DNA of 64,000 nucleotides from Sminthopsis crassicaudata (Eukaryota). Location: NCBI RefSeq assembly GCF_048593235.1, contig NC_133617.1, positions 181,248,937 through 181,312,936 on the forward strand, written 5' to 3'. A program made the position numbers and the translations under genes. Below are positions 1 to 64,000 of the stretch, piece after piece. The notes under the pieces were generated by a model that was not told where the DNA came from, did no database searches, and worked only from the letters and a program-made list of their open reading frames with translations. Position 1 is the stretch's first letter. Each line of letters opens with the position of its first letter.

Positions 1-37
1 GAAGAAGTAGCCTCCAAAGGAAAAGGAGCCAGCAAGG

Positions 38-245
38 CAGTGGTTTGCTGGAGCCAGATCATACCTGCTTATCCATTGTTAAATTTTCAGTGTGAGTATT
101 TACCCCTTTGAAATTGGAAAATGCTATTAATTTAGAATTTGGATTATTGGGGTTTTTTTTCATTGCTTAAGAATATGATAGAGAAAATATTAATGATACA
201 GATTAAAACTAAAGTATACTATGTAAATTCATTTACCAGCATACT
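38..245. mobile_element. Putative non-autonomous hAT-type DNA transposon (MITE) relic
   Basis: Ends cagtggtttgctgg...ttaccagcatact resemble degenerate TIRs; interior resembles a common marsupial MITE as recalled; no TSD found. Confidence 0.45.
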
Positions 246-699
246 CTTTCAAGGAGGCTACCAATAACAGAAATATTTGTTATTAGCCATTTATTAGCTT
301 GGAACAAAAGATGTGTCAGAATAGTTGGAGACTTCCCAATGCAACTATGTATTGACTGAAAGCCACAGTCAATTTAGAACTGAGTCATCTTCATGTATCT
401 TAAATAAAATGTAGAACTTCTTGGGAAATGTCTGATCTGATAATCAATACTCACTTTAGGTGGGAATGTAAGAATGAGTCGACAGAAGTCAAAGTATTAC
501 AGAGTCCAGGGCAGAGAACTGAAGAATTTCAACATGTGGTACTTTCATCATTGTTAGTGATTGATGGTTACACCAGATGAGGTATATGGGGAGTGAACAG
601 CTGGTGTAAGAAGTACACTGGTAAAAAAGGTGGTGTAAAAGTATAGAATTTTATTTTTTAGATCAGAGATTAAGATACAGTGATAATGAACTTTTGATT

Positions 700-1555
700 G
701 GGAATGGAGTCCATGTAATCGGGACCAGGGAGAATGCATTTGCCTAGAGACTTGTTAATTTGATCCAGAGGGTTTTAAATAAAAAGTAAAAGGGGAAGGA
801 AATCATTACCTACAAACAAGTAGCAAACCAGATACTTAAGAATGATTATATATGACACATGAAGAATTATGGTGGAAGAATTTTTTAAGAGACAGGAGAA
901 ATTTAGCAAAAACGAATAATCCTCTTGGCCTCAGCTGCCTTTACCAGTTCAGAGAATATGGAAAATAAACAAAATGAGCTAGAAATCTCAATGCCAGAAG
1001 GAAAATATGTCTTCACAGGTATCATTGAGATATAATTGACTATGATTCATAACTAAAATACAATAACAGAACATAGACATTCAGTTCAGAAAGATTAAAT
1101 AAAACTGATAATATTTGGTATTGTTTAAAAAACTTCATTTTTCTTTGTTTCCTTAATAATTGCTTTGAGGAAATTTATGAATCTAAGGCAAAAAAAAATG
1201 ATGAAGAGTGTAATACAAAAGGAGTAAAAGACAAGAGAAAGAGAGCATAATGAGATTATACTATGGATGACCTAGTCAGAAAGATGAATTGGATGTTTAG
1301 TTCTTATTGCAAATGTCAAGCTGGCATGGAAACTGGTTATAGTTATGATGGGAAACTTGAGTAACCTAGATATATCTTTCTGTAGTCTCTCTCTGCCAAA
1401 AACAGAGAAGTGTACAGTATCTTGAATTGCTTGCTGATAATATCCCACTTTAAAGGACAGAGGATACACTGAAGAAAACTATGATTTTGGTTCTGATTCT
1501 GATCAATAAAGAGAAACTAATTGGTGAAATGGAAATCATAGGAACATTAGACATG
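700..1555 (+). mobile_element. L3/CR1 LINE relic, ORF2 endonuclease region
   Basis: Degenerate translations MENKQNELEISMPEGKYVFTGIIEI (from 958), VMMGNLSNLDIS and LVLILINKEKLIGEMEIIGTL match CR1 APE motifs MGNKQEELE..YDxIGITETW, VVMGDFNYPDI and LDLILTNREELV..GTLG. Confidence 0.75.
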
Positions 1556-2192
1556 CAATTAGCATGGGATCTTGATAGAGTTTTGTGAGAATTCCCTAGA
1601 GATCTACATCAGTTCATCATAGTGTCATGTGGATGTTGTTCCTGCCTTGGTCTACCCCCCAGTTCTCTTTTGTAGGTTGAATTCCTGTAGGAGATGATTT
1701 CCAGATTTAAGATACTCTGTTTCTGCAATCCTCAAACTATAGTCTTAAACTCCCAGTGACATGTTTACCTTTAATAGTAAACCAATTTGCTCAAAACAAA
1801 GGCATTTAGTCCACTGGCATAATAAAAAAAAAATAGCCATAGAAACATTACTTTTATAAACCTGGAATACATTATCTTACAAATATTTACACAAAAAGTG
1901 GTCATACATACAAGAAAGGTTAAAAAAGTGTCAAAACCTCAGTTTCTATTACCTGTCTCACATATTTTTTGATACCATCAAATAGACTAGGAAGAAATAA
2001 ATTATTCAGGGGATATCCTAGTTAATTTCTGCCTCGACACAGGCAACCTAAGGTTCTTGATGGTTTTGTCTGCCAAGTTCCAATTCAGACATATCCTAAT
2101 AGGCTATAAAGAATTCAAGTACAGGCTTGATCATGAACTTTGTTGTCTGAGTGATTTCAGATCAGCTAAGTGCTGAAATCTTGTTGGCTGGC

Positions 2193-2384
2193 NNNNNNNN
2201 NNNNNNNNNNNNNNNNNNNNNNNNNNNNNNNNNNNNNNNNNNNNNNNNNNNNNNNNNNNNNNNNNNNNNNNNNNNNNNNNNNNNNNNNNNNNNNNNNNNN
2301 NNNNNNNNNNNNNNNNNNNNNNNNNNNNNNNNNNNNNNNNNNNNNNNNNNNNNNNNNNNNNNNNNNNNNNNNNNNNNNNNNNNN
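2193..2384. other. Assembly gap (192 N)
   Basis: Run of N. Confidence 1.
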
Positions 2385-2465
2385 GAGATTGTTAACCATA
2401 AGGAGAATAAATTAAAGTCTTGGAAAGTAAGTCCAGATGATCTTGAAATTGCTGAACTATAATCG
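2385..2465 (+). mobile_element. L3/CR1 continuation (EN-RT linker)
   Basis: EIVNHKENKLKSWKVSPDDLEIAEL loosely matches CR1 KSPGPDxxHPRVLKELA. Confidence 0.45.
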
Positions 2466-2469
2466 CAGA

Positions 2470-3230
2470 AGCTGTAGAGCTGCATATATCAAATAAATCA
2501 AATTGACTAGAATGGAAAATGCATGAAAGGCAGTAATATGAAATAGAACTGGGAAGATAAATAGGAATTTGATGGTGGAGGACATTTAAAGCTAAGAGGT
2601 ATTTGTATTTTATCCTGGAGGCCATAGGGAATCACTGAAGCTTTTTGAGTTGGAGAATGATATCATTAAGCCTGTTTTACAAATATTATGTGGTCAAATT
2701 GGAGTCAAGGAGAGAGGAGAAAACAAGCAGAGAGACCAATTAAGAGGTTATCAGATATTCTAGGCAAGACATGGTGAGAGCTTAAACTGAAATAGAGGCT
2801 ATACAAGGTGAAACAAGGGGACAGATAGAAAAATATTGTAGACAATATAGAGGTAGAATCTATAAGACTTGGCAGCTCATTGGATTTTGGAGGTAAAGAG
2901 TGTTAAGAGTCCAAATCACTTCAGTGTTGTAAACTTAGGGGACTGGAAGAATAATAATGCCCTCAAAGAGAATGGAAATTGGAAGAAGAATTTGGGAAAT
3001 AATTATGTAATCAGTTTTGGACATGATGAATTTGAGATATCTGTAGGACTTTGGGGTAGAGATGTCCATAAGGAAGTTGTGTTATATAATTTGAATTCAG
3101 AAGAAATATGAGATATGGATGTGTAGATTTGTGAGTCTGGAAACATAAAAAGGTAGACATGAATGAAAAATGATAAAGGACTAAACAAGGATAAATTATC
3201 TACATTCAAATATGAGGACATGATCAATAT
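2470..3230 (-). mobile_element. L2 LINE fragment
   Basis: Typical antisense L2 text (gaggtagaatctataagacttggcagctcattgg...ttttggacatgatgaatttgagat). Confidence 0.75.
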
Positions 3231-3299
3231 GCCTTTTCAGACCCTATCATTATCAAAGTAGTAGAGGGAGTTCAATTACACAAGGTCTGGCAGCCATTC

Positions 3300-3870
3300 T
3301 ATTATAGTTTGATGATCTTAAGAAAAGAATGGAAAGAGAGGGGAAGAAGAATGCTTTGGAGATGGGGTAGAAAGGGAAAAGGAAATTCAGGGGAAATTAT
3401 CTCACATAATCAGGGTGTACAAGTACAAGCAAGAAGTAGGGTTAAGAGGTAGTTGCAAATACTTGAACCTCATTCTCCTCTGGATTGATTAAATAAAGGA
3501 ATAACATATACACACACACTAAGAGTTAAGATACAGAAGTATGTTTTACTCAATATGTAAATAGGAGAGAAAAGGGAGAAAAGAAGAAAGGAATTTAAAG
3601 TGAGGGTACATTAAAGAAAATTTCAGTCTTACGCAAAACAAATTCTAAGAATGTACAAAAATATTTATAGCTTTTTCTGAGGGGCAAAACAATGGTATTT
3701 GAGAAAACTGGAAAATGAACAAGTTGTAGTATATAAATGTGATAAAATAGTATTGTGCTGAATATAGCAGTGTAATGACTAATCATGATTCCAGAGACCT
3801 ATTGATGAAACATGCTATACACCTCCTGTTAGAGAGGCAAAGAATTTAGAATGCACAATGAGGTGTATAC
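3300..3870 (+). mobile_element. Old L1 fragments
   Basis: Marsupial L1 inter-ORF-like text (cttgaacctcattctc...acacacacac) and an old 3' end fragment. Confidence 0.55.
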
Positions 3871-4722
3871 TAGTCTCCAGTCAATCAGTGCTATGGAATA
3901 GAAAGGGCCTCATTTGAGACTGGATAAAATTTATCACACATTATCAGGTTGCCTTCAGAGTGTTCAGGAAGACATGAATACTACCAGACAAAGTAGATGG
4001 AATATGTATCTGGAACTGCAAGATGTTACTGGGGAGAGGATGAGGATATGAGAGTTTCAGGATGAATGAATGAGTCAAGCTTTGGAATGGAAGGAATTAA
4101 GACCAGAGCTAGGAGTGTAGGGATAGGCAAAGGGAAGTAGATCACGGTCAGGACAAAGAAGTTTGGGAAGATCTGGGCAAAGGAACTGACTGAAGGACTT
4201 CTAAATTTGTTAAAACACTATTAAAAGATAAAATTATATAAATTAAATACTAAACTTAATGTGCTGGCTATGTGCATTGAAACCAGTCTAAGAATATGGT
4301 AGACCACTATAGGAAGTGAGCAATCAAAGAATTCTAAGCAAGCCAAGAAACTTAACTTAGTACTCTTGACCCTTTCATTTTTCAAGTGACCTCCATTCAT
4401 AGGAAATGGGAAGAATCTTCTCTCTGTCAAGGCTTCTTGGGAAAATAGATCTGAAACTTTAATTTCCTACAAAAGCATCAGAAAGGAACCAGTGCAATTG
4501 AATGCTTTGTGGCCCATTGGCAGAGCAGTTAATCCCACAGGGGTTTCATGACACCCCAATGTTTTGTGCATCATCCAATTTTTTTTTACAAAATTCTGAC
4601 AGTATAACTCATATTTTTCTTTTTTAAATTAAATATATTCTTTAAATAAATAAATATTAACTTTAAAAATTTATATCATAATGTACAATATATATTTTAC
4701 AGTCTCATCTCAATTTATCCTT

Positions 4723-4804
4723 TTTTCTTTTAATATATGTAAATATATACGTACATGTGTATATGTACATATGTATGTATATATTTACATATATTAAAAG
4801 AAAA
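4723..4804. repeat. 82-bp near-perfect AT-rich palindrome
   Basis: 34-bp arms 4723-4756 and 4771-4804 are reverse complements with one mismatch; the 14-bp spacer also pairs partially. Confidence 0.95.
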
Positions 4805-4939
4805 CTTTTAAACACACTTATGCAACCTGCATTTTTAGGGAAAGGAATAGAAGAAGGAATGGAATGACAAAATAATTAATACAGAGTTTCAAAACTTTAT
4901 AGAAGATCTGAGATTGATGGGGTCAGGCAGTCTTTCTAC

Positions 4940-5570
4940 TCATTCATTCATTTATTCAACCAGAATTATGTGACTGCTGTATACCAGGCATTATACTAGA
5001 TATTTAGGATACAGAGTCAAATGGATACAAAGTCAAACATGAAATTGTCAGTCCCCCAAAGGTCTTTCTAGATTCTAAAAGAAGATATGACATGTACTTA
5101 GAAAATTAAATTGAGAATAATTTTGAGGGCTGGGAAAAGGGCACTAACAACTGGAGAAGATCAGAATAGGTTCTCTGTAGGAGGCTGCATTTCAACTGAA
5201 TTTTGAAGGAAGAGTGGAGTGAAAATGGAGTACATTTAAAGGTTGAGAAATGGCCTGTGCAAAAGTATGGAGAGGAGAATGAAAAAACAAAAACAAAAAA
5301 AAAAAACAACAAGACTCATCTAGCTGAAATTGTGGAGTATTGGAGTGAGGGTAATGTGCAATAAAGCTGAAACCATATAGTAAAAGGCAAATAGAGAAAT
5401 TTGTTTTTGATCTTAGAAGTAAGAAACTACAATGAACCCACTGTAGTTTTTTGAGGTTGGGAGAATCATGTACTTTAGGAACTTCAATTTGGTAGATGTT
5501 TGGGTGGATTGAAGAAGGAAATAAACAGAGACTAGGGGAACATTTAGGAGACTAATGCAATTTCTAGGAT
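4940..5570 (-). mobile_element. L2 3' end and upstream fragment
   Basis: attcattcattcat tail followed by antisense L2 3' terminal motif. Confidence 0.7.
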
Positions 5571-5936
5571 AATTTTTCATAACATGATATTAAAATGAGG
5601 TTGTTTTGAAAAATTATACTTGTGGGCAGTATTTTTTTTATCCTTGTCTCTTCCAAAATGATTAAAATATCTCTTTTTTGGTTAAATTCTCAAATATACA
5701 CATACACATATTCTTGAATAGTAAACATTAAATTACTCTCAAAAAATGCAGAGAAGATTGTGAAAAACAGCAAAAATAGTACTTGTGAGTAATAACCTTC
5801 AGGGAAATAAACTTAAGGATATAAAGATAAAAATGTCTAGAATCAGTGATTTATGACAATATAATGTCTATCAATTGTTACTTATCCAGAGGGTGATTAT
5901 GTTGTCTTGACATTTCGATGTTTTTCAGCATCTCCT

Positions 5937-5949
5937 TCAGAATATAGGG
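5937..5949 (-). CDS. Candidate terminal coding exon (S-P-I-F-stop) of an unidentified minus-strand gene; 3' UTR would continue leftward
   Basis: Strong acceptor cttcctctctcttcctcag|ccctatattctga in unique DNA; phase-compatible with exon 10893-10948. Confidence 0.4.
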
Positions 5950-6039
5950 CTGAGGAAGAGAGAGGAAGTGACACATAAGCCAATCAATCTTTTCCCTAAC
6001 TAATCATGCCAAATGGCTGAGTTATGGAATAATGAAAAA

Positions 6040-6555
6040 AACATAGTAATGGAAAAAATGAGCACAGAATTTGGAGTCAGAAGTCCTAGGTTTGAATCCC
6101 TTGGCCCTGTTACTTATTAATATCATGATCTTGAGCAAGTCATAAAATTACAACCTCCAAGACTCCTTCCAGCGCAAAATTTTATAATTCTGGGTATAAT
6201 TCAGGGTTAAAAAAAAAAAAGAAAGAAAACTAGTTGGAATTAGAAAATGGAGGACATTTGGTTTTTATTTTATTTTTTTCAAAGAGGCAGAAGAAATTTA
6301 AATTACCTGGATAATGCCTGAATCCCAATTTCACTCAGGCTTTGTTTATATGACAGGTAAAGATATGGTCAACTAAATGGGGCAGTGACCTGGACTCAAA
6401 AAGACTAGAGGTTCAAATCTAGCCTCCAACACTTAACAACCTTGTGACCAAAGACAACTTGGTTTCCTTGTTGTTCGTAAGATCAAATGAAATGATATTT
6501 GTATGGTGCTTAATATAGTGCCTGACACATAATAGGTACTATATTATTATTATTA
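6040..6555 (+). mobile_element. Two MIR/CORE-SINE relics
   Basis: tRNA-like heads (ggagtcagaag..gtttgaatcc; ggttcaaatc) with CORE and tail motifs. Confidence 0.65.
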
Positions 6556-6750
6556 CCTACCTAAACAACTATGCTACAGTGCAATATACTTGTTTTCCTT
6601 CAGCCATTATAATTGTAGTTGACTTAAATATATATATATATATATATGTAATATATACATACATATGAATATATGTGTTTATTATGATATATGTATGTGC
6701 ATTTATTTTATATTGACACATATCTATTAATATACATATATGTGTATATT

Positions 6751-6889
6751 NNNNNNNNNNNNNNNNNNNNNNNNNNNNNNNNNNNNNNNNNNNNNNNNNN
6801 NNNNNNNNNNNNNNNNNNNNNNNNNNNNNNNNNNNNNNNNNNNNNNNNNNNNNNNNNNNNNNNNNNNNNNNNNNNNNNNNNNNNNNNNN
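6751..6889. other. Assembly gap (139 N) next to AT-rich low-complexity DNA
   Basis: Run of N preceded by (TA)-rich sequence. Confidence 1.
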
Positions 6890-7489
6890 GACTCAGTAGA
6901 TAGCGTACTGGACTTGGAGTCAGGAGCACTTAATTGTTTGAATGACAAATAGCATAGATAGAGCTGAACTCCTGTAGTCTTTCTGTGTGCTAGCAAACCA
7001 CAGTTCTCTGGTCAGCTTGGCAGGTATGAATGGTATGCATGGTCAAATATTTCCATTGACCCTTCTTCGGGCTACCAAGTTGAATATAATAGACTCAGTT
7101 ACTGGAGAATGTGGATGTCATTATGGTAGTGGGTTTAATGGGATAAGTGAGGACTCTAAAAGGGTGGTCCTTAAGAATGTCTAGATTTTTTTAAAGATGA
7201 AGAAGTGTCATCTGTTCCTGTCATGGTTTACATTAGGAAGAACACTGGTTGTTTGAAATAAATTCTCCCAAGTTTCTAAAATAGCAAGCATGAAACTATT
7301 ATCTGTTCAAAGGCAGTTAAGTTCTATGATTTAGGTTTTCCTGGGCAAATATGCACAAAAATTGTAATTTTTGTACATATTAAAATGAGGTTTACTATAT
7401 TCATTTGTATAGGCTAAAGAAATAATTGAGTTACACCAAACCTTCCACAACAGGAAATATTATTTTAAAAAGTACTACTAATAGTGATC

Positions 7490-7755
7490 ACTTTTGGTTT
7501 GTTGCCATCATAGGCAATCATATGTAGTTTTGTTGTGTCCTCCTCTTCATGATCCCTTTTGGGATTTTCTTGGCAAAGATACTGGAGTGGTTTGCCATTT
7601 CTTTCTTCAGCTCATTTTACAGATAAGAAAATTGAGGCAAACCAGGTTAAGTAACTTGCTCAAGATCAGCTACCAGGTGTCAGAAGCCAAATTTGAATTC
7701 AGGAAGATGAGTCTTCCTTACTCTATCATCCAGTTGGGCCACCTAGCTGCCTCTA
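7490..7755 (-). mobile_element. Mar1-type CORE-SINE
   Basis: ttttcttggcaaagatactggagtggtttgccatttc (RTE/BovB-like tail), CORE, and antisense head gccacctagctgcc. Confidence 0.85.
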
Positions 7756-7979
7756 TCACGTGCACATAAATATATAAAATGTTCTTTATAATGATGTTTC
7801 CTCCATTCATTATTTGTCTTGATTCATTATGTTCCCAAATATAAAGTATGATCTTGTTATTTTATTTGTCTTTTCCATCATTTTCTCAATCATTTGATTT
7901 CAAAAACTCAGTTACTTTTAACTGTCATCCCTCTTTATCCATTATCTGTTACCGAACTCTATTGATTCTTTGCTGTCAT

Positions 7980-9060
7980 AGGCAGCTAGGTAGGACAGTA
8001 GATAGAGTGCTAGATCTGGAGTTGGGTAGAACTAATTTTTTTTAAGAATTTTTTCCCCACATTATGTATGTATGAGTAATTTTTTATAATATTATGCCTT
8101 GTATTCATTTTTCCAAATTATACCCCCCCTCTACTCCCTCCCCTTGATGACAGGCAATCCCATACATTTTACATATGTACAATATAACCTAGATACAATA
8201 TATGTGTGTAAATCCACTTTTCTTGTTGCACATTAAGTATTAGATTCCGAAGGTATAAGTAACCTGGGTAGATAGACAGTAGTGCTAACAATTTACATTC
8301 ACTTTCCAGTGTTCCTTCTCTGGGTGTAGTTATTTCTGTCCATCATTGATCAACTGGAAGTGAGTTGGATCTTCTTTATGTTGAAGATATCCACTTCCAC
8401 CAGAATACATCCTCATACATCATTGAAGTGTACAGAGATCTTCTGCTTCTATTCATTTCACTCAGCATCAGTTGATGCAAGTCTCTCCAAGCCTCTCTGT
8501 ATTCCTCCTGCTGGTCATTTCTTACAGAGCAATAATATTCCATAACCTTCATATACCATAATTTACCCAACCATTCTCCAATTGATGGACATCCATTCAT
8601 CTTCCAGGTCCTAGCCACTACAAAAAGAGCTGCCACAAACATTTTGGCACATACAGGTCCCTTTCCGCTCTTTAGTATTTCTTTGGGATATAAGCCCAAT
8701 AACAGCAATGCTGGGTCAAAGGGTATGCACAGTTTGATAACTTTTTGGGCATAGTTCCAAATTGTTCTCCAGAATGGCTGGATTCTTTCACAACTCCACC
8801 AACATTGTATTAGTGTCCCAGTTTTCCCACATCCCCTCCAACATTCATCATTATTTGAAGAACTAAGTTTTAATCTGGTCTTCAGACATCTAACTGAGAC
8901 TCTAAGCAAGTCCACTTATCTTCTGTCTACCTTAGTTTCCTCAGATGCAAAATGAAGATCATAATAGCACCTACTTTCCAAGATTGTAATGAGGATCAAA
9001 TGAGATTATTGTAACACACTTAGTCCAGTGCATGGCACAAATAAGTGCTTTATAAGTATT
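7980..9060 (+). mobile_element. CORE-SINE split by an L1 insertion
   Basis: Head ggcagctagg..gatagagtgc at 7981-8035 resumes at 8859 with gttttaatctggtcttcagac and the CORE. Confidence 0.75.
8036..8858 (-). mobile_element. 5'-truncated L1 (ORF2 C-terminus + 3' UTR)
   Basis: ORF 8376-8915 reads CWRGCGKTGTLIQCWW...WNYAQKVIKLCIPFDPA (L1 ORF2 Cys-rich domain); TSD agaactaa(t/g)tttt at 8028 and 8859; TTTT/AA target. Confidence 0.95.
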
Positions 9061-9614
9061 TAGGTGTTTGTTTTCCTTTCCCCTACTCATATATCTATTT
9101 CTTCCTTTTTATTATCACTGTTTCTAATGTACTCTAGTTTATATCCTCAACAACCTTATACCTAGACTATTTTAAGAACTTCCCCACTGGTCTCCCTCTA
9201 ACTTCTTTTGCACAATGTGATTTAATTTATCTTTCTAAAATATAGTTTTAGTCTTGTCACTCCATTTCTCAAATACTTTTAATCACAAATCTATCTCCTT
9301 AGTTTGCTATTTGCTATTCATATAATACTGTGGTAGCTCTAACTGGTTTTTCCAGTGTATCCAAGCATAAACCCCTTGTTTCAGACAGAAAGCATAATAT
9401 GAATTTTGTGTTCCCACTTCTTTGTTCAGTACATTCTCCCTTCCAAGACTTCTCTTCCCCTTGTTTCTATATTTCCTAATCTTCCCCATCCCTTAAAGCA
9501 TATCTTAAATATTTGCTTTTTGAAATATCCCTGGCCTTTTTAGCCCATAGTGATCACATCTTCTCAGAATTCCTACTACATTTATTTGACTGTATATTTT
9601 GATACTAATCATAA

Positions 9615-9850
9615 TGCACTAAGTGGTTTAGTGGATAGAGTGCTGGGTGTAGAGTCAGGAAGATTCATCTTCCTGAGTTCTAAACTGGCTTCAGATATCA
9701 ACTGATTGTGTGATCCTGTTGGCTTTAGTTCCCACATCTGTAAAATGAGTTGGAGAAGAAAATGGTAAATCACTCAAATATTTTTGTCAGGAATACCACA
9801 AATGGGGTCCAAAAGAGTTGGACATCACTGAAAAATGACTGAACTATAAA
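9615..9850 (+). mobile_element. Mar1-type CORE-SINE
   Basis: Head gtggatagagtgctgg, CORE, and RTE-like tail ggggtcc..gagttggacatcactgaa. Confidence 0.8.
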
Positions 9851-10892
9851 TCATTTAATTTTTCATGTACTTCATGCTTCATACTCCAAGTAAACTAAAG
9901 AGAATTAACATTTTGGACTAGGAACTTTGTCTCTGGTGTTGTCATAAGTGGGGCATTCCTCCTCGTCTTCTGATAGCATAGCTTCTGAAGTCCCATAGAG
10001 ATCTTTTCAGGGATTAGGCTGCCTCTTCTTACATAACTATGCCCATGAAGTGGGCATAGTATACATTACTGTGCTACTTGCCAAACCAACTGAAATTGCC
10101 TTGACTTCAGTTTCTTCTGGTTATAGCTCTTTCAGACTATAATTTTCTTTAGGATAGAGACCATATTTTATAATTCCTATATTCTTCACAACACATACTT
10201 GTTATCTCTTTTCCCCCCAAGAAATGTTTTTTTTTTTCTTTCTTTTACAAAACAAAATCCACTGGAATTAGAATTTACATTGACTCTTTTCTAATGAAAC
10301 TGACCATAGATTTCCCTCATCATTCTCAAAGAGAACCAATGTTATTATGAGAGTGATGTCTTGACTTGTTCATGAATTGGATATATATCCACATAGTTAA
10401 AAAAATAACATACTGTTGTAAAATGAACCTAGGAATTCTACTCTCTGCTGCTTATGGACCTAGGCTCTACCCTCTGCTGTGTCTAGAGACATGAACTCAT
10501 AGGACCTCAGGGAAGGGACTCTCTCTGGGCCTTAGTTTTCCAATTTTAAAATGTGTTGGGAGACAAGATTGATGAAATTATTTTTGAGGTATAATATATT
10601 ATCTACGGTTTGATGAGTAAATTGATTGCTCTACATCTTTGAACCATAGAGAAGTCTGAGGTAAGCTCTGACTCCCCTTCTCCCAATGAAGTAGATAAGT
10701 GGGTCTAGCATCCTCAAGAGGATGTTAATAATAATAGGTCTGAGATTTCACACTGCTAAAAGTACTATGTAGGACCAGGAAATAACAATTATCACCTGTG
10801 TGCTGTTTTTTCCTTTATGCATTGATCTGGATTTTGGAGTTGGGATAGAGGGTGGGGAGGGAAGAATGAGGCATTTTCTTAGGTTTCCTTAC

Positions 10893-10948
10893 CTTGAAGC
10901 TGCTGCAATTCTGAATGGCTGGTTTTTCAGGGTATCGTATATCCTTTT
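10893..10948 (-). CDS. Candidate 56-nt internal coding exon (KRIYDTLKNQPFRIAAAS)
   Basis: Acceptor ttgtgcctgttttag| and donor AAG|GTAAGG; unique DNA with a retained CpG; open frame. Confidence 0.55.
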
Positions 10949-11949
10949 CTAAAACAGGCACAATTATAGTGTTTCCCCTTTATTTGTAGGAGAGAAGAGA
11001 GCTAAATGAAGCATGCAAATGCACTGAATTCCAAAGGATTTTTACTTAAGGGCAATAATCTCTTCCATTCCCCACAAAGCATCCTAAAAGAAAATATTCT
11101 TGTCACCAGGAATATTTTGGATATTGGATTTGAAATTCTAAACCCCTAGAACACTGAGAAATATAGTTCAAGTAATCCCTTCTGAATATAGTTCACATAC
11201 TCCGATTAAAGACTCCACTGGCTTTTCAAATTCTTTGCTTTGTGAGAATTCTGTTGTGTTGACTTTTACTTAAAACAAGTAAATTAGTAGTTGAACTTTG
11301 GAAATCTTTTTATTATACAGATTTTTTTTAAATGATAATTTTTGTAATAGAATTTAAACTAAATCTGACTCAAGACAAATTAAAAAATCAAAATAAGAAG
11401 TTTGGGTTCTTCCAGTCCCCTCCATTTGGGTTCTCCATCTCCTTTCTACCCCTAATCCTCACCATAAATTCCTATTCCCATTATCAAAATGTAAATGACC
11501 GATAATGGTCAATAGTGGGGAACTTCATTTATCTAAAAATAAATGACCATAGTTGGCCCTAATTCTATTAAGTCAAACATTCTATAACTTTACAGATTAA
11601 TTTAAAGAATTGCAAAGGAAGCAGAGAACAATTGACGTACCCATGATCACACAAATATCATGTGTTAGAATCAGGATTTGAAACCACTTCATACTGCTTT
11701 TAGGTCCAGTGCTTTCTCCAATACATGAAACTGACTCTCAAATATTCTATTTAGGGATCTTAAAATTAGAGTGAAAAGAAATCTGAATAGAATCAGATAG
11801 AATCCTAGTTCTGTCATGACTCATGTTGTGACCTTAGTTAAATTATTTACCTTCATTTAACTGTTTTGTGTCTCAGTTTATTAATCTGTAAAACTAAGGG
11901 ATTAAGAAATGTTCATCTAAGCTTCCTTCTAACATGGACACTCAACTGA

Positions 11950-12470
11950 TAAGGGATGGTATATATATTGGCACTTCATTAAAAGACCAGCAAATAATTT
12001 CAGAAAAACCTGGAATGGTGATAAGCAAAGTGAACAGAACCAAAAGTACACAATAACAAGATTATATGATGATCAACTGAGATGAACTTGGCTCTTTTCA
12101 ACAATGAGGTGATTCAAAGACAATTCCAGCAGACTTGGAATGGAAATTACCACCCATATCCAGAGAGAGGACTATGAGACTTAATGTGGATCATAGTATT
12201 CTCACCCTTTTGTTTTGTTGATGTTTGTTTGCTTGTTTTTCTTTTCTTTTTTTTGGTGTCCTCCCCTTTATCTGATTTTTCTTATTCAGTATGATTAATA
12301 TGGAAACATGTTTAGAAGACTTGCACATGTTTAACCTATGTCAGATTGGTAGGGAAGAGAAGAAAGAGGGACAAAAAATTGTAACACAAGGTTTTGAAAA
12401 AGTGAATATTGAAAATTATCTTTGCATGTATTTGGGAAAATAAGATACTATTTTAAAAAAAGAAAAAAAA
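11950..12470 (+). mobile_element. L1 3' end
   Basis: gatgatcaact..ggctcttttcaacaatgag, marsupial L1 3' UTR, A-rich tail. Confidence 0.85.
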
Positions 12471-12508
12471 AGGCCAGAAAACACAGAGGATAAAAACTTA
12501 AGACTTAC

Positions 12509-12538
12509 TCTAGAAAGTTGATCATTAAGCACATAGTC
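12509..12538 (-). CDS. Candidate 30-nt coding exon (DYVLNDQLSR)
   Basis: Acceptor gtatttttgtgttttcag| and donor AGA|GTAAGT; symmetric phase 0, in frame with the 56-nt exon. Confidence 0.5.
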
Positions 12539-13216
12539 CTGAAAACACAAAAATACAATCCTGAATAAATTAAGTTGCTTTTTACTACTACATGATTCTC
12601 GATTGCTTTTCTGAGTCTAAAAGTCAGGTCCTAAATAGAAAAGTTTTCTCACCTTTGACAAAGGTATGACATAGGCCAACTCTACATATTAATTCCAAGT
12701 GTATCACTGTTAATGACATAAAAGAATATTTCAATGTAATGTAGTACTCTGGTTATTGTATTTAATTATAAGCATGACATGACATGGGTATTAGAATGCT
12801 CTGAATTGTATGAAAAGGAGATGAACAGCTGCGTTTGCTATTTCTACTGCTAAGACCCACCTAGGATGTAGAAATATTTGTAATTTTTACAAGGTGGAGG
12901 ATATAACATCAATCACACTATTTGGTGACAAATTCTTGAGTAGACTTTACTGAGCAGCCCCACCTTAAGCCTCCCCTACCCCCAATTTCAAATCTAGATG
13001 AGGGTACATTCCTTTGCTAGAGTGAATTTGACCGAGTGTACAGAATAGTAACAAGCTGTGTGACCTTGGGTGGAACAGATCATTCACATATGTCTCCAAC
13101 ACTTATTCCTTATCCTATTTATGTAAAATAGAAGTTTGACTATATGTTACTACATTGTGTAAAGTCAAGAAATAATAACCAAAGAATTGATTTTTGTTTT
13201 ATTAATTGTAAAGGGG

Positions 13217-13615
13217 ACAGCTACATCCAGAAAAGGAACACTGGGAAATGAGTGTAAACTGTGAGCATTATTAATATTATTATTTTTTCCTTCTTCCCAG
13301 ATTATTTTTACATTCCAAATACAATTCTTCCTTTGTAACAATAACAACAACAAAATTCAGTTCTGCACATATATATTGTACCTAGGATATACTATAAGAT
13401 ATTTAATATGTATGGGAATGCCTGCCATCTAGGGAAGGGGGTGGAAGGAAGGAGGGGAAAAATTCGGAACAGAAGGGAGTACAAGGGATAATGTTGTAAA
13501 AAAAAAAAAATTACCTATGCATATGTACTGTCAAAAAAAATGTTATAATTATAAAAATTAATAAAAAATGTAATTGGAAAATTTTAACAAAACAAATAAA
13601 AATAAAATAAAAAAA
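13217..13615 (+). mobile_element. Young 5'-truncated L1 3' UTR
   Basis: 13-bp TSD aattgtaaagggg (13204-13216 and 13616-13628), A-rich tail. Confidence 0.9.
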
Positions 13616-14344
13616 AATTGTAAAGGGGGAATATTTTCGATAAATTTGGTGAACATAATCCTTCCCTTATAGAATATAGATATACACATTGCCTCTTTGT
13701 TAAGATGTTAAGATAATTTCTGATTAGTTTCCAATAACTGGGGCTGCCCCCAAGGTAATTGGTTTTTTGGATTTGAACTCAAGTCTTCCTGATTTAAGTC
13801 TATTGCTCTATTCAGCACACCACCTAAATGCTTGCAAAAAATAAGATAAAGTCGACTAAAAAGTAGAAAATGCAAAATATGCAGAAAGCAGTGTTTTGAG
13901 GTCTAATTAGGCCAGAAAATTGCTATTTCTTGTTCAAGAGTACCTATTTCACAGTATTTCCCCACTTAATTCAGGCAACAGCTTTGGATAGATGCTTGAA
14001 TTATTAGCTATTTGAATGAAACATTTAAACTAACTTTATAAACTAACCTGAATGCAATTACTATGCTATGATTTTTATTTTGAAGTTGAGGTGATACATG
14101 ACCATCTTTCTTGGCTACTTTTGCTCTTGGAAAGGCTTTATTGCTAGATCTGAGTCTTACTTTTCTAAGTGGTTGATATTTGTATTATGTATTGACAGAA
14201 AGGAAATTATAGTGCAGAAATAGTCCTTTTGTCTCTACTTTTGGGGAAGTCTTATATCTCAAAAATCTCAAATAAATAAATAAAGGAATTACTGGGTGAT
14301 ATTTAATCCCATCTCACTATTTTACAGAGCATATACATAGCTTT

Positions 14345-14530
14345 TTACTGAGTATCATTTTTTTAAATAGTATTTTATTTTTCCAAAACATGTAAAGATA
14401 GTTTTCAACATTCATTTTTGTGAAACTTTATGTTCCAAACTTTCCTCCCTCCCTCGATTACCTCCCCTCTCCCCAAGACAGCAAGCAATCTGATACAGGT
14501 TTGTCTTTTGTTTGTTTGTTTTTTAAAGAA
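14345..14530 (-). mobile_element. L1 3' terminal fragment
   Basis: ttttattttccaaaacatgtaaagatagttttcaacattc motif. Confidence 0.75.
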
Positions 14531-15499
14531 ATACTTGAAGACACTTAAGATTTGACTCTACTATGAAAGACACCCAGAGGGCATCAGGATAGTATAATGG
14601 ATAGAGTGCTGAGCTTGGAAATTCTCTCAGATATTTACTAGCTTTGGAGCCCTGAGCAAATCAGTTAATCCTTCTTAGCTCCCTTTCAATGGCAATAAAA
14701 AATACTGGATATGCCAACTGTTTTCCGTAGTCCTCTGTATATACTGATGTGAGAGAAATGGCTAGCTTGGAAGAAGGGATCAGGAGATAATGATATCTGC
14801 AGGAGAAATCTGGTTTTTAACCCACCTCCCAGGGGGTTGTTATGAGGATCAAATGAGATGATATAAGTAAAACACTTTGCAAACCTTAAAGAAAAATATG
14901 AATGCTAGATGTTTTTATTATTGATTTTCATTTTGTGAACTCACTAAATATCACTCAAATGAAAATGATCTTTCCTTCCTAATTTTAAATAAAGGCAAAG
15001 TTATTAAACACAAAATAATATACTAATATCCAAAATTATGGAGGCCTTGCTTGTATTGTCCTGATATCAGAGGGTACCGTACCTATGGATCACTCAGGCT
15101 CCGCCACCTGTCATCCCTTAAGGTTGGCTCATTTTGAAAACATCTTTTATTCAGATTTTTAAGGAACTTCTCATTGGTTATACATATTGTACTCTTTTCA
15201 TATGCACCAAGCTCTTCTTCATTACCTTGTGAGTGACCATTCATTTTAATTTTTCAGAGGCTCTTTATTTTGCAAGTAGGAAGCACAGAAGATAGAGTGC
15301 TGGACTTTTGAGTGAGGAGGACACTATATGTGTGATCCTGGGCAGATTATTCAACCTCTCTTTGCCACAATTTCCTTACCTGTTCTATAAAGTTGAAATA
15401 TAATAATAGCATCTATCCCCAAGGATTGTTGTGAAGATAAAATGAAATATTTTCAATATGCTTTGAAAACTCTAAAACATTGCATAAATGTTTCTTCTT

Positions 15500-18400
15500 C
15501 TGCAACACTAGTAGAATACTGTTATTAAAAAGATAATCTTTTGTTTCCAAGAAAAGCCTTTGGCCATGAAAAAGCTTTTTGATCTCCTAAAGGCAAATAA
15601 TTAAAAAAAAAAATAACCAAAATGCCAATGCTACAATAACTAAAAAGTAAAAAGACTCTATGGAAAGTAAAAATAAAATGACATTAAAGAAGATATTGTA
15701 AAAACAATAAATTACTTTAAAAGTAAGGAAAATATAGACACTATATATCAAAAACTATGGATGCTCCAAAACAATTCTGAAAAGCAATTTTGTAGCACTG
15801 AAATGCTATATTTGTAATACTGAATATGCTATACAATTTTTTTATTGATATATTGATATCAGTAAAAAAGGGGAGAGTATAGGGATGAGGACTAGATCTA
15901 TGATTTCATTAATATTAGAATTTTTTGGAAGGGGCAACACTATCATTTTATAATCTATATCTTATAATCTTAGAGAGTTTCCTAGAACACTAACTAAGAA
16001 GTTTAAAGCCTTGCCCAACGTCATGAAGCCTAGAAAGATTTGAAATAATATATAAGCCCAGGTTTTCCTGTCTTTGAGTACTAAAATTCCATCCACTTTT
16101 GCAAATAGCATCTCAATCAGTAAGAAAGAGAGGGCGAAAATTATTGAATTAAGTTTGTATCTAAAAAAAACTTAGAAAAAGAATAAATCAACAAGCTAGA
16201 GTAAAATAGAATATAGAATAAAACAATCAAGGTAGTGTTTCTAGTGTTTCTCCATTATTCATAATATTAGGTCATGTTTTTAAGATGCCTTTTTCTTATA
16301 TAATATGAGAAAATCTATTTTAAAAATGAGTATAAAGAGTGCTGTATTTTACTAAGGGCTTTTTCTGCATCTAATGATGAGTCATGTGGTCTTCATTTTT
16401 TCTCATGGTAAGATTTATATTTATTTTTTTTCCTCATCTTTTGCTTCCCATTTATAAATAAATAAAAATAAGGAAAAGCAAAGGAGGCATAGGTAAGTAA
16501 AAGTAAGAAAAACAAATGAAATGGCAACTGCATCTACCCTTTAAAAGAAGACTAACAGAATTGATTAAACAATTAGTAGGAGTAATTTTATTTAAAAAGA
16601 GAACAATCCCAAATCATCAAAACTGAGAACAAGTGCACAAAAAAAAAAAAAAAAAAAAAGGATTAAAAATTCTGGCATTACAGTACATAGCTCTATACTA
16701 ATAAACCAGAGTTAAAAAAAAAAAAAAAAGAATGAATGAAAAAAGGGTCAAGGTCTTACTATCCACTACAATCTATTTAAACGTTGGTTATACACACACA
16801 CTGAAAAAGTAAATGAGTTTCTGCCCTCAAGATGCTTACATTCTTTTTTATTTTAAAGGGATTTATTGCTATCTTTTCTTTTTTATATCATCAAATTTTC
16901 TCCCAAGATTCCTTTTGAAGAGACCCATCTCATATAATTCTAATAGAGGAAGACACAGGGAAATTATATTTTTGGGCAAAGAAATCATGCAGTAATTGAG
17001 TCATAGAGTAATTTATTGATAAATCCTTTTCAGAAAGGATAGCATGATTTTTATAACTATTTCTCATGCTAAAGGCAAAAAGAAGTCTGGATAGGAAAGA
17101 ACAGCTAAGTGAGGGTCTGACTTGGGCTAGAATGATGAAACTTTATCAACATGAAGTATAAGATTATCCACAAAATACTAAGTACCCAAAGAGAAACAAT
17201 GTACAATCTAAACAAAACAATCTTATTGGGAGAAATAAGACAGGTTAATAAAGGATTGCTCTTCAAAAAGATACTGGACCTAGATGGATTTTTCCAATCT
17301 TCTCAAGATCTTAAGTAGATCATATTTATAAATGAGAAGCAAAAGTAGAGGAAGACAATCAGCATAATAAATCTTACCAAGAGAAAAAAATGAAGATCAC
17401 ATGACCCATCATTAGATGCAGAGAAAGCCCTTAATAAAATATAGAATTCTTTATACTCATTTTAAAATAGATTTTCCCATATTATATAAGAAAAAAGCAT
17501 CTTAGCAACATAAACTAATATTACATGCAAAGGAGAAAACTAGAAACATTCCTATTAAAATAGCCATTAAACAGGACTATATACTTATTTTTTAAAATAG
17601 CTTTTTATTTTCAAAATATGCACAAAGATAGTTTTTAACCTGCATCCCTGCAAAACCTTGTGTTCCATATTTTTCCCTCCTTCCTCTTCATCCCCCTCCT
17701 TTAGACAGCAAGTAATCCAGTACTTAGACAGCAAGTAAATCCAATGTTTAACTTCTATAAACATGTGCATTCTTCTGAACAAATTACCTCATCCAAAGGA
17801 TATTACTTTTACTACTCATATTAATATATATATTTTAGAATCTTAGTAAGAACTATGGCATGTCAAAGGCCTTTTTGAAATCATCCTGCTGCTCATTTCT
17901 TATAGAACAATAATATTCCATAATATTCACATACTGTAACTTATTCATCCATTCCCCAATTGATGGGCATCTACTCAGTTTCTAGTTCCTCAGCAATGGG
18001 ATTATGATGAGAATGGGAGTTGAAATAACATCATTACCACAAATCATGCAGTAGACTCAGGCAATATTTGTGGCATAGATGGCAAAATAGGGGAAATTTG
18101 TCCCTACAGTGAAAGGATGTCAGGAGAAGGACATAGTTGCTATATAACTCTGTGTGATAGCAACGATGTTAGTTGGGGTTGCAAACTCTAGATGCCACAA
18201 TATGCTATAATGATATAAGTTATATATATTTTTAAACAATAAAATTTGGGAGAAAAATTATTGATATATCTATTCCACTTATGGAGTGATGGGAGGACAA
18301 GAGACATTTTTGCTTACAAAAAAAATTATTGGAAATGATACCAATGGGTTTAATTATGAAAAGTTATGAAGACCTTATCAAACAAAAAAACTAAAAGGAA

Positions 18401-18700
18401 TAAAAATATCTTCAGAAGATTAAGATACCTAAGGGATAACAAAGGATATGAACAGATAATTTTTGTAGGCTGTACAAATTGTTAATAATTATGTGAAGAA
18501 ATGCTCAAATTCTCTAGTAATCATAGAAGTGTAAATTCAGGTAACTTTAAGGAAACACCTTACAAAAATGTCAAAAATATAGAGGAAAAAAAAGAATTAA
18601 AATCTTATGTTGGCCAGGCTGTGGAGGAAATAATCACTTTGTTGGTGGCATTCAAAATCATATGGCTGTTTTTTATAATATTCTAATAATGCATATATTC
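15500..18700 (+). mobile_element. Highly decayed old L1 ORF2 remnants, with a younger antisense L1 3' end at about 17585-17990
   Basis: A-rich text with ORF2-like relics (tagatgcagagaaagcc; aaggatatgaacaga; aaatgctcaaattctctagtaatc). Confidence 0.6.
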
Positions 18701-19640
18701 CTATTTATTCAACCATCATCTGACTCATGGTCAGAAGTTTGTTTCTGATTTTTGCAAAAGATATGAATATTTTGGTATTAATAGGGCCTCTGTCAGTTTT
18801 CATATATTTCATATGCATATATATATATACAGATATATGTATACCTAGAATTATGATGGCTGTGTCAAAAGGTATAAACAGTTTAGAAACTTTTCTTGCA
18901 TAGTTCCAATTTTTTTCATAAGTTTGGGCCAATTCATAGTTTAATCCATTGTGTATGAGTTTATCTGCTTTACAGCTCCTCTTATCATTCCATATGTCAT
19001 TTTTGCCAAATAATAATGATGTGAAAGTTCCAGTCTTATTTGATATTTATTTCTCTTTTTATTTGTGACTTAGAGGATTTTTTTACAATTTTCATTTCCT
19101 CTTTTGAAAACCAGTTTTATATCCATTGAAGACTTATTGATTAGTACATACATCTTGGTCTAATAAATTTGTACAAATTCCCTTTATTTCTGAAATTACA
19201 GACTTTTATCAGAATTATTTAACATGAAGATTTTGTTTTTGCTATGTGACAATTTCCCCATTATTCTAGCTGCATTTTGTTAATACAAAGCCTTTTAAAT
19301 TTTATGTATTTAAATTATCTAATTTATCTTTCATGGTCTGTCTTTGAAAAATATTTTCTCCCTATTCATATTAAAAATTGGAATCTCCTTCCATTCTTCT
19401 TTATTTTTTATGATACGATCTTTTATTAAGTTGATTATTCATTTGGAAATTATTGTGAGATATATATATATATATATGATACTGGAGTAGACCCAATTTT
19501 TTGCCAAACTATTTTCTAGTTTTCCCAATAGTTCTTGATTTTTCCCCAAGAAGTTTGTATCTTGGTTTTTATTGAAAACCGAACTGTTGTGTTTGATTGC
19601 TTCTGACTCTTCCTTATCTAGTATAGTTGGAACTAGCATG
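18700..19640 (-). mobile_element. Old L1 ORF2 C-terminal remnant, converging on the plus-strand relic
   Basis: ORF 18705-18932 WNYARKVSKLFIPFDTAIIILG matches L1 ORF2. Confidence 0.7.
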
Positions 19641-20399
19641 GAGGGACCAAGGCTTTGTGTCAAGTGTTAATGTCTAATGGGGGCATGTTCTTCCTTTGTT
19701 ACAGTGTCATTTACCCTCCCAACTCTGCTCATTTGCCTAGACTTCAGCTGCTACTTCACAACTATGCTCCTCTCCTGAGGTCTCTTTACTATTGGGACAG
19801 ATTTTCCCTATTCTGCCATTTGTGCCACAAATTTTGCCTGGATTCATTGCATGATTTATGGTGATTCATGTCAACTCTCATCCTCATCGTTATCCTATTA
19901 TTATAGAAACTTTTTCATTCCAGTCCCTCACTCCCTATAAACACCCTGAATGTCCAATTGTACAACCTGCTCAATTTCCATATCTCTACGTTAAGTCTAC
20001 TTCAACCATTCACTAGAGTAATAATGCCTTTCCCTTCATCCTTGCTCAATTGGATTTGTTCCAGGTGCTGGAATTCTTAGCTATGTCTTTGTCATTTCGT
20101 TGGTTTTATGGATCATTGGAAGAGATTTAGAGATAGAAAGTGTCTCAGAGGCCATCTAGTCTCATTATTTCTTTTTACAGATTTTTTTTAAGGTTTTTTT
20201 CTGTCTGGACACTAGAGGGCTCCTTAGACTAATAATGCAGAAACACAACATCCACAACAAAGACGTTTTCCATTTTTTATATTACAACTAGTGATTAAAC
20301 AATTTACAAAATAAAGTTCAATAGTTAATATGGATAATATTAGTATTATTTATGTATGAATTAGGAAGTGTTTAGACACAGTCTAATCACAAATTTTCT

Positions 20400-20620
20400 T
20401 ACAAGTGTCAAAGGTCATCTTGTCTGGTCTGTATCCCTGCTCAGAAATCCCTTTTATAGCTTGACAAGTAATCATCAACCCTCTGCCTGGACACTTCCAA
20501 TCACAGGAAAGTCCTTAGCTTCCAAGTCAACCCATTCTTTTTATTGAACAATCTTTACAATTAGAATATTTTTTCTTACAGTGAATTAAAAATCTATTTC
20601 CCTCTAACTTGTAAGCATTA
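20400..20620 (-). mobile_element. L3/CR1 3' fragment
   Basis: Antisense CR1 text (aatcccttttatagcttgacaagtaatcatcaaccctctgc...). Confidence 0.6.
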
Positions 20621-21479
20621 TCCTTTAGGACTAAGAAATCTCAGCATCTGTTCTAAGAACTGCTGTGATCTGGAAGAGTTGAGCTCCTCTAGTCCAAGAT
20701 GTTTGAGTGTCTCGAAGTTAGTTACTAGTGGTTTTGATCAATATTTTGTAGCATTTCCAGGCCCAAACACCAGTATTCCACTTTAAAAGGAACAGTAAGT
20801 GGGTCAAACTGGGCCTCTCTAAACCTCTCAGACATTAGCACTTCTACAGCAACGGATGACAAAAGAAGAAAATCTTGAAGTTATTTAGATTTAGATTACA
20901 GAAAACATCTCAGAGGAATCCTAGAGAGCCTATGACCATAAGGACCATCAGTGAAAGAGCTCCAGGACATGAGCCTGCCTATAGGCAGCATTCTTAGTTC
21001 CTCACTGGCTAAATGACTCACTGTAGTTTTGAAAGCTTCAATCCTCTGTGTTTATTGTTCTTCCTACTTAAAAATGAAAACAGCCTTCCTTCCATTGATT
21101 AAACTTTGGAGGCTGTGATAGCTGTCAGGGCTTAGTTACAATCTCTCATCACTGAGATTTGGGGATGTTCTCGAGGCAATAAAACCTTTTCATCATTATC
21201 TCTCTTGTTCAGAGATGACCCCGATTGTCATGTTATGTTTCTGTGTGGCAGAAGGTTCTATTTTAGATTATATACAACTTTGCCCTTTTGTATTAATATA
21301 GAAGACTGAGAATTGGCTCAAGAGTCAGATGCTTCTCTCTTCTGGCAGAGATAGTGATCTATAGTGAGAGGAGAATTAGGTCAGGAGACCTGGGGCCTAT
21401 TTAGTCTTGACTTCATTTCTAAATGATTATGTGACTTTAGACACATCACATAGACTTGGCTCTTTTTTAACAATGAAGT

Positions 21480-21850
21480 GATTCAAGTTAATTCCAATAG
21501 ATTTGTGATGGAGAGAGCCATTTGCATCCAGAAAGAGGATTATGAGGACTAAAATATGGATCACAATAGAGTATTTTCATCTTTTTGTTGTTTGCTTGCT
21601 TTTTTTTTCTTTCTCATTTTTTTCCCTTTTTGATTTGATTTTTCTTGTGCAACTTGACAAATGGGAAAATGTTTAAAAGAATTGCATGTATTTAATCTAT
21701 GTTGGATTACTTTCTTTCTAAAGGATGGGAGGAGAGGGAAAGGAGGGAGAAAAATTTGGAACACAATGTTTTGTAAGGCTCAATGTTGAAAACTATCTTT
21801 TAATGAATTTTTAAAATAAAAAACTATTAGTAAAAATTTTTTAAAAGGAA
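21480..21850 (+). mobile_element. L1 3' end
   Basis: aattccaatagatttgtgatggagagagccat, 3' UTR and A-rich tail. Confidence 0.85.
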
Positions 21851-24208
21851 AAATCACATATTCTCTGGCTTTATTTTTCTTCATCAGCAAAACGAGGAAG
21901 TTGGATTAGACCATTTTCTAAGGTTCTTTCCCATTCTAATGTTCAGCGATTTTGTCCTTTGCAGCTAGTTTTGAAATTTTCAGTTTACCTTTGATTATGA
22001 CTGTATGTGATCTAGGTATTCAAAATATTACATAATAACTTTGTAGGACTGTAATTTGTGCTTCTATAGCTGAGATGGTTTCCAAAGACTGTCTAGTCCA
22101 TGGCCCACTTTGCAGATATGGAAATTGAGGCCCAGAAATGTCTTGCCTCAGGTCATATAAATATAGTTATGGGAGGTAGGATTTGAATCTTGATGCCTTG
22201 ATTCAGGACTCAATGTTTTTTCTCTCTTACCATATTTTAAAAATTCATCATTTTATCATTGTGGGCATTTTCTTCACTGGCGCACATTGCAGCCCCTCTA
22301 CACATTACTATGCCATCATCATGAGTTGTTGTGATTAAAAAAAAATTCTCATCTGGTAGCCAACCCTTTAGTGACAAATATCTTTAAATGTAGCAAGACT
22401 GGTCACCAGACTACAGGTATATCATCAATGTCTAGGTCAGAGCTCGAAATCTTTCTTTTGGTAGGTCCTGTCAGAGCTTATACTTTACTGAAAAATTCAG
22501 TGGCCTTGGAAAATTCAGAGTAAGCCTCCATATCTCTCAACTGGTGCTCTATAGACTGGACTCTGGCAGTGGGAGATAAGGACAGTGCTCCAGCAGAAGC
22601 TTTCCAACTGAAAAGAAGTTGAAAGAAACAGGAAGACAGGGCAGAGAGTAGTGATCCAGTTGTGGGAACTAAGCCTGCAGGAACATTCCTTTTGGCCCTT
22701 TCATTTAAGAGAATGGGAAAGGCCAAAGTAAATGTTCCCCAAGGGTGTGCCATAGAGCTGGGCATGTATTCTCTGCATGTTAATGTCCTGGACTAACTGA
22801 TTATGGCAAATGAAAATTCTTCATTTTCTCTCTTGGCACTCTGTTACTTATATATTATTGATATAACATGGCCTGAATCCTGGTCCTCTTCTCTCAGATG
22901 TTGCTTTTTTTGAGGCTTTGTGATTTTTAGTCTCAATCCTGCTAGTACTTCAGGCACCATAATCCCATATATAGCTCTTTCACTTTCCCATTTCTTGATG
23001 TCAGCTTGGTTGCATCATGATTTTAACTATGTTTATAGGAACTTCTCAAGTACAAATCTTAATTCCTCCCCCTTCTCAAACTGGAGAGGTTTAAATCAGC
23101 ACCATTGAATTAAAGTTCTTCATATGCCTCAATTCTGGGCATTGAAGAGGCAGTGGAGGATGTTTACTTATCATGTGTTGCATTCAAATCTTGGCCCCAT
23201 CACTTATTTATTAGTGTGACATTGAGGAAATTACTTATCTCTTTTAGGCCTATTTTTAAAAATTATTTAATTAATAAAGGGCAAGGGTCTAGATGATTTC
23301 CAAGGGAATAGAATATATGATTTAGAAAGCCTCCAACATATTGGATGAGTGCTGGAGGACTTATGGCAGGGCAAAATCAAGATCTGCCCAAGATGGGCAA
23401 GCATGAATGTCTTATGGTTTGTATTATCCCCAATGAAGAAATTATAGTTTCAACAAAATCCAGAAGTATATACCACTCAATTTTATTATATTTACTAGTG
23501 TAAATGTTTAATTGTGTCTTAGTGCACAGAGACACAATAAACATCATAAAGACTTAATAAACATTTGAGGAATGAATGGATGTATTAATCTCAAACCAAA
23601 CAATAAAGCCAGTCATACCATGAAGACTCCACCCAGGAGGAACTGGTTGGCTATCCACTTTCCCCATTCTTACTCTTGTTCACTTTTCTGTTAAGTAATA
23701 GGCCATTCTGCTTAGTAATAGGCAGTAGCTAAATGCTATAGAACACAAAGCCATTCAGAGCTACCTTCTGTAAAACTGTCTGAAGCAAAAAATATGTAGA
23801 ATATTTACATTTTAATGAACTTGACTTGCTATGATGTTATCTGCATGTAAAGTAAAGACAATAAGGAATCTGAGATATCAAAACAAGAAATAGACCCAAG
23901 TTCTGCCATTGCTGTCAATCCATTTGAAATTGAGGTGTGTCCAACTTAAATCCTGTTTGTAATATGATTTAGAGATGGTGGTATTTTTATTTCCAGTGTC
24001 TAATGAATGACTAGTGCCTTAATAAAATCTTTTTCACTAGTTGGTTGAGTTTAAAAATAACTTACTGTTAAAAGAAAATTAATTTCTTTTGCCTAATTAT
24101 GTGTTTTATCAACCTTCTGAAAATCTGGTTGCTATTTCCATATAAATACGTACGTTAAAAAAAAAAAAAAACCCATGTACTAGAAATACATGCTAGAACA
24201 CTAGTTTT

Positions 24209-24300
24209 TTTTTTTTTTAATTCATTTTTCCAAATTATCCCCTCCCTCCCTTCACTCCCTCCCCCCCGATGGCAGGTAAATCCCATACATTTTACATGTG
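24209..24300 (-). mobile_element. Very short (about 92 bp) L1 3' insertion
   Basis: Perfect 15-bp TSD tagaacactagtttt (24194-24208 and 24301-24315), poly-T tail, TTTT/AA target. Confidence 0.9.
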
Positions 24301-24309
24301 TAGAACACT

Positions 24310-25450
24310 AGTTTTAAAGACAGAAAGTTCTAAGTACAAATCCAGAATCAGACAATTAGTAGTTATGTGACCCTGGGCAAGTCACTTGACCTCTGATTGT
24401 CTCAATTTCCTCATCAATAAAATGGGGATAATATTATTTGCCTACCAGGGTTGTTGTGAAGAATAAATTGTTTCATATGAATTAAATAATTATAAAGTGC
24501 TTATCACAAAAGTGAGCTCTGTACAAATGTGAACCATTGTTCTTACTATTACTACTATTATTATTAGGAAGCATAACATAATTGGATTACATAGTATCTA
24601 GGTTGGAAAATGTCTTACCTTGAAGCTCCACATTGAAAACTACTGTCTACTGAATTTCCTCAGGTCTAATTATTCATTATTAATGTCTTTTTCACACATC
24701 TCTTGGGTACAATAAATTCTACTGAATCTACAAGTAGTGGAACATGGTCTCTTGAATTTATCTTTTGTGTATATTTCAAGAATGGATGACAATAATTTTG
24801 GATCTTGCTAGGTTTTCTAGGGATTCTAAATCAGATCCTGGAGTTCTGTGAATCCTCTCACAGAGGATAATTAAATCCACAGAAGATAATTAAATTCATA
24901 GGAGCTAAGGAAATCACCAAGTGAGAGTCCTAAAGGAGTAAGATTCTAGGCTTTAGAGCTGGCTGAGACCTTTGGAATCTTGTAATCCAACTTTATTATT
25001 TTATAGAGGAGGAATTCAAGGCCCAGAGAAATGAAGATACTTGCCCACAGTTATATAGCTAAGGTATGATGGAGCTAAGATGTGTAATTGGATGTTGTGA
25101 TTCTAATTGTAATGCATTTTCTATTAGTCTGCATTGCTTTTAATCATTGGTCCAGTGGCTGAGGATAAATGTGGATTTCCCAGAATAAATCATATTCAGT
25201 ATAAGGAGAGATCTAAGTCCAATGTCAATATATAGAGCACTGGGCCTGAAGTCAGGAAGACCTGAATTGAAATCTACCCTCAGGAACTTACTTATTGTTT
25301 GACCTGAGGGAAATGCCTTAAACTCCTTTTGCCTTGGTTTCCTCATCTATAAAATGAGAAAAATAATACACTTCCCTCCAGGATTGTTGTGAGAATCAAA
25401 TGAGATAATAATTATAAAGCACAGCACAGAGTCTGACATATAGTAAACAC
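24310..25450. mobile_element. Cluster of MIR/CORE-SINE relics
   Basis: Repeated CORE motifs (gtgaccctgggcaagtcacttgacctc; cagtttcctcatctataaaatgag) on both strands. Confidence 0.7.
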
Positions 25451-25535
25451 TTTATATTAACTATTATGGTAGTAGTAATGGTAGTAGTGCTGGTAGTGCT
25501 GGTAGTGGTAGTAGTAATGGTAGTAATAGTGAAGA
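25446..25535. repeat. Degenerate (GTA/GGT)n trinucleotide repeat
   Basis: ggtagtagtaatggtagtagtgctggtagtgctggtagtggtagtagt. Confidence 0.85.
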
Positions 25536-26889
25536 GGTAAAATAGGCACCAAGAGTGATAAATAGAAATAGATTTAGGAGAGAAATAGATTGTAAAAAGT
25601 ATTTTATATAAAAGTTCATTATATAAAGCAATCATAACAAGACAGATTACAAAGTTTTGCTATTTACTATGTGAGTAGCACACAATGACAGTTAGCAAGA
25701 AAAGGGGTTAACAAGGTGAAAGACAATTCTTTAATGGAACTCACAATTAACCAAGTGGGAAAAGCCATTAAAGGAAAGATTCTATGAGATGAGAGAGAGT
25801 ACCTCATAGTGGACTTAGTGCTAAGAAAGAGTTAGCAAAGATCTATACCATGAGTGGATTTTTATAGGGGAAATATAACCTTATAACATCTTAACTTGGA
25901 AAGTTTCAGGGGAGGAAGGGGAAATAAAGTTGGAAATAAGGATGTATATTGAAATGTTGGGACTGTCTTGAAGATACCAACAAGATAGTCTGGGAAATAC
26001 AGAATTTCCCATTATAGTGATTTTAAAGATGCTAACAAGGCTGTCTGGACAGTTATGGGTGCCTTACTATGATAATAAGAAAGTATGGAAAGCTAAGTTC
26101 CCATGAAACTTATTTTAATTAGACAGTTTTAGGAAAATGACCTGACCAGAGTTGACAAAGGTGTAGGATGGGATTCATATCAGTGGTAGCAGCAGCAGTA
26201 GCAGCAGCAGCAACAGTAGTAGTAATAGCTAGCATTAATCAAGTCTTCCTGACTCCAGGCTCAAAGGTCTGTTCCCTGAGCCATAGATGAACTTCCTCGA
26301 AATCATTCTTTTGGGAAAGAACTGAAGAAGTTTGGAATGTCAGATTGTCAGTCAACAAACATTCATTAATCATTCACTATATGTCAGGCATAAAAGGTCA
26401 ATTGGGGAGGATATTTCTGGGAAATAACTTTGGAAAGGAGAGAAGAGAGAACTGGGCAGAATCAGGAAGCTGCTCTTTCTGAGGTGCCTATAAAGACCTC
26501 AGATTTTTACTCAGGGAGAGTGTTAGTGATAAGGTCTTGCATATGTGTTGGACTGAGAGAAACTAAAGAATTAATCCCTGAGGCAAGCTGGGAGAAGACA
26601 CTATTAGAGATCAGTTTTAACTTCATGGTTCCACCCTCTGGGGAGATCCTCTAATCTGAAATCTAAGTTACATTAAACCCCTCTGACATCCCCTCTGCTG
26701 TTATCTTGAGTAGCCTCACCTTGCCATATTCTGCCAAAAATTCCAGTCATGACCCTGAGGTTTACTATAAAATCTACTTATGGGCCATTCCAAGACTGCT
26801 GCCTTCAGTCAACCATTCTAGATGTCTTCCTTATGCTTCTCAATTCCATTTTTCCTCCATATAGCTAGCTAATTCTTCTAGGGTGTTAA

Positions 26890-27173
26890 GTCCCTCTCAG
26901 GATTTAGCCTGCCAGTTAAGGACAACCCCCAACATCATGGGATGTTTCCTTTCTATTGGCTAATTATGAGTTCCACTGAGGAATTTGTTTTTCATATACT
27001 CTCCCACTCTATTTCATATTTATTATTCCGGTGTCTATTATATCCCTTCAATTTGTCTATAATTTATCCTCCTAAATAAATCTACATTTTGCCAAAGAGA
27101 ATAACCATTGTGAATTGTTTACATGATCAAACCTCAGCTTTTGGTGCTTATTGTCATCTGGTATCTACATCAT
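26890..27173 (+). mobile_element. Putative solo or partial LTR
   Basis: Starts tgttaag and ends ctacatca, with taaataaa poly(A)-like signal and U5-like tail; no TSD found. Confidence 0.5.
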
Positions 27174-27879
27174 TAGTACAATATAATAATTATTATTATT
27201 ATGTATTATGTACATCATTAGTACAATAGGGAGACTAGGGCTCCATGGAATACAGAGGCAGAAGAGAAAATAGTACCTTTGAATGCTCAGCATTATGCCT
27301 TATACTGGAATCTTAAGGTAGCAGATTTACTGGCACTTTTTCATGCAACATTTAAGGGTGCCAGATAATGAAAGGCAGGGGCTGTTCTATACTGGTAGTA
27401 TATAAGAGAGAGACCAGCTGAGTTTGCGTGTTGTAATACCCATTGTTTTTGTTTCTGGGGCCCACGCTCTTGTGTGTTCATGGTGAGTTTTGGGAATTAT
27501 TCATTAGTGGCCTAGAGTCTGAGGTCATGGCCTATTTCCTCTGGAAATCTCGGAGTGTTAATCGCAATTGAGGAAATGTCAGATGATGAAACCTATGGTC
27601 AGATACAGGCCAGCATTTGCTTATCTTTATTATGTTAGCTGACTTATCTCTGGATTTCCCATCTCTTAACTCACCACGCTCTCTTTAGACTCAACCCAAT
27701 TAACCTACCTCCCATTCTTAAACTCCTTAGACAATGAGCCTGAGAAACTTTCTGATGTCTCCCAAACTGAAAGTGATCTTGTCTATCTCTGAGTAGTTGC
27801 AGAGGTGTGAGCTTCTCTGATGTATGCACTTAACCTTCATTCTACTATGTTTATGTGCATACATTTCTTATCTTTCTTC

Positions 27880-28042
27880 TAATTCAGTTGTTTCCTTTCC
27901 ATTGTGTCTGATTGGGGGCAGCTAGGTGGCGCAGTGGATAGAGCACCAGCCCTGAATTCAGGAGGACCCAAGTTCAAATCTGGCCTCAGACACTTAACAC
28001 TTCCTAGCTGTGTGACCCTGGGCAAGTCACTTAACCCCAGCC

Positions 28043-28073
<31 letters not shown>

Positions 28074-28270
28074 CCATTGTGTCTGATTCTTCATGACCTT
28101 ATTTGGGATTTTCTCAATAAAGATACTGGGATGGCTTGCCATTTCCTTCATCAGCTCATTTTACAGATGAGGAAACTGAGGCAAGCTTGCCCAGTGTTAC
28201 ACAATTAGTATGTTTATGAGGTCAGATTTGAATTCAGAAAGATGAGACATTCTGACTTCAGACCAATTAC
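27880..28270 (-). mobile_element. Mar1-type SINE interrupted by WSINE1
   Basis: Tail gtgtctgattcttcatgacc..aaagatactgg and CORE flank the WSINE1. Confidence 0.8.
27914..28071 (+). mobile_element. Young WSINE1-type SINE
   Basis: ggggcagctaggtggcgcagtggatagagcacc head with CpG intact, pure A28 tail, perfect 17-bp TSD ttccattgtgtctgatt (27897-27913 and 28072-28088). Confidence 0.95.
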
Positions 28271-28569
28271 TATCTTAGCAGCTCTATTATACTAGTGTAC
28301 AAAGGACTTTTTCTAATATTTGTATTCTCAATAGACACCTCCTTCTCAATCTCCCATTAACAATATTTATAATTTTTATACTTATATTCATATATAATAT
28401 TTAGCACCAGTCACTAGGCTAAATTGGGGATAGAAAAAGGAAAAACAAGACCCTTGTCTTTCAAGAAACTCATTCTAATGGAAGAGACAATCTATATAAA
28501 AGGTTTAGTTGCAAGTCAGATAGAAAAATCTCCTTTTGGGTGAAGTGGCAAAGCAAATGATAATGCCTG

Positions 28570-28720
28570 TTATTTTGCATCATTTCCTTCAATAAGTCAT
28601 TCATTTCTGATGGCGAACTCTTTGAAGGTGCCAGGAACTTTGTTGGCAAGAACTTTTTTTTCTGGGTCTCCAGTAGTTGTGTCTATAGTTCTTACAAGAC
28701 CAATTACCAAACCGTTATTG
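28570..28720 (-). pseudogene. YBX3: Processed, decayed fragment of Y-box protein 3 cold-shock domain N-terminus
   Basis: Minus-strand translation GDPEKKVLANKVPGTFKEFAIRNE*LIEGND vs recalled human YBX3 [32 protein letters not shown] (15/22 identical over DPEKK..IRN); EKKVLA distinguishes YBX3 from YBX1 (DKKVIA) and YBX2 (DKPVLA). Confidence 0.8.
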
Positions 28721-28734
28721 GTGGTAGCAGTGGT

Positions 28735-28980
28735 CTTTTGTTCTCCAAAAAGGTCAATGACATCACAAGGACAATGTTTTGACTTGCATGTGATTTGGAT
28801 TTAAGTAAGGCACAGTTGAATAAAGTCATCAGCTTTACCTTTCTTCCAGAGTCATTGAAGTCTAGTGGTAAGGAAAAAATCAAGATGATTGGTAATGGCC
28901 CTGGATACAATGGATGACATGGATGTCATGGCCTTTCTAAATCAAGGTCATTTCCCAAGACTCAGTTTGTTTGAGACAAT
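28735..28980. mobile_element. Marsupial RTE-related SINE-like repeat (other fragments at about 10320-10380, 52765-52820, 54100-54290)
   Basis: aggtcaatgacatcac..ttgacttgcatgtgatttggatttaagt motif recurs in the window. Confidence 0.6.
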
Positions 28981-29389
28981 GCCCTTTCCAAGGGCTAGGA
29001 AAGAATTCGACTGCATACCTCTCCACAGTGGTTACTTCCCAAAATGATGACTATGGGCAGTTGCCTGGAAGCTGCCTCCACTAGACTCTAGGAAGAGATG
29101 AGGAGGATAAAACTATTTAGGGATTTATTCAATGCCAGAATTATACTCTCAGCAGTAGGGCAATAAAGACTCAGAATAACCTAAAAATAAATGAATGGAA
29201 GTAGAGCCTCTTTCTGGGGAAATGAAGCAAATAGGAAGAGCCAGATCCTACCATTCAATTAATCAATTAATCAACAGACTTATATGAAGCATGCAGTATT
29301 TTCCAAGCACTGTTTTAGACATTGGGGACACAAATACAATGAATGAGGTAAACCTTACTCAAAAGCAGTTTATGATCAAAGAGATCATA

Positions 29390-30045
29390 AAAAAGGAAAA
29401 AAGAACCCACAAGTGTAAAAATGTTTGTAGCCGCCCTTTTTGTAGTGGCAAGAAACTGGAAACTGAGTGGATCAATTGAAGAATGCCTGAAAAAGTTATT
29501 GTATATGAATGTAATGGAATATTATTGTTCTATAAGAAATGATCAGCAGTATGATTTTAGAATGGCCTAGAGAGACTTACATGAACTGATGCTGAGTGAA
29601 GTGAGTAGAACCAAGAGAACATTGTACACAGCCATAAGAAGATTAAATGATGATCAATTCTGATGAATATGGCTCTTTTCAACAGTGAGGTGATTCAGGC
29701 CAATTCCAATAGACTTGTGATGGAAAGAGCCATCTGCATCTAAAGAAAGAACTATGGAGACTGGCTGTGAATCAAAACAGTATTTTCACTTCTTTTGTTG
29801 TTTGCTTGTTTGTTTTTTTTAACATTTTTCCTTTCACTTTTTGATTTGATTTTTCTTGTGAAGCATGATGAACATGGAAGTATGTTTAGAAGATTTACAC
29901 ATATTTAACCTATATTGAATTGCTAGTTGTCTATGGGAGAGAGTGGAGGGAAAGGGAGAGAAAAATTTGGAATGCAAGGTTTTGCAAAGATGAATATTGA
30001 AATTTATATTTACATATATTTGGAAAAAATTTTAAACTGTTTAAA
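29390..30045 (+). mobile_element. L1 3' end (ORF2 C-terminus + 3' UTR)
   Basis: atgtttgtagccgccctttttgtagtggcaagaaactgg (MFVAALFVVARNW), then 3' UTR. Confidence 0.85.
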
Positions 30046-31713
30046 AAAGAAAAACATCTCATTTGATCTTCACAAAAACACTGTGAGGTGGGGGCTATTA
30101 TTATATTCCCATTTTGCTTTTTAGGAAACTGAAGCAAACAGAATGAAGTGATTTTCCCAGACTCATATAGTAATTGAGGTTAAACATTTATTTGAATTCA
30201 AGTCTTTCTGATTCCAGTCTTAGTACTCTATCTATTGAGCCAACAATTCTTTTAGGGGGGATGGAAGAAAAAAGAAAAAACCCGGTGGTTCCCATTCTTT
30301 TGTGTCAAGTTAGGTGGCAATGCTCTGGAGTCTGGAGAGAATAGCAAAAAGGCAGAAGGTCAAGCCCAGTGGGTCAGAGGAAAGACAAATGGGTAGGGGA
30401 AACTTCATCCTTTTTTTTTTTTTTAAATACAGATTAATCCTACCACCCTGGGATTCTAGGAATGGATTTCTTCCTCATCTCTGTCTCTAAGAATCTCCAC
30501 TTTCTACCAAAATCTAGTTCATGTCCCATCTCCTCCGAGCTCAGCTGCTGGAAAACTAGCAGATAGCAGCTCTGAAATCAGAGCTGCCAGTCTCTAGTTT
30601 CAAATTATCATGCATTTATTCTGGACGTATTATATCTAGTTAATATGTACATGTCATCTCTTCCTATATAGCGTTAAAGCCCATGTCTGGGATTGTTTCA
30701 TTTTTTTCTTTGTATTTCTAGAGCCCAGCCTATATTTATGCATGAATGCTTAATTATTTAATTAAAGACATATTTAATGTGTGTAAGGTATATGTACATT
30801 ATAATATATATAACATGTACTATATATTTTAATATATAACCGCTGCATATACAACATATACTCTCAATAAGTGAATTAATGCCGATTGATAGTGAATCTT
30901 TATTGGTAGAATATATAGTGAAAAAGTTTATCATCTGCTCCCTGGATTCTGCTGAGATATCACAAAAAAGACAACTTTTTAGTTTGAACCAGAACGTGCT
31001 TTTTTTTTTTTTTGTATTTCCTCTAAACTTGGAGTTTGCTTTCTATCAATAATTATATGAGAAGAGTGATTGATAGGGTTTTCATATTTAATAGGTAGGA
31101 ATAACAGAACAGTCAGAAGTCAGGAAATTCCACAGCTGTGGACTTCCTATGGTGATGTGAAGTCAACTATGTGGCTATATCCTGTAGGTGTGAATTTATT
31201 TATATGTATGTATAAAATATTTATTAATTTCTGCAATATGTTAAGGAGCTATGATTTCTTTGGCGTACATTCTGGCTCTTCTTTGCTTTAGCACATGATC
31301 TTGGGAATTGCTATTTGTAGAAATTCGTCACCCCGAGATTAGCAAGGCAAGTTCTCTGATGACAGATTTACTGCCCATTACCGGTCCCATATCAAGGCCT
31401 TTCAACATGGTAGGGCCTGCTAGAGTTTATTATATTCAGTTGGCTTAGCTTTTGGAGAATTTGGTTTTTTCAATGATAAGGCATCAAAATAGGCCCCCTG
31501 TGTAGGAAGAGACTTATTTAACACATTTTTAATTTATGTGATATGCATCCCCACACACACATATACTATTTATTAATACAATAATCTTAATGCTGAGTGA
31601 GGCAATAAGGGGGTAGTGAAAGAACATTGACCTGGGAATGAGGATATGAGCTCTGCCATATCTCTGTCATTATTATTATTATTACAAGTAATAAAAATCA
31701 GTAAGATTTATAC

Positions 31714-31717
<4 letters not shown>

Positions 31718-31781
<64 letters not shown>
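31718..31781. repeat. (TA)32 microsatellite
   Basis: Uninterrupted TA run. Confidence 0.95.
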
Positions 31782-31785
<4 letters not shown>

Positions 31786-31999
31786 TTGCAAAGTATACTC
31801 CATATGTTACCTCCTTTCATCTTCCCAACAATCTTGTGAGGTAGGTGCTATTATTGTCCTTTCCATTTATTTTACAGATGGCTAAACTGAGGTTGATGAG
31901 ATTAAGAGACAAGATCACATAGAAAATGCTGAGGCAGAAATCAATTCTTCCTGTCTCCAAATATAACTTTTCATCAAACTGGGTCACTTATGTAGTAGT

Positions 32000-33100
32000 T
32001 GCTGTTGTTGAGTCTGTTAGTCATGTCTAATTTCATCTGATCCCATTTGGAATTTTCTTGCAAAGATATTAGAGGACTTTGCCTTTTCCTTTTCCAGCTC
32101 ATTTTATATTCGAGGAACTGAGGCAAACAGGATTAAGTGACTTGTTCAGGGTAACATGGCTAGTAAGTATTGGAAGCCAATTTGACCTCAGGAAGATGAG
32201 ACACTTCCTGAATCCAGGACCAGTCCTCTATCACTTTATACCTAGCTGCTCTGTTAAGTAGCTAGCTGTATGACGTTAGCCTAAATAACTACTGCAGGTC
32301 TCAGTTTCTTCATCAATAAAATAAGGGGATTGGACTCAGTGGCCTTTGAGGCTTTTGCCAGTCCTAAGGTTCTCTAGTTCCAGGAGGTAGTTCTTAATTT
32401 ACTGTCCATCATTGCATCAGCTTTGATTAATTTAGGCTGAAAAACAAATAAAGAAAAAAAAAACTTATACCACCTTCTTTATGTGTTTTCACACCAATAA
32501 TTTAAATGGTTTCTGCCTTCTAAAAAACAATAGATTTTTAGCTTAGTTTATCAATAAATTTTTTTTCTGAGGGTGGGAAAGTAATTAAAGGTAATGTGTT
32601 TTATGGGAAGTGAAGCTAAGGAATGGAGGACATATACCTAAGAACTTTCCCTCCAGGAGGAACTTGGGATTCCCCATTCTCTCTTCAAAGGTCTAGTGGG
32701 GTTCTCTGGTTCCATGTATGTAATTCTTTACTCTGAACTTTCATTCTTCACACATTTCTTTATGTGGGTAATAATTCTTTATGTCCCTAGCTCCTTTGGA
32801 CTATTGAGGCCATGTTGCTTTTTGTTATGACTTTTTGAAACAGATCTGAGTACCAGATTTTTAAAGTGGACAGAGGGCTAGCCTGGTATTTTTGATTTGA
32901 GGTCACTTTTGCCTCTAATACCTTGTTGTTGTTATAGTTTAGACTGTTAATCATGTCTAATGCTTTGTGACCTCATTTGGAGTTTTGACAAATATTCTGG
33001 AGGGGTTTGTCATTATCTTCTCCAGCTCATTTTACAGATGAGGAAACTGAGGCAAACAGGGTTAAATGACTTGCCTAGAGTCACATTACTAGTCTCCAGG
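32000..33100 (-). mobile_element. Two Mar1-type SINEs (about 32000-32250 and 32930-33100)
   Basis: RTE-like tail plus CORE cagctcattttacagatgaggaaactgaggc. Confidence 0.75.
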
Positions 33101-34390
33101 CCTGGAGATCTATTTACTAAGCTAATATATCCCAAACTTAATCTCTGAGCCTCAGTGAGACTGTGAATTTTTACAAGGAGTTGTGAATACATAGTGGAGG
33201 GGTTTTTCAGCCCTGGAAGTCCCCCAGGCAGTTCTCCAACACTATTTTACAGAGTGTGTGAATATACAACAGAGAGAGTTTTCTGCACTAGGAGTTCCCC
33301 ACATTTCACGAAACCAAACCATATTGAAATGAAGAACTATGTAAGTGATCTATAAAAAATCTATACTTGCATCAGAAGCAGATCAAAGCCTTATGCATGT
33401 AATTAACTTGAAATTATGTTGACTATTTCACAAAGAAATGATGGATTTGAATATAGGAAAAGTTGATTGAACCACCATATATGGTGTTTTTTGAGAAGAT
33501 GAGGAAGAACTGGAAGAATATAGGTGATGAACCTTACAGAAGGTAAATGAACTTTAAACTAAAATGAACTTTATTTGGCTGAAACTTTGACTAGATTAAT
33601 ATTTGATATACAGATTTCTTCATAGGCATCTATTCATATGGAAATAGTAGATATTCCCTTTCTTTTCAATATTAAATATATACACCTGTATAAACTAACA
33701 CATGAAATTTAAGCTAACAGCAGCAAGTTAATGTATGTCCTTATGCGTTAAACCTACTGGCAATGGAAATTCTTTGGAGAAAAATTGCTGTAGGTTTGGA
33801 GTCTTCTTAATGTACTACAGATTTCATGCTTTTGTTTTTGTTTCAGGAGCTCTAATAGCATGGTGGGCAAGAACCAATTTCAACTAATATTTGATCTCAC
33901 TCAGAGGTGCTATTGTCATGGCTGAGAGACTTGGTTGTTATACAGCTATTGGCAGGTGTCGGGTTTCTCACAGTTTTACAGCTGTATTTTCTGTTCCCTG
34001 GGACTCCTGTGACGTTTATATAGTTCACTCTGTTGGACTCATGGGAAGTTCGTAAACATAACTTTCAGGAATAAGGTTTCTGATATCAGCTGCATATATT
34101 GTGTCCAGATGTGTTTGCAAGGCAAGGTAAAGATGTAATCTTTAACAGATATGCCTCTTTTACTCATTGAACCTGTTGAAGGGCATAAATAAAACTTCTG
34201 ACTTTGTATTTGACTTTGAATAAATCATTCTATTTGTATTTCTTCAGTTTTTCTTCTTAGGGAAATGAGGCTGAAAGTCTTACTGATAGTACCAAGGGTA
34301 GGACAGGAAATCACAATGTCAGTAGTAGCCATCTTTTTATGTGAAAACTTCTATTTCTATATGTATATAGATTTAAAAATATACTTGCCA

Positions 34391-34951
34391 CAATTGGAGA
34401 ATGGCTGAATAAATTGTGGTATATGAATATTATGAAATATTATTGTTCTGTAAGAAATGACCAACAGGATGATTTCAGAAAGGCCTGCAGAGACTTAAAA
34501 GAACTGATGCTGAGTGAAATGAGCAGGACCAGGAGATCATTATATACTTCAACAACAATACTGTATGATGATCAATTCTGATGGGCGTGGCCCTCTTCAA
34601 CAATGAGATGAACCAAATCAGTCCCAATAGAGCAGTAATGAACTGAACCAGCTACACCCAGAGAAAGAACATTTTTGTCCACCTGCATTTTTGATTTCCT
34701 TCACAGGCTGATTGTACACTATTTCAAAGTCTGATTCTTTTTGTACAGCAAAATAACTGTTTGGACATGTATACATACATTGTATTTAACTTATACTTTA
34801 ACATATTTAACATGTATTGGTCAACCTGCCATCTGGGGGAAGGGGTGGGGGGAAGGAGGGGAAAAGTTGGAACAAAAGGTTTGGCAATTGTCAATGCTGA
34901 AAAATTACCCATCCATATATCTTGTAAGTAAAAAGCTATAATAAAAAAATT
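34391..34951 (+). mobile_element. 5'-truncated L1
   Basis: Perfect 15-bp TSD aaaatatacttgcca (34376-34390 and 34952-34966), TT/AAAA-like target. Confidence 0.95.
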
Positions 34952-35236
34952 AAAATATACTTGCCAGATGAATTATATGATATGTATAATATTGTATAAT
35001 ATAATAATTTATATATAATACTGTATAAAATAATAATAACTGATTATTATGTATGATACTGTATAATATAATAATAATTTAACCCATGAGCTGCTTGGAA
35101 ATTCTTGAGTGAGAAGGTCAGTTTAAATTACATATCCATTCCTAGTCTTTCACCTGGAATTCCTCCAATCTAAACGAGTCAGTGACTTAAACAAGAAAAA
35201 ATAGAGACTTAACATCTCTTTCAAGAAGCTCTTCTA

Positions 35237-36090
35237 GGGGCAGTTAGATGGTGCAATGGCAAAATTACCAGCCTTGAAATTAGGAGGACCTGAGTTCAAA
35301 ATATGACTTAAAATGTTTATCTGTATGAGTTTGGGCATGTCACTTAACCCCAACTGCCATACAATGTCACCTCCCCCAAAGAAAAACAAAAATAAAAACC
35401 AAGAAGCCATTCTAGAGCAACTCTGTCAACTGTTAATTTTCCTTGTTCCAGATCTCCTAAAAGGAACAATTTGGCCTTAAAAAGCTGTATTCAGATAGTA
35501 TATTTCTAAATAGAGAGGTAGTATACATATACTTAGAAAGGACCCTGTAAATTAGTTCTTCACTAAAGGATACTTCTTTCATGTACCTTCTCGTCACTCT
35601 CTAGTTTTGTTAACTTTAGAAATTAAAATTTTTATAAATTTAGTTTTCACAAAGTGACATATACCTATATATTTTAGTTTGTAATCATAATTTTATTATA
35701 ATGGTTATTGCTTTCTTTTCAGGGTGTCTCTCTCTTTTTTTGTCTTTCAGATAAGACTATAAAGTTTTTTTTCCTGCTTTCTATTTCTTTTGGCCTTTGT
35801 GCCTTATACTGAAGGCATTGAATACATTCTTGATCTCTGGCTACAAATTTGTATAGTTCATGAAGCTGAGAGTCAGGAATATCTGAGTTCAAATCTAGTC
35901 TTAGGCACTTACAAGCTCTGTGACTCTGAGCAAGTAGTCCCTTAATCTCTGTTAGCCTCAGTTTCCTTATCAGTAAAATGGAGATAATAGCACCTCAGAG
36001 GAGTTGTAAGAATCAAATAAGATAATAATTGTAAATTATTTAGTACAGTGACTAGCACAGAGTAAGTGCTATATAAATGTTAGCTATTAT
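35237..36090 (+). mobile_element. Two CORE-SINEs (about 35237-35400 and 35860-36090)
   Basis: ggggcagttagatggtgc head, gagttcaaa B-box and CORE. Confidence 0.7.
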
Positions 36091-36099
36091 TTTACTTTT

Positions 36100-36690
36100 T
36101 TTAAAGATCAGAATTGAAAGTTTATTTGAAAATAACTTTTACTTTTATTTTAAATTTTCAATACTATTTTTCCAAATGTAAGTAAATGCCATTTTCAACA
36201 TTCATTTTCGTGAAACTTTGTGTTCCAAATTTTTTTCCATCTCTCATTTACATCCTATGTGGAATTCTTTAAAACATGTTTCCATATTTGCTATGTTGTG
36301 TAAAAAAAAAAAAAAAATCAAATCAAAAAAGAGAAAAGGAAAAAAACAAACAAGCAAACAAAAGGTGAAAATACTGCGCTTTGATCTACATTAAGTTTCC
36401 CTACTTCTTTCTCTGGGTGTGGATGGCACTTTTTATCATAAGTCTATTGGAATTGCCTTTAATCACCACATTATTGAAAAAAGCCAAGTCCATCACAGTC
36501 GATCATCACACAATCTTCTTGTTACTGTGTATAATGTTGTCTTGGTTCTGCTCACTTCCCTCAGCAGTTCATGTAAGTTTTTTCAAGTTTTTCTGAAATC
36601 AGCCTTTTCATCATAGAACAATAATATCACATTACATTCATGTACCATAACTTATTCAGCCATTCCTCACTAATGGGCATCCACTCAAAA
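36100..36690 (-). mobile_element. L1 3' end
   Basis: Antisense 3' UTR and ORF2 end (atagaacaataatatcacatt...gggcatccactc). Confidence 0.85.
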
Positions 36691-37448
36691 GGTAACATTT
36701 AAGTACTTGGGTAAAACCTACTAATTTAGCAAGGATTAGGATGAGTTGCCTTGAATAAAGAATGCTAGAATTTATAATGGCATTAGAAATTTTGAAAACT
36801 GTTTTAAAAGACAATGTCCAGGAAAAAAAAAAAAAGAAAGAAAAAAGACAATGTTCAAAATGGACTCCATTATTGGGGCAGCTAGTTCAATGGAAAGAGT
36901 GCTAGACTTTGAATCAGCAAGATCTGAGTTCAAATCCAGGCTCAGACACTTATTAACCATTAACTTATTAACTTGGACAAGTCATTTGACCCATTTTCCC
37001 TACTATTTACAAACTCATTTCTCCACCATCATAAAAAAATATTCACTGGATCCATACCTCCTGAGTTAACATCTCATCTCTCCTCCCTTTTGTGGCTAAA
37101 TTCCTTGAGATTATCTACAATTTATGCCTCTGATTCCTTTATTATCATCATTGCCTTTTTAACTCTCTGAAGTCTGGTTTCCAATCTCATTATTCAACTG
37201 AAAAACTCTTATTTAAAGTTGCCAGTGATATCCTAATTGTCATATTTTAAGGCCGCCTTAATCCTCAACTTTCTCTATCTTTCTGCAGCCTTTGATGTTG
37301 TCTATACCCTTCATTTTCTTTATACTTTGATTTCTCTAGAGTTTTCTCCAATGAGATTCTAAGGGAATAAACTATGCTTTTGATTGACTTCCCTGCTTTG
37401 TGGTTGGCATTGAGGGTACTCTTAGGGGTCAAAGAGTTCTTCATACAA

Positions 37449-37682
37449 TGGAGGTCAGCAAACTATAGCCGAAGCCGCTTTTTTAAACTTTTTAAAACAA
37501 GTTTTATAAACTTGTGAGCTAAGAATAGTTTTACACCTATGAGCTAAGAATAGTTTTTGCATTTTTAAAAATACAATAAAACTATTTTAAAATATTAAAA
37601 AAAAACATTCTTAGCTCTAGGATTGTACAAAAACAGGCGGCAGGCAGGATTGTCCCTGGGACCATAGTTTGTTGAACCTCTG
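37449..37682. mobile_element. MER58-like hAT (Charlie) MITE
   Basis: TIRs gaggtcagcaaactatag / catagtttgttgaacctctg; internal gagctaagaatagtttt motif duplicated. Confidence 0.75.
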
Positions 37683-37685
37683 TTC

Positions 37686-37822
37686 CCCCTGAGGCTGGGG
37701 TTAAGTGACTTGCCCAGGGTCAACACATCTAGGGAGTGTTAAGTGTCTGAGACCAAATTTGAACTCGGGTCTCCTCCTGAATTCAGGGCTGGTGCTCTAT
37801 TCACTGCGCCACCTAGCTGGCC
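37686..37822 (-). mobile_element. WSINE1-type SINE without visible poly(A) tail
   Basis: Antisense gaggctggggttaagtgacttgcccagggtc...cactgcgccacctagctg. Confidence 0.9.
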
Positions 37823-38349
37823 GATATTTAATATCAAAATGACCACTAAGCACTTTGGGAGGTGAACTATTATTATATATATGGACTATTGGTTTTTTTT
37901 TTTTTTTTGCTTGTTGATGATTTTATTGGTCTAAAATCATACCTTTTTGTAGTTTATTGGCTTCTCTTCCATATTGAACTATGCTAACCACAATATAATT
38001 AAATGCTAATGATACCCAGATTTGGAGGTAGAAAAAGTTGTAGGAGGACTAGTAAATACTTTTAGAACATCCTCCCTTTCTGATGGTCATAAGACTTTGA
38101 GGAAATAAAACAAAAAACATTCAATCATCAAGTATTGATTGAATTTTGACTATATTCTTCTATATATTAGGGGCTATCTTGTGTGCTCAATCAATCATTA
38201 AGCTCTGTAGAGTTATTTGAAATATTTCAATCTATCCTTGTTTATCTCAGTGCCACTGTCTTAAACCAAGCTTTTATTATTTCACACTGGTGATACAAGT
38301 ATAGCTACAATAGTTTTTCTGTCTTTCTTTAGTCTCTCCTTTCTCTGAT

Positions 38350-39180
38350 GTAGTTCAGTTGTTTTTTAGTCATGTCCCAGTCTTCATAATACTATTTGGG
38401 ATTTTCTTGGCAAAGATACTATAGTAGTTTTCCATTTACTTCTCCAGCTCATTTTATTAGATAAGGAACTGAGGTTAAATGTCTTAGCCAGGGTCCTACA
38501 ACTAGTACGTGTTTGAGACTAGATTTGAACTCAGGAAAATGAGTCTTCCTGACTTCAGGTCCTGTATTCTATCCATTGTACCACGTATGTGCCCTTTACC
38601 TGTGGTATCCAATACCAGGTCTCCTTAAAGCATTATATTATCTTTATTGAGTGTTCATTGTTTTTCCTGAAAACTTCAAACTTTTTAGCCTATTTTTAAG
38701 GTTTATACCTTTATAACATATCTTTTTAAGGCCCAATCTAAACTTATTAACCACTACACTTCCTCTAATTCTCCCAGCCAGGTCCCACAAATATGCTGTT
38801 CTTAGGTCTGTACTTTCACTCTGGTTCTTCTTTTGTTTGTAATTCCTCTCTTCTCCAACTTACCCACTTTTTATCTTTTCTTCAAGGCTGAGCTTAAAGT
38901 TCCACCTCTCATTAATTTTTGTAATTTAGAGTTCTGTTGTTTTTTAACTCTTTCCTATCACTGTTGTTGTTCAGCTGTGTCCAACTCCTCATGATCCCAT
39001 TTGGGTTTTCTTGATAAAGATACTGGAGTGATTTGTCATTTCTTCTCCAGGCCACTTTACAGATGAGGAACTGAGACAAACAGGGCTAAGCAACTTGTCC
39101 AGAATCACATAGCTAGTGAGTATCTGAGGCCATACTTGAACTTGCCAGCTTCAGCTCTCTACCATATCACCTAGTTGCTC
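38350..39180 (-). mobile_element. Two Mar1-type SINEs (about 38350-38595 and 38960-39180)
   Basis: ttttcttggcaaagatact tail plus CORE. Confidence 0.8.
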
Positions 39181-41659
39181 CATACTGGACATCTTCAAAA
39201 GGATGCTAACTGGTGTAGGATATTATGCAGGGAAATGTTAAACCAAATGGCCTTTGGGCATCCATAAGTGCTGAAATATTATGACTTTATGAAAATTCCT
39301 TCCTTAAACATGAATCTTATGTGGGTGTTTTTTGAGGGGGAAAGTGCTGTTTTCATCAATAATAATTCCATTGAATTAAAAATATATTCTTTTAAATCAA
39401 CATTTATATAGTATTTAGAGACTTATCTTGTGGGAAACACTATATTAACCTAGGATCTACTAATATGCTTGAAGTAAGTTTTTTCTAGTTGCAAAATAGG
39501 AATGAGCCTTTCCCTTAGAAAAATCCTTTGAGCCTATTTAAGTGCTTGGAAATTCTTTACCTTTGGTAATAGGAACTACTTAATTCATTCTAACAGTTAA
39601 TGTTAATCAATTAATTAATTAAATAAATCCTGGAAATCCAATATTCTTCCAGTGGCAGCTCAGCACATTTGGCTGTAAATGAGGGAATACTTCATTATCT
39701 AAATCAGTATTTGGTGAACCAAAGAAAAGTCCCAAGGGGAAGGAGGAGTTTCTAAGTAGGCTGCTTCATGTTTTTTTTTTTTTTTTTAAATGTTCCATTG
39801 CATATCTGTTTTGTTACATGTTTTCCAATTACCTCAATCTGATTGGACAGTTCTTGAGAGTGTTTGGCCAAGATTTAATTCTTTATATAAAAACAAACAA
39901 GCACATCTATCTTATTAGTTTGCAAATTTCCTTTCTTCTTTAATAAATCATGAAATGTGTACTAAAGAATTGTTTTAAAATAAATTTCTTTATGATTAAT
40001 TACCAGCAAATGTTCTATTTTTATGCCAAAACAGGTGAACTAGCTGTGTTATGAGAGGGAGAACTTGATGGTCAGATGATTGTAAAGTTAGGTAGATTTG
40101 GGACAGGTTCAATCACTATAGATAGAGGGAAATCCTTAATGGCCCCAAGAGTCCAATTGTTGCTCTGTGCTATTTATAATTTTAATAATGAACTTGAATG
40201 AAGCCATAGAAACCATATTGTTATTTTCTGAATTCAGGAAGTTGGGAAAGGATAGATAGATAAGTTAAGTAACAGAATATTCATAGAAAAGACTTCATAA
40301 TATCATAAGGACAAGTTGAATTTTATAAGATGGATCTTAACAATGCTAAATAGAAAGTTACAGAATAAAAGACTTTTTCAGTCTTTTATTAAAAAAAACT
40401 TTTTATTAAAAAAACTAAGTTTTTTTTTTCAATTTCAACTAGGAATCCCCTCTCTAACATCCCTAGCAAGTGATCATACATCATAAGGATCATACATACA
40501 TTATCTACAAAATAAATTGTGATAATAGAGGGTGGGGGAGGCATAATCAATAGAATGTTTGGGGATTTTAGTGTAGTGCAAGCTTAAAGTGAATCAATAA
40601 CATGACATGGGAACCAAAAAAAAAAAAAAAAAAGCTAATGTAAGCTTTAGACAGTGTCAGTTAGGGACATAAGGACCAAGGGTCTAAATAAATCACTTAT
40701 CTTTTCTGGGCTTAATATGATGAGAAACTTCCCAAGAGCTAGAAGGGTCCCCCCAAAAAACTGAATGGCTGCTTGTAAGGGATAGGAAGCGATTCTTCTT
40801 AAAGTAAAGATTTTTAGCTCTGGGCTCCTTTCCAATTCTAAGACTCTGTAATCCTGTGAATAATTTGGTAAAGTTACTACTAACCTTTTGATTTTTCTGT
40901 ATCTTATCTATATGTAAACAGCCATGACCCAGTTTTTTTTTTTCATTTTATGAAATCAATTTTTGGAAACTGTGTCATAAAACAGATGGTTGTCAAGTGG
41001 GTAGTGTTTCCCTAGGAACAGGAATAGGAATAATGTTATAATTGGGTGTTACGTTCCTAAATGAGAACTTGGCTTCCAAATAGATCATAGATATGACCTC
41101 CAGTATTTGATAAAAACAAATATATGTTATACTTAAAAATAATAAAATATTCTGTCTCATAAAGTGAATAATACTTATTGATTACATAAAGATTTCTGAT
41201 GTAATATATGTTGCTTTTACAGCACTTTAAAAAGTACATCAGTGTTTTAGATTTGACCTAAAACTATTATGCTAGCTGTAACCATTAATGAAGCATTAAA
41301 TAATATTTTTATTAGCTTTCCTAAAACTTAGAAGGGCATTTTGATGACCCATGTCTCTTTAAAAAGCTATTTAATAAACTTTGAGCTGATGTCTTATTTA
41401 TCTCCCCATAATTTTTCCTCTAGCAAATGGAGGCTTGAAAAATTCCTTCACTGAGTTTATCTCTGCTTCAGAACTATGTCCCATTCAGGAGAGAGGAAGA
41501 AGGTGAGCTTGCACTTCCCTCAGGCCTGTTCTGTCAGGGAGATTAAATAGGACATGCTATAAACACTTAACTATTTCAAATCAATTAACCAACCAACAAG
41601 TTTTTATTAAGGGCCTACTCTGAATTAGATACTCTGCTAAGTGCTAGAGATATTTGTCT

Positions 41660-41900
41660 TGTTGCATATTGTCTGACTTTTCATCATCCCATTTGTAGTT
41701 TTCTTGGCAAAGATACTGGAGTGGTTGGCCATTTCCTTCTCTAACCCATTTTGCAGATAAGGAAGTGGGGCAGCAAACAGGGTTAAATACTACCTCAGAG
41801 TCACACAATAAATTATCTGAAGTGAGATTTGAACTCATGAAATTGAAACTTTCTGATTCCAAAATCAGTACTGTATCTAGTGTACCACCTAGCTGACCCC
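41660..41900 (-). mobile_element. Mar1-type SINE nested in an L2 tail
   Basis: ttttcttggcaaagatactggagtggttggccatttcc; L2 3' motifs on both sides. Confidence 0.8.
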
Positions 41901-43139
41901 TGCTAGAGATAAACAGATAAAAATCAAAACAGTTTTCATTCTCAAGGGATTTACATTCTATTGAATCTGGAGTTTTTTGTGTGGGGGATGGAGAAGGTGG
42001 ATACACTTTCCACTGGTGCCCATCTCAAAACTTTGTTACTTAAGTGGATGATCTCTGAGAGTTGTTGTGGCTAAAAACCCCTCATCATTTGAACTCAACC
42101 TGGAACAGTGAGATTCAAAATTTATCTAGCTGATCTTTTGGGCAACAGATATTCATTTCTCCATCCTTAAACTCTTTCCAGGTCAGTAGGACCTAGGAAA
42201 GGTTGGATTTTACTGATAAAACCTTGAGAACCCAAAGACCCTTCTACACCACCATGAAATAGAATTGTTTTGGATGATAGCACATGAAACAGGTCAGGAA
42301 AAGTTCTTGAAGCAATCAACCCTGGTGAAATAATGCTTTATCTCATGCAATATGTCTATTCAAAACAATATTTTCTCTTGTTGCTAAGGCATATTGGTCT
42401 ATATGCTTCTTTGTTTCTTGTCTTTCTCTGTGTCTGGACAGCAACTTAGTTATTTTTTTCAAAGCAAGTGTTTCAGCTGAAATGAAGAGACTGAGGAAAC
42501 AGGTCATATGGGACAATACTATCATTCCTCTTGAAATTTTGCTAGCAGTTTAAAGCACTACTCACTTTCTTCAAAAGCATATAAACTAAATTATTATCAT
42601 TGGCCCCACATTTAAGAATGTCTTTAATAGAATTGCTAAACATCCAAGTAGATGATTATTTCTCACCTAGCTCCTCTGGCTTTGGGATTTCTCTGACTTT
42701 TCTACCCTTTCTCTTCCTTTTCCCCTTTTCAGTTTTCTTTTGTGTTTTATCCCCCAGATTTAGATTGTCTTGAGGGGAGGGATTGGGTTTTTTAAATTTT
42801 TTTTTTTTTTTGTATTTTGTATTCCCAGAGCTTAGCGCAGTGCCTGGTACTTAGTAAATGTTTATTAATATCAATGAACATTTTTATTAAGCAAGCTCTG
42901 TTACATGAATGAATGAATGAATGAATGATGAATGAAGAAAGCATTTATTAAGTATTTACTATATGCAAAATACTGTATTAAATACTAAAGATACAAATAG
43001 AAAAGTCAGTGTGTCTGCTCTTAGGAAGCTCATGTTCTAAAGAGGAAGACCACATGTATGGGAGATTTCAACTACAAGTCAGATGGAAAGCTACAATGAT
43101 CTTTAGGGTCCAAAGGCAGCAAAGTATATGATAATGCCT

Positions 43140-43300
43140 CTTTTAAAATATCATTTCTACTGATAAAATTCAGTCTCTAATGGTGAACCATTTGATAATG
43201 ACAAGAACTTTCTTTTCTGGATTTTTAGTAGCTATGGCTGAAGTATCTGCAGGAGCACCTGCCAGGCTACATCTCCATAGGGGTTGTTTCCCAGGATGAT
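43140..43300 (-). pseudogene. YBX3: Processed, decayed YBX3 N-terminal/cold-shock domain fragment
   Basis: Minus strand GNNPYGDVA/(1-nt shift)AGAPADTSAIATKNPEKKVL-[15-nt deletion]-VIIKWFTIRD*/(shift)FISRND vs YBX3 [11 protein letters not shown]...[32 protein letters not shown]. Confidence 0.8.
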
Positions 43301-43520
43301 GTCAGAGGCCTGGAAACATGGCTATTTTCAAGGTTCTTGAATTCAGAGTTATGAAATATCCTCCATCAAGGTCTGTGCAGAGATAGTGGCTTGACTTGCC
43401 TGGCACTTGTTGCCTCCTGTCTCTCCCCCTAGGGACCTTGCTGCTTTAGCTAGGCTGACTTGCCTACCTTGTATGTGGGATGGCTGGTCCCTTCTCCACA
43501 GGAGTTCCTGCTTCCTAGAT

Positions 43521-43624
43521 CAGGGCTTCTTAAACTTTTCCCATGCAAGACCTCTTCTTGCCTGAGAAAAAGTCATGATTTTGCCACCCTATAGGGGTTT
43601 TGACTCACAATTTAAGAAGTTTTG
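43521..43624. mobile_element. 104-bp hAT MITE
   Basis: TIRs cagggcttcttaaact / atttaagaagttttg; 8-bp TSD tcctagat/ccctagat (7/8 match). Confidence 0.8.
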
Positions 43625-45924
43625 CCCTAGATGATGGCTGGTCTAGAAGTAAAGGCCAGAGGTCTAGGGGAGCTACCATTTCCAGGACTCCTGTGTCTGT
43701 CTCCCTCTATGCCAGGAATTGTCCTGGAAGCTGGGGATATAAAGACAGAAATGAAACAGCCCCCTCCTAAAAGAAGTTTTATTTTTTATTGAGGGAAATG
43801 ATGTGTACTGATATAAGCATAGGCAAAAAATATATACATAAGATGGTATCCTAATTATTCATCATTACCTTCCTATGTTTACACATTGATGGAAACTGTT
43901 CAAGACTGGATTAATGGGAAATATGTTTAGAAGAATTGCACATGTTTAACTTGTATTGGATTACTTGCTCTTTATGGGAGGGGAAAGGTGGAGAGGAAGG
44001 AATATCAGTAATATTAGAGACAAAGGAAACTGCCCAAATTACATTTTAAAAGTAGGGTACATTTTTAATTGCTTTACTTTATCTGTCCACTTTGTATCAG
44101 CCAGTGTTAGAATTTGGAAATAAAAAGACAAATAGAAATTGCCCATCACCTCAAGGAGATTAAGTATTATAGTATTTCACTAACATAATTATGAGTAATT
44201 CCAAAGTGAGTCATGATCTTATCATTAATTGAAAAACAAAATCCCAACGCTCAATCATAAGGGAAGCATAGAGAAATGAAGCATATTTACCAGAAAGAAT
44301 CTTTCTGGAAGTAGCTGAACAAGGTCTATCTATTGCTTCTAGACTTGTGGGGTATTTTAAGGAGCATGGGACAGATTAAATAGAATGTCAAATTCCAGGC
44401 AATAGAAAGCTGAGTGAACAATTTATCACAATGACCCTCCCCCCAAAAATGCTTTTTTTGAAATGATTCTTCTGTGCTTTCGTTTCCTAACTTGATTCCT
44501 TAGTTTTTGATCTTTGAATTTCCTTTCTGGCAATACTGCCTAACATCTCCCATGCTTTGGCATTTGATCTCCTGGTAGCTGCCAGATATATTAGTAGGTA
44601 TCTGAGGCAAAGAGAAGGATTTTTTTGAGGGTAGTATAGAGGACAATCTAATGGTGGGTGCAATGGGTACAGATTTGGCCCTTTCCCAAAGAATGGATAC
44701 CCTTCAAGGGGAAAGGGGTCATGGGGAAGGCAGTTTAGTGATGGGGCTGGGTGAGGGAAAAAAGTCATGCAGTCTGACAGAAGAGGGAGAGGGAAAATAC
44801 TGTTCCCTCCTCCTCCAGCCTTTCCAAGGAGAAGGCATGTTTAGAGAGTATGTTGTCTGCCCTAATTACACTTCTGGTCATAATCCAGCTTTGAACTAGA
44901 TCATGATCTCATGTGCCCAGCAATCTTGTGCCAGATACCTCTGGCTACAGTTGACAGTAATATCTCGGTGTAGCTTCCCTTGCAATCTGACCCCAAGCAA
45001 ACTGTGAAGCTGACATAGTTTGTCTAAAAGGCTCTGCCCTCTTCTTTGTGTACCCCTTTTCACCTTTTAGCTTTCTTTCCTTGCCCAGAAATTCAGTGCT
45101 TTAGTGTACACCTTCCCTATCAGATGGATAATAAAGCTGATGAGTCACAAACATCTTACTGTGAATTAGTTTAATGTGCTCCATTCAGGAATAGTTTCAT
45201 GTTAAGAAAAGATCATAGGAAAAGGAACCCAGAGAAATGAAGCTTTAATACTGCAACTTCAGCCCCTGCAACATGTGGGTGGAGATATTTTCAGGCAAGA
45301 GAGCCTTTCTCCAGCCCTCATTACTCAACAGAAACAAACATAGACTCTGCCTGTACCTAAGGCTGACACCACAGAAGTCTGATATTTTTATTTCTATCGC
45401 TGAACATTCCCAAGCTGTCAAATTCCTAGTGCTTTGAAAAATGTCCACAAGAGACAAGAGATGTGCATTTTAAGTAGATCAGACCACATAACGAAGAAGA
45501 CAAGCAAATGGTATCAAATCCTTCCCTGAGTACTAGTTACGGAAACAGCCTCGGCAGGTGCTGAGGACTCCTGCAGATAGGTTTTGTTTGATTGTAGGGT
45601 TGGAAATGGAGTCTCTTTGCTCATAATGAGTATTTGCATAACCTTTGAACTTGTCTATGTCTATGGCAATGTTGATCTGGTTCATAAAGGTGGAGCTAGA
45701 AGGAGCTGGTTTATCCCTCTCTTCCTAGATTTTATAGATAAAGAAACTAAGACCCAGGGAGGTTAAACAAATTTCCAAAAGTCACAGAAGTACTAAATGT
45801 CAAAAGGCAAAGTTTATACCCCAGTATTTTGATTCTAGAAAAATGTTATTTTTATTGTGTGCTATGATACCTCTCTCTCTTCTGTAAGATGATTGTTAAA
45901 TTAACAAAGTCTAAAACTTCTTGC

Positions 45925-46045
45925 TGAATACCTCTTCTCTCCGACCCTTCTCCCTCATTCCATCTTTCCCCCTCTTTTCTTCCCCCCTTTCCCCTCCCTA
46001 TGTCCTTGTCCTCCTTTCTCCCCTTCTCATTTCCCCTTCCCCTCG
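45925..46045. repeat. Polypyrimidine (CT-rich) tract
   Basis: About 120 bp of almost pure C/T. Confidence 0.9.
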
Positions 46046-47989
46046 ATTATATTGAATTACAAAATTTATTATTACAAAATTCCTGCAGATAATGAAAATT
46101 GTATATGGACTTAATCTTTTTGATTTAAATAAAATCTGTGAAAACTAGCCATTTAAAATCTTTAGCTTATTTTAGTAAATAATGGCTGATTTTTGAAAGA
46201 TAAGAGAAACTATAAGGAGTTAATTGGTGGTGATTTAATGATAAAATATTAGTTTCTTTGAGTAAAAAAAGTTCCTAAACAACTAGGTAATTGCTCTGTT
46301 TATTATTATTTTGCTTATTATTTCTTCTTATTCATCATTTGTGCGATCATTAATAATAACAATAAATATTAAAATGATAAAGTAAACTTGTTTCTTCTGG
46401 ATAGTTAGAAATTGGTTCCTGAAAAAGATTAAGATTTTATAATAGATGCTCAAAATTTTTCTGACATACTGAACATTTAATTTTACCTCTTGCTTTGAAA
46501 AATCTTATAGTTGTTAGCAGGTATCAAATATCTAAAAAGGTATTATATTGTTTGCAGACAGAGAAGTCATTATCAGTAAAACACATAAAGGGAAATATGA
46601 TTTAATGGTACATGAAGAGAAAATAATAGAACTAGAATTTTAAATGGCATGTACTGTAGGTGGAAAATGAGAGAACAGTTTGCCTTGAAACAATGTTAAA
46701 TTATAAATGCTAACCACTATTATTCTCTCTGTGGGAAGGAGAGAGGATTAAAAAAAACCAAAAAAACAAAAAAACAAAGCATTAAGTCTGATTTGCCTAG
46801 ATTTGATCTATTCGACCTTATTTTTTTCCTGAAAAGAAAGATATAGAGATCAAGAAAGTTTTAAAGAAAAATAAATATTTTGATTAGGATTCATCTCCTG
46901 AAGTCAATTAAAATGACATTGCTTGATTTGGAGACCTGATAATAAATAATAGTTAATTCTTTTTTGAATGAGTAAATGAATAAAGCACAGAAATTATTTG
47001 ACATTTTGATTCACCAACATTATCTTCATTTTTCGTGCATTTCAATTAAAATTATTCTTCATTTATCTATATTTATTACTCATTCTTCTATATAGTCTTT
47101 CTTGTTACTTCATCTAGTCATTCTACTTCTTTCGCTCTAAAGGAAGAGCTTCTAAGAGGCTCTGATGACCCCTTTGAAAAGTGTCATATCTGTCTTTGAT
47201 TCAATCACAAACAGTCTCTGTTGGAAGATTTTTTTCTTAACTTGGCTATAATCATTACTCACCTTCTGACTATAATAATTACCTATAAGCACTAGGCTGC
47301 CCACAACAAGCAGACCCTATAATAGACTAATTTCTTCCTCAGGACTAGTTTTTACCAGCTTTGTTCATAAATATTACATATGATCATTTCAGAGACAAAA
47401 GGATTTAAATCAGCATATAACCTGGTACAGAGGCTGGCATTGGTGGCATCTGCATAAGGGGCATTAAATAAGGAGAGGTATATGATGTAGATTTTAATGA
47501 TAAGCTATAGGGAAACAACAGTGATGAGAGATTTTAGTCTTGTATGTCTAAAAATTCTCAGGTACCTTTGGGAATGGCAATAAGACAAGTTAACATTTCT
47601 TTTGTCTTGTACCCTTGATTTTCCCCTTCCCCACCCCCCAAAAATCAAACCTTACCAGCTTTCTGGACCTTCTTTTTTTAAACTTCCATTAAAATTTTTT
47701 TTTCTTTCCCCAGTTATATCTAAAGACAATTTTTAATATTCATTTAAAAAAAATTTGCGTTCCAAATTTTTTCTCTCCTTCCTTCCCCTCCCCTCCTCCC
47801 TGAAACAGTCAGCAGTTTGAAACAGGTTATACATATTTGTGATTCTTAGTTTTGAGATGTCTTTTTAAATTGCAAATGGTTGATACACTCACTGCATGAG
47901 TGTGCTCGATTTTAAACTAGAGTTCATGAATTCCAATCCTGGCTCTACTACTTTTATAGTCTTGAGTTTCTTCATTTCTAAAATGAGAA

Positions 47990-48525
47990 AGACAGGATGA
48001 TTTCAGAAAGGCCCAGAGACACATGAACTGATGCTGAATGAAATGAGCAGGACCAGGAGATCATTATATACTTCAACAACAATATTATATGATGATCAAT
48101 TCTGATGGACGTGGCTCTTTTCAACAATGAGATGAACCAAATCAATTCCAATAGAGCAGTAATGAATTGAACCAGCTACACCCAGTGAAAGAACTCTGGG
48201 AGATGACTATGAACCACTACATAGAATTCTCAATCCTTCTATTTTTGTCTGTCTGTATTTTTTATTTCCTTCACAGGTTAATTGTACACTATTTCAAACT
48301 CCAATTCTTTTTGTACAGCAAAATAACTATTTGGACATGTATACATATATTGTATTTAACTTATATTTTAACATATTTAACATGTATTGGTCAACCTGCC
48401 ATCTGGGGGAGGAGGGAAGGAGCGGAAAAATTAGAATAAAAGGTTTTGCAATTGTCAATGCTGAAAAATTACCCATGCATATATCTGGTAAATAAAAAGC
48501 TATAATAAAAAATAAATAAATAAAA
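47990..48525 (+). mobile_element. 5'-truncated L1 inserted in a MIR
   Basis: caggatgatttcagaaagg..3' UTR..aataaataaataaa; MIR halves on both sides. Confidence 0.9.
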
Positions 48526-49035
48526 CAAGAAGAAGTTGGATAAGATGGCCTCTAAATTTGTGATCTTTTTGGCTATAAACCCCCTTCTAGTTCTGAATCC
48601 GTGTTCTTATCTACAAAGTCCAAATCCCTTAATTTAGTCTATTTCTAGATTTGGATTTGTTAGCAATACATTCTTGGCTTTGACCTTCACTAGACCTTCT
48701 TTGGAATTTGCCCTTCCAATGATACTTAAATAGAGGAAGGTTCAGTCAAATAATCATTTATTAATGATTAATGGCCAAATTAAGCATTTTAAAATGTCAG
48801 ACATTGTGTTACTCACAAAAGATACAAAGACAAAATGAAATAGTTCCTACCCTCAAATAACTTACATTCTTTTGAAAGAGACAATATGGGCATATCTATA
48901 TGCCAAATGTATACAAAATAAGTGCAAGGTAATTGTGGAGTAGATACCAGTAGCTTAGAGGAGGTTGTGGATCACAAAAGATCTCAAGAAGAAGGTAACC
49001 TTTGGAGTTGATCTTCGAAGGAAACTAGGAATTTT

Positions 49036-49803
49036 TTTTAGCTTCTTTTTTTATTAAAGCTTTTTATTTTCAAAACATATGCATAGGGGCAGCTAGGTGG
49101 CGCAGTGGATAGAGCACCAGCCCTGAATTCAGGAGGACCTGAGTTCAAATATGATCTCAGACACTTAACACTTCCTAGCTGTGTGATCCTGGGCAAGTCA
49201 CTTAACCCCAGCCTCAGGAAAAAACAAAACAAAACAAAAAACATATGCATAGATAATTTTCCAATATTAACCCTTGCAAAACCTTGTGCTCCAATTTCTC
49301 CCCTTTCCCCCACCCTCTCTCCAGATGACAAGTAATCCAATATAAGTTAAACGTGGTAGAAATCCAATATATGCATACATATTTATACAATTATCTTGCT
49401 GCACAAGAAAAATCAAATCAAACAGGAAAAAAATAAGAAAGAAAAAAAAATGCAAGCAAATAAAAGCAAAATGAGTAAAAATACTATGCTGTAAATCATA
49501 CTCAGTTCCCATAGTCCTCTCTATGGGTATAGATGGCTCTCTTGATCACAAGATCATTGGAACTGGTCTGAATCATCTCATTGTTGAAGAGAGCTCTGTC
49601 CATCAGAATTGATCATTGTATAATCTTCTTGTAGCTTTGAACAATGATCTCCTGATTCTGCTCATTTCACTCAGGATCAGTTCAAGTCTCTCCAGGCCTC
49701 TCTGAAATCATCCTGCTGATCGTTACTAATAGAACAATAATGTTTCATAACATTCAAATGCCATGACTTATTCAGCCATTCTCCAATTAAAGGGCATCCA
49801 CTC
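49036..49803 (-). mobile_element. 5'-truncated L1 inserted in L2
   Basis: Perfect 17-bp TSD aggaaactaggaatttt (49019-49035 and 49804-49820), TTTT/AA target; L2 sequence on both flanks. Confidence 0.95.
49087..49237 (+). mobile_element. WSINE1-type SINE inside the L1 3' UTR
   Basis: 15-bp TSD aaaacatatgcatag (49072-49086 and 49238-49252), (aaaac)n tail. Confidence 0.95.
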
Positions 49804-51149
49804 AGGAAACTAGGAATTTTAAGAGATATGAGTGAGTGTGCAAAATTCAGAAATGGAAGATATAGAATTATGTGAAGAACAGAAAGAATATCAGTTTAGC
49901 TGGATAATATGGATAATAACTGGAAAGGTAGGTTGGAGCTAGGTTGTAAAGAGCTTTAAATACCAAAGGAGTTTTTATTTCATCCTAGAGAGCCAATGGA
50001 ATTTGAACAGTGCTATCAATCTCACTCTGCTACAGTCCTTATTTATTTTCTATCTACAACCTGCCCTAGGGTTAAGTTTTCATAATGTAATGTATATAAA
50101 CAAAGACAGAAATAGTTGTAGTGATGACACTAAGGGTAAATATGGGTTCCAGGAGGGACAAGGAGGATTGGAGAAGGATCAGAATGAAAGTATACAGGTA
50201 TCAGCATCAGGCAGGATCTGAACTCAGTACTAGGTCGCTTGACAAGGGCTGACCACAACAATTAGCAGGTTGATTGGGGTGGTCAGGGCAAGACAGTGAA
50301 AAAGATGGGCCAGATAGGAGCATGGCAATAAATTGAGATCAAGGGAGTCTAGAGTTGAAGCCAAAGATCTTAAATAACAACTAGAGTGTCCTCTAGAAGT
50401 TTTTTTTTTTTTTTTGTTTTGTTTTTTCCCTGGAGAATTTAGAGAGCCTTCTATCTACAACAACTTCAAAGCTTCCCTTGAGAGTCTTACCTCAGGGTGA
50501 TCATCTTATCTAGCAAAAGGACTCCATCCTGTCTAGATGGTCTCTCTTCCACTTAATGGTTGATGTCCTCTTTTTCCCTATCAGCATCAGAACACTGTGC
50601 TGCTTCCTTTAGATACAAGGAGAAATAGCCACAGGGCTTGATATATGGACTGATTTTGTTGGGTACCAAGGCTTCTCCTGTGATTCTCTTCTCCTCAGAG
50701 ACTGGGATGATGACATCTGAGTTTTCTGCACTGTCTCTGTGACCTACTGGACTTTGGATCCTGCTTGTATACTTTCTTGGATCTCACCTAAAATGACTGC
50801 TTTGGACCCAGACCTTTGCTTACCTAGATTCATAGAGAACCTGCTTGTTTTTCTCTATCTTGACTAACCTCCATTGATTTAAAAACCTTGTTTGCTCAGC
50901 CCATGTAACATTGCCCCAACAAATGTCCTTTCACAACAATGTCAGGAATGCATCATAAACAGCCCCTAGGACAGCATCACTCTGTAACATTTGCTGATTA
51001 CCCAGGATATTCCCAAGGCATAACCAGCTTGTAAGTTGTGAACAAGAACTATTTCAATGTTAACCCTGACCATCTGCTAGAAGCTTCCTACTTAACTGAA
51101 TTTTTGCTCCTAGTAACTCTTACCAAGGTTTGTGCCATTCAATCAATTA

Positions 51150-52080
51150 ACCAATAATCATTTATTAAGCACCCACTTTGATTCAGGCTCTGTCCTAGGC
51201 ACTGGTAATATAAAGACAAATGAGAAAATAGTCCCTGCCTTCAAAGAGCTTACAGTCTAATCAGGGGAAATATCAAGTATAGACAAAATATGTACAGACT
51301 CCAGACTCTGCCATGACACCCTGAGGGCACTGCAGACAATATTGGACTTGTTCAATTCAGCTTTATAATACATCCCACTATGTGCTAGACACCATTCTGG
51401 GCATCAGAGATACAGAGACAAAAATTAAAGTTTCTCTCAAGAAACTTACATTGTGTTATGGAGGGGCTACTGAAGAGGAGGGGAGAATAGGGGACAACAT
51501 GAAAACGTTAAGTAAATACAGAAGAGGAGGAAGAAAGCACTAATAACTAGAGAATCGGAGATGTACAGATATAAGACAAAGCAAAAAGTCATACCAATCA
51601 GGAACTTAAAGGAAATTTAAGATTTTCAGAGCTGGAGTGAAGGACATTCTAGTCATAGAAGATAACAAAGTTTCAATGGACACAGACATAGGAGATGGAA
51701 TGCTGAGATTGGATGCAGAGTAGATGACATGAATCTGTTGAGGTAGATTGGAGCCAGACTATGGAGGTTTTTGTATTTTAGACTGAAGAATATTTAAATA
51801 TTAATGGCAACAAGGAAACTTTCCCTTGTGAGTGAGATAGCAACAATTAGATCTTAAGAAAGCCCTTTTGGCAGCTGTGTGAAAGAAGAAGTAAAGCAGA
51901 GAAAGGTAAAGAAATAAAACCAAATAGGAGATTATTGCACTAGTATCATAGAGAAGAGGTGACAAGTACTGAGAAAGGTGAGCTAGGTGGAGAGAAGGGA
52001 ACAGATGAAAGAAATGTAGCCACAAAATTAATAAGAATGATTGGACATAGGTCACAAGGCAAAGGTCAGAAAATGATAGA
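51150..52080 (-). mobile_element. L2 fragments
   Basis: Two antisense L2 3' termini (catttattaagcacccac; ccactatgtgctagacacc) and upstream L2 text. Confidence 0.7.
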
Positions 52081-52219
52081 ATCACAGTATTTTGGAATAG
52101 GAAGGAACATCAGAGACCATCTTTTCTAATCTGTATATAAACTATATTATCCTTCTCAGTGTAAATGACAAATGGTCACCTAGCTTTTGTGAGATGTTTG
52201 ATGAGGAAGAGCTCACTAG

Positions 52220-52495
52220 CTGTGTTGTTGTTTAGTCATTTCAGTCATGTTTGACTCTTTGTGATCCCATTTGGGGTTTTCTTGTCAAAGATATTGCAGT
52301 GGTTTGCTATTTCCTTCTCTACCTCATTTTACAGATGAGGAAACTGAGGAAAAACAGAGTCAAGTGACTTGCACAGGAGCACATGACTTTTCCCAGATGC
52401 ACACAGCCAGTAAGTATCTGAGCCTGGATTTGAACTCAGGTCTTCCTGACTTGATGCCTGGCACTATATTTATTGTGCCACCTAGCTGTCCCCTC
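52220..52495 (-). mobile_element. Mar1-type SINE
   Basis: gttgttgtttagtcatttcagtcatgtttgactc tail, CORE, and gtgccacctagctg head. Confidence 0.85.
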
Positions 52496-52938
52496 TTGTC
52501 TATTTAGGCAGCCTATTTATTACATACTTGGATAAGTTCTAAGCTTTTTGTTACCTTAATTTGCCTCTTTGAGGGCATTTTGCCACCTCCCTTCCCAGAC
52601 CAAATAACTAATTTCTTCAAAGGATGCTCAGATTAAAAGATATTAATGCCTTTTACTATCCTTGTTGCATTTCTTTAGATGCTTTGTAGCTTACCAATGT
52701 CCTTCCTAAAATGAGGTACCCATTGCTGCAAATACAAATTAAATAATGGCGCTTATGCTAATGTTGTATTGTTCATCCTTCATTTTTGAAGAGGACCAAT
52801 GATATCATAGAATGATCTCCCTCTTTTTCTCAATAGTATTTTATTTTTCCAAATAACATATAAAGACAGCTTTCAATATTCATTTTTGTAAGATTTTGAG
52901 TTCCAAATTGTATCCCCATCATATATATATATATATGT

Positions 52939-52980
52939 AAATCAACATCATATATATATATATATATATGATGTTGATTT
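52939..52980. repeat. Perfect 42-bp palindrome centred on (TA)9
   Basis: aaatcaacatca-(ta)9-tgatgttgattt. Confidence 0.95.
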
Positions 52981-53049
52981 TTCTTAATCTAAGTATAAGG
53001 ATTTATTTTTCCTACAAATTTCATCTTATTAACTTCAACTTGATATTCT

Positions 53050-54000
53050 AACTTGTCATTTATTCATTCAATAAGCATTTATCAAGCCTATTTGTGCTAG
53101 GCATTAGGCTAGGAATAAAAAAGAATAAAATGAGGCAATCCCTATGCTACTGGGGGAAACAACAAATACACAGAAATATATGCAAAGAAATTTCTTGGGG
53201 AAGTGCACTATTAACTAGAATCAGAATATAGGAAGTAAAACTTGAGCTTAGCTTTAAAGGAAACTAGAAATTCCTTGAGAAGAAAATGAGGAGGGAGAGC
53301 ATTCTAGGGTTGGAACCAGACTATGCAAATACCTGGAGATAGAAGAGAAAATAGGTAACACCATTAGGTAAGCCAGTTTATTGGAATATGGAGTATGTGA
53401 AGGAGGGTAGAGTAGAAAAGACCTGGTAAAGTTGAGTCAGACTGTCTTTACAGGGAAAGAACTGATAAAAAGAAGTATATATAGAATGATTTTTCATCTT
53501 TATTTGTGTCTAATGGTACACAAGAGGGGGAGAGGAATGAAAAAAAGGAATTTACATGAGAAATTTATTATATATTTGAAAGGAATAGCAAGCTGTACAG
53601 ATTTGCAGTTTTGTGAATGGTCATTTTTTTTTTTTTATGCTGTGTAATGGAATTGCTTGTTTTACTTTATAAATTAAAATAAAATAAATAAAAATTAAAA
53701 CCAAAATATAATGGAAGTTTGTTTTTTATCCTTAGTATCTTTTTATTTTTCTGTATTGTTTAGCACATTACATTACATATTGTAGATATTTATTAAATGC
53801 TTTAAAAAATTCCACTGAAGCTTCTTGAATAGGGAAATAACATGTTCAGACCTGTGCTTTAGCAATGTTAATTTGGGAGTCATATGATGGATTAATTGGA
53901 TTGGGTGAGAGATTTGAGACTGGACTGATTAGGAGGCTATTACAATAATTTAGATAATTTAGGCCCTTTTAAGAAGGGCCTGTAGTAGAATGCTGTGGAG
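53050..54000 (-). mobile_element. L2 fragment with an inserted L1-like 3' tail (about 53480-53700)
   Basis: Antisense L2 terminus aataagcatttatcaagcc and ORF2 text. Confidence 0.65.
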
Positions 54001-55317
54001 AGACTGGAATGCATGCCAGACACTTAGGATCTTGACTCTGGGAGTGTGGAACTATTCCTTCCTTGGTAATCCTGTAATATTTACCTTTGTCAAACCTTTG
54101 TTGTTGTTGTTGTTTGTCCTTCATTCTGGAAGAGGACCAATGACATCAAGAGTTTGATGTCTTGACTTGTAAGTGAATTGGATTTCAGTGAGGCAAAGCT
54201 TTGCAAAGTTATTAACTCCTTGAGAATCATCCACATCCAGGGGCAAGATCATTAGCAATGGCCCTAGTTACAATGGAAGATCTTGACCTTTGGATAAAAT
54301 TTTAAATAGTGAAGACCAAGTCAGATTCTTGGGACATTCCACCAGAGACTTCTTTCCAAACTAACAATAATTAAGGCCTTGTCTTTGGGTCTAAGTATTC
54401 AGTTACTTCTGAATCAACCTAAGTATTGAAGAATCTAGTTCACAATTCCCTTTCTTGTTCACATTACTATCATAAAAGACCTTGTTAAATGCTTTCCTAG
54501 AATTTGAGCAAACTATACCTAGAGTATTCTCCTTATCTACAAGTCAGATGACCCATCTGCCGGAGCCAGAGATTATCTTGTGGTTATAAATATGAGTGAA
54601 AGGATGATAATGCCTCCAATAAGAATAGGAAGTTTGGAAAAGAGGTTGGTATAGGGAGAAGATAATAAGTCTTTGATATAATGCTTTTGGGGAATGATTG
54701 TATTATGTATAGTGTTGCTTAAGTTGGAGAAAAACTCATTAATTAGTTAGCACACACTTTTCCAGGAGAAAAATTTGTTCTTTTGGTCTGGTAGGCAAAT
54801 GCTCAAATATTCTCTGATTGAGTTGGCAACGTGTTGTTCTCTTCTCAGTCTACAATATGCTTCATGAGATGAAGACTACAAATTTCAGTTAAGGATAACT
54901 CCATGTGGTTCCCCAAACTGGATAGTCCTAAGACATTTGTCCTGACTTGTCAAAGTTCCACACCCTATGTCTTCATGGACTGCCCATCCCTCATGACCTC
55001 AATAAGTCACCTCCCTTTCCACTGTTCAAAGATCTGAAACCCCACCTTCGTGCTTCAGCCTTTCCCAAAGTGCTGAAAGCAAAGTGACAGTTTCCACCCA
55101 TTACCGTCCTGCCTGAGCATGACTTTTCCACAACTAGCTCCACCAAACCAAATCCCCATAAATTGATATCAGTGCTTTATTTGGTAGATTTTGCTGATAT
55201 TTGCCATTCATTTTTCTGTTCTAAGTACCTATAATATACAAATGCAATGTTTCAGGTGATTTAGGGGAATTAGAGAAGTCCATCCCTCCAGTGAATTTAA
55301 AATCTGTGGGAAAGACA

Positions 55318-55367
55318 GGAGAGGAAAGGAGAGAGGGGGGGAGGGGAGGGGGAGAGGGGGAGGGAGA
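55318..55367 (+). repeat. Polypurine G-run tract (G-quadruplex-capable)
   Basis: gggggggaggggagggggagagggggaggg, five G-runs. Confidence 0.85.
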
Positions 55368-55589
55368 GCACAGATACCTAGTTAAGAAAAATATTAATTC
55401 AAAAGTTCAAAAGTGTTATGAGTCAGATGATGAAAGTGTAACTTCTACCTGACTGTGGGCTTCAGAAGTAAGAATCAATGACAACTTAAAAAAACAGACT
55501 TTGAAGAACTGGTGGTTATCTGATCATTTCTGTGGTTGCTTACTATATGTAAGCTATCCAAGTCTGTAAGGGCAAAATCCTAATTTGAT

Positions 55590-57090
55590 CTCCAGAATCA
55601 CGAAGTTAGGAAAAATGTCAGAAATGATCTAGTCCAATATATAAATGAACAGGAATGAACTCTACATATACCTAAAAAATGGTCATCTAGGTTTTTTTTA
55701 AAGGCCTTCCTAAGGCAGGTTATTTCATTTTCTGAATCTTTTAATTAAGAGATTTCTTTCTTTACATTGAATTGATACAACTCCCCTCCAATACTCATAA
55801 CTCCTATCCCTATAAGAGCTGTGCAGAACAAATTTAATGCACTTCGTACAATAGCCCTTCACAGATTTGAAGATCATTAACATGTATTGTTAGAACTTCT
55901 CTTCACCAGTTAGAAATAGCCATTTTCTTCAACTGATCTTCATATAACAAAACCTCTAGTTCTCTAACCATCCATGTTTTCTTCTGGATGCTCTCCAGGA
56001 TGTCAATACCCTTCCTAAAAACTTAAAACTGAAAACAATAATCTAGATGTTCAATCACTACTGGGTAGAGAGGGACTATTACATTTCTTATTTCAATGAA
56101 GTCTACAGTAGTTTTTTACACAACATGATTTGGCATCCAAAAAACTACTGTAGATCACTTTAAAACCCCAAATACTTTGTAGGCAAATTGCTATTCCTCT
56201 CTTTTCCTCTTTAGCTTCCTTTTGTGTGTTTTCTTGCCCTTTTAGATTATAAACTCTTTGAAGATTAGGACTGTCAATTTTACATTTCTAACCCAAGCAC
56301 TTAGCACTTGGCACAGAGTAAGCACTTAATAAATGTTTATTGACTGATTGGATGGACTGTTTAGCCAAAGCCCTGCTTTTTATACTTATGAAGTGGATTT
56401 TTTTCAAACCATGTTAAGACCTTGTGTATAATCCTATTGAATTTCATCTTAATTGACTCATGTTTCTAGCTTGACAAGATTACCTTGGACTAACTTTATC
56501 ATCCATGTGTTAGCAAGCTCTTAGCTTTATGTATTCTAAGTCATTGTTAAATAGCACAGGGTACAGATCTGTGGGTTACTCCATTGAAGAACTTTTTCCA
56601 AGTTCACTTCAAACCATTATTTACTCCTCTTAAGGGTCAGGCCATTGAAACAGTACTGAATCCATCTCATTGAACTGTTGTTTTATTCACACCTCTCCTA
56701 TTTGTCGGAAAAAAAATAGCACTCAAGTCTTTCTCACTTTTACTAAAATCTAGGTAAATCAACTATAGCTTTCCCCAGCCTACCAGTTCAGTAATTAAAA
56801 AAAAAAAATGATGTTAATTTTCATAATATATTCTTCATGAAGCCATATTGGTACTTCTTGGTCACTGCTTCCTCTTCTGGATGTTTATTAACTAATTTCC
56901 ATGATTTGAAATCAAACTTGTTGGACTGTAGTTTGTAGAATCCATTATTGTTTTTTTAATCAGAATATTTCCTCTTCCCTAGTCCTATCTTGTTTTCTAT
57001 GACTTTTTAAAGATCATTGACAATAGTTTAGAATCACAGATACCAATTCTTTTTTTGCCTTGGACTTGGTGATTTTTATTCACCAAGGAT
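55590..57090 (-). mobile_element. Long L3/CR1 relic (RT region to 3' end)
   Basis: Antisense CR1 text throughout (tctggatgctctccagg; gactaactttatcatcc; aaagatcattgacaatag). Confidence 0.65.
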
Positions 57091-57148
57091 GAGAAAGGCC
57101 GCGTTGGTGGGAACCTAATCTTTTGTTTGGATAATAACTGTGGTCCTA

Positions 57149-57894
57149 ACATTAATGCATTGTTGATGGAATTGTGAATTGATCCAACCATTCTGGAGAG
57201 CAATTTGGAACTATACCCAAAGAGCTATAAAACTGTGCATACCCCCCAATAATATCACTACTAGGTCTGTATCCCAAAGACATTATAAAAAACAGAAAAT
57301 GACCCACATGTGCAAAAATGTTTATAGAGGCTCTCTTTGTGGTGAGAAAGAATTGGAAACTAAAAGGATATCTATCAATTGGGGAATAGTTGAACAAATT
57401 GTGAATATAATCTAATATTACTGTTTTATAAGAAATGATAAGCAATCATATTTCAGAAAAATCTGCAAAGACTTTTATAAACTGATGCTAAATAAAGTGA
57501 ACAGAACCAAGAGAACATTATACATAGTAATAGCACAACTTTGATAGACTTTGCTCTTCTCAGCCATACAATCAAAGATAATTCTAAAAGATTCATGATG
57601 TAGAATGTTATCTGCATCCAGAGAAAAAAAAATCTTTGGAATATGAATGCATATTGAAGCATACTATTTTCACTTTTGTTTTGTTTTTTCTTATATTTTT
57701 TTCCTTTTGTTCTGATTCTTCTTTTACAACATGACTAATATAGAAATATTTTAATATGATTGTACATATATAATTTATATCACATTAATTGCCATCTTGG
57801 AGAGGGTAAGAATAGGGAGGGAGAAAAAATGGAAATCAAAATCTTATAAAGTAAGTGTCAAAAACTAATAAACAAATTAAAAAAAAAAAACCAA
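57149..57894 (+). mobile_element. 5'-truncated L1
   Basis: 13-bp TSD aactgtggtccta (57136-57148 and 57895-57907); ORF 57179-57415 QPFWRAIWNYTQRAIKLCIP. Confidence 0.95.
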
Positions 57895-58111
57895 AACTGT
57901 GGTCCTATAGCAATTGTGATTAAGGTGGAATATAATCCACTCTTTGATTCACATGTAGCTTAAGCCTTTGAAAAACTAACATAGCCAGAATTTCTCACTT
58001 ATACCAGAGTATAAGTTTCTGGGTAAAATTATACCTAAAATATGTTACTTTCTGGGTAAGTAAAAAGTGTTCTATTGAAAGATAGAAGATTTTTCCTAAA
58101 CTGTCACTTAC

Positions 58112-58133
58112 CAAACGGGGCAATTGTGATAAG
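58112..58133 (-). CDS. Candidate 22-nt microexon (frame unresolved: LITIAPF, LSQLPRL or YHNCPV)
   Basis: Acceptor ttttcttcatatattttcggcag| and perfect donor TTG|GTAAGT in unique CpG-retaining DNA. Confidence 0.35.
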
Positions 58134-59499
58134 CTGCCGAAAATATATGAAGAAAATATTGCTTCATTTCAAATGAAAAAAGGTACTCATATACCTTTCC
58201 TGAATTCATTGCATTTCCTACTCAAGTCTGAAGTGATTGTTTGGCAGGACATTTCTAATGTGTTGTCATGTATTTAAATGATCTGAATCTGTGACAATTT
58301 TTCAGTAGACTATGTGTTACGTTCTTTGAAAAGCCATATTAACTTATTTGGTTAGGATGATAAGATCAAGTAGAAACGGTTTATGAAAACATTTCGGTGG
58401 CCTAATCAGATTCCCATTTATTCTTGTTTGTCCTTTGCTTTTGAAGCACACTAATGACATCACTGGGAATTATGGGGTGTTCAAGAAGGCCAGTAGGTGT
58501 GAGGGTTTGCCAAGCCTTTTTCAGGGCTGTTCATCCACCTTTAGTGTCTACCTGGCATTCAGCTCTCTCACCTGTGGCTCCAAGAAGATGTAGCATTCCC
58601 AGTGGCCACACCCATAAACTGTTTGGGCGTTTGCAATTTAGTGAGCTGTTGGAAGCCTTCTTGTTGTCTGGGTCAAGGAGGCATTATTTGTTTTTTTAAC
58701 TGATGGCTGGTATGTTTTTAGGATTCCATTAAAATCAAGAGGCAGAGAGGAGCCTACAGCATGTTGAAACTAATTAAAAGGAGGCATTAGTTAATTATAA
58801 GGTACTATGGTTTATTCAGGCGAGTACTTAGCCCTTCTTCAGACAGAAAAGACAGCACAAAAACTTGGTTATTTATTGTTGATGATGCTATTTAAATTTT
58901 CATTAGCTGGTTGTCTCTCCTTTGAGCTTCTCATGTCAAGTTGTTCAAGATCATAAAAATCTCATTTCTGGTTTGTGTCAGAAATCTTAAGAATACCCCT
59001 TAAATAGCTTGATATCATCTGTCTCTGATCATTTTTGCTGGTGATAAAGGAAGTAGCAGTCTGGTATCTGGAAAGAATGATGGATTTGGAGGCATACTAC
59101 AAAGAGGTTGGCATCTTGCTTATGCCAATTTACTTTCTGTGTAACTTTAGGCAAGTCACTTATGGGTGGCTTATAGGTTTCTGATTTGGGGGCACGACTA
59201 AATAAATTATATTCAAGGTGCCTACTATCTCTAAATCTCTGATCTCATGAGCCAGTTTGCTGAAACATCCATAGGGCACTTCAATATTTAGATGATGTTT
59301 TGTTACCTATATTTTCCTTGAATAGGGACAGATTTAGCTGTAGACAAAATAGTGACATGCAAGTGGTAAGATTAAAATGGTCTCCAAAAATTCAGTGACT
59401 TAAGATTCTAAAGTATCTCTCTCACTTATCTGTTTAGTTTTCCCTAACCTTACCTTTCATTTTTTTTCACATCAGCAACCCTTCAAATATCTTTCTTTT

Positions 59500-60900
59500 T
59501 TCGATTAAAGCTTTTTTATTTTCAAAACATATCCTTAATTTTCAACATTCACTTCTGTAAAACCCTGTGTTCCAGATTTTTTCTCTTCCTTCCTCCCACC
59601 CCCTTTCCCAGATAGCAAGTAATCTAATATGTTAAACATTCTTTATACTTATTTCCACAATTATCATTGTGTACAAAAAAATCACATAAAAAAGGAAAAA
59701 AAGATGAGAAAGAAACCAGAATGCAAGCAAAAAACAACAAAAAGATGGAAATACTATGTTGTGATGCACACTCAGTCTCCACAGATGATTCTATCACAAG
59801 ACTACTGGAACTGGCCTCACTGTTGAAAAGAACCATATCCATCAGAATTGATCATTGTATAATCTTGCTGTTGTGCTATATACAATGTTTTCTTGGTTCT
59901 ACTCACTTCATTTAGTATCAGTAAGTCTCTCCAGGTTTCTCTGAAATTATACTGCTGATCATTTCTTACAGAACAGTAATATTCTATAACATTCATATAT
60001 TATAACTTATTCAACCATTTCCCAACTGATGAGCATCCATTCACTTTCTAGTTCCTTGACACTACAAAGAGGGCTGCTACAAACATTTTTGTACACATAG
60101 GTCCTTTTCCTTTTTTTATGATCTCTTTTGGATATAGGCTCGATAGAGATACTGCTGGATCAAGAGTATACACAGTTTGTGACCACTGTTTTGTTTTGTT
60201 TTTCTTCCCAGATTATTTTTAGCTTCCGAATACAATCCTTCTTTTGCAACAAAAACAACAACAAAATTCGGTTCTGCACATATATATTGTACCTAGGATA
60301 TACTATAAGATATTTAATATGTATGGGAATGCCTGCCATCTAGGGGAGGGGGTGGAGGGAAGGAGGGGAAAAATTTGGAACAGAAGGGAGTACAAGGGAT
60401 AATGTTGTAAAAAAAAAAAAAATTACCATGAATATGTACTGTCAAAGAAAATGTTATAATTATAAAAATTAAAAAAAAATTTAAAAAGAGTGTATACAGT
60501 TTGATAGCTCTTTGGGAATAATTTCAAATTGTTCTTCACAATAGTTGGATCAGTTCACAACTTGACCAACAATGTATTAGTGCCCCAGTCTTTCCACATC
60601 CCCTCCAATGTTCATCACTATCTTTTCCTGTCATTTTAGCCAATCTGAGAAATGTGAAGTGATACCTCAGAGTTGTCTTAACTTACATTTTTCTGATCAA
60701 CAATGATTTAGAGCATTTTTTTCATGTGACTAAAATGGTTTTAATTTCTTCATTTGAAAATTGTTTGTTCATATCCTTTGACCATTTATCAATTGAAAAA
60801 TTTATCAATGAATTCTTACAAATTTGAGTCAATTCTCTATATATTTTAGAAATGAGGTCTTTATCAGAACCTTTGGATGTCAAATTTTTCCCCAATTTAT
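59500..60900 (-). mobile_element. L1 3' portion (ORF2 end + 3' UTR)
   Basis: Antisense 3' UTR from poly-T at about 59500 through ORF2 C-terminal text. Confidence 0.9.
60180..60485 (+). mobile_element. Younger L1 3' UTR nested in the antisense L1
   Basis: Nearly the same sequence as 13217-13615; 18-bp TSD with 2 mismatches (60162-60179 and 60486-60503). Confidence 0.9.
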
Positions 60901-61675
60901 TATTTATCTTCTAATCTTTTCTGCATTACCAAACTCACCTTATAAAAGTATTTATTCACTGAGAAGGCATTGTAAGAACAAAAACAGAAAACATTTTCCC
61001 CAATATCTGGGAATATACTTTTCCATGTGTCTTCTCAGTTCTTGGAATCAGTGGGGCCAACCTTAAAGCAGTTTCTGGATAGCATTCCCTCCACTCTAGT
61101 TCACTTGTGAATGGATATGTAATAGCATAGCTATTAGGTGGATCAATATTGTTTCCTTTTAACTTCATTTGATCCCATTCTGTCTTGGTTCAAGCAGCTT
61201 TCTTGAGACTTCACTCCTCACCAGGCTTAATTGTTAGCAAAATCTGTAATCCATTCCAACTCCTGGGCCTTTTGAAGTTTAGGAGATCTCAGTATAGTCT
61301 AATACTCTTTTACTTAAAAGCAAGAAAAGAGTCAAAGAGCAGAAATATTTGTATTCATAGCCTGGGTGTAAAGATTAAATCCCATGATGACTTTCCTCAT
61401 TCTGGGATATAACAAGTTATGCTCTGATCTCAACCAGGGAAGATAAAGACCACAATTCTCAAAATATCCACAACTAGATTCACTTCTTGAGAGCTTTCTG
61501 GAAAATCTATTTGGCTTTTTCCCTCATTGGGTTAAAGTTATTACGTTACTTGGGAAGGGAAGTAAGTCAGCTGGCTAACACCAGGACATGATTAACGGTA
61601 TCACCCAGGACATCCACAAGGAAATGAGATTCAGGATAGTTATGTTCTGACTAAGGGGCAGTGAGAGTTGGGAGG

Positions 61676-62151
61676 TGTAATGTTCTCTGTTTTGGTTTCT
61701 TGGGGTCTCTGGGAGCAGCCTTTGTTTCAATTCAGTAATTACCACATGAGCAGCCAAGAGTTAAAGTCCAAATCCTTTATTATCTCCTTCCTGGGTCTGG
61801 GCAGCTTTCTGGAGAGCCTTTCAGACTGGCCTTGGTCACAGTGGAGAAATGCAGGAGGAGAGCCTGCCACCAATGGCTTGACTGAAGATCAAATGAATGT
61901 CTGTCCTTGGTTCCAAGAGCTTGAGCTCCCGCCTGTCTTCTCTGGCTTCTGAATCTCCCCGACTTTACCTGGCTGAGGCTTATAGCTTATATGCTCTACA
62001 CTGAGTATAAACCACTCATTATATCACTAGGAAACCATTAGTTGTAGGATTAAATCAATCATACTGAACCATGCTAAACCATTGTCTCCTCAATTCCACT
62101 TAGCACCTTGTAAGCATCCTTGTTTCAAATTCAGAGTTCTGGCCCATAACA
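61676..62151 (-). mobile_element. Solo LTR, 476 bp, probably class II (beta-like) ERV
   Basis: TGTAATG...CATAACA termini; 6-bp TSD gggagg (61670-61675 and 62152-62157); minus-strand AATAAA and TATA-like motifs. Confidence 0.85.
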
Positions 62152-62309
62152 GGGAGGAAGTCTCACAGTGGAGAGCCCTGGCAGTTAGTATTCAGTAGAT
62201 TCTGGCACTTATAAGGAAAGATTTCTTTCTTTTTATGCTAATTGTAGGTGAGGATTAAGGGCACAATATTGAAGACTCTCCAGAAATAGGCACTATGATA
62301 TATGTGTTG

Positions 62310-62580
62310 AGGGATGGTTGAAAGGCAGAATAAATACTATGAATTTTAGTATATGGAAGGAGGGGAAGTAGACAGGATTTGCCCTTGGGGCTATGGATTT
62401 CATTGTGACTATAGAGAGAATGGAATGGGACAGTGTGAAAATGTGGACATTCTTGTCTTGTATTGGCTTCTCCAATTAGATAGAATGTGAGATCCCTGAA
62501 AGGAGGGACAATCTTGCTTTTCTGTTTTCTGTCTCTTATGTTTGGCCCATAGTAAATACTCATTCATTCATTCACTAACT
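62310..62580 (+). mobile_element. L2 3' end
   Basis: tagaatgtgagatccctgaaaggaggga...gtaaatactcattcattcattc. Confidence 0.7.
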
Positions 62581-63269
62581 TATTTTTATTCATCCATTTC
62601 CTGGCAAGTATGTACAAGGTATGTGTAAGGTTTGTGGTTTGATTACTAGTAAGTAACCTCCCAAACCCCAGCATATATCAGTACAGATACAGTGATAAGG
62701 ACTATCATAACAATATATTTCGGTGTTGTACAGTTTATCTGAATTCTCAGTTCTGTTTAGTACAGTTAATCTGAGTAACTGGCACAATCAAGCTTACTTC
62801 CAAATTTGTTTCCTCTGGCAGGGACATGGAGCCCTGGCAGTGGTGCAGTGAACACTTTGATCACAGGTACTGTTGATCCAGGAGACAGATGGTCTTCACA
62901 TCAGAAAATGTGATTGAAGGGAGATAGGAGCAACTCAGGTTAGAAAAGTGGAGAGAAAAGTGCCACTGAATGAGACTCTGGGGTGATGGCTTGAATCTAG
63001 ACAAAGGAAGAAGAATCTATGGCACAGCCACAGGGAGGAAACATAACTGCCTAGGGAGGACCCGGGTGTCTGGTATCCTGGAGCAAAGGTCTGATGCCCC
63101 TGCCCTAGTAATGCCCCTGCTAGGGCAAGGACAGTGCATAGCTTAATAATTGTTGTATCCCTGCTCCCTTAGAAGGATTTATTTTATATATGTAGAGCCT
63201 AAAGAAATAATTTTATCAATGGTCCTAGCTACATTCATAATTTAACAAGATGACTAGGTGGTGGTGATA

Positions 63270-63485
63270 GTCACTGCTCAACCCCAAATTAGTGATCTTT
63301 CTTGGAGTTTATTTGGCAAAAATACTTTGTCATTTTCTTCTCCAGCTCATTTTACAGATGAGAAAACTGAGTTAAACGATTTACCCCCAGGGTCATAGAG
63401 CTGGTAAATTTCTGAGACTGGATTTGAACTCAGGTCCTCCTGACTCCAGGAATCACCAATGAATGTCCATTGAATCACCTGACTG
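63270..63485 (-). mobile_element. Mar1-type SINE
   Basis: tttggcaaaaatac tail, CORE, ggatttgaactcaggtc. Confidence 0.75.
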
Positions 63486-63639
63486 AACTTTTATTTTATT
63501 TATTTTTAAAATTTCACATTTCATATTTTTATTTCCTCTAGTTTTGAGTTTAGCTGATAGAAAATTATTAGTCAACACCAATATGATTAAGAAAACTATT
63601 AGTAAACAAACTCCCTAGCCTTATTTTAAATGATTTATT

Positions 63640-64000
63640 TTATTACCCATTCTGAATTTATATAAGCCTTTATTTTTCCAAATATATGCAAAGATAGTTT
63701 TCAACATTTATCTTTGCAAAATCTTGTGTTCCAAATTTCTATCTCTCTGTTCCCTCCTTACCTAGATAGGAAGCAATCCAATATAAGTGAAATGTGTAAC
63801 TCTTCTGACCGTATTTCCATATTCATCATGCTGTGCAAGAAAAATCAGATCAAAAGGGGAAAAATGAGGAAATAAACAAATAACAACAACAAAAAAGGTG
63901 AAAATACTATCATTTGATCCACATTCAGTCTCTATAGTTCTCTTTCTGAATGTGATTGGCACTTTTCCAGCCCAAGTCTATTGGAACTAACTTGAATCAC
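63640..64000 (-). mobile_element. L1 3' UTR, running off the window edge
   Basis: ttttatttttccaaatatatgcaaagatagttttcaac..tttgatccacattcagtc. Confidence 0.85.

What the first reader, a model, noticed from the sequence alone, without database searches (positions are those of the whole stretch)
42905..43735. Composite retroposon carrying a processed YBX3 (cold-shock domain) mRNA fragment on an L2 3' tail
Seen: on the minus strand the element reads 5' decayed GC-richer sequence, then GNNPYGDVA..AGAPADTSAIATKNPEKKVL..IKWFTIRD..FISRND, then a non-YBX linker of about 90 nt, then the L2 3' terminus and a (TTCA)n end. Established: this matches the YBX3 N-terminus and CSD start ([42 protein letters not shown]). 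In Y-box genes this stretch spans exon 1-2 and 2-3 junctions, so the intronless copy is mRNA-derived. L2 mobilises SINEs through its 3' tail. Inference: this is not an ordinary L1-made processed pseudogene but a SINE-like family born by fusing a host mRNA 5' end to an L2 tail and then amplified, dispersing YBX3 5'UTR/CSD sequence through marsupial genomes. I do not know whether Repbase or Dfam already describe this family or its YBX3 origin.
Basis: partly seen in the sequence, partly recalled or inferred. Interest (0 to 1): 0.85.

Follow-up and report, generated by a model that had tools for sequence, protein, structure and literature searches.

The report
Known marsupial repeat MdoRep1 carrying YBX3
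This stretch is one decayed copy of MdoRep1, an already catalogued marsupial repeat copied about 120,000 times by the L2 retrotransposon; its body does carry a fragment of a Y-box (YBX3-like) cold-shock gene, and none of the papers I could search mentions that origin.

Summary
On the minus strand, 43291-43150 reads a frame-shifted Y-box protein N-terminus and cold-shock-domain start. A ~95-nt linker follows, then an L2-type 3' tail and a (TTCA)n end at 42905.

It is not a one-off. The window holds a second copy (29112-28345, minus) with the same junction. That copy keeps the ATKVLGT codons that copy 1 lost. There is also a probable third copy (62102-62577, plus).

Contigs from the source species and three relatives contain further paralogues about 81% identical to copy 1. 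Each relative also has contigs covering parts of this locus at about 90-95% identity, so the insertion looks orthologous.

The family is Repbase MdoRep1. Nilsson et al. (2010, 2012) list it as LINE2-mobilised, with about 120,000 copies in both Tasmanian devil and wallaby. Their printed consensus is collinear with copy 1. Translated, it reads [22 protein letters not shown], and all 8 PDB hits of that string are Y-box proteins (E about 1e-6).

What may be unreported is that its body derives from YBX3 mRNA. No searchable paper links the two. Assigning the source to YBX3 rather than YBX1 or YBX2, and the exon-junction argument, rest on recalled sequence and were not tested.

The parts
42905..42936 (-). 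(TTCA)n microsatellite, the 3' end of copy 1
   Evidence: Read directly. It matches the 3' end of the printed MdoRep1 consensus...AATAAATGCTTTATTCATTCATT.
42937..43054 (-). L2-type 3' tail of copy 1 (AATAAATG at 42949-42942)
   Evidence: Profile positions ~385-517 of the copy1/copy2 alignment hit about ten other L2/MIR tails in the window. By eye it is collinear with the MdoRep1 consensus tail. Nilsson 2010 lists MdoRep1 as LINE2-mobilised.
43055..43149 (-). Linker of ~95 nt between the Y-box part and the canonical L2 tail; its origin is unresolved
   Evidence: Conserved between copies 1 and 2 and present in the MdoRep1 consensus. The first ~12 nt may still be Y-box (I-L-K-E against T-K-E-D). 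The motif CCATCTGAC resembles L2 3'UTR as I recall it.
43150..43291 (-). Y-box (YBX3-like) segment: GNNPYGDVA / ..NPEKKVLVIIKWFTIRD* / FISRND. It has two frameshifts, a stop, and a 15-nt deletion of the ATKVLGT codons.
   Evidence: frames; deletion relative to copy 2; tblastn E 0.04 and adjacent FISRND.
43292..43505 (-). Upstream body of copy 1. It is repeated in paralogues and includes a ~90-nt segment (43302-43391) that some paralogues skip.
   Evidence: joints 43301->43392 and 43308->43392, and raised contig depth in bins 43372-43505. Copy 2 (29110-29011) and copy 3 align to part of it.
43515..43630 (.). Nested MITE-like element with 20-nt inverted ends; not part of the family
   Evidence: arms 43515-43534 and 43611-43630, 75% complementary. 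One search shows much higher contig depth here than in the flanking bins.
43705..43860 (-). Older, separate L2-type 3' fragment lying 5' of copy 1, truncated before its AATAAA
   Evidence: Weak profile hit at 43807-43705 (E 0.12). Read by eye.
28345..29112 (-). Copy 2 of the same family, split by a nested ~285-bp SINE at about 28725-29009
   Evidence: alignment through Y-box part, linker and tail. ORF ...TTGDPEKKVLANKVPGTFKEFAIRNE*; the only PDB hits are YB-1. E 1.4e-5.
62102..62577 (+). Probable third, more decayed copy, ending ...catagtaaatactcattcattcattcac
   Evidence: collinear nhmmer hits (body E 0.74, tail E 8e-4); local alignment to the copy-1 head scores 39 against a shuffle maximum of 32 (z 5.2), but only z 2.4 against copy 2.
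42815..42882 (+). Unrelated L2/MIR-type 3' end in the opposite orientation, tail to tail with copy 1
   Evidence: profile 445-513, E 7e-4, plus strand.

Best explanation
The stretch is a decayed, dead copy of MdoRep1, a non-autonomous marsupial retroposon.

Its 3' ~115 nt and microsatellite end are an L2-type tail. Its body carries an intron-free fragment of a Y-box protein coding sequence: an Ala/Gly-rich N-terminal region followed by the start of the cold-shock domain, most like YBX3.

Shown here:
- the composite anatomy;
- the same body-to-tail junction in two to three copies in this window;
- paralogues in four species;
- identity with the published MdoRep1 consensus, whose translation is near-perfect Y-box.

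Inferred:
- The founder arose when L2 reverse transcriptase, having started on an L2 3' end, switched template onto an abundant Y-box mRNA. An equivalent fusion would give the same product.
- The chimera was then amplified in trans by L2, through recognition of its 3' tail, by target-primed reverse transcription with frequent 5' truncation. This happened before and during the marsupial radiation.
- The Y-box fragment is a non-coding passenger. Every copy and the consensus carry stops and frameshifts.

How master copies were transcribed is unknown. No tRNA, 7SL, 5S or snRNA head was found.
For: Frames and anatomy.

Second copy with the same junction. It retains EKKVLANKVPGTFKEFAIRN (E 1.4e-5). 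Its only PDB hits are three YB-1 chains.

Third copy.

Paralogues (table 8). In organism A, contigs of 3215, 1650, 771 and 2096 nt each match 43199/43202-43300/43301 with 18-20 differences. Three to four such contigs are listed for each of organisms B, C and D. Joints 43090->43198 and 43089->43199 show tail-side and Y-box-side sequence on one contig.

Orthologous locus: present in B, C and D (records 18, 25, 15).

Family identity:
- MdoRep1 named among LINE2-mobilised systems (PMC2910653).
- 119,520 copies in devil and 124,233 in wallaby (PMC3403934). That is about 1 per 25 kb, which fits 2-3 copies in 64 kb.
- the printed consensus is collinear by eye with copy 1, from CAGCCACAGCTACTGAAGACCCAGAAAAG to AATAAATGCTTTATTCATT.
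- its translation hits only Y-box proteins (8 of 8, E 1e-6 to 4e-6).
-, marker 08: the same insertion, including the Y-box part, is aligned in opossums, Caenolestes, Dromiciops and Australian orders.

No small-RNA head.
Against: - The consensus could not be aligned by computation, because it has no reference id and was not pasted. Collinearity with copy 1 is by eye.
- The printed consensus has one extra base inside EKK-V-L. Copies 1 and 2 and the marker-08 copies lack it, so I put X there.
- The YBX3 assignment (EDxEKKVL and GN.P.GD..A upstream) rests on my recollection of human YBX3. PDB holds only YB-1 and YBX2 domains. YB-1 reads DKKVI at that point.
- Copy-1 pieces alone are not significant.
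- The microsatellite unit (TTCA)n is the complement of the (TGAA)n that I recall for canonical L2.
- Contig depth is not a copy number (tool caveat).
Confidence: 0.88

Rival explanations
1. The Y-box fragment sits in the 3'UTR of an autonomous marsupial L2 subfamily. What is catalogued as MdoRep1 would then be simply the 5'-truncated 3' ends of that LINE, not a stand-alone SINE-like unit.
For: Copy 1 is preceded on the same strand by another L2-type 3' fragment (43860-43705). Copies have different 5' ends, as LINE truncation gives. No pol III head was found.
Against: The upstream L2 fragment repeats the same tail region instead of continuing an ORF2 or 3'UTR into the Y-box part. There is no reverse-transcriptase ORF between 43300 and 44300 (one search lists none). 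Published work treats MdoRep1 as a LINE2-mobilised SINE or non-autonomous element.
Confidence: 0.08
2. It is an ordinary one-off processed pseudogene of a Y-box gene that happens to lie next to an unrelated L2 fragment, or a local segmental duplication of such a pair.
For: The copy is short and decayed. L2/MIR tails are common in the window.
Against: Two to three copies share the same junction. Paralogous contigs occur in four species. A published family consensus spans the junction. There is no poly(A), and the mRNA 3' end is absent. The flanks of copies 1 and 2 do not align.
Confidence: 0.01
3. The resemblance to Y-box proteins is chance similarity in a low-complexity repeat.
For: Copy-1 pieces alone give no PDB or Pfam hit at E<=10. 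The protein atlas gave nothing.
Against: Copy 2 scores E 1.4e-5 in the window-wide scan, and the two best hits of that scan are the two copies. The consensus translation hits 8 of 8 Y-box proteins at E~1e-6, with 15 of 16 identities across [15 protein letters not shown].
Confidence: 0.01

Closest known systems
MdoRep1 (Repbase; marsupial LINE2-mobilised retroposon)
   Same: It is collinear with the printed consensus through the Y-box-like body, the linker, the L2-type tail and the ...AATAAATGCTTT(A/C)TTCATT end. The copy density matches about 120,000 copies per genome.
   Different: None as to membership. This copy has a 15-nt deletion, frameshifts, a nested MITE-like element and a ~90-nt segment that some paralogues lack. 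The two papers that name MdoRep1 say nothing about a Y-box or YBX3 origin.
MIR / THER1_MD and other L2-tailed CORE-SINEs
   Same: They are non-autonomous, carry an L2-type 3' tail, and are mobilised by L2.
   Different: Those have a tRNA-derived head and a CORE domain (Background). Here no tRNA or small-RNA head was found, and the body is derived from protein-coding sequence.
L1-made processed pseudogenes and template-switch chimeric retrocopies (own knowledge)
   Same: An intron-free copy of a host mRNA made by a LINE reverse transcriptase. Template switching is the inferred way the chimera formed.
   Different: Those end in poly(A), keep the mRNA 3' end and are essentially single events. This one ends in an L2 tail, keeps only the 5' coding part, and was amplified to a very large family.
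SINEs with unusual heads (snRNA-derived SINEU, rRNA-derived SINE28; titles seen) and platypus snoRNA-RTE retroposons (own knowledge)
   Same: A host RNA fused to a LINE-recognised 3' tail and then amplified.
   Different: Those heads are small non-coding RNAs, some with their own promoters. Here the host part is a protein-coding mRNA fragment.

Membership tests
MdoRep1 | Sequence collinear with the family consensus across body and tail | tested here: met
   By-eye alignment of 43245-42905 (minus) to the consensus printed in the PMC2910653 supplement. For example CTTTTCTATTTGTATC is 16/16, and GAAAAGAAAG and AATAAATGCTTT are identical. It was not computed, because the consensus has no reference id.
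MdoRep1 | Interspersed, high copy number (about 120,000 per dasyurid or macropod genome) | tested here: met
   Two certain and one probable copy in 64 kb. Several distinct paralogous contigs at ~81% identity in each of four species (table 8).
MdoRep1 | Present across marsupial orders | tested here: met
   The marker 08 alignment shows one insertion shared by Didelphimorphia, Paucituberculata, Microbiotheria and Australian orders. One search shows paralogues and the orthologous locus in three coded relatives.
L2-mobilised element (L2-type 3' tail) | 3' end homologous to L2/MIR 3' ends | tested here: met
   The tail profile finds about ten other such tails on both strands of the window. The literature assigns the family to LINE2.
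L2-mobilised element (L2-type 3' tail) | Canonical (TGAA)n terminal microsatellite (as I recall it for L2) | tested here: not met
   Copies 1 and 3 and the MdoRep1 consensus end in (TTCA)n, the complementary unit. The end of copy 2 looks more like decayed (TGAA)n.
SINE in the strict sense | Head derived from tRNA, 7SL, 5S or snRNA with an internal pol III promoter | tested here: not met
   ARAGORN found 0 genes and Rfam gave no such match in 42800-43900. The true 5' end of the family consensus was not available.
L1-type processed pseudogene | Poly(A) tail, mRNA 3' end retained, unique locus | tested here: not met
   It ends in an L2 tail plus (TTCA)n. Only the N-terminal coding part is present. 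There are multiple copies.
Y-box protein gene derivative | Start of the cold-shock domain (KKV.[15 protein letters not shown]) | tested here: met
   Copy 2: E 1.4e-5, and YB-1 is its only PDB hit. Consensus: 8 of 8 hits are Y-box proteins, E~1e-6.
YBX3 specifically | Paralogue-specific N-terminal sequence (..GNPGGDAA....SEDAEKKVL) | tested here: inconclusive
The copies and consensus read GN.P.GD.A and (T)EDPEKKVL. YB-1 in PDB reads GGDKKVI. No tool supplied it.
mRNA-derived (processed) origin | Contiguity across exon-exon junctions of the source gene | not testable with these tools
   No marsupial YBX3 gene or mRNA could be fetched. That Y-box cold-shock domains are split over several small exons is recalled knowledge. 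A literature search for it gave nothing usable.

The most novel reading that the evidence does not exclude
The body of MdoRep1, one of the commoner marsupial repeats at about 120,000 copies, derives from the 5' coding part of YBX3 mRNA fused to an L2 tail, and this origin has not been reported. That would make it a rare case of a protein-coding mRNA fragment turned into a very high-copy, L2-driven retroposon family that predates the marsupial radiation.
Probability: 0.45. Interest if true: 0.55.

Novelty: already known. Interest (0 to 1): 0.35.

Why it matters
As a genomic feature this is ordinary: one old copy of a catalogued repeat.

The useful residue is an annotation point. MdoRep1 has been treated as an L2-mobilised element of unstated origin. 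Its consensus encodes a near-perfect Y-box N-terminus and cold-shock-domain start.

If unreported, that gives three things:
- a dated example, before the marsupial crown group, of a sequence-specific LINE (L2) capturing and mass-amplifying a host mRNA fragment;
- an explanation for spurious YBX3-like hits in marsupial genome annotation;
- the open question of how a family without a pol III head reached about 10^5 copies.

Tried and rejected
- PDB phmmer and Pfam with copy-1 peptide pieces alone gave no hits at E<=10.
- The protein atlas with the copy-2 ORF gave no usable hit.
- I tried to reach more marsupial DNA through an L1 ORF2 fragment of the window. It returned only short ENA contigs (under 4 kb) and UniRef entries of Sarcophilus, so there was no route to further genomic copies.
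- No tool could supply a YBX3 protein or mRNA. The length window of the protein search excludes full-length hits for a short query. A peptide-string literature search found nothing.
- Gentles et al. 2007 (PMC1899126), which probably describes MdoRep1, is not held.
- Literature searches linking YBX3, CSDA, dbpA or Y-box with SINE, L2, Repbase or marsupial found no relevant paper. The exon-structure search was unproductive.
- Weak profile hits at 62833-62903 and elsewhere were read and dismissed.
- I first thought all three copies sit directly behind older L2/MIR tails. Only copy 1 has weak profile support for that, so the idea is dropped.
- The MdoRep1 consensus was not pasted into any script, so no computed identity to it is given.
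Full report
**What is there.** Read on the minus strand, the stretch contains, 5' to 3':
- an older L2-type 3' fragment (about 43860-43705);
- about 400 nt of GC-richer sequence, interrupted by a 116-bp MITE-like element with 20-nt inverted ends (43515-43630);
- a Y-box-like segment (43291-43150);
- a ~95-nt linker (43149-43055);
- an L2-type 3' tail with AATAAATG at 42949-42942;
- a (TTCA)n run ending at 42905.

**Is the Y-box resemblance real?** Copy-1 pieces alone are too broken to score. PDB phmmer and Pfam found nothing at E<=10.

A local blastn of the region against the whole window found a second copy on the same strand at about 28684-28512. Read out, it contains an open stretch ...TTGDPEKKVLANKVPGTFKEFAIRNE*. 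It therefore keeps the ATKVLGT codons that copy 1 lost through a 15-nt deletion (alignment).

The only three PDB sequences that the copy-2 ORF hits are YB-1 chains, aligned at the very start of the cold-shock domain. The resemblance is not chance.

**Is it a family?** Copies 1 and 2 align from upstream of the Y-box part, through the linker, into the L2-type tail. Their flanks do not align. This is therefore a shared composite, not a local duplication.

Copy 2 is split by a nested ~285-bp SINE (about 29009-28725). Its upstream piece (29110-29011) aligns with copy 1 around 43330-43260.

A third, more decayed copy lies on the plus strand at about 62102-62577. Its body and tail hits are collinear, it ends in the same catagtaaatact...(TCAT)n, and its local alignment to the copy-1 head scores z 5.2 over shuffles. 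It is weaker against copy 2 (z 2.4).

I laid Logan contigs of the source species and three related species on 42300-44300 at 80% likeness. In each species several different contigs match 43199/43202-43300/43308 with 16-20 differences. For organism A these are contigs of 3215, 1650, 771 and 2096 nt. They are paralogous copies about 81% identical.

Joints 43090->43198 and 43089->43199 show that such contigs carry both tail-side and Y-box-side sequence.

Summed contig depth over the element is tens of times the single-copy flank in all four species. The tool warns that this figure is not a copy number.

The relatives also have contigs covering parts of this locus at about 90-95% identity (records 18, 25, 15), so the insertion predates their split.

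**Which family?** Nilsson et al. 2012 (PMC3403934) list MdoRep1 among marsupial SINEs and non-autonomous LINEs. They count 119,520 copies in the Tasmanian devil and 124,233 in the wallaby, about one per 25 kb. That is the density seen in this window.

Nilsson et al. 2010 (PMC2910653) name MdoRep1 as LINE2-mobilised. Their Dataset S1 prints the consensus in two marker alignments.

Reverse-complemented, the marker-08 consensus reads ...CAGCCACAGCTACTGAAGACCCAGAAAAGAAAG(C)TTCTTGCCACCAAAGTCCTTGGCACTGTCAAATGGTTCAACATCAGAAACTGATATGATTTTATCAGTGGAAATGACATTAAAGAAGAGGCATTACCATCTGCTTTGCC... It runs on through CCTTTCCATCTGACTTGCAGCTGAAACC and the L2-type tail to AATAA(A)TGCTTTATTCATTCATT.

Copy 1 is collinear with this throughout, by eye. 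I did not paste the consensus into a script, so no computed identity is given.

Translated, the consensus gives A-T-A-T-E-D-P-E-K-K-(V)[28 protein letters not shown]. One extra base in the printed consensus inside K-V-L is absent from copies 1 and 2 and from the marker copies, so I put X there.

That 27-residue string hits eight PDB sequences, all of them Y-box proteins (YB-1, zebrafish YB-1, YBX2), at E 1e-6 to 4e-6. Identity is 15 of 16 over [15 protein letters not shown].

Marker 08 is one MdoRep1 insertion, Y-box part included. It is aligned in opossums, Caenolestes, Dromiciops and Australian orders. The family was therefore active before the marsupial crown radiation.

**Which Y-box gene, and was it mRNA?** The copies and consensus read (T)EDPEKKVL, and further upstream GN.P.GD.A. 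YB-1 reads GGDKKVI at the same place.

As I recall human YBX3 (..[33 protein letters not shown]..), the fit is to YBX3. No tool could supply a YBX3 sequence, so this stays a well-founded inference.

It is also recalled knowledge, not tested here, that Y-box cold-shock domains are split over several small exons. On that basis the contiguous EKKVL...FINRND stretch would imply a processed template.

Whether the ~95-nt linker is further decayed Y-box sequence or L2 3'UTR is unresolved. Whether the family reaches the mRNA cap is also unresolved.

**How it works.** Shown: a non-autonomous composite with an L2-type tail, variable 5' ends, many copies, and stops and frameshifts in every copy and in the consensus. 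The Y-box part is therefore a non-coding passenger.

Inferred:
- The founder arose by template switching of L2 reverse transcriptase from an L2 3' end onto an abundant Y-box mRNA.
- L2 then copied the chimera in trans by recognising its tail, through target-primed reverse transcription with 5' truncation.

No tRNA, 7SL, 5S or snRNA head is present in copy 1. How master copies were transcribed is open. Possibilities are a pol II promoter carried in the gene's 5' region, or read-through.

The main rival is that this is the 3'UTR of an autonomous L2 subfamily. It is not excluded, but neither the window nor the literature supports it.

**Novelty.** The feature is a member of a known family. Only two papers in the searchable library name MdoRep1, and neither mentions a Y-box origin. 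Searches pairing YBX3, CSDA, dbpA or Y-box with SINE, L2, Repbase or marsupial found nothing relevant.

Repbase Reports, Dfam notes and Gentles et al. 2007 could not be read. I therefore cannot say that the origin is unreported, only that I found no report.

I had found it independently.

Noticed in passing
window 43515-43630: A 116-bp MITE-like element with 20-nt inverted ends (CTAGATCAGGGCTTCTTAAA / TTTAAGAAGTTTTGCCCTAG) is nested in copy 1. Its contig depth is far above that of the flanking bins in all four species.
   Followed up: partly
window 43908-44041: A very high-copy repeat piece. Summed contig depth is about 1.5-2.7 million against a single-copy ~30-50. It has relatives at 21652-21748, 29876-29939, 12293-12335 and 63768-63818 in the window.
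   Followed up: partly
window 28725-29009: A SINE of ~285 bp is nested inside copy 2 of MdoRep1, so it is younger than that copy. A relative lies at 54138-54280. I did not identify its family.
   Followed up: partly
window 42825-42905 (minus): Weak Rfam matches to mir-325 and mir-1271 precursors (21-23 bits, far below the gathering scores of 80-89). They lie beside the 3' end of copy 1, over the opposite-strand L2/MIR-type tail. Most likely they only reflect L2-derived sequence.
   Followed up: no
window 43308-43405: In a contig of organism B that covers this locus, this segment is replaced by 109 other letters. A contig of organism C shows a similar break. Some paralogues in organism A skip 43302-43391. 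Yet copy 3 aligns to part of it. The segment is indel-polymorphic or partly duplicated, and I did not resolve it.
   Followed up: partly
window 8376-8915 (minus): A 179-aa ORF that is an L1 ORF2 C-terminal fragment. The named relatives in the protein search are mostly Sarcophilus harrisii UniRef entries, which fits a dasyurid genome.
   Followed up: partly
window 28345-28370 compared with 42905-42936 and 62555-62577: Copies 1 and 3 end in (TTCA)n, like the MdoRep1 consensus. Copy 2 ends ATAAATATTGTTAATGGGAG, closer to the (TGAA)n-type L2 end that I recall. This may mark two tail subtypes.
   Followed up: no
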